DNA of 64,000 bases from Dictyostelium discoideum (GCA_000004695.1 CM000150.2:3424001-3488000); one strand, 5' to 3'; positions 1 through 64,000 are shown, numbered from the stretch's first letter. Made by a program: numbers and translations. Notes: generated by a model from the sequence alone, not told the origin.

Positions 1-190
1 TTTTTTTTTTTTTTTTAAGTTACCGTTTGACATCATTAAGATAAAAAGGTATCTAATATTTTATACACTTAATTATTTTAGTAGTAGTAAAATATAAATA
101 GATATAATAAACAAAAATTAAAAAAAAAAAAAATCAAAATTTTTGAAAAAAAAAAAAATATCAAAAGTTGTGTGTAATTAATTAAAAGAT

Positions 191-221
<31 letters not shown>

Positions 222-393
222 GTTAACCAAATATTTAATCTAAAAAAAAAAAGTTAAAATTTTTTTTTCAAAAAAAAAAAAAATAAAATAAAATAAAAAA
301 AACAATAATAAAAAAAAAAAAAAAATACCAATAGTAATAAAATCAAATATTTATTTAAAAAAAAAAATAAAATAAAAAAATAAAAAAATAAAA

Positions 394-549
394 ATGACAT
401 TATTAAATAATAATAAACCAATTAATTATATTATTGGTAGTGGTGCAAGTGAAGAAGGTAGTGTTAGCGACGATATTAAATTAAAACAACAATATTCAAA
501 AGCCAACCAAGCCGAAGTAACACAACTCGAACACGACAATAACAATAAT

Positions 550-584
<35 letters not shown>

Positions 585-1573
585 TAAAGAAGATTATAAA
601 GTTAATAGTAGAAAGAAAGATGATAAAATACAACAAGAACAACAACAACAAGAACAACAACAACAAGAACAACAAGAACAACAATCATCTTTTAAAGCAA
701 CATCAGAAAAAGAATTATATAATACTTCAAAAGAAGATAAAGCAAAAGATTTAAAAAATAGATATACTTCAACTAAAAGAACTACCGAAATTATCAGTGT
801 TACATTATTCTCAATATTTCTTGCAATCTCTGTTTATCGTATGTTAACTTTGCTTTTTATTAAAAATATTTGGATCTTCTTAAGTTCAACTGTATTAGCT
901 ATGTTCCTTGCCGACTTTTTCTCTGGAATTGTTCACTGTATGTATTATTATTATTATTAAAACTATTTTTATTTTTTTTTTTTATTTTTTTTTTTTATTA
1001 TTTGATTATTAACTTTTTTTTTTTATTTTTATTTTATTTTTTTTAAAAAAAGGGGCTGCTGATACTTGGGGATCATTAGATACACCACTTGTTGGTAATA
1101 GTTTTATTAGATCATTTAGAGAACATCATGTAGTACCAACTCAAATGACCCATCACGATGTTATTGAAACCAATGGTGATAATTGTATGTTGACAGTACC
1201 AATTTTAGCAATCACAGCACTTGGAAATATTACAATGGATAGTACCTACAATATGTTTTTAATGAGTTTTTTAGTTAACCTTTGTTTCTGGGTCTCATTA
1301 ACCAATCAAATTCATAAATGGAGCCATACCTACAATGTACATCCATTCGTTGGCTTCCTTCAAAAGTCTGGTATCATCCTTTCAAAGAGAGATCATGCAA
1401 TCCATCATCGTAATCCATTCGACAAATATTATTGTATTACAAATGGTTGGTTAAATCCATGGTTAGCTTCAATTAATTTTTGGAAAAGATTAGAAAATGT
1501 TGTCACATTATTAACTGGTGTTTTACCAAGAACTGATGATGGTGCTTGGTGTGGTATTCCTTCAAGTCAATAA
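394..1573 (+). CDS. Kua/TMEM189-family membrane desaturase (plasmanylethanolamine desaturase-like). Exons 394..937 and 1053..1573.
   Basis: ORFs 394..960 and 1145..1573 join through a GTATGT donor at 938 and an AG acceptor at 1051-52, phase 1. The junction reads ...ADFFSGIVH|WAADTWGSLDTP, which is the conserved Kua motif. His boxes HKWSHTYNVHP and HAIHHRNPF follow a hydrophobic TM segment. The N-terminus is N/Q-rich. Confidence 0.55.
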
Positions 1574-1604
1574 TAATAATAATAATAATAAAAAAAAATA
1601 AAAA

Positions 1605-1642
<38 letters not shown>

Positions 1643-1761
1643 TTAATAAATAAATTAAATAAAAAAAAAAAAATAAAGAATTTAATAAATGTTTAAATTC
1701 TTATTTTTTTTTTTTTTCTTATCATTTTAATAATACATATATGTTTATTTTTATTTTTATT

Positions 1762-2901
1762 TTAAATTAATTTTTCAAACCAATCTTTACCAGCAGCTCT
1801 TTTTGATAAATTTAAACAAGGAATAACTTGTTGAATTGAAGGTATATTACCAAATGAAAGACCAACAAGTGATAGATAGGAATGCATAACATCAGGTAAT
1901 TGACCAGGTTCTTTTGCTACACCACCAATTGCTTCGTGTTGAGCAGAGCCAATGAAAGCATTGATTGAAGCGAAATCGATAAGATCATAACGATCAATCA
2001 TCATTAATGAAGCACCAATCCAAAATGCATAACATGTATCTGGGTCTTTATTTGTACGACCGCAGAAACCAGTGATTTGCTTCTTTACTAACCAAAATGT
2101 TAATTGCTCTTTGAATGGCTCCAATACATCTAATCTTCCCAACAACGATAACGAAGCGATGGCACAGTAAGTTGGACCACCATGTGCTTCTTGTTGTGGT
2201 GTTTGGCCAAATGCAAATTCATAGGATAAACAACTTTTAATATAATCTATTGCGCTCTCTTTATTAATTGCTGACCAGTCATCTAAAATGAATGAAATTG
2301 CACATGCAGAGAATAAATGTCTAAGATCATAATCTCCTACATTTGGTGAACCACTGATTGCACCATCCGATTCTCTTTGTCTCTTTCTTAATGAATCTAT
2401 AATTGCCTTCTTATTTACACCACTAAAATCATCGCCCAATATTCTTAATATCAATAATGCACAATATGTATTTGGTGTACTTGGTAAATCATATTCCAAT
2501 GGTCCATTTTCACTTGTATGTACACTTTTATCACAACAAAATTCTTGTCCTAAAAAATTATATCCTCTAAATCCACAATTTTCTAAATTAATTTCTAAAT
2601 TTTTTTTTTTTTTAAAATAAATTAATAAGAGTGATTTTATTAATTTTTTTTTAAAAGTATATATAATCATCATACCTGGATTATCTTTTGATGGTAATAT
2701 TTGTCTTGAATAAACCCAATTGATAATATCTTGTTTTTCTTTTTCAAGTATATCAGTTTTATTTAAAAGATCTAATCCTGATACTACAAAAAATATTAAT
2801 GATAAATGATTTGGTAAACCTGATGTATATGGTGCTGGTAATGCATTTAATGATCTTTGAAAGAATTTTGCTAATTTTTCTTCATTTATACAACTACCCA
2901 T
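1762..2901 (-). CDS. Geranylgeranyltransferase type-I beta subunit (PGGT1B-like prenyltransferase). Exons complement(2676..2901) and complement(1762..~2594).
   Basis: N-terminus KFFQRSLNALPAPYTS...HLSLIFFVVSGLDLL and the motifs NCGFRGYNFLG and ITGFCGRTNKDPDTCYAFWIGASL align to GGTase-I beta ([33 protein letters not shown]). One intron on the minus strand with a GTATGA donor (plus 2674-75) and a tttag acceptor (plus 2595-99, or the alternative 2583-87). Confidence 0.6.
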   Translation of the reverse strand: MGSCINEEKLAKFFQRSLNALPAPYTSGLPNHLSLIFFVVSGLDLLNKTDILEKEKQDIINWVYSRQILPSKDNPGMMIIYTFKKKLIKSLLLIYFKKKKNLEINLENCGFRGYNFLGQEFCCDKSVHTSENGPLEYDLPSTPNTYCALLILRILGDDFSGVNKKAIIDSLRKRQRESDGAISGSPNVGDYDLRHLFSACAISFILDDWSAINKESAIDYIKSCLSYEFAFGQTPQQEAHGGPTYCAIASLSLLGRLDVLEPFKEQLTFWLVKKQITGFCGRTNKDPDTCYAFWIGASLMMIDRYDLIDFASINAFIGSAQHEAIGGVAKEPGQLPDVMHSYLSLVGLSFGNIPSIQQVIPCLNLSKRAAGKDWFEKLI

Positions 2902-3590
2902 TCTCTTTATTTAATTATCTATTTAATTTATTAATTTCTTTTGATTTGATAATATTTGTTTTTTTTTTTTTAATTTTTGGTATTCAAAAGGTAGTCAATG
3001 AAATTTTTTTTTTTTTTTTTTCATTTTTATTTTTTTATATTTTATTTTTTTTTTTTTAAAAAAAATTAAATTTAATTTTTTGAAAATCAAAATTGGGTTT
3101 ATTAATTGATCTTTAATTTCCTAAATCATAATTTATCATTTATAAATGTTTTTATCGTTTTTTTTTTTTATTGAAATTGCATCAAAAATTAAAAAAAAAA
3201 AAAATTATTTATAATAGACACAATATATATTTTTTTTTTTTATTTTTTTAAACAATATTTTTTTATTTTTAATATGAATTTACTTTTTAAAAATGGGGCA
3301 CTCAAAAATACAAAATGATATATAATATAAAAAAAGATATTTAAAAAAAATGAATGTAAATAATGTTTTTTTTTTTTTTTCTTTATATTTTAAATCAATG
3401 AATTCCATTTTTTTTTAAATATCTAATTTTATAAAAATTTTATTCCTATTAGTTGTTCTTCAAAATAATTTTTTAATTTCAAAGAATTAATGTTAAATAT
3501 AAAATGAACCAATTTAGTCAAAACAATTTTTTTAAATTTCAAACTAAAATATTTTCACTAAATTTTTTTTTTTTTTTTTTTTTTTTTTTC

Positions 3591-3635
<45 letters not shown>

Positions 3636-3649
3636 AAAACTAAACACAA

Positions 3650-4995
3650 ATGACAGATACAACAAAAAACGATAAATATAATTTAAAATTAATAGATTCA
3701 ATGCAAAGTAATTATTTAGAATGATTTTTTTTTTTTCATAGTCTTATAGTTAAATAATATTAATAATAATAATATTAAATAATAATATTAAATAATAATA
3801 TTAAATAATAATTAATAATAACAATAATAGAGGAAGCACCATATGATAAAGTGTGGAATTTAGCATGGCATCCAAATGGTGAGATATTAGCAACATGTGC
3901 AAATGATAAATATATTCAAATATGGAGTAAAGATACAAATGGTAAATGGGGATTAGTTCAATCATTAGAAGGTCATGAAAAAACCGTTAGAAGAGTTGCA
4001 TGGTCACCATGTGGTAGATTTTTAGCAGGTGCAAGTTTTGATGCATCAACTTCAATTTGGGAGAAATCAAAAGATGAATTAGAATTTACACATGTATCTT
4101 CATTAGAAGGTCATACATATGAAGTTAAATCAGTTGCTTGGGATTCAACTGGTACATTATTAGCAACTTGTAGTAGAGATAAATCAATTTGGATTTGGCA
4201 AAGTAAAAAATTTTAAAATAAAATAATAATAGTAATAATTAATAATTATATATATATATATATATTAATATTTAATATAATTAATATAATTTAATAATTT
4301 TATTATATTATAGTGGAAGATGATAATGATTTTGAATGTTTATCAATTAATAGTGGACATGGTCAAGATATTAAATGTGTATTATGGCATCCAAATGAAG
4401 AATTATTAGCAAGTAGTAGTTATGATGATACAATTAAATTTTGGAAAGATATAGATGGTGATTGGGAATGTATTAATACTTTAACTGGTCATGAATCTTC
4501 AATTTGGGATTTAGCTTTCAATAAAGATGGTGATAAATTGGTTTCTTGTGGTGAGGATAAATTGGTTTTATTTTGGAAATTTGATAAAGGTAATAATCTA
4601 TAGATTAATTTTATATATATTACATATTTAAACATTTTTGAATAAATAAATTAAATAAAAATATTTATTAATTTATTTTATTTTTTTATTTTTTTTTAGA
4701 AAATGAAAAATGGATTAATATATTTAAATTTAAAAATGAAAATTCAAGACCAATTTATAGTATTGACTGGTCAAGTTTAACAAATACAATTGTGACTGGT
4801 TCAGCCGATGATAGTATAATATTTTATGAACAAGAAAGTGATGATACACCAGATAAATATAAAATAATATTAAAGAAAAAAAATGCTCACGATAGTGATG
4901 TAAATTGCACGAAATGGAATCCAAAATTTAAAAATATTTTAGCCTCTTGTGGTGATGATGGTTTCATTAAAATTTGGGAATTACAAGATAAATAA
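3650..4995 (+). CDS. ciao1: CIAO1, the WD40 cytosolic Fe-S cluster assembly factor. Exons 3650..3707, 3831..4202, 4314..4589, 4700..4995.
   Basis: Seven WD repeats. SLEGHEKTVRRVAWSPCGRFLAGASFDASTSIWEK, LEGHTYEVKSVAWDSTGTLLATCSRDKSIWIW, CVLWHPNEELLASSSYDDTIKFW and VNCTKWNPK..ILASCGDDGFIKIWEL match human CIAO1 almost collinearly. Donors GTAATT (3708), GTAAAA (4203) and GTAATA (4590), all AG acceptors, phases consistent. Confidence 0.7.
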
Positions 4996-5001
4996 AATAT
5001 T

Positions 5002-5060
<59 letters not shown>

Positions 5061-5085
5061 TATATAATAATAATTTTTTTTTTTA

Positions 5086-5116
<31 letters not shown>

Positions 5117-5231
5117 TTTATTATTTGTTAAATATCGATGAATGAAATGTAAGATATATAGTGAGTGGGTGAAAGTTTAAAAATTTTAATTTAAAATTAT
5201 ATATAAAAAAAAAAGAAAGTTCACATATGTT

Positions 5232-5774
5232 TTAATTTTGAGCAGTAGTTGTGGTAGTGGTTGTGGTAGTTGGTGGTGCTTCTGTTGCTGGGGTAGAATG
5301 GTTTTCAGATGATTCAGCTGGTGCAGCAGCAGCAGGTTCAGGAGAAGAAGTTTGTTTTGCAGATTTTTTAGCTTGACGTTTCTTTTGTTTATCATCCATT
5401 TTCTTTGCTATTTTATCAAAGAATCTTTCAATTTTATTTTCAAATTTATTAAGTTTCTCTTTCATTGTTTCCTTTTTAGATGATGCAGCTTCGACAGCTT
5501 CTTTGGAAGATGATGGTTTATCTTGTTCTTCAACTGCAACAACTTCTACAAAATCACTTTCAATTGGTGATTCTTCATCTTTAACATGATCAATTTTAAT
5601 TTCTGGTGTTTCCATTTTTGGTTCTTCAGCTTTTGGCTCTTCAGCTTTTGGTTCTTCAACTTTTGGTTCTTCAACTTTTGGTTCTTCAACTTTTGGTTCT
5701 TCAACTTTTGGTTCTTCAACCTTTGGTTCTTCAACTTTGGTTTCTACTGGTGTTGTATTTTCAGTTGATGACAT
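5232..5774 (-). CDS. Hypothetical low-complexity protein with (VEEPK)n repeats and a poly-Thr tail
   Basis: Single minus-strand ORF of 180 aa containing eight tandem VEEPK/AEEPK pentapeptides, then a K/E-rich helix and a TTTTTTTTT tail. I recognise no family. The overlapping plus ORFs 5586.. and 5606.. are shadows of the repeat. Confidence 0.4.
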   Translation of the reverse strand: MSSTENTTPVETKVEEPKVEEPKVEEPKVEEPKVEEPKVEEPKAEEPKAEEPKMETPEIKIDHVKDEESPIESDFVEVVAVEEQDKPSSSKEAVEAASSKKETMKEKLNKFENKIERFFDKIAKKMDDKQKKRQAKKSAKQTSSPEPAAAAPAESSENHSTPATEAPPTTTTTTTTTAQN

Positions 5775-7000
5775 TATTAATTTTTTTATTATATATTATT
5801 ATATTTTTTTTTATATTTACAATGAATTATTCAATAATATAATTTTTTAAATTTTATTATTCTTATTATTATTTTTATTTTTTTATTTTTTTAATTTTTT
5901 ATTTTTTTAATATTATTATAAAGTATGAAAGTATATTTATTGAAAAAAAAAAAAAGAATTAATTGTAATATAATTTTATTATATTATTTAAATAAAAAGT
6001 TTTAATGAAAAAAAAAAAAAAAATTAAAAAATTGGATTTTATAAACAAATTCCATTGTATTTAAAATATTTTATTCTTTTTAATTATTATTATTATTATT
6101 TTTTTATTTTATTCACTAATTTTTATATATGTTATTTTTAAAAGGGTGTTTATAGTTCTGACGTTCTCATATTATCTACATTAAATTATAAAAGAAATAA
6201 TGGCAAAATTCTTGTATATATATAAAGTTTTCCACTATGAAGTAATAATATTAATTATTTTTTTTTATTCATAAATTCCTGTTGTATCTGTTTAGATAAC
6301 GTATAATAAAAAATAAAAAAAATTAAAACGTAATCCATCGAACACACAAAATAAAATAAAACAATTAAATAAATAAATAAATAAATAAATTTTGTTTTAA
6401 TTATTTGTTTTTATTAATTTTTTTTATCTTTTAATTTTTTTTTTTTTTATTTTTTTTTTTTTTTTATTTTTTTTTTTTTTTAATAGATTATATTTTACAT
6501 CATATAATTTTTTTAGATTTTTAATTATTGCACCATAAAAAATAATAATTAAATAATTATTTTATATAGTGCAATAATAATATTATTGTTATGAAATTAA
6601 AGTATAATTTTTTCTTTTATAACCCAATGACACTTTTTTGATTTGATTTGTTCCATTTTTTTTAAAATTTAAAGTGAAAATAATTAAATTATGGGGAAAA
6701 TTTGAAGTAGAATATAGATTTTTTATGAATTTTTTCCAATTGTTTCAAAAAAAATAAAATAAAATAAAATAAATAAAAAATTAACATGCTAACAAAATTA
6801 ATAATTTAAGAATTTGAATAAATCACCTTTTTATAAAAAATATGATTTTATTTTTTGGTAATTTTTATTGATTTATTAATTTTTTTAAAAAATTTGTTTG
6901 TTTTTTATTTATTTTAATTAATTAGAGTTTACACACCAAAGGCAATAATAATAAACCAATAATAAGGTTTATAAATTTTTGGACTAAGTGTGTTTTACTG

Positions 7001-7014
7001 AGAGTCGAACCAGT
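7001..7014 (-). promoter_or_regulatory. External B box (exB) downstream of tRNA-Asn
   Basis: Minus strand reads ...ACTGGTTCGACTCTC, about 28-37 bp 3' of the tRNA-Asn end. This matches the GGTTCGANTC B-box consensus that Dictyostelium tRNA genes duplicate downstream. Confidence 0.5.
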
Positions 7015-7039
7015 GGTTTAAATTTTTCCTTAAAAAATT

Positions 7040-7112
7040 CGCCTAGACATGGGATCGAACCATGGACCTAGCGGTTAACAGCCGCTCGCTCTGCCTACTG
7101 AGCCATCCAGGC
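7040..7112 (-). tRNA. tRNA-Asn (anticodon GTT)
   Basis: Reverse complement is GCCTGGATGGCTCAGTAGGCAGAGCGAGCGGCTGTTAACCGCTAGGTCCATGGTTCGATCCCATGTCTAGGCG. Cloverleaf: acceptor 7 bp (one G-U), D arm GCTC/GAGC, anticodon stem AGCGG/CCGCT with loop CTGTTAA, T arm CATGG-TTCGATC-CCATG, discriminator G. A T-run terminator follows directly. Confidence 0.85.
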
Positions 7113-7189
7113 GTATTTGTGATTTTTTATTATTAATTGCAACATAACGTATTTTTTCAAATTAGCATTATTTATCATTTAAAGTAAAA

Positions 7190-7262
7190 TGGAGAAGAAG
7201 GGTATCGATCCCTTTACCTCTCGCATGCTAAGCGAGCGCTCTACCATCTGAGCTACATCCCC
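7190..7262 (-). tRNA. tRNA-Ala (anticodon AGC)
   Basis: Reverse complement is GGGGATGTAGCTCAGATGGTAGAGCGCTCGCTTAGCATGCGAGAGGTAAAGGGATCGATACCCTTCTTCTCCA. The G3:U70 alanine identity pair and A73 are present. Anticodon stem CTCGC/GCGAG with loop TTAGCAT. One T6:T67 mismatch in the acceptor stem and an A54 in the T loop, so tRNAscan confirmation is advisable. Confidence 0.7.
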
Positions 7263-7943
7263 TTTGATGATATAAAAAATAAATTAGCCAGAAAATATAG
7301 AAAAAATAATTATAACAATGAATAACAAAAAACTAAATTAACATCAAAATAAAAATATTTAATTGTGAATTAATTTTTGAATAATTAAATTAATTGATTA
7401 TCCCTTTGCAGTTTTTAAAAAAAGTATTCATTAAAAATTTAATTCAATTTAATTTAATTTAATTTATTAAGACAAAAACTGTTGGGATTATTAGTATTAA
7501 ACTTTTTTCGTCAAAAAAACCCTATATTGTTTGGGTTAACAATTAAAATTTATTATAGTGAAAAAAATATGAAATCTCCACCGCCAAAAGACAAAAATTT
7601 TTGATGGAATATTTTTAAATTTTAATATTATAAATTAAATTTATAAATAGTTGGAACCAGGAATTCAATGTCCATTCCATTTTTAATTTCCTTAATAAAA
7701 AAAAATTGGTATCATTTTTCTTATTTTATTATTTAAAACTTTAAAAAAAAAAAAATTATTTATAAAAAAAAAAAAAAAAACCACGTTTATTTTTAAAAAT
7801 ATCTTTCTAAATTAAATTATTATTATAATAAAATTTTGAAAATAAAATAAAAATAAAAATTATTTTTAGATGTTTTATTAAAAGAAATTTTGATTTTTAG
7901 CAAACACAAAACAGTGTGGTTACACAAAAAAATATCTTGGTTT

Positions 7944-7976
<33 letters not shown>

Positions 7977-8395
7977 TTAATGAAATTATTGATTGTGATT
8001 AAAAATAATTATTTTAAAAATATCTCATGATTTTCTTTTCAAAGCTTAACGGTGTGAATATTTATTTTATTTTTAATTTTTATTTTTACTTTTATTTTTT
8101 ATTTTTTTTTTTTTTATTTTTTTATTTTTTTATTTTTTTTTTTTTTTACTTAAATCATATTTCTTTTTCATTTGTATTATACTTGTAAAATTATTTGTAA
8201 TTTTAATACTGTATTTTAAACCTAAATTATTTTTTTATTTTATTTTATATTTTTTATTTTTTTAATATATATAATTTTTAAAAAGAAAAAAAAGAAAATT
8301 TAAAGATATAAAAAAAAAAAAAAAACAATAATAATAATAATATATTTGTAATAATAATAATAAAAAAAAAAAAAAAAAAAATTGATTAATAAAAA

Positions 8396-9109
8396 ATGGA
8401 CCAAGTTTCAATTGAAATGAGTTCAACACCACGTCCAACAATGGTGAAATCAAAATCACAACTAAGTTTGAGAAGATCACTTACAATTACTTTTAAAGAT
8501 CTTGCCTATTCTGTAACAGTTAAAAAGAAGAAAATGCAAATTCTTAAAGGTGTAAGTGGTACTGTAACCCCTGGTGAATTAGTTGCAGTTTTTGGTCCAT
8601 CTGGTAATTATTTATTTATTTACTTTTTTATCTTTTTTTTTTTCCAAATTTAATTATAAATAAAAAAATTAAATATTCTTTTCTAATTTTTTTTTTTTTT
8701 TTTTTTTTTTTTCCAAATTTAATTATAAATAAAAAATTTTATAGGTAGCGGTAAAACAACATTATTGGATATTTTAGCAAATAGAAAAGAAAGTGGAGAA
8801 ATTTCAGGAGCAGTATTAATCAATGGAAATGAAATTGATGATGATTATAAAAGATTATGTAGTTATGTTGTTCAAGAAGATGTTTTATTACCAACCATTA
8901 CAGTACGTGAAACACTTAGATTTTATGCCGATTTAAAATTACCAAAAAGTTGGACTGAAAAAGAAAAACATGAAAGAATTGAACAAATTTTAGAACAAAT
9001 TGGTTTATCACATAGAGCTGATGCAAAAATTGGTGGTGTTTTACCAGGTGGTATTGTATTAAGAGGTTTATCTGGTGGTGAAAAAAGAAGAGTAAATTTA
9101 GTTTTAAAA

Positions 9110-9147
<38 letters not shown>

Positions 9148-10301
9148 AGTGTATTTAAATTTATTAATAATTTTATTTTAATTATTTTAATTATTATAGG
9201 TTAGTATTGGTTGTGGTTTAGTTACTTCACCAAGTATTGTATTATTAGATGTGAGTAAAAAATAAGAATAAAAAAAAAAAAAAAAAAAAAAAATTTAGTT
9301 GACTAATTATTAAAAAAAAAAAAAAAAAAAAAAGGAACCAACATCTGGATTAGATACAACTAGTGCAATGGCAGTAATGAAAACATTAGTTGAATTAACA
9401 CAACAAAAAAGCGTAACAGTAATTTGCACAATTCATCAACCACGTTCAGAAATTTTCAAATTATTTACAAAGATTATGGTATTGGCAGAGGGTCGTTTAG
9501 TTTATTATGGTAATAGACCAGTTGAACATTTTACAGAGATTGGATTCCCATTCCCAGATCAAACCAATCCAGCAGATTATATATTGGATGCTGTAACCAC
9601 GATTAAAGAAGAAGGTAGAGCGGATGAAATTGCAGATAGATTACAATCATCCTATTTGGATCAAGCGAATCAAGAATCCAGTTCAACCTTAACTCAAAGT
9701 CAACTTGGTATTATAAATGCGTCAGGCAAAAGAAAGATCAATGCTTATAATAATGGTTTATTTACTCAATTTTTAGTATTATGGAAGAGAACTGGTTTGG
9801 ATTTCATACGTAATCCAAGTAATTGTTTGGTTCGTTTTGCTGTGGCAGTATTTGTAGGCTTATTATTTGGTGCATGTTTTAGTGGATTGGGAATGGACGA
9901 AAAAGGTGTTCAAAGTAGAAGTGCTGTACTCTTTTATTTGGTTATCAATATGATTCTTCAACCATTTGCTTCAATTAGTTTGTTTATTAGTAAAAGAACA
10001 CTTTTCAATGCAGAAAGAGCTTCAAAACTTTATCACACCCTTCCATATTATTTGGCTTTGATGTTTTTTGAAATCTTGGCTTGTATTGGTACCGCTTTCA
10101 TTTTGGGTACCATTACCTATTGGTTTGCAGATTTAAATCCTGGTGCTGACAAATACTTTTTCGCAATGGCAATTTTAACTTTAGCTCATTTAGCTGGTGA
10201 TTTCTTTATGTTAATAATTTCTTGTATAACAGTTCAAGTTGATACTTCATTTGCTGTTGGTGCTGGTGTTGCAACAATTTATCAATTATTTGCTGGGTAA
10301 T

Positions 10302-10398
<97 letters not shown>

Positions 10399-10782
10399 TA
10401 AATAATAATATAAATAATATAAATAATATTAATAATAATAATAATAATTTTTTTATTTTTTAAAAAAATTACTAACTTTTTTTTTTATTTTTTTTTTTAA
10501 AGTTTCTTTGTTCCAATTAATGCACTTCCAAAATCATTTGAATGGTTACATTGGTGTAATTTTGTGTATTATTCATTTGAAGCATTAATGCACAATGAAT
10601 TTGTTGGTGAAACAGTAAATTGTGGTCAATTAGCTTGTCCAACTGGAAGAGATGTTCTTATTAATTTAGGTTTAAATAATAGAGGAAAAGGTATTAATTT
10701 AATTATTGTATCATCGTTTGCCTTTGCATTCTTTACAATGGTTTTCCTTTGTTTACATTACTTCCATAGAGAAAAAAGATAA
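8396..10782 (+). CDS. ABC transporter G-family half transporter (NBD then TMD). Exons 8396..8603, 8745..9091, 9200..9250, 9335..10296, 10503..10782.
   Basis: Walker A GPSG|SGKTTLLD spans intron 1. The ABC signature LSGGEKRR|VSIGCGLV spans intron 2. Walker B IVLLD|EPTSGLD spans intron 3. Q/H loop TIHQPR, then six TM helices. The last intron carries (AAT)n. C-terminal tail NALPKSFEWLHWCNFVYYSFEALMHNEF. White/ABCG architecture. Confidence 0.7.
10300..10440. repeat. (AAT)n microsatellite of about 45 units inside the last ABCG intron
   Basis: Direct read, pure AAT from 10306 to about 10395, degenerating into aat/ata units. In the ORF track it appears as an N43 'protein'. Confidence 0.9.
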
Positions 10783-10798
10783 AACCAAATCATTGTTC

Positions 10799-10861
<63 letters not shown>

Positions 10862-10870
10862 AATAAATAT

Positions 10871-10914
<44 letters not shown>

Positions 10915-11018
10915 AGTAAATATAAAAATAAAACTAAAAATATATATATATTTAGAATTAAAAATAAAAAAAATAAAAAAAAGTAAAAATAAAAAAAAAG
11001 TTTAGATTTATTTATTTT

Positions 11019-11053
<35 letters not shown>

Positions 11054-11176
11054 CTCGATTTGAAAATCTATGATCAAATTGTTTTTAATAAATTTAGAAT
11101 ATCTCCAGGTTCTTTCACTTTTATTTTTTATTTTTTTTTTATTTTTATTATTTTTTTTTTTTTTTTGAATTTTTCA

Positions 11177-11226
<50 letters not shown>

Positions 11227-12535
11227 GATTGTTTTAAAAATAATTCAAAAAAAAAAAAAAAATAAAAAAATTCGTTTTTGATTGAAAAAATAAAAATAAA
11301 ACAGTTGTCAGAAAAATTTACAAAAAAAATATTAAAATATAATTAATAATACATAAAACAAGAATTCACTTTAAAAGGAAATAAAACTTGGAAAAAAAAA
11401 TATAAATATACATATATAATCATTATATATACAAAAAAAAAAAAAAAATAAAAAACTTGAAATAAAAAAGTAATTAGTATTAAGAATACAACATTGTATT
11501 TTTAGGCAACAGAGAATTAACCACTCCTCTCACAAGTAAAAACTAAACCACATAATAAATATTATGTGGTACCACTCCAAAAAATAAAAAAATAAAAAAA
11601 ATAAAATAATAATAATAACAAAAAAAAAAAACCAAAAATAATAATAATAATAATTATTATTATTATTTATTATTATTTTTATTTTTATTTTTATTATTAT
11701 TATTATTATTTTTCAGTTTTTTTTTTTTTTTTTCTAATTCAAAGTATAAATAAAAAAAAAAAATACAAAATAGAAAAAAAAATAATAATAAATAAATAAC
11801 CAAAAAAAATAAATAAATAATAAATAACCTAAAAAAAAAAAAAAAAATTCAAACCATGAGTATATAGACTGAAAACGGACAATCTAAATAATTAAAAGAT
11901 TATTAGAAAATTAGTTGTTCTATTTTTATCATCAATCCACACAAATATGTTTGCACAATCCATTTTGTGAAAAAAAAAAAAATAAATAAATAAAAAAATA
12001 CAAATAAAACCCACCCCAAAAAAAAAAAAAAAAAAAAAATCAAAACAAAACAAATAAAAAACGTAATAAAAATAAATTTAACAAATCTTTTCATTATTAA
12101 ATCATTTTAACGACAAGATTAAAAAAAAAAAATAAAAAAATAAAAATAAAAAAAATAAAAATAATAATAAAAATAATAAAAAAAAAAACATATCCTTTAT
12201 CTTTTTTTTTAATACCATAGAATAAACCACATCTTACTAATTTCAATAAAATAAAAAAAACTAAAAGACATTTGTTTAAATTATTATTATTATTAAAGCC
12301 CAGATTTATAAAAAAAAAATTAAAAAATTAAAAAATTATATATAAAAAAAAAAAAAAAAAAACAAAACAAATTTATCATATATGCTTTATCAAAATATTT
12401 ATCAAATTGAATTGATCAAACAAGAAAAAAACAAACAAAAAATAATTTAGATAATTGATTGTTGTATTTTTTTTTTTTTTCTCCTTTTTTATTTTTTTAT
12501 TTTTTTTTTTTATCATCAAATCATTCAAATAAAAA

Positions 12536-13290
12536 ATGGAAGGTAAATTATTTATTATTTTATAATTCTTGAAAAAAAAAAAAAAAAAAAAAAAAAAAAT
12601 AAAAAAAAATATTTGAGGATATTAATAGAATTATTATATAGAGAAACCAAAAAGTACAACTCCACCACCAAGTGTTTCATCGCTCAGACAAAAATTTGAG
12701 CAATTTTTGGATAAAACTGATAAAGGTTTTAATGCCACTCGTAATAATTATAGGGGTCCAGTTTCAAGTAGTACAGGTATAATCAATGATAAAGGTAAAA
12801 AAAAAAAAAAAAAAAAAAATTACAATTCCTGTTTTCATTTTATTTTTTTTTATTTTTTACTATTTTTTTTTTTATTTTATGTGGAAAAAAAAAAAAAGAC
12901 TATCACCAAAAAAAAAATTACAATTCCTATTTTCATTTTATTTTATTTTTTTATTTTTTACTATTTTTTTCTATTTTTATTTTTTATTTTATTTTTATTT
13001 TTTGTTGGAAAAATAAATAAAAAAAAGACTATTACCAAAAAAAAAAAAAAAAAAAAGTGGAAAAAACAAAAAAAACAAAAAAACAATTCCCATATTATCT
13101 TGTTTTTTTTTCTTTACAGGGCATTGGATATCTTAATCTCATTTTGTAATGAGAGCGTATCACAACAATATTTTAATTTTTTCAAAGAAAAAAAAAAAAA
13201 ATTGGGGTGATTTGTGTGTTGTGTGTATTTGATCTATTTGCGATATTATTATTACTTTAAAACCATCACCATCATTTTTTTAAAACAAAA

Positions 13291-13370
<80 letters not shown>

Positions 13371-13423
13371 CAACATTAATAATTTTATCTTAATTTTTTT
13401 TTATTTTTTTATTTTTTTTTTTT

Positions 13424-13463
<40 letters not shown>

Positions 13464-13871
13464 CTTTTTTTTTTTTTTTTCTTTAGCAACCCAAACTTTG
13501 ATTACCATAATATTCCTTCAAAAAAAAAAAAAAAAAAACCACAAAAAATTTTTTTTTTTCTTTTTTTTTTTTTTTTAAAATTATTTTATTTTTTTATTTT
13601 TTATTTTTTTTCTTTTCTTTTTTTCATATACCAACTGTTGATCGACATATAATAATTATTATAATAATACCATTTATTTTATTTAATTTTAAGTTTTTTA
13701 TCTTAAAAAAAAAAAAAAAAAAAAGCAGAATCCACACTTTTATTTGTACTAAACCAAAAAAAAAAAAAGTAATACATTCCCATCACTCACTCTTTTATCA
13801 CCACTCCATATTTTTTTTATTTTTTTTTTTTTTTTTTATTTTTTTTTAATCAAAAATTTTATTTTTAGAAT

Positions 13872-13961
<90 letters not shown>

Positions 13962-14369
13962 TAAATAATATAAATAATATAAATAATAATAAAAATAAAA
14001 AATAAAAAATAAAAAAATAATAGTAATATTAAAAATTATACCCTACAATGCCACAATTAATAAGGTGTGTTTTTTAGTGTGTTTGTGAGATTTATATTTT
14101 ATGTGGAATAAAAATAACTTATTGATTGATTTATAGATTTCCTTGGAAATTTTTTATTTTTATTTAATTTTTTTTTATTTTTTTAATTTTTTAATTTTTT
14201 TTTTTTTTTATTTTATTTTTTTTTTTTTTTTTTGCAAAGGTTCCCTCGTGATAAAATTTTTTTTTAACTTTTTTTTTTTACACCGTCGTTAGTTTATATC
14301 GTTGTAATAATAATAGTAGAAAAAAAATTTCCACAATAATTTTTTTTTATTTTATATATCATATAATAA

Positions 14370-14412
<43 letters not shown>

Positions 14413-15372
14413 TATATATATTAACAATTTTTTTATTTATTTATTATTTTTATTATTTTTTTATAGAAAAGAAATCTCATTCATATTTTAAAGTTAGAGA
14501 AGAAGGTAGTAATAAAAGACCATCATCATTTTCAGCATCAAATCCAATAACACCAAGTTCACCACAAAGTACACATTCATCACCAATTTATAGGGGAGTA
14601 GGATATCATCAATACAGTAGTGTTAATAGTGGTAATAGTTATAGTGGTAGTGGTAATAACATAAACAATATTATTAATAATAGCAATAATAGCAATAGTA
14701 ATAATCTTTACGGAAATAATAGTAACAATCAATCAAGTGGCAGTCTTGGTAATTTTTTAATTGACAAATTAGAATATTCAGCGGCAACAGTTACAGCATC
14801 AGATTTAAAGAGAGAACGTCAACAATTATTTCGTAACAAAGAGGAATTCACAATGGAATCAAGTAGTTATGGAGGTAGTACCATTGGTGATGATGATTTA
14901 GATTCATTGAATGGTTCATCGTCACAACAATTCAACCATAGAAATTCATCATGGGCCGATAGACGTGAGCGATTCATAAAGAAAGTAATGAATGGTCAAT
15001 TCAATGAGGTACAAATGAGAGATGAACTCAATCGTTTACGTGATATAGAGGCTGATAAAATTAGAGCCGAAGAAAGAAGAACCCCTTCAATGAATATGGA
15101 TGAATTTAAAGCGATAGAGATTGAACGTCTAAGAAAAAAAATTTATCAAGAAGAATTGGTCATATTCCGTCAAGAAGAAATTGAAAAAATACAACGTGAA
15201 GAAAGAATTAAAATTGAAAAAGAATATGATGATAAATCAATCATTTCCTCTCAAGAAAGACAACATATAGTTCAACAAATTATTAATCAAAAAGAAGATG
15301 AAAAAGGCTCATCACCACCTTTTCCAATACCCTTAGTTGTAAATAATAATAATAATGAAAATAATGAAAATG

Positions 15373-15448
<76 letters not shown>

Positions 15449-17900
15449 TATAGATTTAACAAGTTTCAATAATAATATCAATATCAATAGTAATAATAAT
15501 GAAATTAAAAATAATGTAATTGTAGATAGTGACGATGAAGAAGAATTAGAAAGATTAGAACAATTGAGAAGGCAAAGAGAAATTGAACGTTTAAGAGAGG
15601 AGGAAGAGGAGAATGAAGATAGAGTTGAGAGAGAATTGGCATCGCGTAGAAGACAAGAAGAAGATAGAATAAAGAGAGAAGAAGAGGAAGAGGAGGAGGA
15701 ACAACGTAACTATTTAAGAAGATTAAAAGAATTGGAAAGAATTAAACAAATTGAAGAAGAGGAAGAAGAAGAACGTGAAAGACAATCTCAATTACAATCA
15801 TCTCAACAACAACAAAAATCATCAAGTACTCAACGTTCATCAAATACTGTTACATCAACTTCATCATCATCTACTGGTGGTGATTCTAACCCATCAACAT
15901 CACAAAAACCAACTAATCTTTTGAATTTAATGGGATCAAATAATAATATTTCAAATATTAATACAAATATTTTATCACATTCAATTGTAAATAGTAGTGG
16001 AGGTTTACCACCACCACCACCAACAGCTTCACATGTTGACAATAGGTCACGTAGTCATACATTGGCTGGTGAATCACATAGTTCAGAGAATACACCATTA
16101 GTTTCATCAATTGATAATAATGGTGTTAATAATAAAATGTCAAGATCTCATAGTGGTGGTGCATTATCAGGTTTAGCATTACCAACTGCTCCACCTTTAC
16201 CAAACCAACCAAATGTAAATAATAGTAACAACAACAACAACAACAACAACATCAATAATAATCATAATCATAGTCATAATCATTCAAATAATTTACATCA
16301 ATCAGCATTAAAGAATTCATCATCAATGTCAACACCATCAATTTCACCATCACAAGCAGGTAATTCAGCAACTTCAACTGTACCATCATCACCAATTTCA
16401 GCATCAACATCAATGTCATCACCAACATTGGTGGTATCACCACGTAAGGATGAACTTACAACATCAACTGGTTCAACTAGAAAAGGATCAATCTCTGAGA
16501 GAGAAGATAAGAAAAAAGTATCATCTTCATCAACTTCATCATCATCATCTTCAAATGGTGGTCTATCGTCATCAGGTAAAGATCATAAAAAAGATCATAG
16601 TTCTGAAGAGAAGGAGAAAGAAAAGAAATCATTCTTTAACAAACTATTTAGTAAGGAAAAGAAAGATCATCATTCATCATCCAAATCACCTTCATCCGGT
16701 AGTAGTGGTGGTGGTGAGGTGGATGAAAAGAAAAAGAAAAAGTTATCACCACGTGTTGGTACACCATTCAATGTGAAACACGATGTTCATGTGAATTTCA
16801 ATGCTGATACTGGTTTCGAAGGTTTACCAAAGGAATGGGAGGTTTTAATTAAATCCAATTTCCAAGAGCCAGAGGTTATGCAACATCCCGAAGAAGTTTT
16901 GGATGTAGTTAAATTCCATGCTCAATATCAGGGATTGGCTTCTGCACCTGCAATGCATGCACCATCCATTCCATTGACCGATGAGCCACCGGTGACATTG
17001 AATGATCTAATCTCATTGGATGATCCAAAGAAGATCTATTACAATATCAATAAAATCGGTGAAGGTGGTGCTGGTGAAGTATTCGAGGCTATAAACTCTC
17101 GTACCAATCAAACTATTGCCATCAAGAAAATGAAATTGAAAGCTCAAAATCTTAAGACTGTTATCAATGAAATTGGTATGATGAAAAATTCAAATCATGA
17201 AAATATCGTACAATACATCGATAGTTACATTGTGGCCGACGAACTTTGGGTAGCTATGGAGTTTATGAGTGGTGGTTGTTTGACCGAAGTACTCGATCAA
17301 TATCGTGATATCCAATTGAACGAGAGTCAAATCGCATTCGTTTGTCAAGAGGTACTCAGAGGCTTAGAGTACATTCACAAATTCAACCGTATTCATCGTG
17401 ATATAAAGAGTGATAACATTCTCATTGGAGCCAATGGTGAGATTAAATTGGCCGATTTCGGTTACGCAGCTCAATTGACTCAAATTCGTCAAGAGAGAAA
17501 CTCTGTCGTTGGTACCCCCTATTGGATGGCTCCTGAACTCATTAGAGGTAATAACTATGACTTTAAAGTCGACGTTTGGTCACTTGGTATCATGACCAGA
17601 GAAATGGCAGAGGGTGAACCACCTTACCTCGAATTCCCACCACTCAGAGCTTTATTCCTTTTAACCACTCAAGGTTTACCTCCAATCAGAGACGCTCATA
17701 AATGGTCAAAGGAATTCAATGATTTCTTAGCCCTTTGTCTTGAAAAAGATACTGAAAAACGTGCTTCCTCATCTTCATTATTACATCATCCTTTCTTAAA
17801 GAGAGCTTGTTCTGGTCCTGAATTCTATAAAGCTGTTGATGCTGCAAGAATTGAAAAAGAAAATCAATTACAAAATTTTGCTAATTTAACTGCAATTTAA
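12536..17900 (+). CDS. pakA: p21-activated kinase (PAK family, STE20-like) with coiled-coil, acidic, Pro-rich, CRIB and kinase regions. Exons 12536..12542, 12642..12794, 14467..17900.
   Basis: CRIB motif ISPRVGTPFNVKHDVHVNFNADTGFEGLP. Kinase subdomains GEGGAGEVFEA, AIKKM, HRDIKSDNIL, DFG, GTPYWMAPE. The big ORF stays open upstream to an AG acceptor at 14465-66. It joins in phase to a 153-nt exon (EKPKSTTPPPSVSSLRQKFEQFLDKTDKGF...) and a 7-nt ATG exon (ATGGAAG|GTAAAT). The total is 3594 nt, i.e. 1197 codons, and the domain order fits my recollection of the DdPAKa/PakA description. The symbol is an inference from that. Confidence 0.55.
12795..13090. repeat. Tandem duplication of a ~120-bp unit, plus a partial third copy, inside the long pakA intron
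   Basis: The unit gactat[c/t]accaaaaaaaa..ttacaattcct[g/a]ttttcattttatttt..ttattttttactattttttt occurs at about 12795-12905 and again at 12906-13030. A fragment acaattcccatattatc follows at 13083. Confidence 0.6.
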
Positions 17901-19409
17901 AAATAATAAAAAAAAAAATAGAAAAATAATAATAATAATAATTATAATAATAATATTAATAATAGTAATAGTAATAGTAAAACCATATAAAACAACAATA
18001 TATTTAAATAGTATATAATGATACAATAATATTAATAAGTTAAAAATAAAATAAAATAAAATAAAAAAAATGTATTAATAAGTATAAGAAAAAAAAAAAA
18101 TCAAATATTTTCCAAAACTTGGAAAATATTTTTTTAGTTTTTGATTCTTGTTTTTTTTTTTTTTTTTTGGTTCCAGGGGTATTGTGTGAAGTTTGATTGT
18201 GGACGATTTGGGTGAATTTTTTAAATTTATAAAATCCAGCAATCTCTCATTTTTTGATAGTTTTTTTTTCATATTTTAAGAATTTTTTTCATTAAAAATA
18301 GATTAAATTAATTATTAAATGAGAGATTGTTGAATTTTATTAATTTTTAATAAAATTTGTTAATTTCTTTTTTCCAGTGAGAGGATTGAAAATTAGGTTT
18401 GTATCTAAGTCAATTCGAGATTGTTGAGAATCTTAATGTACATTGTACATTGGATTCGTAGGTTGTCACTTAATCGATGATTTTCTTGAGTGGTGTCTAT
18501 GTTTGGTTTGAATTGGAAGAAGATTTGTTGTGAGGTTTCAGTTTGATCACACAAAAGGGGCATGGCTTGGTGAGGGCTTTTGATAATGCTTTGGTAATAC
18601 TTACCTTTAATATTGATTATTTTCTTTATTTTTATGAAAGGAGGTGATTTCTCTCTATTCTAATGTTTGGATTTTTTTTATTTTTTTTATTCTTAAAATA
18701 ATAAATTAATTGGTAAAAATAAGTTTATTAATAATCAAGATTAAAATAATTTATTTTTAGATTTGGAAAAAAAAAAAAAAATTAATTCCATTTTTGGTGA
18801 ATTAAAATCCTTGGAAATGAAATTTATTTCTTATTTTACTTTTATTATATGAAATATTCAATGATAATAAATTATCATTTAAAAATACCTAAAATAATAT
18901 AAAGTAATGTGAGAAATTCATAAAGGGTTATTTTTATTTTTTTTATCTCTTTTTTCCCGCCGCTTTCCTTTTTTATTTTTTTTTTTTTTAATTTTTTTTT
19001 TTTTTTTTAAATTATTTTCAATTTTTTTAATTTTTATTTTTTCACTTTTTTTTTATTAAAACAAAAAAGAATTAATAACATTAACGATAATAATATTACT
19101 CTTAATAATAATAAAAATACATTTATATTGTTAACACAACTAAGAAAATCTTTCTTATAACACAAAAAAACATATCCCTATTAAAATTATTTTTTATTAA
19201 TAAAAACAATAATAATAAATTAAAATAAATTTTTGATATAGATACAAATATTTTAAAATTCAAAACAAAAACAATAATAAAAACAAAATAATAAAAGAAA
19301 TAAAGCAAATACATCAAATTAAAATTTGATTTAAAAAGAAAAAAAAAAAAAAAAAGTATATATGATAATTTAATTTAATAAATAAAAAAGAAAAAAAAAG
19401 AAAAAAAAA

Positions 19410-19753
19410 ATGGAGCCAATTGAATCATTGGAAACAATTGCAAAAAGAGTTGATGATAAAATCAATTTTTATGGATTATTAAATGTAGGAGAAAATGCAA
19501 CAAATAGTGATATAAAGAAAGCTTTTTTTGCACTTTCAAGGCATGTTCACCCTGATAAAAACAATAATCCTGAAGCTCATAGAATATTTCCAAGTGTTAA
19601 CGAGGCATATGTATGTAATATTAACTATTATTTTTTTTTTTCTTTTTTTTCTTTTTTTCAAAATAATAATTTTAAATTTTATTTTTTAAATTTCCAACCG
19701 TTGGGTATCATTTTATTTTATTTTTTTCAGTTTTTTTTTTTTTTGAATTTACA

Positions 19754-19785
<32 letters not shown>

Positions 19786-20577
19786 CCCATTTTTCCAAAA
19801 TAACTTCACCCCAAACCATTTCTATTTTTACATTTTTTTACATTTTTTTATTTTTATTTTATTTTTATTTTATTTTTATTTTATTTTTATTTTTATTTTT
19901 TTGATATTAATAAAAATTTAAATTAAAATTTTATAGCAAACTTTAAAAGAAGAATCAACAAGAAAAAGATACGATTTACAGTTAAGAAGAGAAAGAAGAA
20001 CTTTAGAATCAAAAAAGACAACAACCACAACAACAAATACAACATCAGTAACTGTACCATCAGCACCAACAAAAACATCAACAACAACACCAACAACACC
20101 ATCTAAAAAGTTTGTTCCACCAGTTAAACAAACTACTACAACAGCACCATCATCGACTACTACAACTACATCAACAGCACCATCATCGACTACTACAACT
20201 ACATCAACAGCACCATCATCGACTACAACTACATCAACAGCACCATCATTGACTACAACTACATCAACAGCACCATCATCGACTACTACAACTACATCAA
20301 CATCATCATCATCATCATCATCATCATCATTTTTTGATTCTGAATCTTCAAATACACCACCAACAACAACCACAACCACAACAAAAGAAGATTCAAATTC
20401 AGAAGTTTCTTCACCAAATAAAAAAACATCTACTTCAATACCAAAATCGAGATCAACCTCATCATCATCATCATCATTTGAATCAATGTCAAGAGAAGAT
20501 ACAGTTTTCCCAGAAATTTTCTTTACTAAAAAATCAACTGCACCACCACCATCAACATTTGCTAAAAAATCATCAGC

Positions 20578-20627
<50 letters not shown>

Positions 20628-22174
20628 TTTTTTCATCATCAACGTCAACACCAACCTCTACATCGACATCTACATCAAATACAACAGAAAAAATGGATTT
20701 CTCAGATGAAGATGATATAGTTTCATCGCCAGTTGAAGAAAAATCTGAAGTTAAATCATCTCAAAGTAAATCTTCACAAAACTCAACTCCAACCAAACCA
20801 AAACCTCCAACTTCAAGATCAACTCCATCGAAATCTCATACAACAAGACAATCTGTAAAACATGTATATCAAGAAAGGGATGACAAAGATGAAGAAATTT
20901 ATGAAGATGAAAAAGAAAAAGATCAAGACGAGGTAGAAGATGAAGGATCAGAAAGATCTGATCAAGAGAGACCAACATCAACAAGAAGAGTATCCCATCC
21001 TACAACCAGAAAAGCAAGTTCACCAGTTTCTAAATCTCGTTCAGGTTCCACCTCTTCCTCTAGATCTTCAAGGACATCTGCTTCTAAAGAAGAAGATTCT
21101 GATGCCGAGTATGAAGTCGATAGAATTCTTGACAAGTTGGAAATTGATGGTAATTTGTACTATATTGTAAAATGGAAAGGTTATGGTAACCGTTACAATG
21201 AGTTGGTGGATGTAAGAGATTGCTTCTGTAGTGATTTGATTGAAGAATTTGAGAGAGAGTACAAGAAAAAAGTTGCCAATAGAAAAATGGAAAGAAAAGA
21301 GCGAGAGAAAGAGAGGAGTGAGAGGAGCGAGGAAAGAGAAAGACTTGAAAGGGATAGAGAATCAGCTGAAAAAGAGAAAAAAGAAAAGAGTGAAAGAGAG
21401 AGACGTGAAAGACTTGAAAGGGATAGAGAGAGAAGAGAAAGAGTTGAAAGAGAGAAAAAAGAAAAGAACGATAGAGAAGAAAAAGAACAAAGAGAGGCCG
21501 AAGAAAAGAGACAAAGGGAAAAGGAAAGAAAATTACAAAGAGAAAGAGATGAAAAGGAATTGAGAGCACAACAAAAGGAAAAGGAAGAAAGAGAAAGAGA
21601 ACAAGAACGTCAAGAAAGAGAAAGACTAGAGGCAAAGAGAAGGGTAAAGGAAGAAAAAGATCGTAGAGAAAGAGAAGAGAAGAAAAAGTTAATTTCACCA
21701 AACGTTAAAAAAGCAACTCCTGCCACTAGTGCCAAATCAGTTAAAAGCACTGCTCACAGATCCTCCAGACTACCAATGCCAGTCGTTGAAGCTACCTCTG
21801 AGGAATCCGATGATGAAATGGATAACAACAATTCCTCATCCGATGATGAAACTTTGGTTTCCAGAAATGCTAAAAGTGGTAGTGATTATGATGAACCAGC
21901 TCCACCTCCAAAATATTCAAGCGGAGCCAAAAAGAGAACTCACAAAGCCTCATCAGATGAAGAGGAAGAAGAAGAAGAAGAGGAAGAAGAAGAGGAAGAA
22001 GAAATTGAACCAGAAGAAGATGAATATGTCAGATCATCTTCAAGAGGTTCAAGACCCTCCTCTAAGAAAGTAGCTCCACCACCTCCATCTTCAAGATCTT
22101 CAAGGAGAACTGTAACCCAAACCACAACTACCTCATCAATAAATAATAGAATAAAGAGATCAAAAATAAATTAA
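19410..22174 (+). CDS. DnaJ (J-domain) protein with an internal chromodomain, a Ser/Thr-rich linker, an ER-rich coiled coil and an acidic tail. Exons 19410..19610 and 19937..22174.
   Basis: J domain YGLLNVGENATNSDIKKAFFALSRHVHPDKNNNPEAHRIFPSVNEAY|QTLKEESTRKRYD is split by an intron with GTATGT donor at 19611 and AG acceptor at 19935-36. Chromodomain EYEVDRILDKLEIDGNLYYIVKWKGYGNRYNELVDVRDC. Then about 130 aa of RERERLERDRE repeats and an E17 acidic run. Minus-strand ORFs in this region are shadows. Confidence 0.6.
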
Positions 22175-22257
22175 GAATTATTTTTTTTTTTGAAAAAAAT
22201 AAAAAAATAAAAAAAAATAAAAAAAAATAAAAAATAAAAAATTTAATTCAATTCAAT

Positions 22258-22474
<217 letters not shown>

Positions 22475-22978
22475 ATATATATTATTCAAATTCAAATTTC
22501 ATATGGTCATTATTAAAAATTTTTTTGATAGATATTTTTATTTTTTTTTTATTTTTTTTTTTTTTTAAAATTTTATTTTTTTTTATAATTTATTTTTTTT
22601 TTTTTTATTTTCTTTTTTTTTTAAATTAAATTTTTTTTTTTTTTTTTTTTTTTACTGTTATACATCCCACGTTTTGGACAATTCCATAAAAATAAACTTT
22701 TAAATTATTATTATCATTTTAGTTCCACATCATAACAAAGCAATTAGTAAAAAGTAGTGATAGTATATTATTAAGAATAATAGTTATTGTAAATAATAAA
22801 TATAAATATAAATAATATACAAAATTATAATAGTGCATTATAATTTAAACTATTTAAAATAATTTGAATAGTATAAAAAAAAAAAACAACAATAATAATA
22901 ATAATAATATAATAATAATAGCAACAATAATATTAAAATAATAATAATAATAAAAGAAAAAAAAAAAAAAAAATTTTG

Positions 22979-23022
<44 letters not shown>

Positions 23023-23051
23023 AAAATAAAATAAAAAAAAAAAAAAAGAAA

Positions 23052-23245
23052 ATGTCAAATACACCTCTATATACTTTGGATGAAAATTGTAAACAATCAT
23101 TAAATATACTTAATCCTGAAAATAGAGGTATTTACAATGATGAAACTAGAATTCAATCAGCTAAATTTATAAAAAATACCATTATTGGTAATAAATTAAA
23201 AAAGAGATTATTCATTGAAGCTGGTACTATCCCTTTGTAAGTATT

Positions 23246-23318
<73 letters not shown>

Positions 23319-23322
23319 TAAA

Positions 23323-23376
<54 letters not shown>

Positions 23377-23467
23377 CAATAATAGTTTAAATAGGCTCGA
23401 GTTTAAAAAAAAGAAATTTCTTTTTTTTTTTTTCTTTTCTAAATAAATTAATGATCAACATAATAAT

Positions 23468-23510
<43 letters not shown>

Positions 23511-23666
23511 CTAGGTTTGTTGATATATTGAATAAAGAAAAAAATGAGGATTTATTAATCCAAGCATCATCTGTTATTGGTAGTTTTGGTTGTAGTATGT
23601 ATATATATATATATATATATTTAAAATTATAAATACCTATTTTCAAAAAAATAAAAAAATTAATCC

Positions 23667-23711
<45 letters not shown>

Positions 23712-23969
23712 AATTGATGAAGGATCAGAGAAAATTTTTGAATATAATGGTGTTACACCATTAATTAATTTATTATCAAGTAATAATTTAAAATTAGTGG
23801 AATCAGCAGCAAGATCATTAAAAATTTTATCACTATTTCATCAACCACCAACCTCAATATATGAAGAGTCTGGTGTTAAATTATTGATATCATTATTTAA
23901 TCATCCATTAGATTCTGTTAAAGAAGTTGCTGCAACAATAATAGCAAGAGGTTGTGAATCATTATATTC

Positions 23970-24048
<79 letters not shown>

Positions 24049-25746
24049 AATATTGGTAATAGTAGTATTATAAGTAGTGGTAGTAGTAGTAGTAGTAGTA
24101 GCAATAGTATAAATCATTCATTATTACAATATCAAAATTTTGTGCATATTCATGGTGGATTAAATTCAGTGATGTCAATATTGGCATCACCAAGATCAAA
24201 GATACAAGAGGCATGTCTATATGTTATTAGTTGGTTAACTCGTGACAATGTCCCATTATCAACTTTTATTGTTAATGATGAACGTAGAATATTGGATATA
24301 ATCATTTATTTGTTTAAAAAAAATAAAAGTCCAAAAATTAAATTATTGGCCACAAATTGGTATGTTTTTTTTTTTTTTTTTTTTTTTTTTCCCTTTTTTT
24401 TATTGATTGTTATTGATATTGTAATTGATCATTATGGTAATTATTATTGATATTGTTTTTTTATTATTATTTTTATTACTTTTACTAATAAATTTTTTTT
24501 TTATTTTTTTCATTTTATTTTTTTAATTTTTTTAAAAAAAAAAAAAAAAAGTTTATGTAATTTTAATCAAAGTAAAACATTACCAATAACATGTTCACTT
24601 AAAAATATATTACCAATTATAATTCGATTAATGTCAGAAGAAGAATCAGTAAAAGAGGAAGCACCAATGGTTTTAGCAAGATTAGTAGCAGATAATGAGG
24701 ATTTACAAAGAATAGCATCAGAGGCAGAGGCGATTTCAAGATTGAGTATATTTTTAAAGGATAGTAATTCATCGGAAAGATTGAAGGAGAATTCGTTGTC
24801 AGCGATAGCGGTGTTATGTAGCTCGAGGGAGGATAGTAGAAAACAAGTCGTAGATGCAAAGATAATACCACAAATTATAAGTAGTTTAAATTCAAGCAAT
24901 TACGCAATCAGAGCAGCAGCATGTAATTGCACGAAATCATTATCAAGATCGATTAAACAATTGCGTACCTCATTATTCGATTGTACGATTGCAACACCAT
25001 TATTGAAATTATTGGATGATCAATCATTAGAGGTGCGTGTATCAGCATCGGCAACACTTTGTAATTTAGTATTGGATTTCTCGCCTATGAAACAAGCGAT
25101 AATGGACAATGGCATCATTGTGAAATTGGTGGATCTAACTCAAGATTCAAATGATTTCAAAATTAGATTAAATTGTATTTGGGCTTTAAAGAATTTACTT
25201 TACATGGCTGAACCATCGCTAAAAGAACAGGTGATGAAGGAATTGGGTTATCAACGTTTAATTGAGTTGATAAAGGATACCGATCCTTCGATCTCTGAGC
25301 AGGCCTTGGCGGTTTTACGTAATTTGGCATTCAAAGATAATGATCATCTCATTAGTGAGCTTCATTTTCATGACCAATTAGTACCAACCATTGAGAATAG
25401 ATTGGCTTCAAATATACCTGAAATCATTAAACAAACACTTTTTGTCATTTGTAATATAGCGGGTAATGAAAAGATTAGATCTTCCGTTATGAACTCTTCA
25501 ATAGTAAATAGACTCATTCATTTCATGGAACATAAACATTGTGAAATTCGTATCGCTTCAGTTTGGTGTGTTTGCAATATCATTGGTCCTGATGAAAATT
25601 CAACCTCTGCAAGTAGAGTTTTAAAATTTAAAGAATTAGGTTATCAAAAGAAATTAGAAATGTTGGCTGATCATGATTCAAATATTGAAGTAAAAGATAG
25701 AGTTAAAACTGCTTTAACTTTATTTAAAAAATGTGTGTTTTTATAA
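23052..25746 (+). CDS. armc8: ARMC8 homologue (armadillo-repeat subunit of the CTLH/GID E3 complex). Exons 23052..23236, 23515..23594, 23711..24359, 24552..25746.
   Basis: EDLQRIASEAEAI, SRSIKQLRTSLFDCTIATPLLKLL and LCNLVLDFSPMKQAIMDNGIIVKLVDLTQDSN align collinearly with human ARMC8 ([55 protein letters not shown]). Donors GTAAGT (23237), GTATGT (23595), GTATGT (24360). Introns carry (AAT)n, T-runs and A-runs. A poly-Asn insert of about 30 residues lies in exon 3. Confidence 0.7.
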
Positions 25747-25879
25747 AATAAAAAAAAATATAAAAAAAAATATATATATATATATATATTTTATTATTAT
25801 TTATTTATTTAAAAAAACATATATATATATATAAATAAATATATGAATAAAATAAATAAATAAATTAAATAAAAAAAAA

Positions 25880-25913
<34 letters not shown>

Positions 25914-26148
25914 AAAAATTATAATAGTTTGTCAATTAAAATTTTTTTTTTTTTTTTTTAATTTTATTTTTAGAAAAAAAAGAAAAGAAAAAAAAGAAAA
26001 AAAAAAAAAAAAGAATTAAAAATAAAAATAAATGATTTTTTGATATTTGCAACAAATCTTTGGTCAAAATCTCGAAATCATTTCGGTTTATATTTTTTTT
26101 TTTTTTTTTTTTTTTTTAATATTTTTAATTTTTAATTTTATTTTATTT

Positions 26149-26189
<41 letters not shown>

Positions 26190-26461
26190 ATAACAGTCAA
26201 CCAGTACTAGGGAACGACTTAGTTTGCCTCAGTATTATAATAAAAACACACTTTCCACTTCACTCTAAATAATCAAATTTCCCTTAGCCATTTTTTTTTA
26301 TTTTTTTTTTTTTAATTTGTGTTTTAAATTCATTTTATTTTTTTTTTTTTAAGGAATCTTTTTTTTTTTTTTTTTTAATCACAATAATATATATATTTTT
26401 TTTTCCTTTTAAAATTTATATTTATAATAATCATTTAATAAAACACAAAAAATAAAAAAAA

Positions 26462-27264
26462 ATGAAATTTGGAAAATATTTAAGAAATAATATGATTTCA
26501 AGATATGAAGAAATTTATATTGATTATAAAGGTTTAAAAAAATTATTAATGGATTTAGGTGCAATTGAAGAAGAAAGAAAGAGTAAACAGACTAAACAAC
26601 CACATGGAAATAATAATAATAATAATAATAACAATAATAAAAACTATATACTTCAATTTCAAGCATCTCAACAAGTTTCCGATAGAAATTCAAAATTCTT
26701 ATTATCAGTTTGGAATCAATTTCAAAAGGTTGATCGTTTTATTCAAGATAATGAAAAAGATTTATCATCAAAATCAAACTATATGGAAAGTGTATGTTTT
26801 ATTATTATCATTATAATTATACATATTTTTAAATTGGTTTTATTAATTATATTATATTATTTTATTTAATTTCAGTCCAAAGATGCTCAATTAATTATTT
26901 CATGTATTAAAGAAATTGAAGAACTACAAAATTTTGTTCAACTAAATCTTGATGGATTTAGAAAGATTTTAAAGAAATTTGATAAGAAATTTACAATTAC
27001 AATTGGTCATGAATATTTTAAAAATATGATTTATTCACATTTTCAAGCAAAGATTTCAGTTTTAAATTATTATAATACTAAATTATCAAATATTTATTCA
27101 CTTTTTTTTGGTGACCCTGAAGAATTAAAGAATTCTGAAAGATCTGAAAGTGGTGTATTTAGTGTAAGTTTTTATTATTATTTTTTTATTACTTTATTTA
27201 AATTTCTAAAATTTAAACTAATTATAATTTTTAATTTTAGTTTTGTATGGATGAACAAGAGTAA
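26462..27264 (+). CDS. SPX-domain-only protein of about 215 aa. Exons 26462..26791, 26876..27163, 27241..27264.
   Basis: Canonical SPX N-terminus MKFGKYLRNNMISRYEEIYIDYKGLKKLL. Middle subdomain EIEELQNFVQLNLDGFRKILKKFDKKF. Donors GTATGT (26792) and GTAAGT (27164). No transporter, EXS or RING domain follows before the stop. Confidence 0.55.
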
Positions 27265-27791
27265 TCAAATATTATTATTTTATAGCTTTCTTAATTTTAT
27301 CTTTTAATCCAACTGTACACTCAAGACTCTTTTTTTTTTTAAATTTATCTATACACTTTTTTTTTTTTTTTTTTTCTTTTTTTCTTGGTCTTTTTTTTTT
27401 TTTTTCCAATTTATTTATTTTTTTTTAATTTACCAACTTTAAATCAAAAGAAAAAAAAAAGAAAAAAAAAAAAATTTTAATTAAAGAATTGGTTTCACAA
27501 TAAAAGGATTTTATCATTTAATTTCTTGTTTTTTTTTTATTTATTTTATTTTCTATTTTTTATTTATTTTTATTTTTTATTTTTTAATTCTATTTGTTGT
27601 GTTATGAAAGACAACATAAAATTTGTGTTTTTGATTCCCAAGAAAAGAAAATATTAAAAAAAAGAAATTAAATTAGAAAAAGAGAAAAAAAAAAAAAAAA
27701 AAAAAAAAAGAAATTAAATAATAAATTGATACCTATAAATTTTATTTACATATTTAAAAAAAAAAAAAAAAAAAAAAACCTTTTAAAAAAT

Positions 27792-29560
<1,769 letters not shown>

Positions 29561-29734
29561 ACAAAGTTTACTAATATTTGATACAATTGAATTATTATCA
29601 TTATTAATAATATTATCATCTAATTTTGTATTAATAGTTGAATAGATGGTATTGTATAATAATTTTAAATCAATATCCTTTAATTTTAAATTTAAAATCT
29701 CTTCATTTGTTAATGATATTTCATCATTTTCATA

Positions 29735-30310
29735 TTATATTATTATTGTTTTTATTTTTGACGATTTTAAAATTGGTATTAATGGTATTCTTAATGATTT
29801 TAATGTTGGTTCTATTATTGTTGTAAAACTTTTTTGTAATGAATAAATCAAAGAAATTGGATGAATTCCTTTATCCATTACAATTACACATTCCCTAAAG
29901 AGTGAATAAATTAAGAGTACTAATGTATTTGTTCCATCATGGCAAATTGATTCTAACATTTGGACTGATTTCTTTACAATATTTGAAAAAACATGTTCAA
30001 CTTTTATGCACTATTAAAAATAAATTAATTAACTAACTTTTATTAAACAAATACAAAATATTAAAAATTAAAATTCCACCAAAAAAAAAAAAAAGAAATA
30101 AAATAAAACAAAGATACATACCTTTAATATTTCAGAAGCTTTTTTGGAAAGTTTAATAGTTTGAGTTTCATTACCATAATCACTTATATCATCATTTTTG
30201 GCATTTTCATCATTTACCAACATTTGATATTGTGCATTCAACCCATAACAACTTTTAACAATTTCATATAGACTACCAATCACATTTAAAATCAAATCAT
30301 TTGTATCCAT
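29735..30310 (-). CDS. 5' part of a minus-strand gene with a possible longin-like HPS1/Mon1-family N-terminus. Exons complement(30122..30310) and complement(29738..30010), ended by an in-frame TAA at 29735-37.
   Basis: MDTNDLILNVIGSLYEIVKSCYGLN...EILK is joined through a GTATGT donor and a ttaatag acceptor to CIKVEHVFSNIVKKSVQMLESICHDGTNTLVLLIYSLFRECVIVMDKGIHPISLIY. This resembles the HPS1 longin region MLEKLSD..NFLYVLHLFGECLFIAING. The product call is weak. Confidence 0.35.
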
Positions 30311-31192
30311 ACCATGTGATTTGATTGATTTTTGAATTAAAAAAAAAAAAAAATCAAAAAAATCAAAAAAAAAAAAAAAAAAAAAAAAAAATCAAAATCA
30401 AAAAAAAAAATGACCAAAAGTAAAGATTAAGGTTTGAGAAAATATCTAATAAAAAAAAAAAAAAAGTAAATTAAACAACAAATTATTTAATCTTTTTTAT
30501 TTTTATTCTTTTTTTTTTTTTTTTTTTTTTTTTTAATTAACACCAGACAGAAATTTCGTTTAAAAAAAACTAAATTGGATTAAGTTAGTTGAAGTTTTTA
30601 AAAAATCAAAAAAAATTCAATAATTCGCAATGATTTGAAGTATTGTTGTCATGATTATAAAAAAAAAAAATAAAAAAAAATAAAATTTCTTATTTCGTTT
30701 TTTTTTTATTTTAATTTTTTATTTTTTTTATTTTTATTTGGGGTTGGTTCTCCTCACAAAATATTTCGTCCAACAGTTAGAATTTAATTTTTTTTAATTT
30801 TTTTTTTTTTTTAATTTTTTTTTTTGATTTTTTTTTTTTTTTTTAATTTTTTTTTTTTTTTTAATATTTATAGTTTTTTTTTGGTAATACCAGTACAACT
30901 AGTAATCAATTATTATAGATATCTAAACATCTATAGCATAAAATATTAATTTTCATTCCAACTAGTTGTAAATTTATTCACCCCCCCTCAACACACCACA
31001 TTTTTTTTTTTATTTAATTTTTACACAAAGAGAAAAAAAAAAAAAAATTTTTTTTTTAATTTATTTAAATATCATTTCTATTATTGTCTATTTTAATAAT
31101 ATTTAATAATAAAAATATAAAAAAAAAAAAATATTAATAAAATAATAATTTGTAAAATAGCAAAAAAAATAAAATAAAAAAATAAAAATAAA

Positions 31193-32362
31193 ATGGGTAT
31201 TTCAAATAATAAAAAACAAGCAGTCGATGGTGCAAATCAACAACAAACAGATAAATATCCAAGTAAATCAGGATTACCACCAACAATTGGTAATGGACCA
31301 ATGGAAAAGTATGAACCAAAAGATGAATATATTAGAGTTGACTCAATGCAACAACATTGGATTAGAAGAAAATTAATTTCAGATAAATATCCAGAGATTT
31401 TAAATTTACCAACAAACCATACACCAACAGCATTTTGGGTAATTGGTTTGGTCGCTTCTTTAATTATCACTGCAAAATTATTAGAGAATTCACCAATATG
31501 GTTAATAGTAGTTGTTGCCTATATTTTTGGTGCAACCGTTTCACATGCACTTTGGGTATTAATTCATGAACTCACTCATGATTTAGTCTTTGAAGGTTCA
31601 TTCATGAATTCAGTTTTCCTTTTAATTGCTGATTTACCACATATTGTACCAGCTGGTGTCAGTTTTAGACATTTCCATAGAGTAAGTATCTTATTTATTC
31701 TTTTTTTTAAAAAAAAAAAAAATAAATAATTATTTTTACTAATTTAATTTTATTTTTTTTTAAAGTTACATCATTCATTTTTAAATGAAACTTATACTGA
31801 TCCAGATGTACCAGTACCATTTGAAAATAAACTTTTTGGACATTCAATTGTTGGTAAAGCAATTTGGTTTTGTTTATATTCAATTGTAATTGCATGTAGA
31901 TCAGTTTTCTATCCATTAAAGAATCAATCACCATTCAGTATGTGGTTAGTTGCTAATTACATTTGTAATATTACATTCACTTATGTAATCTTCCAATGGG
32001 TTGGTGTTTATGGTATGACTTATTTAGTATTATCAAGTTTAATGTCTGTTGGTTTCCTTTTACATCCATTAGGTGCTCGTTGGATCGCTGAACATTTCGC
32101 TGTTACTCAATCAGAACAAGAAACTTATTCAACTTATGGTTTAATTAATACCATTGGTTTCAATATTGGTTATCATAATGAACATCATGATTTCGTTCGT
32201 GTTCCATACGTTTATTTACCAACTCTCACTAAAGTTGCTCATGAATTCTATAAAGGTGGTCTTAAATATCATACTTCCTATTGGAGAGTTTTATATGAAT
32301 TCTTAAATCAAGATGGTTTCACTTTTAATAGTAGAGTAGTTAGAAATCCAAAAGTTAAATAA
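31193..32362 (+). CDS. Sphingolipid Δ4-desaturase (dihydroceramide desaturase, DEGS/Des1 family). Exons 31193..31681 and 31766..32362.
   Basis: LISDKYPEILNL, HELTHD, the motif HFHR|LHH split by a GTAAGT intron, HNEHHDF and FYKGGLKYHTSYWRVLYEF align along human DEGS1 (ILAKYPEIKSL, HEIAHN, HMDHH, HNEHHDF, YYDNLPHYNSWIKVLYDF). Confidence 0.75.
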
Positions 32363-32446
32363 ATAAATAAAAAAAAAAAACAATTTTAATTTATTAAAAA
32401 TAAAATAAAATAATAATTCGAAAATTTGCGTTGTATTGTTGAGGTT

Positions 32447-32480
<34 letters not shown>

Positions 32481-32575
32481 TCTTTTTGTAAAAGCACAAG
32501 CAAACCACACCACGAAAACACTTTCCTTTTTTATTTAATTTTTTAAAATTTTTTTTTTTATTTTATTTTCATATT

Positions 32576-32662
32576 ATGAAAAGTATATACTTTATATTTA
32601 TTTTATTAATAGTAATAGTAAATAGTATAGTAAAATCTCAAGAGATATTAAATTATTATATA

Positions 32663-32747
<85 letters not shown>

Positions 32748-35719
32748 GTAGTGATGGTGGTAATGGTACAATTACAAATCCATACCAAAGTTTATGTCAA
32801 TTAAATAATAACTTAAATAAAAATTATTCGCCTATTATAATTAATATTGCATTTGGTTTTTATAATTCTACAAATTGTACAATAGAAATTAATAATATTA
32901 ATGAAATTAAAATAATTCCATATAATGATAATAATAATATTAATAATTATAAAAATGTAATAATAGAAAATATTAAATTAATAATTAATAATTCAAATTT
33001 AAATATAAATGAAATAATAATTACATTTTCATTTAATTATTTTAAACCATTATATATTTGTAATGGTAGTAATGTTAATTTTAATAATGTTGAAATAAGT
33101 TCACCACCATCATCACAATCACTATCACAACCACCATTACCATTATTATTATTATCAACCATAAAATCATCATTTATGTTAATAAATATTATTGATTCAA
33201 ATTTTATACTTTTAAATCAATCAAAATTAATAAATAATGGTGAAGTTGATTTAATAAATTCAAAATTAATTTTAAATGAAAATTCAATATTGGATGGTTT
33301 ATTTATTAATGGTAGAGATAATAGTTTAACAATTATTGAAAATTCTGAAATTATTGATCCAAATTTTTATTTTGAATCAAGTGAATTGTTTATAAATAAT
33401 TCAAAGATTTCAATTAAAAATACAATTTATGAATTCTTTGGATTAAATTATTTTTATTGTTTTAAAATTTCAACATCAATTTTTAAAATGGAAAATACAA
33501 TTATTAAATCATCAATTTATTCTGGTAATGTAATTCTAGTTGGTACTCAAGGTTCTCAATCTACAAATGTAACATTAAACAATATCATTTTAACAGGTTT
33601 AAAAAGTTTTCAATCAATTTTTAAATTTACACTTGGTACTTTTAATATTAATAAAATTACATTTGAAAATTGTATATCATCATGTTTATTTTATATTGAT
33701 TTAATAATTGGTGAAACTTTATTATCAATTAATAATATAAATTTAATTGGTAATAAAAATATAAAATTCATTGAAATTTTAAATCAATCACCATTCTCAC
33801 CACCATTATTAAATATTACAATTTCAAATTTAATTACAACTTGTGATAATACGTACCAAAATTTTATTACAACAATTGAAAATAATAATAGTAATAATAA
33901 TAATAGTAGTAATAATAATAATATTAATTTAAATATTATAAATTCAAAATTAAATTGTATTGGTGAAAGTTGGTTTAGGAATTGTTTAATTTCATTTGAA
34001 AATTTAATTATTGAAACTAGTTTTAAAAATAATTTATTTAATTTTAATAATAATTGTAATGTAATAATTAAATCAAGTATATTTAAAACAAGTAATTATC
34101 CAAATGGTGATGGATTTTTATTTTCAATTGATAATTCAATAGTTGATATTGGTAATTGTACAATTAATAATTGTGAATCACCATTTTTACAATCAAAATT
34201 ATCAAATCTAACAATTAATTCCTGCAATTTTACAAAATCAATTTCTATTGAAAATTCATTACTTTATTCAATTTCATCTATGATGTTAATTAAAAATTGT
34301 AATTTCAATCAATTGAATTATCCAATTTTAATTCATTCAAAAAATTCAAATATTTCTATAATTAATTCAAATATATTAAAATCATCATTTGGTAGATTAC
34401 ATTTAGCATTAATAGAATATTCAAATATAATTTTTAGTGAATTTAATATGACAGAATGTTTCTCTTCAAATAGTTTACTTTATTTTAGTTTAGATAATAC
34501 TACAAGTACTAAAAATTTAAATTATAATTTTTTAATTGAAAATTCAACATTTTTAAAAAATTATGATATGCAAAGTTTAGATGTTAGTTTAATTTATAGT
34601 AAATATATGAATGGAAATATTATTAATAGTAAATTCATTGGGAATTCATTTAGTCCATTAATTAAATCAACTCAATCAACATTATTAATTAAAAATGTAA
34701 CTTATTCAAATAATAGTGGTTCTTTTCATTATGGAAGTAATGATTATTATATTGAGGTTAATGGTTTCACATTAAATAATAGTAGAATTCAATTAGATTA
34801 TCTTTTTGCATTTGAAAATTATTTTAATGTTTTTTTTAAAGATATATTCATCATTAATAATTATCTTAGTCAATATTTATTCATTTTTAATGGTTATATG
34901 TATAATAGTATAACTTTTAATAACTTATTATATATTGATAATTTAATTGTAAATATAAATGGTACTTCAAGAATTCCATTTAATAGTATAATCAATTCGT
35001 CATCTTTATCAACCACATCACAATTTATATTTATAAATAGTGGCTCAATATCATTTAATTCATCAAATATTATAAATAATTTATTACTTTCTTCAATGAT
35101 AAGTATTGAAAATTCAATATTATCATTTTCAGAATGTAATTTATCATTAAATAAATTTCAAGATGTAAATTCTTCAAAATTATTAGACTCTTTTAAATCA
35201 TTAATTATTTTTGAAAATAGTACAATAAATTCAAATATTGGTTCATCAGGTAATGACGAAGGAGTTTTAGTTGGTAAATTACCAGGTTTAATAAATTTAT
35301 TAAATTCAGGAATAAAGATATCATTTTGTAAATTTAAATATAATATATTCCCATTAGATAGAGGTTCTATTATTAGTTATTTTTCAAATAGTTATTTTGA
35401 TAATTATCAATTCAATGTATTTTCATCAGAATTCTCTTCAAATGTTGCAGATATAGGTGGTGTTTTTTATTTTTCAAGTAATTTATTTGATAGTGTTACA
35501 CCATATAATCGTTATAATATTGAATATAATAATTTTTCAAATAATTTTGCAAAAACTGCTGGTGGTGTAATTTGGAGTGATGATTTATTATTTACAACGC
35601 AATTAAATCCTTTTATTTTATCTGTAAACAAATTTTATAATAATTCTTGTATTTTTGGTGAAAATAATTTATCAATTAGTATGTAATTAAAGTATTTTTA
35701 ATTAAAATAATTAAAAACA

Positions 35720-35756
<37 letters not shown>

Positions 35757-36406
35757 AAAATATATTAGTGCCAAAAGATATTTATTTATTTAATAATGAA
35801 CAATATAGTGATGAAATTATAGAATATATATTTTTAGTTAAAAATTATTTTGGTGAAATAGCAACTCAAGTATTTGGTAAATTTAATACATCAATTAAAA
35901 TTAAAACTAATGAAACAATTTTAATTAATGAAACATTTATAACATCAACAATTTATTCTGGTAAAGGTACATTTCAATATAGACTTTATGGTAAAGATTT
36001 AGTTTATACAGTAACAATATTAGATTTAAAACCACAATTATCAATGGATATAAAAATAAAAAATTGTTCACCATTTAAATATTTTGATGGTAATTCAATG
36101 AATTGTATTTATTGTCCAATTGGATACTCATTAAGTGATGAAAAATCAAATTCATGTGTAAAATGTAATAGTGAAATTGTAACTTGTCAATATGGTCAAG
36201 TGTTTTCAAATGAAAATTATTATATGGTTGATAATAGTCCTTTAAAAGTTTATTCATGTGCTAATGATATGTGTAATGGGAATAACACATGTATTGGTGA
36301 TAATAATATTGGTGATTTATGTTACTATTGTACAAATTATCATGAAAGTACTTCAATACAAGCTTCAAAGAATGGTATTCAATGTTGTTCAAATTTCAAT
36401 TTTTAA
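32576..36406 (+). CDS. Large secreted Asn-rich Pmp-repeat (parallel beta-helix-like) protein with a C-terminal Cys-rich module. Exons 32576..35678 and 35769..36406.
   Basis: Signal peptide MKSIYFIFILLIVIVNSIVKSQ. More than 30 degenerate repeats of the Pmp type (FxxN and GGA[ILV]-like: FSNNFAKTAGGVIWSDD, IGGVFYFSSN, FRNCLISFENL, CNFTKSISIENS). A Cys-rich stretch C..C..C..C follows. GTATGT donor at 35679 and AG acceptor at 35767-68 in phase 1. The ORF ends at TAA 36404-06, but see the finding on the downstream frame. Confidence 0.55.
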
Positions 36407-36415
36407 CTTGAATGA

Positions 36416-37399
36416 AAATTTTTCTTTTCATATAGAATTAGTATTTTACCATTATTTAGAATTTCTATTGATTTCTTTGATGGTTATTGTTATTTTAGTG
36501 GTTTAAATTATTTACATAAAGTTTTAATATCAAATTTAATTATTCTCTTTTTATTTATTATTAGTTATTCAGATTTAACAATATGGTTGTTAAATAAATT
36601 TTTAAAAAAAAGAATTATAAATTTACCAAAATCAATTAGAATTATTTTAAAAAGAAATAATAATATTAATAATAATGATATAGTTTATAAAATTAAATGT
36701 TTATGGTCACTATTTCAATTATTATTTATACCAATAATGTTTAATTCAATATCATTATTAGTTAATAAAGTTGTAAATAATGAAAATTTATTAATAATAG
36801 ATTTTACAATTAAATACTTTGGTGGTAATGAATTTCAAATATTATTATCAACATTTTCAATTATAATTATTATTTTAATTTCATTTATTTTAATATCATT
36901 TACAATTATTAATTTAAATTTAATTAATAATAGATTGTTATTATCAAATCATTATTATTTAAATTTAAAAAGAATGATTTCAAAATTAAATTATAGAAAT
37001 GGATTTAAATGGTGGGATATAGTCATTTTAATAAGATCAATCATTTTCATAACACTTTCATTATCAATGATATTCAATCCAATTGATTTCATGCCAATTA
37101 TAATTGCAATTCAATTAATTTATACAATAATTTTCATTTTTATTAATCCTAAAAAAAATGAATTATCAACTTCATCTTTTAAAAAATTAAATATAATAAC
37201 CTCAACAATCACAATATCAGATCCACATAATATTTTAAATATAATTCAATCATTTATATTCATTAGTGTTGGTTCATCATTATTTTTAAAACTTTTACCA
37301 AATATTAGAGGTTTAATTATAACTTGTACATCACTTTTTTTATTTATTTTTTTTATTTTTATATTTAAAAATAATAATAATAATTATAATAAAAAATAA
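36416..37399 (+). CDS. Multi-pass hydrophobic region in the same frame as the Pmp-repeat ORF upstream. It is either the true C-terminal TM domain of that gene, separated only by TAA...TGA, or a separate membrane ORF.
   Basis: The frame stays open from 36416 to 37399 (328 codons) through AT-rich DNA. It encodes 6-8 hydrophobic helices (LFIPIMFNSISLL, IIIILISFILISFTIINL, IIFITLSLSMIF, IIAIQLIYTIIFIF, IFISVGSSLFLKLL, ITCTSLFLFIFFIFIF). There is no ATG near its start, and the track only finds a TTG at 36587. Confidence 0.35.
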   Translation, partial: KFFFSYRISILPLFRISIDFFDGYCYFSGLNYLHKVLISNLIILFLFIISYSDLTIWLLNKFLKKRIINLPKSIRIILKRNNNINNNDIVYKIKCLWSLFQLLFIPIMFNSISLLVNKVVNNENLLIIDFTIKYFGGNEFQILLSTFSIIIIILISFILISFTIINLNLINNRLLLSNHYYLNLKRMISKLNYRNGFKWWDIVILIRSIIFITLSLSMIFNPIDFMPIIIAIQLIYTIIFIFINPKKNELSTSSFKKLNIITSTITISDPHNILNIIQSFIFISVGSSLFLKLLPNIRGLIITCTSLFLFIFFIFIFKNNNNNYNKK

Positions 37400-37466
37400 T
37401 AAGATGGTGGGAATAATTTATATATACAATATTAGTTGTTTTTATTATTTTTTTATTTTTTTTTTT

Positions 37467-38113
37467 TTAATTTGCAGTTGCTTTAATTATTCTAATTTCA
37501 TCAATTGGTTTATCGTTATTTGTTTGCATTGCATTCATTTTTTGTACAACTTTCATTCCAGATTTAACTCTTCCAAAGATTGTATGCTTTCCATCTAACC
37601 AAGGTGTAGGCCCAAATGTAATGCTTTTTCCACACAAAATTAAAGATTAAAAAAAAAAAAAAAATTAAAAAAAAAAAATAAAAATTAGAAAAGATGAATT
37701 GGGTAGGTGTTATATATATATGTTTGTAGATAAGAAAATAATTACAAAAATTGTGATCCATTAGAATTAACACCACTGTTTGCCATTGATAATATTCCTG
37801 CACCTGTATGTTTTAATTCTTTTGTAATTTCATCTTCAAATTTTTTTCTAAGGATTTTATTATTAAAATTATTATTTTCATTTTTATTATTTTCCAAATT
37901 TTAATTCAAGTTAGTTTAATATTATTTTCTAAATTTCTAATTTTATGTAATATTTTTAAATGAAAAATTACCCATATATACTTTCACCTCCACGACCATT
38001 TCCTAATGGATCTCCTCCTTGTATCATAAAATCCTTTATGTTTTATTTAATTTTTTTTTTTTTTTATTAAAAATTTTAAAAAAAATAGTGTTAATGATTA
38101 ATGGATCTTATGA

Positions 38114-38190
<77 letters not shown>

Positions 38191-38395
38191 TAAAATATAG
38201 TAATAATAAGATAAACGAGACCAAGCCAATTGTTTTGTGACATACTTTAATAAGTCTGTGAAAAATTGTATTATCATAATATCCTCTTTTTGACAATTCA
38301 TAAAAGTTTTTACATGCTTTTGGTGCATGGTTATAATATAATTCCAATGTAATATCACCAACTGTTGTTTGAAGTGTTACTGTTTGTTCTGTCAT
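37467..38395 (-). CDS. ppil1: Cyclophilin-type peptidyl-prolyl isomerase, PPIL1-like. Exons complement(38246..38395, 37972..38033, 37746..37847, 37467..37623).
   Basis: [124 protein letters not shown]... matches human PPIL1 throughout. Donors GTATGT, GTAATT, GTAATT. Intron 1 holds a 90-bp (ATT)n tract. Confidence 0.8.
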
Positions 38396-38535
38396 TTTTT
38401 AAATTTCAAAAATAAACAAAAAAAAAAAATAAAAAAAAAAAAAAATGAAAATGAAAATCAAAAAAAGTGTGTGATTTTTTTTTTTTTTTTTTATTCATTG
38501 TATTATTTTTATTTTTAATTTTATTTTTATTTTTT

Positions 38536-38790
38536 GGAATGTGGAATAAACCTCACACAGATTTTTAATAATCCTTTTTATAAATATTTTTATTATTTTA
38601 AATCAAGTTATCAAAATTTTAATTTTTTATTTGTGTTTTTAATTTTTTTTTTTTTTGTTTTATTTTTTTTTTTTTTTTATTTGTTTATTTTTTAAAAATG
38701 TGAAATGAATCCCACAAAGATTTTTAATAATCATTTTTACTAATATTTTTTATTATTTCCAAACAAGTTATCAAACTTTTTTTAATTTTT
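38536..38790. repeat. Two direct copies of a ~90-bp element about 160 bp apart, in the divergent promoter region between ppil1 (minus) and the LRR-IPT gene (plus)
   Basis: Copy 1 (38536-38630) is ggaatgtggaataaaCCTCACACAGATTTTTAATAATCCTTTTTATAAATATTTTTATTATTTTAAATCAAGTTATCAAAATTTT. Copy 2 (38697-38790) is aatgtgaaatgaatCCCACAAAGATTTTTAATAATCATTTTTACTAATATTTTTTATTATTTCCAAACAAGTTATCAAACTTTT. Copy 2 contains TCCCACAA, which matches the DUSE consensus (A/T)CCCA(C/T)AA. Confidence 0.6.
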
Positions 38791-38819
38791 TTTTAATCTC
38801 CCAAAAATTAAAAAAAAAA

Positions 38820-38851
<32 letters not shown>

Positions 38852-39058
38852 GTTGACCAGTGGAATTAAACAAAAAAAAAAAAAAAAATAAACAAAAAAA
38901 TTTCAAAATTTTTAACCTGTTTAAATAATGACAAAATCAATCAAAATATTACCAGGAACAGTAATTTTGAAAAAAAAAAAAGAAAAAAAGAAAGATTTGA
39001 AAAAAAAAAAAGTTCGCACATAATTTTTTTCATACTTGTAAAATATATAATAAATTAA

Positions 39059-39090
<32 letters not shown>

Positions 39091-39313
39091 TTAAAAAATA
39101 ATAATTAATAAAAAAAAAAAAAATAATAATAATAATAATAAATAATAAATAATAAATAATAAATAATAAATAATAAATAACAATAATAAAAATAAAAATA
39201 AAAATAATTAATAATAAATAATAATAATAAATAAAAATAATAAATAATAATATTAATAATAAAATAAAAATAAATAAATAAATAAAAATATTTATTATAA
39301 ATAAATTTGGAAA

Positions 39314-39758
39314 ATGAAAAAAAGAAATAGTTTTCTTTTTATTATATTTCTATGTCTAATTTGTATGATTAATATTGCTTCATCACAAAATTTTATACCA
39401 TTACATGGGGATCAAGATAAAATAGCAGATAAAATTTGTCAACAAATTTCTCAAGGTGCTGTTCAATGCCTAGACCCATGCAAAGAAAGTTATGAGATTT
39501 TCACTTGCAAACTTAGACCAAATACCGATAAATATGATATAGATACAATTAACTTAAAAATAGTTCCTTCATCAGGTATTGAAACCTCTGAAGTTATAGA
39601 AAGTTTTGTTCAATTTAGTCATCTAACCAAATTAACAATTACCGAAGAAATTACAGTTAGAGATCTTTGGGGAAAACTTTTATATGAATATCCAAGTCCT
39701 TTAGAAATGTATGTAAAAATAATAACCTTTTAAAAAATTTAAATTTCTTGTATAATTT

Positions 39759-39804
<46 letters not shown>

Positions 39805-41781
39805 ATATAGTTATATTGTTAGACAAATGGAAAAAATGCCAGATAATTTAACAATGCCAAAAAGATTATGGAAACTTACATTTGGAAAGATTGGTGTACA
39901 AATGCCTTCAAATATGTTTAATGTTACAAGTGATTTAGAATTTTTACAAATTGATACCATTTTGAACACTGGTGTTAATGTATTTCCAGCAAAACATCCA
40001 GAACCAAAGAGTTTGAAAACTTTTATTGGACCAATTACATATTATTCAAATTTCTTCCCATATCCAAGTTATGCATTGCAATTTTGCGAAACCATTCGTC
40101 TTAGAGTCTGGAATGATTACTCTGGTACAAATTATAAAGATTTTAGATTACCAGTTCTATCAAATTTATTATATCTCAAAGATTTAACATATGAATTTAT
40201 TAATAATGATTTTACCGCTCAAATTTTTACATTTGATTATGCAATCTCATCAAATAAAGCTTTGAAATCTTTAACTATTACTGGTAAAGGTATGAGAATG
40301 ACAAGAGATCTTGATCTTTCAAATTTAGCAAAAGGTGCTCATATTTCAATTGATAGAAGTTGTGATGAATTTTTAGCATGTGGTAGTGAACCATGTTTAA
40401 AATTACCAGTAGATGGTTCTTTGTAAGTTTTTTTATATATATATAATATAAATTTTCATTACTTTTATAATATTACTATGTATTAATTAATATATTTTTT
40501 TTTTTTATAAAAATTTATAGATATATTAATAAATGTAATTTCACACTTTCAAAAATTGATTTTTTAAATGCTGTATCAGTTACAATTTTAAATAATAATC
40601 TTGCACAAAATTTACCAAATTTAAGAATTAATTATCCAAAATTAACAAGATTTGATCTTGGTGATAGTAATTTCGCAGGTACAGTTCCAAATGAATATTG
40701 TTTAATTAAAGAAAGTGTATTAAGTGTTGGAAACAATAGATTATCAGGTGTTGTACCTTCATGTTTCGGTTGTGTTGGTGGTGCATTTGTTGCTAGTCAA
40801 GGATTATTCCCAAATAGTTTTACAGATTTTTCAGAGAGTGCTGCACCAACTGCTTGTGAAACTTTCCAAGTATTCGATAATTATTCAAAGGTTGCAAAAA
40901 CTGATGGTAGTTCAGTTATTACTGTTTATGGTCAAGATTTCGGTTGGACATCTACAACCAAACAAGGTGACGCAAGCATTAACATAATTGTACCAAATAG
41001 ACAATTAGAACTTGTTATTCCAAAAGGTGTTGGTACAGATTTGAAATATGTAGCAACTTTCCCTGTTGGTCCAAATGGAATCGATAAAGAGTTTACATTT
41101 AGTTATCAACAACCAGTTATTCGTTATTATTCATTCCTTAAAACTGACACTGCTAATTTCTTTGTTATTAATGGTGATGGTTTCGATTATCAAGGTATTA
41201 ATTCAGTTGAAATTGAAAAAAGTGAATTTCCAAAAAAAACATACGATGGACCAAGTGCTGACGTCGGTGCAACATATGGTGAAATTAAATTACCATTGGA
41301 TGATGTTATTATTGATAATGAACTCGCATCTGGTGCTGTTTTCAAAATTACAGTAACTGTTGGTGGTCAAACCTCAACACAACAATTCACTTATTATGAT
41401 TCAATTACAATCTCTGATGTTGATACTATTAAATTACATACAATTGGTGGTGTTCAAGAATTCAAGGGTCAATTCCCCCCAGTTGATGCAAGTGCCGTCC
41501 AAGTTACTGTTAATAATGTTCCATGTGATATTCGTAAATATTCTGAAACTTCCATTGAAATTGCTTATCCAGCTGTACCAGGTGCAAGTCATTATCCAAT
41601 TAAAATAGTTGTTGGTGGTCTCACTGCTGGAGAATTGGTTGAATTCATTGAGTTACCAACACATAGACCAACATTCGATCCAAATGATGGTTGGATGCCA
41701 ACTGGTTCATCATCAACTTTATTACCAAGTTTCTTTTTAATTTTTATTATTTCTTCTTTATTAATTATTAAATTATTTTAA
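39314..41781 (+). CDS. Secreted LRR plus IPT/TIG-domain surface protein, probably GPI-anchored. Exons 39314..39708, 39823..40422, 40521..41781.
   Basis: Signal peptide MKKRNSFLFIIFLCLICMINIASSQ. Plant-type LRR units (NNLAQNLPNLRINYPKLTRFDLGDSNFAGTVPNEYCL, NNRLSGVVPSCFG). An Ig-like/IPT stretch (SVITVYGQDFGW...PIKIVVGG). The C-terminal GSSSTLLPSFFLIFIISSLLIIKLF is a typical GPI-attachment signal. Donors GTATGT (39709) and GTAAGT (40423). Confidence 0.5.
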
Positions 41782-42539
41782 ATAAAAACCATAAAAAAAA
41801 ATATATATATATATATATTTAAAACAAAAAAAATAAAAAAAACAAAAAATATAATTATATTTTTAATTATTTTATTGCCAATAATTTAATTTAATCAACT
41901 CATTTTTACTTTTAATATTGATTCAATATCCACCAATATAAATATATTTAAAACAAAAAAAAAAAAAATAAAAAAAAAATAAAAAAAATAAAAAAAAAAA
42001 TAATAATAATCAAAATAAATCAGATTCTTTGAGATACTCATTCTCATTAGTTAAATGGATTATTATAATTTTTTTTTTTTATTGTTATCTAACTTAAGTT
42101 AATTATTTTCAACATTTTTTTTTTTTTTTCTTTTTTTTTTTTAAAAAAATTCTATAATCAAAATTTTATATTTTTTTTATTTTTTATTATTTTTTTTACT
42201 AATTTGAGTATTTTTATTTAGGTTTTGTATTTGATGTGGTTTTGTTTTACAAATAAAAAAATTCAAATTATTTTGGGATAATTAATAATTAATTCCCGCA
42301 TTATGACGCAATATAGGGTGTGATTGATGAATAAAAAATATCAGCTAAATTTTTTTTTTTTTTTTATTTTTTATTTTTTTTTTATTTTTTAATTTTTTTT
42401 TTTTATAAAAACTCAAATAAAATAAAAAAAAAAAAAAAAAAAAAAAGTTCATTTTTTTGAAAAGACACAACCACCAAATATAATTATAATCATTTTCTTT
42501 TTTTTTTAATTTTTTTTTTTAAAATATATTAAATTCCTT

Positions 42540-42583
<44 letters not shown>

Positions 42584-42586
<3 letters not shown>

Positions 42587-44271
42587 AGGACAGATAACAT
42601 TAGAAATAGAAAAGAACAATTAAAAAAACAAGAGAAAAAAGATTTTGATTCGTCAAAAGATGAAGAAACCAGTACATCTGATGAAGAAGAAAGTAGTGGA
42701 GGGAATAGAAGTAAAATAGCAGGAAAAGAGAATCATCAAAATAAAAATATAATAAATCAAAAAACAAATAATAATAATAATAATAACAATATAAAAGAGA
42801 AAGATATAATTGATAGTTCAGTAAACAATGCTGACAATTTAAAAGCAACAGATCCGCCATCTGCAAAATATAAAAAATTAGCAATTCGTTCAGTTATGGG
42901 TGCATTTATGATTGGTTTCTTTACAATCGTATTATCAACTGATCATTTCATCGTTGCATTATTTGTAATCGCCCTTCAATTATTAGTATTCAAAGAGATG
43001 ATTGCATTAAGATACATTGAAGCAAAAGAGAAAAAGATTCCACACTTTAGAACTCTCAATTGGTTCTTTTTATTCACTTCTTTCTTCTTCTTTTATGCTA
43101 AACCAATCTTAATCACTTTAGCAAACTATTATCCTGACATCTTTCAACATTTTGTAAGATATCATCTATGGCATTCTTTCTCATTATATTGTATTGGTAT
43201 GTATTTTAATTATTATTATTATTTTTATAATTAAAATGTATATTAACCATTTATAAATAATTATATAAAGGATTCGTATTATTTATTTTAACATTAAGAA
43301 AGGGTGTTTACAGATATCAATTTTCACAATTAACTTGGACTCTTATGATTTTAATGATGGTAGTTGTTCAATCAAATTTCTTAATTTCAAATATTTATCA
43401 AGGTCTCATTTGGTTCATCTTACCAGTATCTATTATCGTTTGTAATGATATCTTTGCTTATTTCAATGGTTTCTTTTTAGGTAAAAAGTAAGTTCACATA
43501 CTATATTCAATATTAATATTTCAATTAAAACTAATTTTTTTAATTTTTTTTATTTATAAATTTAGATTCATTAATAGACCATTAATGAAGATTTCACCAA
43601 ATAAAACATGGGAAGGTTTCATTGGTGCAACTGGTTGGACATTATTATTTGCTTATTATTTCTGTGGTTTCTTACTTAAATATGATTGGATTGTATGTCC
43701 AAAAGGTAATACTGGTTTTATGGAATCATTACATTGTACTAGAGATCCAGTATTCTTGGAAAAAGAATTTATTTTCCCACCAGAAATAACTACAATTGCT
43801 TTTAAATATGTAAGTTTATAAAAATATTTTTATTAATTTAATTAAATTATTTTATTTTATTAATTTAAAATTTTATTTATTTTATTTTTAAATTTTATTA
43901 TATAGTTGGGTATTACATTATTACCATTTACATATATTCCAATTCAATTCCATGCATTAGTTTTAGCATTATTTGGATCATTGATTGCACCATTTGGAGG
44001 TTTCTTTGCATCAGGTATTAAGAGAGCATACAAGGTTAAAGATTTCGATACTATCTTCCCAGGTCATGGTGGTGTTACCGATAGAACTGATTGTCAATTC
44101 ATTATGGGTCTTTTCATTCACGTCTATTACAATACCTTTATCAAAACTCTTGAAATCGATCCAACCTTTATTTGGCAAAATATTATGATGTTGTCAATGG
44201 AGGAGAAAATGGTAATCTATGAGAAATTGAAACAATCCATAGAGTTTACCACTGGTACTATTACTGCATAG
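42584..44271 (+). CDS. cdsA: CDP-diacylglycerol synthase (phosphatidate cytidylyltransferase). Exons 42584..43196, 43271..43487, 43566..43809, 43906..44271.
   Basis: CTP-transferase-1 signature [54 protein letters not shown]|[22 protein letters not shown] aligns with human CDS1 [32 protein letters not shown]. Donors GTATGT, GTAAGT, GTAAGT. Confidence 0.8.
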
Positions 44272-44361
44272 TCCATGTATCTTTATCATCCAACATTTAA
44301 ATTAATAATAATAATAACTTTTAGTTTTAATTATAAAATATTATTCAAATTTAGTCAATAA

Positions 44362-44396
<35 letters not shown>

Positions 44397-44499
44397 AAAA
44401 ATAATAATAATAATAATAATAATAGTTCGATAAGATTTAATAAAATTTAATAATTTTAGAAAAACAAAAAAAAAAACATTTATTATTTTAAAATTATAT

Positions 44500-44838
44500 T
44501 TATTCATCATTATCATCATCTTTATATACACTATATTTATTATATGATGAGTCTGTTAAAATAAATTGATCATTTTTTGATTGTTGTTTACTAATACCAT
44601 AAAAGTCATCAGCCGAATCATCAGAGTCATCGTCATCGTCGTCTGTTTGAAATTGCCCCCAACCATTATTATTATTATTTATGATTGGTTTATTATAAAA
44701 TTGATTTGTATTATTCAATTGATTTGTATTATTGATACTATTTAGTTTATTTTCATTTTCATTATTAGTTTGTGATTTTCTTATAAGATCCAAATATTTT
44801 TCATTGTTTTTTGAGTTGATTTCATTATTGATGTTATT

Positions 44839-44874
<36 letters not shown>

Positions 44875-44995
44875 TACAGGTTGTTTAGTATTATTATTGG
44901 TTGTTGATGCTTTTGAAATATTTTGATATGAAGGCTTGGTTGGTAGTGATGGTCTTATCGTTGTTGTTGTTGTTGTTGTTGAAATGGTTTGATAT

Positions 44996-45028
<33 letters not shown>

Positions 45029-45879
45029 GAAGCTGATTGGGGATTAAGTTTATAAGGCGAAAGAGATGGTTTTGGGATTGTTGATGACTGTAAAACAGTT
45101 TGTGAAGATGAAATGAAATTTGATGACGATGATTTGCTTTGGTATGGAGATGCTGTTGTTGGCGTTGTTGTTGATTGGTGTGAGATAGTTTGATATTGTG
45201 AAGTTGGAGTTTTAGTTTGATATGGTGAAGGCTTATATTTATTTTGATAGCTTGAAGTATTTGCTCCAACTGAACCTGCATTTTTATACTTTTTATTTGC
45301 AGCTGGTTTACCATTACCATCACCACAAGTACTACCAAAACTATTTGATTTTCTATTATTAAATCTTCTTTTTTTACTCAACTCTGAAGTTGTAACAAAG
45401 CTACTATCATCCAAATCTTCACCTACACCATAAAAGTCATCAATTTCATCAATTTCCGGATCACCATCATTATCTTTATCATCATCTAAAAATGCACTCC
45501 ATTTATTAGGTTGTGATGATTGTTGTTGTTGCTGTTGTTGTTGTTGGTTCCTATTGTTTTCATTATTATTATTTTTATCATTTTCATTGTCATCTTCATT
45601 ATTATTATTATTATTATTATTGTTAACTTCATCTTCATCTTCATCTTCATCATCTTCAAATTCATTGTGTTTTATTGGTTTTGGTGGATTTGATTTCTTT
45701 TCGATATTATATTTCTTAACGAGTGTTGTTAAATCCTTTCCCATGAAACTAATACCATAGACTTTTCTGATTGATTGCTTTTCATTACATATTTTACATT
45801 GAAAGTCTTTTTTCTTTTTCTTTTGACTAACCTGAAACATTGTACATGAATAACATTGTACTAATAAATATTCTACCAT
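44500..45879 (-). CDS. MRNIP homologue (MRN-complex-interacting protein, UPF0544/C5orf45 family)
   Basis: N-terminus VQCYSCTMFQVSQKKKKKDFQCKICNEKQSIRKVYGISFMGKDLTTLVKKYN matches the MRNIP zinc-ribbon CCSC..FQ..Q.KK...C..CGEKQS....YG.GS..DCR.HV.KLN. The rest is N/Q/T-rich low complexity. Single exon. Confidence 0.55.
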
Positions 45880-46540
45880 TGTACTTTATTGGTAGATATG
45901 TTTTGAGTTTGAAAAAAATAAAAAAAATAAAAATAAAAATAAAAATAAAATAAAATTAAAAAAAAACAAAAATTTGCAAATATAAAAAAAAAAAAATGGT
46001 AATGGGGGTTGTGTGAAATAAAATATTTTTTATTTTTATTTTTTTTTTAATCCCCAATTGTCCATATTCATCCTTTGAAATAAATTAGGATTGCAATTAA
46101 TCACATCAATGTGGGATGAATAAAATTAACCGACTGTTTGGAAGGAAAATAATAAATTAAAATATAATAAATTAAATTAAAAAAAATAAATAAACAACCT
46201 CATCCTTTTTATAAAATTGTGGGTTACATCATGCCCACCAAAAAAATCAAGTGGTGTTGTTATTAACACACACTATAGTGTGTGATAATAAAGAAATATA
46301 AAAATAGAAGCTTTCCCCTAATTTGGTCATACTCCAAACTACAACAAAAACGGAAAAAATAAAAAAAATAATAAAAAAAAAAAATATAAAATATAACAAA
46401 AAAATATATTAAAGAAAAAATATAATAAATGTAGGTACTACTCTTTGTGTGTTATTATTTAATAAACAAATATCGTATAATTAAAATTTTCAACGCATTG
46501 TTTTTTTTTTTTTCTTTTTTTATTTATAATTTTTATTAAA

Positions 46541-47348
46541 ATGAACACATATTATCATAACTGTATGTTAAAATTTTTATTTATTTATTAAAATATTATT
46601 TTACTAATATTATGATTTTTATAAAAAAAAAAAAAAAAATTATTTATTATTTATAACTATTACTTTTTATTTTTATTATTATATAGTATTGGAATGTGCA
46701 AAAGAGATCTCTGAACATGTTTCATCCAAACATGTAATTGATAAAGAAAATTTCGATATGTTGGAAACATTTTTATTTTATAATGATATAATTTCCCAAT
46801 TAAATTGTTGGAATTCAAGTTATCCTTACTTTTATTCTAAATTAAATGACCATCTGATAGAACAGATTACAAAAGAGTGGTTTTTAGGTAGATTTCATGG
46901 GATTAAAGGTTTAAATTATATTTTATTAGATATAATAAATAATAAAAATGAGTATATCAATAGATATGCAACAGTAGCTGATAAACAATTGGTTTTTAAT
47001 AATTTTAATTTTATTTCCAATTTAATTCAACAATTAACAACTCAATTAATTACTGGTTATTATAATAAAATTTTAGAACTTAAATTTAATAAAATATCAT
47101 CAAAATACAAATTAAACATCAATTTTAATAAAATTTATAAAATTCCAATTCATGTCATAGACCCATTCACTTCATACACTCACCTAATAAAAGATTGGAG
47201 AAATCAAGCAGTCTTTAAATTTTTAACAATTTATAATGATTTAAATGTTGAAAAAAAAGAAAAATTAATTATACTATTTAAGAATATTAAAAGAAATTTA
47301 TTAAAAATTCATAAAAATAAAATTTTAGGTTCAGATTTTTTATTGTAA
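46541..47348 (+). CDS. Hypothetical protein. Exons 46541..46562 and 46687..47348.
   Basis: The 219-codon ORF has no in-frame ATG near its 5' end. A 22-nt first exon ATGAACACATATTATCATAACT|GTATGT splices in phase 1 to the atatag acceptor at 46681-86 across a 124-nt intron, giving MNTYYHNLLECAKEISEHV... I recognise no family. Confidence 0.4.
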
Positions 47349-47502
47349 AAAAAAAAAAATGTAAATATAAAATATACACTATTTTTTATTTTTTTTTTAA
47401 CATAAGAATAATTTATTCAATTTGAAATTATTAATTCTATTTTTATATTTATTTTAATCAATTTCCTAATTTTAAAAAAGTGGAAAAAAAAAAAGTCAAA
47501 AT

Positions 47503-47539
<37 letters not shown>

Positions 47540-47588
47540 AAAATTTCACATTTTAGTTAACCCTCATCACAATTATTAAAATAAAGAA

Positions 47589-48824
47589 ATGGGTCGAAAT
47601 AATACATTACCAAATGATTTTACAGTTGGCTACTACTTGTCAGATTCCAAAATCAATAAATTAAAATGGAATTTATTTGTAGATATGTGCAAGTATGTTT
47701 ATTTCAATCTTTTTTTTTCATCACATACTAATACCCATACTAATTATTTTTATATGATATTAATTTAGAGAAAAGTATAATATTAATGTTGTACCAATTG
47801 ATATGAATAAAGATATTAATTCAATCAATACAAGACCATATCATGTAATAATTGATAAACTAACTGATGAGTTAGGTGACCTTGATAATCCATCAAATAA
47901 ACAAAAAGTTGATTATATTCAAGTAAGTAATATTTTAATTTTTAATAACCTTTTTGTAAAAAAAAAAAAATAATAAATAATAACCTTGTTGTAAAAAAAA
48001 AAAAGAGTTTAATTGATAAATTCCCATCAATAGTTGAAGTTGATCCATTAGAATCACAAAAACCAGTATTAAGTAGAGATACATTAACTAAACTTTTAGA
48101 TAAATTAAATGATGTATCACCAGAATTAAATATAAAGAATCCAAAATTTGTATTAGTACCAGAAGATTATAATAATAATGATTATAATCAATTATTAAAA
48201 GATGCAAATATTAAATTCCCTGTTGTTTGTAAAACGATTAAAGCTTGTGGCTCAAAAGAATCACATTATATGGGAATTGTATTCAATGAAAAAGATATTC
48301 ACCAATTTAAACAACCAATGTTAATTCAAGAGTTCATTAATCATAACGCAATTATTTATAAAGTATTTGCAATTGGTGATTTTATTCAAGTTGTACATAG
48401 AAAATCAATAAGAAATATGAATGAAAATGGTAAATATATCAATAATAATTATTATTATTATTTATTTATTATTTATTTTAATTATTATTAATCAATATAA
48501 TCATTTTTTGTTTAAATGAAAATAGAAAATGAATTAATTAAATTTGATAGTCAAAAACCATTCCCAACTAGTTTATTACCAACAGATGGACAAGAATTAA
48601 AGATAGAAATGCCAAGTAAATCAACATTATCAGTTATTTCAAAAGATATTCAAAAGAATTTAGATATTTCTTTGTTTGGTTTTGATGTAATTGTTGATTG
48701 TGAAACAAAGAAACTAGCAGTTGTTGATATTAATTACTTTCCAACTTTTAGTGGTGTAGATGATTTTTATACTTTATTAATTGAACATGTAATTAATGTT
48801 TATAAAAGAAAATCATCGGTATAA
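47589..48824 (+). CDS. itpk1: Inositol-tetrakisphosphate 1-kinase / Ins(1,3,4)P3 5/6-kinase (ITPK1, ATP-grasp). Exons 47589..47692, 47769..47922, 48006..48429, 48526..48824.
   Basis: The ITPK1 motifs FPVVCKTIKACGSKESHYMGIVF and LFGFDVIVDCETKKLAVVDINYFP are present, with QPMLIQEFINHNAIIYKVFAIGD between them. Donors GTATGT (47693), GTAAGT (47923), GTAAAT (48430). Phases checked. Confidence 0.7.
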
Positions 48825-49012
48825 AAACAAATAATGTATTAAACAAATAATGTATTAAATAAAAAATATATATATATCTCTTTTTTTTATAAAAATATAT
48901 GTTCAATATTATTTTATTTTTTTTTTATTTTATTTTTCTTTTTTTTAATATTTAGTAAAAAATAAATTAACCTTGTTTAAATTAAAATTATTATTATTAT
49001 TTTTTTTTTTTT

Positions 49013-50377
49013 TTAAGATGATCTGTGTGAATCATCATCATTATTGCTATCATTATAATTACTATTATTATTACTATCATTACTATCATTATTATCACTA
49101 TTATTATTATTATTATTATTATATTTATTTCTTTTATCTTTTGAATAAATAACAGCAAAAATAAAACCTGGAATCCAAATTACAGCAATAATAATTTCAG
49201 AGATAACCATACGATTAACACTTTCAATAAGTTCATCACAATAATTATTTCTAGTATAATTTAAATAATCTTTAACGAATTGACATTTTGCCATATTTTT
49301 TAATCTTGGAACAGAGAGAATTGCTGGAATAGTTTTACCATCAAATTTAGAATCGAATAAAGCTACTTGATCAATTGGAATTACAGCTCTAAGTTCATCC
49401 AATTTCAAAGTTAAAAGATTTGATTTTGTATAGGTTTTATTTGTATATGCAGAAGAGAAAAGGTTAATCATTTTCAATAATTTACTAATTTCACCTTCAC
49501 TAAATTCAACAGCATCAGAGATAGAAACATCAACATCACAATTGATCCAGTTTGTCATCCAAGTTGGTTTTATATCTTTATCAACATATTGATCTAATGA
49601 ATTACAGAAATCTGATGAGGCTGCTGATAATGGAATATGCATACCCATTGCTAATAGAATTATTGAAATTGTTAACAATGATAAATAAGATAAAAACATG
49701 AATGACCAGGATTTTCCATTTGCAACACCAAAAATACCCCATGCACATGTAATAATTGCAATAATATAACCCATGATTGTAATTGATTCACGTAAATTAT
49801 TTAAATTTGTTTCTTCAACTAGAATACGATGTGTAGTTTGAGTCATATTATTCATTTCAGTGGTTAATGGTAACAAATTGGAAAGGACGGTTTTGGTGAT
49901 ATCGGTTTTACCTGCAAATACATGCACTAAATTATTTGATGTTTTTCTAGCATTATTTGCCATAATATTCATATTCTTAAAGAAATTATCCAAATCTTTA
50001 CCCGCTTTTGAATTTGATGCTAATCCTAATATTGCACCAACAACTGTAGTTATAATAATAAGAAATACAAAGAATTTAACAATTTTCAATAGAATTGATG
50101 TTGGATTATCTCTTGATGGTTGATATTCCGATATAATTGAACCATTATCATCATCTCCACCTGGGGTTTCATTTTCATCTTGAATTTCATTTTTATTTCT
50201 TTTTCCACTACATGTTATACAATTCCTTAAGAATAATGCAATAACTCCCAAAAACATTATAAAAATACCTAATAACAAACCTGGAAAACTTAATACAATC
50301 AATGATTGTTTATAATTGCTATCATCTAAATTAAATTCTGTCTCAACTTTTTCCCTTTTAAAATTATATCTTGACAT
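49013..50377 (-). CDS. Five-TM membrane protein with tweety-like topology and a Ser/Asn/Asp-rich C-tail
   Basis: Single 454-aa ORF. Hydrophobic helices at about 26-50, 95-120, 205-228 and 235-262, a roughly 130-aa Cys-containing loop, then helix 398-420. This is the TM1-2 / loop / TM3-4 / loop / TM5 layout of tweety (TTYH) proteins. The call is from topology alone. Confidence 0.35.
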   Translation of the reverse strand: MSRYNFKREKVETEFNLDDSNYKQSLIVLSFPGLLLGIFIMFLGVIALFLRNCITCSGKRNKNEIQDENETPGGDDDNGSIISEYQPSRDNPTSILLKIVKFFVFLIIITTVVGAILGLASNSKAGKDLDNFFKNMNIMANNARKTSNNLVHVFAGKTDITKTVLSNLLPLTTEMNNMTQTTHRILVEETNLNNLRESITIMGYIIAIITCAWGIFGVANGKSWSFMFLSYLSLLTISIILLAMGMHIPLSAASSDFCNSLDQYVDKDIKPTWMTNWINCDVDVSISDAVEFSEGEISKLLKMINLFSSAYTNKTYTKSNLLTLKLDELRAVIPIDQVALFDSKFDGKTIPAILSVPRLKNMAKCQFVKDYLNYTRNNYCDELIESVNRMVISEIIIAVIWIPGFIFAVIYSKDKRNKYNNNNNNNSDNNDSNDSNNNSNYNDSNNDDDSHRSS

Positions 50378-50525
50378 TGTAACTGGTGTAATAAATGATG
50401 AAACTAAAAATAATAATAAAAAAAAAAAAAAAAAAAAAAATTAGGTAAAAATATATTAATTATAATAATTCATTGTATTTTTTTATTTAATTTATTATTT
50501 TAGTGTATTTTTTTATTTATTTGAA

Positions 50526-50624
<99 letters not shown>

Positions 50625-50633
50625 ACTTACAAT

Positions 50634-50697
50634 CAGCCGATGCAACACTAATTAATGCAGTCGATGCAATTAATATAGTTTTAAAAGAAATTGTCAT
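50634..50697 (-). CDS. Orphan signal-peptide exon MTISFKTILIASTALISVASAD followed by a GTAAGT donor and an (AAT)n intron
   Basis: The ATG at 50697 (minus) encodes a 22-aa cleavable signal. GTAAGT follows in phase 1. The downstream AG at 50413-14 does not join in frame to the ORF 49013..50377, so the partner exon is unknown. Confidence 0.2.
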
Positions 50698-50755
50698 GTT
50701 TTTTTATTTTATTATTTTTTGAATTTTTTTTTATAATTTACAAATACAAATAAAC

Positions 50756-50824
<69 letters not shown>

Positions 50825-51074
50825 ATAAAATTTATAGTCTAGTTTGAATAAATATAATTTTTTTTTTTTTTTTATACAATAATAATTTAATAAAATTTGT
50901 AAAAAAATTAATTAATCTTAAAGCAAATTAATGATGGATGAAAAATAATTTATATGATGTCTCTATATTTATGAGTGATTTGTGTAAAATTTTTTTAATT
51001 GCTTAATAATTAATTTACAATTAATTGGATTGGATTGATAAATGATCAAATTATTATTTTTTTTTTTTTTTTTT

Positions 51075-51105
<31 letters not shown>

Positions 51106-52703
51106 TTTGGAATAAATTAAAATAATAATTATTAACAAAGCTTTTAAAAATTATAAATAAATAAATAATAAATAAATAAATAATACCAATGAGAAAATTT
51201 ATAAAATGTATATAGTGAGGTAAAGTTTTATTGAAATAACTATGGATATTATAATTATTAACAATAAAAAAAAAAAAAAAAAAATTAAATATACTTTGAA
51301 AATAATTAAATTAAAAGAATATTATAATAAAAAATAAATTTAAAAAAAAACAAAAAAAATGGTTGTTTTGGATGCTTTTATTTGTATTGTTGTATTTTGT
51401 CGTTTTATTTTTGAGAGTGTGTAAAAAATAAAATATATATAAAAAATAAAAAGTGTGTGTGAGTTAATTTATAAAATATTAATTAAATAAAATACTCGAT
51501 TGTTTTTTGATTTTTTAATTGTTTAAAAGAATGAATAATTAAGAATTTAAATATTAAAAATAAATTGTTGTTTAAAAAATTTAAAAAAAAATAAAATAAT
51601 AATAATTACTATCAAAAGCACACAATAGAAAAAATTGTTCAAATACACATATTATTTAATTTATTTATATAACACAATAATAACCCATTCTTTAATTCAC
51701 CCCATATCTTAAATAAAACCCATTCATTCTCCCACCCACACACCCTATAAAACCACCATACCACACAAAAAGATAAATAAGATTCGTGTTAATTAAAATT
51801 TATATGCTTGGATAATAGCCCACCGTCCAATAATTAGGTGTGAATTGAAGGCTTAAAGATTTATAAATATGGGAAATAATGGTGGTGAAAACTAAGATAA
51901 ATACAATGACAAAAAATAAAAACCACTCCACGCAAACACCCTAAAATTAAAATAAAAAAAAAAAATTAAAAAAATAAAAAAAATAAACACACACATAAAT
52001 TAATCTATTATTTGTATTGATTTGTTTTATTATAAAAATAAATTGATTATTAATTGTTACTCTTTACCACTCTATGTAAATGTTTTCAATTAAATTTTAT
52101 TTTAAAAATATAACAACTATAATTATAATTAAAAATAAAGAAAATAAAATTAAAAAATAAATTTTAGGCCAAAATTAAGATAAATATATAAAAATAAATG
52201 CCAAAACAAGTGAAAAAGAAAAGTATAAAATGACTCACGAAAACCACCTTTTATATATGTGTGTGTGTGTGTATGTGTGTGTGATAATAATATAATAAAA
52301 TGATAATGAGTTTATTGAATTACATATAAGAAATAATTAACAATAAAAATAGTAATAATAACAATAATAAAAAAAATTAGTTGCACTGTCGATATAATGT
52401 TTTATTAAACACCATATAAATGAACAAACTTTTACCTAAAAATTATTATTACTATTATTATTACTATTATTATTACTATTATTATTATTTTATAATCGAC
52501 TTATTATTATTATTATTATAATTATTATTATTATTATTGCTATTCATATTACTATTATTATTTATATTTATGTTTTACTATTATTATTATTATTATTATT
52601 ATTATTTATTATTTTTAAACTATTATTGTTATTATTATATTTTTTAAAATTATTATTATTATTAATAGAATTTTTTTAATATATTTGTTTTTTTTAGAAA
52701 TAT

Positions 52704-55389
<2,686 letters not shown>

Positions 55390-55680
55390 TCTTTTGGATT
55401 TGCTAAAGGAAAAAAAAAAAAAAAATGAAAAACTAAAAATGAATTGTGAAAGTAAAAAAAAATTAAAAAAAAAAAATTAAAAAAAAATCATAAAAAAAAA
55501 ATCAGTGCGATCATGTGATGATTGATAGCGAATTTTTACGAATTTTCCTTTCGTTTAGTAATTTATTTGTTGAAAACAATGTGATTTAGTTGAATTCCCA
55601 TTATAATTTTACTCTTCAAATAAAGAAAAATATAATTTTTTGAGGAAAAAAAAAAAAAAAAAAAAAAAGAAAATTGTATT

Positions 55681-55877
55681 CAATCAAAAGGATTTCCAAT
55701 ATACTTTGGCTTTAAAAATAAATTTATTCAATTTGATTTCTTATTATTATTTATTAGACAAAAAAAAAAAAAAAAAAAATAACTTTAATAAATTTGGGTC
55801 CAAATAAAAATGATAGCCAATATACTGGCATTAATAATAGAATTTTTTAATTTTATTATTTATTTTTATTCATTAAC

Positions 55878-55900
<23 letters not shown>
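55681..55900. repeat. Two adjacent copies of a ~85-bp intergenic repeat family. A third copy lies at 63893..64000.
   Basis: Copy A (55681-55779) is caatcaaaaggatttCCAATATACTTTGGCTTTAAAAATAAATTTATTCAATTTGATTTCTTATTATTATTTATTAGAC(A)n. Copy B (55790-55900) is gggtccaaataaaaaTGATAGCCAATATACTggcattaataatagaattttttaattttattatttatttttattcattaac(A)n. Copy C at 63893 is gggttcaatcaaaaaTGATAGCCAATATACTTTGTCTTTAAAAATAGAATTATTTAATTTTATTTCTTATTTTTATTTATAAGC(A)n. Pairwise identity is about 75-85%. Confidence 0.7.
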
Positions 55901-55911
<11 letters not shown>

Positions 55912-56475
55912 TTTATTAATGGTTAATTTAATTCAATTTTTATTTTTATTTTTAAAACTGAAAAAAAAAAAAAAAAAAAATAAAAATAAATAAATAAAAA
56001 TAAAAATAAAAATAAAAATGCAAAAAAAAAAAAAAAATAAGCACTAAATTTTAAAACTTTATAGGATAATTATTTCCCTAAATTAATTAACTATTTTTTA
56101 AAATTTTATTTTATTCATTTTTTATTTTTTATTTTTTATTTTTTATTTTTTTCAAAGTATTATTTAAATATTAAATATTAAATTTAATCCATTAATATTT
56201 TTTCTGTAATTGCATATACAACAAACGGGTGCAAAAACGAGAAGGATATTTTTAATTTTAAATTTTTTTTTTTTTTTTTTTTTTTTTAGCATGTAAAAAA
56301 AAAATTGGTTTTTTATTTTTTTTTTTTTTTTTTTTTTATTTTTATTTTTGCAACCTTTTTTTTTTAAATTGTAATAATAATATCAATCACATATAAAATT
56401 ATATTTATTTTAAAAAGAATTAAAAAAAATAAAATAAAATAAAAAAGGAAATATAAAAGAAATTAAAAAAAGAAA

Positions 56476-57471
56476 ATGTCTTTTAAAGCTATAATACTAT
56501 TGTGTTTGATAGCACTTTGTAAGTATTTATTATTATTTTATTTTATTTTATTTTATTTTATTTTATTTTATTATAATTATTATAATTCTAATATTTTTTA
56601 TTATATTGCAATTTTATTATTATTTCTAAATAAAAAAAAAAAAAATAAAAATAAAAAAAAAAAAAAAATAAAAAAAAAAAAAAAATAAAAAAAAAAAAAA
56701 ATGGGTAATAGGTGCTGAAAAAGCTTTAGGTGCAATTTTTGAATTAAAAATTGAAACACCTGATGTACAATTTTGCACTATATCAAATGGAACCTATAAT
56801 GTTGATTTTAGTGGTCCATTCTTTAGATTTTCCGATTCATCTTTAGCAGAAGAATATATAGTTAGAGACGTAGTAGGTGGATTTTATTATATTAATCAAG
56901 CAGGAAGAAATGCCAGATTTCACTTAGACGAATTCATTTACAATTCTCTCTATGGTAATAATTCCTATGAATATGCAACCAACTCAACCCTTGCATGTGC
57001 TTCTAATATGGCAACATATATGTGCAGTTACACTTTTGTTGGAAGTAAGTTTACTATTTTTACTATTATCAATTTCATTCTATTTTTTGTATATAACAGA
57101 AATTCTAACCATTTTTTCAATATTTATTTATTTATTTATTAATTATTCAAAAAGCTACACCTCCATGTAATGCACTTTGTGACCCAGTAGCTACATGTGC
57201 AGATGGATTTACTTATGGAGGTCAAGTTATTCCACCTGCATCTGTTTCAGACTGTGAATTCCAAGGTTCAAGTGCATCTGATTGCTCAGCAATTAATATG
57301 AAAGGTTTAATGGGCGACTGGAAACACAAAGTCGTAGAATTTATACCTCCAACTATTGATATACATCCAGGTGGTTTAGTAAGAGGATCTTTGTTAGGTT
57401 TTGGTGTTTTAATCGGACTCTTATTGGTAATCGGTTCATTAGGTGTCATCATGAAATTCCAAAATAAATAA
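56476..57471 (+). CDS. Small type-I membrane protein (signal peptide, ~200-aa Cys-containing ectodomain, one TM, 6-aa tail). Exons 56476..56518, 56712..57044, 57155..57471.
   Basis: Exon 1 is MSFKAIILLCLIAL then GTAAGT. Exon 2 is a 111-codon stop-free frame with no Met (C)AEKALGAIFELKIETPDVQFCTISNGTYNVDF...YTFVG. Exon 3 is TTPPCNALCDPVATCADGF...GGLVRGSLLGFGVLIGLLLVIGSLGVIMKFQNK*. The track ORF 56952..57170 is in the wrong frame. Confidence 0.45.
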
Positions 57472-57522
57472 ATTATCTTTTAACTAGAAGTAGAAAAGTA
57501 ATGAAAAATAGATAAAAAAAAA

Positions 57523-57651
<129 letters not shown>

Positions 57652-58258
57652 AAAAAGTGTAAATATACTATAAATAGCTTATCATATTAATGTAATCATA
57701 ATAAAACCAGTCGAAAATTTTTTAAAGAACAAAACAAAATAAAAAAAATAAAAAAAATCATCACCAAGTCTTTTTTATATGAATGGCCCATTCATTATCT
57801 CTTCAAATTTCAATTATCATATATATTAACATGTTTTTTAAAGTTTCCATTTTTTTTATTTTTTTTTTTTATTTATTTTTAAATATTAATAATAGTAAAA
57901 CGATTTAAAAAAATAAAAAAAATATTGTGTCTAATAAAAAAAAAAAAAATAGTAGAAATGTTGTTAATTTTATTTATCATTTTAAAATTGATCAGATTTA
58001 ATTATTTTATTTTTTATTTATTATTATTTCCCACACCACCCTTTTTAATCTTTTTCAAAATAATAATAATGATAAATAATAATAAATAATTTCTAAAAAT
58101 AAATATTATTTTAACTTTGTACCAATAATATAAAATTATTATTTAAAAAAAATCAATATCCGTTTTATTTATGTTAATATTATTGGTGGTATAAACTAAA
58201 TTATTAATACTATAGTATGGTAATTGGTTATATTTAAACTATTGACAATCAGATTATC

Positions 58259-58293
<35 letters not shown>

Positions 58294-58393
58294 GTTGATC
58301 TCTACATCCATATATAAATTATTATCTGAGCTAATGGTACTATTATTATTATTACTGGAGATGTTGTAAACTAATAGCAAATATTAATTAGTC

Positions 58394-59644
58394 TTACTCA
58401 TCATGATTTGGTGTATAAATACCCTCACGTGATAAATGTAATGCTTCTTTACTTTTTGAAATAATACCGTCACTAGATAAAAGAGCTAAACGCAAATTAT
58501 TTTTAATATTTTGGTTTTTACACTTAATTACACTATTTATCATTCTATCAATTGTTTTGTATGTTTTAAATCTACTAAATAGTTCTCTGTTGATTATATT
58601 ATTCCAAACTTTTGGTTCAATTCCTCCATTTTTGATGAGTAGTATGTTTATAAAATCACCAATAATGTTTACAAATCCTTTATGACCATTGGTAAGAGTA
58701 TAGGTATCTTTAATAATGGATTGACTAATAGTTCTTCTTTTGAAAAATTTTGGACCAACATATTACTTTGTGCATTAAAAGGAGAAGCATTTGATTCTGT
58801 TTTAAGTTCTAAAATTGCAAATGTTCCTACTACAGTAATAGACTTTTTGTAATAAAATTAATAAATGGGGAGTAGTGTATGTGTAAGCTATTTTAAAGTT
58901 ATTTACTTTTATTGCTATTAAAGCAGAAGTTTTCCATGATCTGAATTCAGACAAGATTTCAGTGATAATTTCTTTTTTAAAACTAAATATGGCATCGAAT
59001 TCATCAATGACAAGATAAACTTTGTTATTACCAAATAATTTTGAACCAACTTTTAATAAAGATTTAATTTCAATCCAATCCATTTTAAATATATCTGTAT
59101 CCCCAGGTTTAAATGGAGGATTAAGATAATCATATATTTTGAGAATGAAGTTTCTCCAGAAATCAATTGATTCACAAACAACAATTCTACCTTCTAAATT
59201 AAAACTTTGAAAATAAAAATGTAATTATTTAAAAATCAATATTCACATGACATATATTTGAACTAGTTATATTAATTAAAACAATATATATATAATATAA
59301 GTATACTTACTATATTGATGAGTGACCATCAAGCTCATAAACCAATTCGGTGGCTCTAACCACTGTTGTGGTTTTACCAGAAGATCTTGGTCCACAGAGG
59401 CAGGTATATTCATTATCCATCATTGGATCTTTTAATACTCGGCCTTGTTCTGGTTCTAAAAAATAATAGGTTGAGTTTCTTTGTGGTTCTAAAATCGGTC
59501 CATGTATACTAAATCTAATGTTAACTTGAGGTTCTGATTTTTTTTTGTTAATAAAGTTGGTGAAGATGGTGGGGCATCTTCAGTATTTGCAGTTGTTGTG
59601 ATTGTTGAACTTGTTGATGTTGTAATTTTCATTTCTTCTAACAT
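58394..59644 (-). pseudogene. P-loop NTPase (AAA+/archaeal-ATPase-like) gene with a homopolymer frameshift and an internal frame break. Probable pseudogene or assembly error.
   Basis: Minus-strand MLEEMKITTSTSSTITTTANTEDAPPSSPTLLTKK reaches a run of nine A on the minus strand (plus T9 at 59538-46). The frame must then shift to continue as SEPQVNIRFSIHGPILEPQRNSTYYFLEPEQGRVLKDPMMDNEYTCLCGPRSSGKTTTVVRATEL, which holds Walker A. A GTAAGT intron leads to an exon with Walker B KVYLVIDEFDAIF (ORF 58802..59083). About 40 nt with three stops then separate it from a further 120-codon frame ending ...EGIYTPNHDE*. Confidence 0.4.
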
Positions 59645-59865
59645 AGCAAAATATATATCGAATTCCTTTTACTTAATTTCTCTAATGCTTCTTTATCCAT
59701 GTTTATTATTAATATATTAATTGTTACTCTTTATAATAAAAAAAAATGTAAAAAATTATATTTTCAAAAAAAAAATTAATAATTAAAAAAATAAAAAATA
59801 AAAAAAATAAAATAAATAGCTTTTTGAATAATACAATAAAAAGAATATATTAAATAAATACTATA

Positions 59866-60096
59866 CCCAGTAAAAAGAAGGTTACAATTCAATATTCAAC
59901 AATCACTGGTTTTGGTCCATGTTATGCTAAATTTGTTTTATCAGGTATGTCCAAAGCATTGGATGATGAACTTACAATTTCATAGTTGGTTGGAACATCA
60001 ATGTCATTTGCTATTAATTTAATTCCAGACTATAAAACTTGTGAAGGTGATCCAATGGAAGAAATTGCAAAACAAACACCAGTTGATGCAAATTAA
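59866..60096 (+). pseudogene. Short-chain dehydrogenase/reductase-like C-terminal remnant, broken by an in-frame TAG
   Basis: ...ITGFGPCYAKFVLSGMSKALDDELTIS*LVGTSMSFAINLIPDYKT..CEGDPMEEIAKQTPVDAN resembles the YxxxK..LAxEL..IRVN.IxPGxxxT..PEEIA region of SDRs. There is no N-terminal Rossmann part. A 10-bp inverted repeat lies just 3' of it. Confidence 0.25.
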
Positions 60097-60287
60097 GTTT
60101 TCAATAAGATATAAAATTTATAGTGAGTCATTAAAGTTATTTATATATATAATTTAAATTATTTTTTAATAATACAAGAATTGATGACTCACTTTTTTTT
60201 TTTATTTTTTTATTTTTTTATTTTTTTTATTTTTTTTGCAATTTCACCTTTTTTTTAATTTTATTTCATTATTATTAGATATACAAA

Positions 60288-61533
<1,246 letters not shown>

Positions 61534-61741
61534 AATTTAAATTTTTTATACATATTTGTAGGATGAGTGGTATTAATAAATAAATATTTTAAAATGTAGC
61601 AAACCCACACAAATTCAAAAATAAAATAAAATAAAATAAAATAAATGTAATAATAGAGTTAACCAGTCAAAACATTTGTATTACAATACGATAATTGTTT
61701 ATTAATAATAAATATAATAATAGAGTGTTATTTATTTATTT

Positions 61742-61781
<40 letters not shown>

Positions 61782-61943
61782 TTATTGATGTTAAATTATT
61801 TTAAAAAGAAAAAAATAAAAATTGATAAAAACATGATACTGAGTGCTCGAGCACTACTTTTAAAAAAATGTTATCAATTTGATAGCGGTTTTAATAAAAT
61901 GGATATTGTTTTTTCCCTCACCTCGTCTTTGTAGGATATTACA

Positions 61944-63242
61944 CTATTTACAACAACAAGGAATACCAAAATAATGGAGATGGTCATAAATACTTAAACC
62001 TATTACAGAATCTGAACATATTGGATCTTCACCGCTATCATTACAAACGATATAAGTTGTGTTGGTTGGATAATAAACTTCAGTTGGTACATGATGATAA
62101 TCTAATAATCCTTCCATTGGTACATGTGGTACTAAATCATGTTGATTAACTAATTTTATTAATTATTAATTATTAAATTAGTATATTTATAACTATTATT
62201 ATTATTTTTATTTTTATTTAATTTCAATAAAAAAAACCTTACCAACACGATAATTATTCTTATGAATTTGGTTGAAATATCCAACAAAAATTGAATCACC
62301 AACACGTGGTGAACCATATGTGTATGAATATGTTGGTAATGTGTACCATCCTTGAACCTCTGCAACACATAATGTTGCTAAAGCTGCACCCAAACTATGA
62401 CCAACAACCCAAATTTCTTTGCAATCTGATCCACATTTAGCCAATGCTGTATCTATTGATGTTCTCACTTGACTACTAACTGACTATATTTTTTAAAATT
62501 ATTTACAAAAAATAAATAAAAAAAAAAAAGTTAATAAACTATTTTGTTCATTTGTTTTATTTTTTTATTTTTTTTTTTTTTCTTTTTTTTTTCTTTCTCA
62601 AATAAAACTACAATTAATACCTACAGCCCAACCTCTATAAAAACCATCATGAACTTTAGCTTGTGGATAAGGTGGATATATAGTTTCTAAAAATTTAAAA
62701 TTTGTAATCCATGAATCTAGATTTCATTCATTCATTTAAATTATTAATTGATTGAATAAATAATTGGATTATTAATTGTTTGAATAAATAAATAATTATT
62801 AATTGATTGGTTGATTAATTAATTAATTGTTTGTATTAATTATTTAAAATTTATGAATTATTAATTTTGATAATAAAAAATACTAACCAACATCCATAGA
62901 ACCACGGAATGAAACAATCACTTGATTATTAGTGTAACCAACAAAGGCCTGAGTATTTGTAGTTACATTAAAAATTGCTGATACTATATTAAAACCAGGT
63001 AAGTTTTTACAAGTTGTGCAATTCCAATTTTGAATATCTGGTCCGTTGCAATATGCAGCATATGAAAATTGAACAAAAATTTCTGCTACTGCTTGATCAT
63101 ATGGGAATGAAGGTAATGAATTCTCTAAATTTATTTGTTGTTGTTGTTGTTGTTGTTGTCCATCACCATTTATTTTAATACTATTACAAAAGTTTATCAT
63201 TAAAAATGAAATTATAATACATGAAATTATTGATTTAATCAT
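61944..63242 (-). CDS. Secreted class-3 (fungal-type) triacylglycerol lipase. Exons complement(62888..63242, 62625..62716, 62243..62483, 61944..62149).
   Basis: Signal peptide MIKSIISCIIISFLMINFCNS. Lipase_3 landmarks VSFRGSMDV|DSWITNFKF...VHDGFYRGWA|SVSS..IWVVGHSLGAALATL (nucleophile elbow GHSLG) ...RV|VNQHDLVPHVP. Donors GTTAGT, GTAGGT, GTAAGG. Confidence 0.7.
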
Positions 63243-63410
63243 TTTATTATTATTTATTATTATTATAATTATTAATATTATTATTATTATTTTTTTTTTT
63301 TTATATGAAACTGAAATTGAAAAAGAAAAAGCAAGTAAACATAAAGATTAAAAAAAAAAAAAAAAAAGCGCAAGTGTGTTTAATAAATAAAAAAAATAAT
63401 GTATGAAAAG

Positions 63411-63451
<41 letters not shown>

Positions 63452-63536
63452 AAATGAATAATTATTAATTAAAAATAAAAGAATTAAGGTGTTTTTTTAA
63501 GTTGATCTGATTTGTGCAGAAAATAAAAAACTGCCA

Positions 63537-63592
<56 letters not shown>

Positions 63593-63622
63593 TTTGCAGT
63601 TTTAAGAGACACATAAAAAGAT

Positions 63623-63666
<44 letters not shown>

Positions 63667-63892
63667 TGTGAAAGTAAAATTTCCCAAGATATTTATTTTA
63701 TTTTTTATTTTTTTTTTTTATTTTTTTTATTTTTTTTTGGATATGTTGGTACCCAAATTTGATCATTTTAATCTTAATCAAACCATCATTTTCTATTTTA
63801 TTCCAATATACACCATCAAAAAACAATCAAATTAAATTATTATAATTAACTCGTTTATCACTAAAAATATGAAAAAAAGATTATATTTTTAT

Positions 63893-64000
63893 TTTTTATT
63901 ACTTAAAATCGGGTTCAATCAAAAATGATAGCCAATATACTTTGTCTTTAAAAATAGAATTATTTAATTTTATTTCTTATTTTTATTTATAAGCAAAAAA
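63893..64000. repeat. Third copy of the ~85-bp repeat family, truncated by the window end
   Basis: See 55681..55900. It shares the core TGATAGCCAATATACTTTG-CTTTAAAAATA and the AT-rich tail. It lies about 650 bp upstream of the lipase start on the minus strand. Confidence 0.65.

Follow-up and report, generated by a model that had tools for sequence, protein, structure and literature searches.

A deletion with an inverted templated insertion probably disabled a nine-transmembrane surface-protein gene in the AX4 lineage of Dictyostelium discoideum

A single complex mutation, combining a deletion with an inverted templated insertion, very probably disabled a gene for a surface protein with nine transmembrane (TM) helices in the lineage that gave rise to the AX4 reference of Dictyostelium discoideum. 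The locus occupies positions 32576-37399 on the plus strand of a 64,000-nt stretch of AX4 chromosome 1 (the window), and the best reading of the sequence comparisons as a whole, held here with high confidence, is that this interval was formerly one gene for a protein of ~1,580 aa from a family confined to dictyostelids. The original prediction, made from the sequence of the window, had pointed to two stop codons separating a long secreted-protein frame from a hydrophobic frame, and offered three outcomes: an alternative splice giving a GPI-anchored form, a very recent pseudogenisation or strain polymorphism, or tandem-stop readthrough. The comparative data show the second of these. They also reveal the absence of ~36 codons at the stops, which the sequence of one genome alone cannot reveal. 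The event is of an ordinary kind, a recent gene-disabling mutation, and neither readthrough nor a special splice form is likely to be involved.

The window DNA has a G+C content of ~20%, encodes poly-Asn tracts and contains short AT-rich introns of the GT..AG type. Exon 1 (32576-35678), as read from the ORF and its translation, encodes a hydrophobic N-terminus with the signal peptide MKSIYFIFILLIVIVNSIVKSQ, a poly-Asn tract and a long beta-helix-like ectodomain, and is collinear with the homologues KAM9960609.1 and KAM9961660.1 and with other family members. It is followed by a 90-nt in-frame intron (35679-35768, GTATGT...poly-T...TAG) that is also found in the orthologous loci L001, L002 and L007; annotated proteins join NNLSI to MPKDIY. 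Five frame-2 TAA codons (35684, 35699, 35708, 35723 and 35756) fall within this genuine intron, and the two later stops are therefore not the only ones in 4.8 kb of that frame, as had been proposed. The second exon up to the left breakpoint (35769-36399) encodes a Cys-rich stalk that ends in the conserved KNGIQCCSNF, has a weak Pfam match to Ephrin_rec_like, and carries invariant cysteines and a CC motif in the family alignments; the DNA up to 36399 is identical or nearly identical in L001, L002, L004 and L007. Beyond the lesion (36400-36420), the rest of the former exon 2 (36421-37399) is open in frame 2 to the TAA at 37397 and encodes the conserved extracellular loop FFSYRISILPLFRISIDFFDGYCYF and seven TM helices (36521-36592, 36698-36763, 36839-36916, 37016-37075, 37091-37144, 37241-37297 and 37313-37366), this part of the gene aligning to TM helices 3-9 of the family.

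Both stops are present as described, TAA at 36404-36406 and TGA at 36413-36415 with CTT GAA between them, and frame 2 is indeed common to the long ORF before them and the hydrophobic one after them (36416-37396, 327 codons plus stop). The 57 codons at 36416-36586 are stop-free with P ~0.007-0.009 under the local composition, near the claimed 0.004. The more relevant figure, because only ATG counts in a eukaryote, is the run of 107 stop-free codons before the first ATG after the stops (36737, within the second remaining TM helix), for which P is ~1e-5. The original prediction took the sequence following the TGA to be coding, and rightly so: it is the conserved family loop FFSYRISILPLFRISIDFxDGYCYF. 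Codon-usage scoring across the junction gave no discrimination in this very AT-rich gene, and neither did the G+C content of candidate introns versus exons. Exact look-up of the candidate AX4 products (1,246, 1,259, 1,528 and 220 aa) returned no record in the protein collection, and the same held for ORFs of the window.

To delineate the protein family, the C-terminal 522 aa served as the query of an index-free HMMER search. It found 19 relatives, most of them of 1,400-1,650 aa, with the closest spanning both query halves. The phmmer matches of this search include those with E-values that place the gene in the family (E=4e-271 to KAM9960609.1 and 2e-68 to the D. firmibasis protein RB653_007406), and tblastn produced one single alignment over aa 1-1587. 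The homologues encoded as single proteins include KAM9960609.1 (1,581 aa) and KAM9961660.1 (1,587 aa), both labelled D. discoideum, RB653_007406 (1,578 aa), DICPUDRAFT_76333 of D. purpureum (1,543 aa), the AX4 paralogue DDB_G0272102 (Q55A59, 1,652 aa) and proteins of T. lacteum (DLAC_10212, DLAC_10210 and DLAC_10607). Further relatives are the AX4 paralogue DDB_G0268930 and proteins of A. subglobosum; no paralogue of the gene lies within the window. As for the proposed comparison with paralogues, those from D. firmibasis, D. purpureum and T. lacteum have the same build, with the TM domain in one protein with the ectodomain.

The family layout consists of a signal peptide, a beta-helix ectodomain, a Cys-rich stalk and nine TM helices. 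The AX4 copy is collinear with it in the ectodomain, the stalk and the TM domain, which places it in this dictyostelid family, and lacks helices 1-2 of the complete C-terminal domain. Features shared with these dictyostelid proteins, which are labelled 'Transmembrane protein', comprise the signal peptide, NxxI-type beta-helix repeats, two FxxN...GGxI motifs, the Cys-rich stalk ending in KNGIxCCS, the loop FFSY..LPLFRxSID..C, and the motifs WSLFQ, FKWWD and IQIxYT in the TM domain. The label 'Pmp-repeat' given to the ectodomain in the original prediction could not be upheld, the window protein having no Pfam match to Chlam_PMP at E<=1 and the best score in the family (17.4 bits, for the D. purpureum homologue) falling below the 20.6-bit cut-off. 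The resemblance to chlamydial Pmp proteins (PF02415) is in a repetitive beta-helix-like ectodomain with a few FxxN/GGxI-type motifs, such as FSSNVADIGGVFYF and FSNNFAKTAGGVIW, whereas the gene is eukaryotic and its anchor is a multi-TM helical domain, not an autotransporter beta-barrel. Adhesion-type and other 7TM receptors also have a large ectodomain followed by a polytopic helical domain, predicted here to be N-out/C-in, but the intact family has nine helices, not seven. Neither the window protein nor the family has a GAIN/GPS or 7tm match in Pfam, and no G-protein-coupled receptor was among the fold-search matches of the intact TM domain, so that neither sequence nor structure assigns the family to these receptors. 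The same fold searches found no significant relative, a PDB sequence search with the TM ORF found nothing, and nothing relevant was found in the literature on the family, the neighbouring genes, the paralogues or the new assemblies. This beta-helix/9-TM family is uncharacterised, and has neither a Pfam model nor a relative with a solved structure.

A technical observation concerns the searches themselves. The word-indexed protein search missed KAM9960609.1, which is 91% identical, for both gene queries, although the index-free search recovers it with E=4e-271. The fused 522-aa query returned nothing, the search being saturated by 8,000 low-complexity word candidates, and exon 2 alone returned only a 178-aa fragment from D. 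dimigraforme. The word index appears to be defeated by low-complexity AT-rich proteomes.

The orthologous loci L003-L008 were fetched using the neighbouring gene cypE as a synteny anchor. This gene (DDB_G0269216, 37467-38395, minus strand, 156 aa, three introns) was spliced by hand and matches EAL71958.1 exactly. Between cypE and fatty-acid desaturase genes, L001, L002 and L007 are open from the ATG to the shared terminal TAA, with a coding sequence 3-5.5% different from AX4; the syntenic gene is thus one uninterrupted protein of ~1,580 aa in three divergent lineages named D. discoideum. At the stop site, the orthologues have sense codons and 36 additional codons, and the stops are confined to the AX4 lineage.

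Alignment with the intact alleles defines the lesion at the nucleotide level. Where they have 128 nt, AX4 has 20-21 nt, a net change of -108 nt or 36 codons, and the same gap versus AX4 appears in the DNA alignments of L001, L002, L004 and L007. In the alignment with L001, window positions 32000-36399 correspond to 2373-6749 and positions 36420-38148 to 6878-8573, so that the breakpoints pair 36399 with 6749 and 36420 with 6878. The AX4 filler consists of TTT and an 18-mer at 36403-36420, TTAACTTGAATGAAAATT, that is the exact reverse complement of L001 6852-6869, AATTTTCATTCAAGTTAA, which encodes IFIQVN and is the end of the missing piece in the intact allele. None of 20,000 shuffles of the filler reached an 18-nt inverted match. 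Both the TAA at 36404 and the TGA at 36413 lie inside this inverted piece. The junction of the intact homologues reads KNGIQCCSNF-KPILLLPVFLIFLIFALLLSILKYTIFNSILGSIIIFIQVNSV-VFFSYRISILPLFRISIDFIDGYCYF, and that of AX4 KNGIQCCSNF-NF(stop)LE(stop)K-FFFSYRISILPLFRISIDFFDGYCYF. The lost segment encodes TM helices 1-2 (which an AlphaFold model of the intact domain places at 12-32 and 40-57), includes the invariant S30 and Q49, and is conserved in 11 of 11 aligned family members. Since the net loss of 108 nt is a multiple of three, the frame is the same on both sides of the stops, and this coincidence creates the illusion of a continuous frame interrupted by two stops.

We propose that one complex mutation at the start of the TM domain exchanged the 128 nt for ~20 nt, 18 of which repeat, in inverted orientation, the last bases of what was lost. 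Judging from the scar, a break may have been sealed by a short templated insertion of the snap-back or template-switch type; deletions with a short inverted templated insertion have been described for microhomology/polymerase-theta-type end joining and for replication template switching. The inverted scrap reads TAA and TGA in the kept frame, and translation should stop at 36404. The predicted outcome at the mRNA and protein level would be a 1,246-aa ectodomain devoid of its membrane anchor, or no stable product. The downstream 327 codons would still be open because the lesion is young. The locus resembles a unitary pseudogene or a disabling structural polymorphism in its intact syntenic orthologues, in having one compact stop-introducing lesion, in a filler that is an exact reverse-complement copy of adjacent sequence and in the undecayed state of the remaining ORF, and stands apart in that its net change happens to be a multiple of three. 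An intact orthologue exists at the syntenic position, and the lesion is derived, should block the full product and is real.

Clones of AT-rich Dictyostelium DNA are known to undergo rearrangement in E. coli, and a small deletion with an inversion is the type of change that such clones produce. The AX4 reference could thus contain an assembly or cloning artefact at a site where the true genome has the 128-nt segment, but we regard this as very unlikely, as a second assembly carries the identical lesion. The 3.2-Mb contig L003 (GCA_054883475.1) contains window positions 36300-36600 exactly; across 14.5 kb its identity to the window amounts to 99.8%, the differences being 1 mismatch and 25 gap columns. 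This contig represents a separate assembly, since its homopolymer and microsatellite lengths differ from those of the window elsewhere. The L003 strain may belong to the same laboratory lineage as AX4, in which case it is silent on the natural spread of the lesion.

Readthrough or recoding of the TAA and TGA into a fused protein, another of the outcomes offered, draws on nothing beyond the same frame on both sides and the open downstream ORF. It would have to pass two stops within four codons, both of which lie in the inverted scrap and are lacking in every intact orthologue, so that the conserved stop and context expected of programmed readthrough were not found among the orthologues; the product would still lack the 36 conserved codons, including two TM helices. 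We know of no stop-codon reassignment in Dictyostelium, and consider this explanation extremely improbable.

The remaining outcome, an alternative GPI-anchored form, would use a 61-nt intron at 36375-36435. The tail ELVFYHYLEFLLISLMVIVILVV followed by a stop, which was proposed as a GPI signal and might also serve as a tail anchor, does arise in frame 0 from the GT at 36375 and the AG at 36435; its acceptor comes with a good pyrimidine tract, and the resulting tail is strongly hydrophobic. The proposed intron is, however, conserved coding sequence, with the two splice sites lying within GIQCCSNF and FFSYRI, respectively. The same pair in intact alleles would delimit 169 nt and destroy the frame, and these are therefore not established splice sites. 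Moreover, 61 nt is shorter than any of five checked introns (about 80 to 212 nt), and the tail comes from reading conserved T-rich codons out of frame, codons that would be hydrophobic in any frame; it is preceded, as judged by eye, by neither a hydrophilic spacer nor a small-residue omega region. No genuine intron yielding a C-terminal signal was found here, and this possibility is given little weight.

Contrary to the statement that every canonical GT..AG pair around the stops shifts to frame 0, in-frame pairs exist. The donors at 36375, 36384 and 36387 combine with the acceptor AG at 36520-36521 into introns of 147, 138 and 135 nt, and all three keep frame 2 for 292 codons beyond 36521. The scar could accordingly be removed as a new in-frame intron, 36375-36521 or 36384-36521, with a product of ~1,520 aa whose ectodomain would run straight into the last seven TM helices. 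We consider such rescue unlikely, though less so than the alternatives above. The loss of two helices and a loop would preserve the N-out/C-in topology, with the K/R-rich loops cytoplasmic as judged by eye; the acceptor ACATAAAG is like the genuine acceptor of cypE intron 1; and the automatic annotation of GCA_054883475.1 uses 36384-36521. The donor GTTGTT, on the other hand, lacks the GTA found in five of five checked introns in the window, and GTATTC is also weak. Splicing at these sites would also cost the protein the best-conserved stretch of its TM domain, CCSNF and FFSYRISILPLFRISIDFxDGYCYF, including the invariant F66, R67, S69, C77 and K87, and the same sites are plain coding sequence in intact alleles. 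A 147-nt in-frame intron giving a 7-TM protein was also considered as the main reading and was rejected, as the orthologues show conserved coding sequence there and 36 codons missing. If rescue splicing did operate, it would be a case of intronisation caught in the act, converting a 9-TM into a 7-TM protein.

As for the annotation evidence, gene predictors routinely create introns to bypass stops, and the same pipeline also calls a doubtful last intron, at the cost of a conserved helix. The annotated GCA_054883475.1 product has 1,517 aa and is reproduced only by the splice set 35679-35768, 36384-36521 and 37326-37403, and we regard the latter two introns as prediction artefacts. The last of them (78 nt, GTACAT..AATAAG) is predicted in the models of two assemblies, L001 and L003, where it removes the final conserved TM helix and leaves a protein ending in LIITC joined to GNNLY(I/L)QY. 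This helix is kept in KAM9961660.1, the model of a third assembly, in all paralogues and in the plain ORFs of L001, L002 and L007; from these comparisons, the 78-nt intron is probably an annotation artefact.

Substitutions specific to AX4 bear on the age of the disabling mutation. Upstream of the lesion, 14 synonymous and 12 non-synonymous changes give dN/dS ~0.22 (P=0.00016 under neutrality), and over the whole gene 19 and 16 changes, respectively, give ~0.22 (P=1e-5). Downstream, 5 synonymous and 4 non-synonymous changes give ~0.21 (P=0.02), a test that comprises nine codon changes in an unrooted comparison, in which some of the 'AX4 branch' may be older than the lesion. With neutrality rejected, the TM part was therefore constrained over most of the AX4 branch, and this points to a young lesion. 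The downstream value would equally fit a TM region that is still in use; it counts in favour of rescue splicing, which, if true, would explain it.

The disabling mutation in AX4 is not the only disruption of this gene. In L004 (GCA_054859205.1), an unrelated sequence of 182 nt, with stops in every frame, has taken the place of 788 nt of the ectodomain (window 34796-35583), and this disruption is independent of the AX4 lesion. The insert, at ~4842-5023 on the reverse complement of L004, contains A-runs and a G/C-rich inverted repeat, GGGAGGGGTAGTTT...AAACTACCCCTCCC, and resembles either a small inserted element or the footprint of a transposon. At the corresponding loci of D. citrinum (L006) and D. 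dimigraforme (L008), also between cypE and the fatty-acid desaturase genes, the orthologue is mostly deleted in the former, with only ~620-nt and ~320-nt remnants, and in the latter is split across several frames and annotated as pieces of 113-178 aa, indicating repeated loss in the D. discoideum species complex. In this complex, the gene is broken or lost at least four separate times and its intact copies evolve fast, a pattern typical of dispensable surface or recognition genes.

The 'Dictyostelium discoideum' assemblies L001, L002, L004 and L007 differ in the coding sequence of this gene by 3-5% from AX4 and by up to 7% from each other, far above the diversity usually quoted for D. discoideum. 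They may represent cryptic lineages, or this locus may be evolving unusually fast.

For annotation purposes, the AX4 locus should be described as a pseudogene or a truncated secreted ectodomain, and not as two genes, a readthrough gene or a GPI protein. More generally, two stops in an otherwise continuous frame can signal a missing piece whose length is a multiple of three, and only an orthologue reveals it. The standard laboratory strain would be a natural null for this family member.

Several other features of the window were recorded. On the minus strand, the ORF at 1762-2898 matches DDB_G0269726 of AX4 with 100% identity once an in-frame intron is set aside, which together with the exact cypE match identifies the window as AX4 chromosome 1, and genes for tRNA-Asn(GTT) and tRNA-Ala(AGC) are adjacent at 7039-7113 and 7190-7262. 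A 641-codon ORF (20249-22174, plus strand) lies in an island of 36% G+C with a strong A-over-T skew; it has no Pfam match at E<=0.001, and its low-complexity sequence, rich in Ser/Thr and in Glu/Arg/Lys, surrounds a stretch judged chromodomain-like by eye, DRILDKLEIDGNLYYIVKWKGYG. Finally, a PAK-type kinase ORF with a p21-Rho-binding domain and a protein kinase domain occupies 14853-17900 on the plus strand, in a region of 35% G+C.
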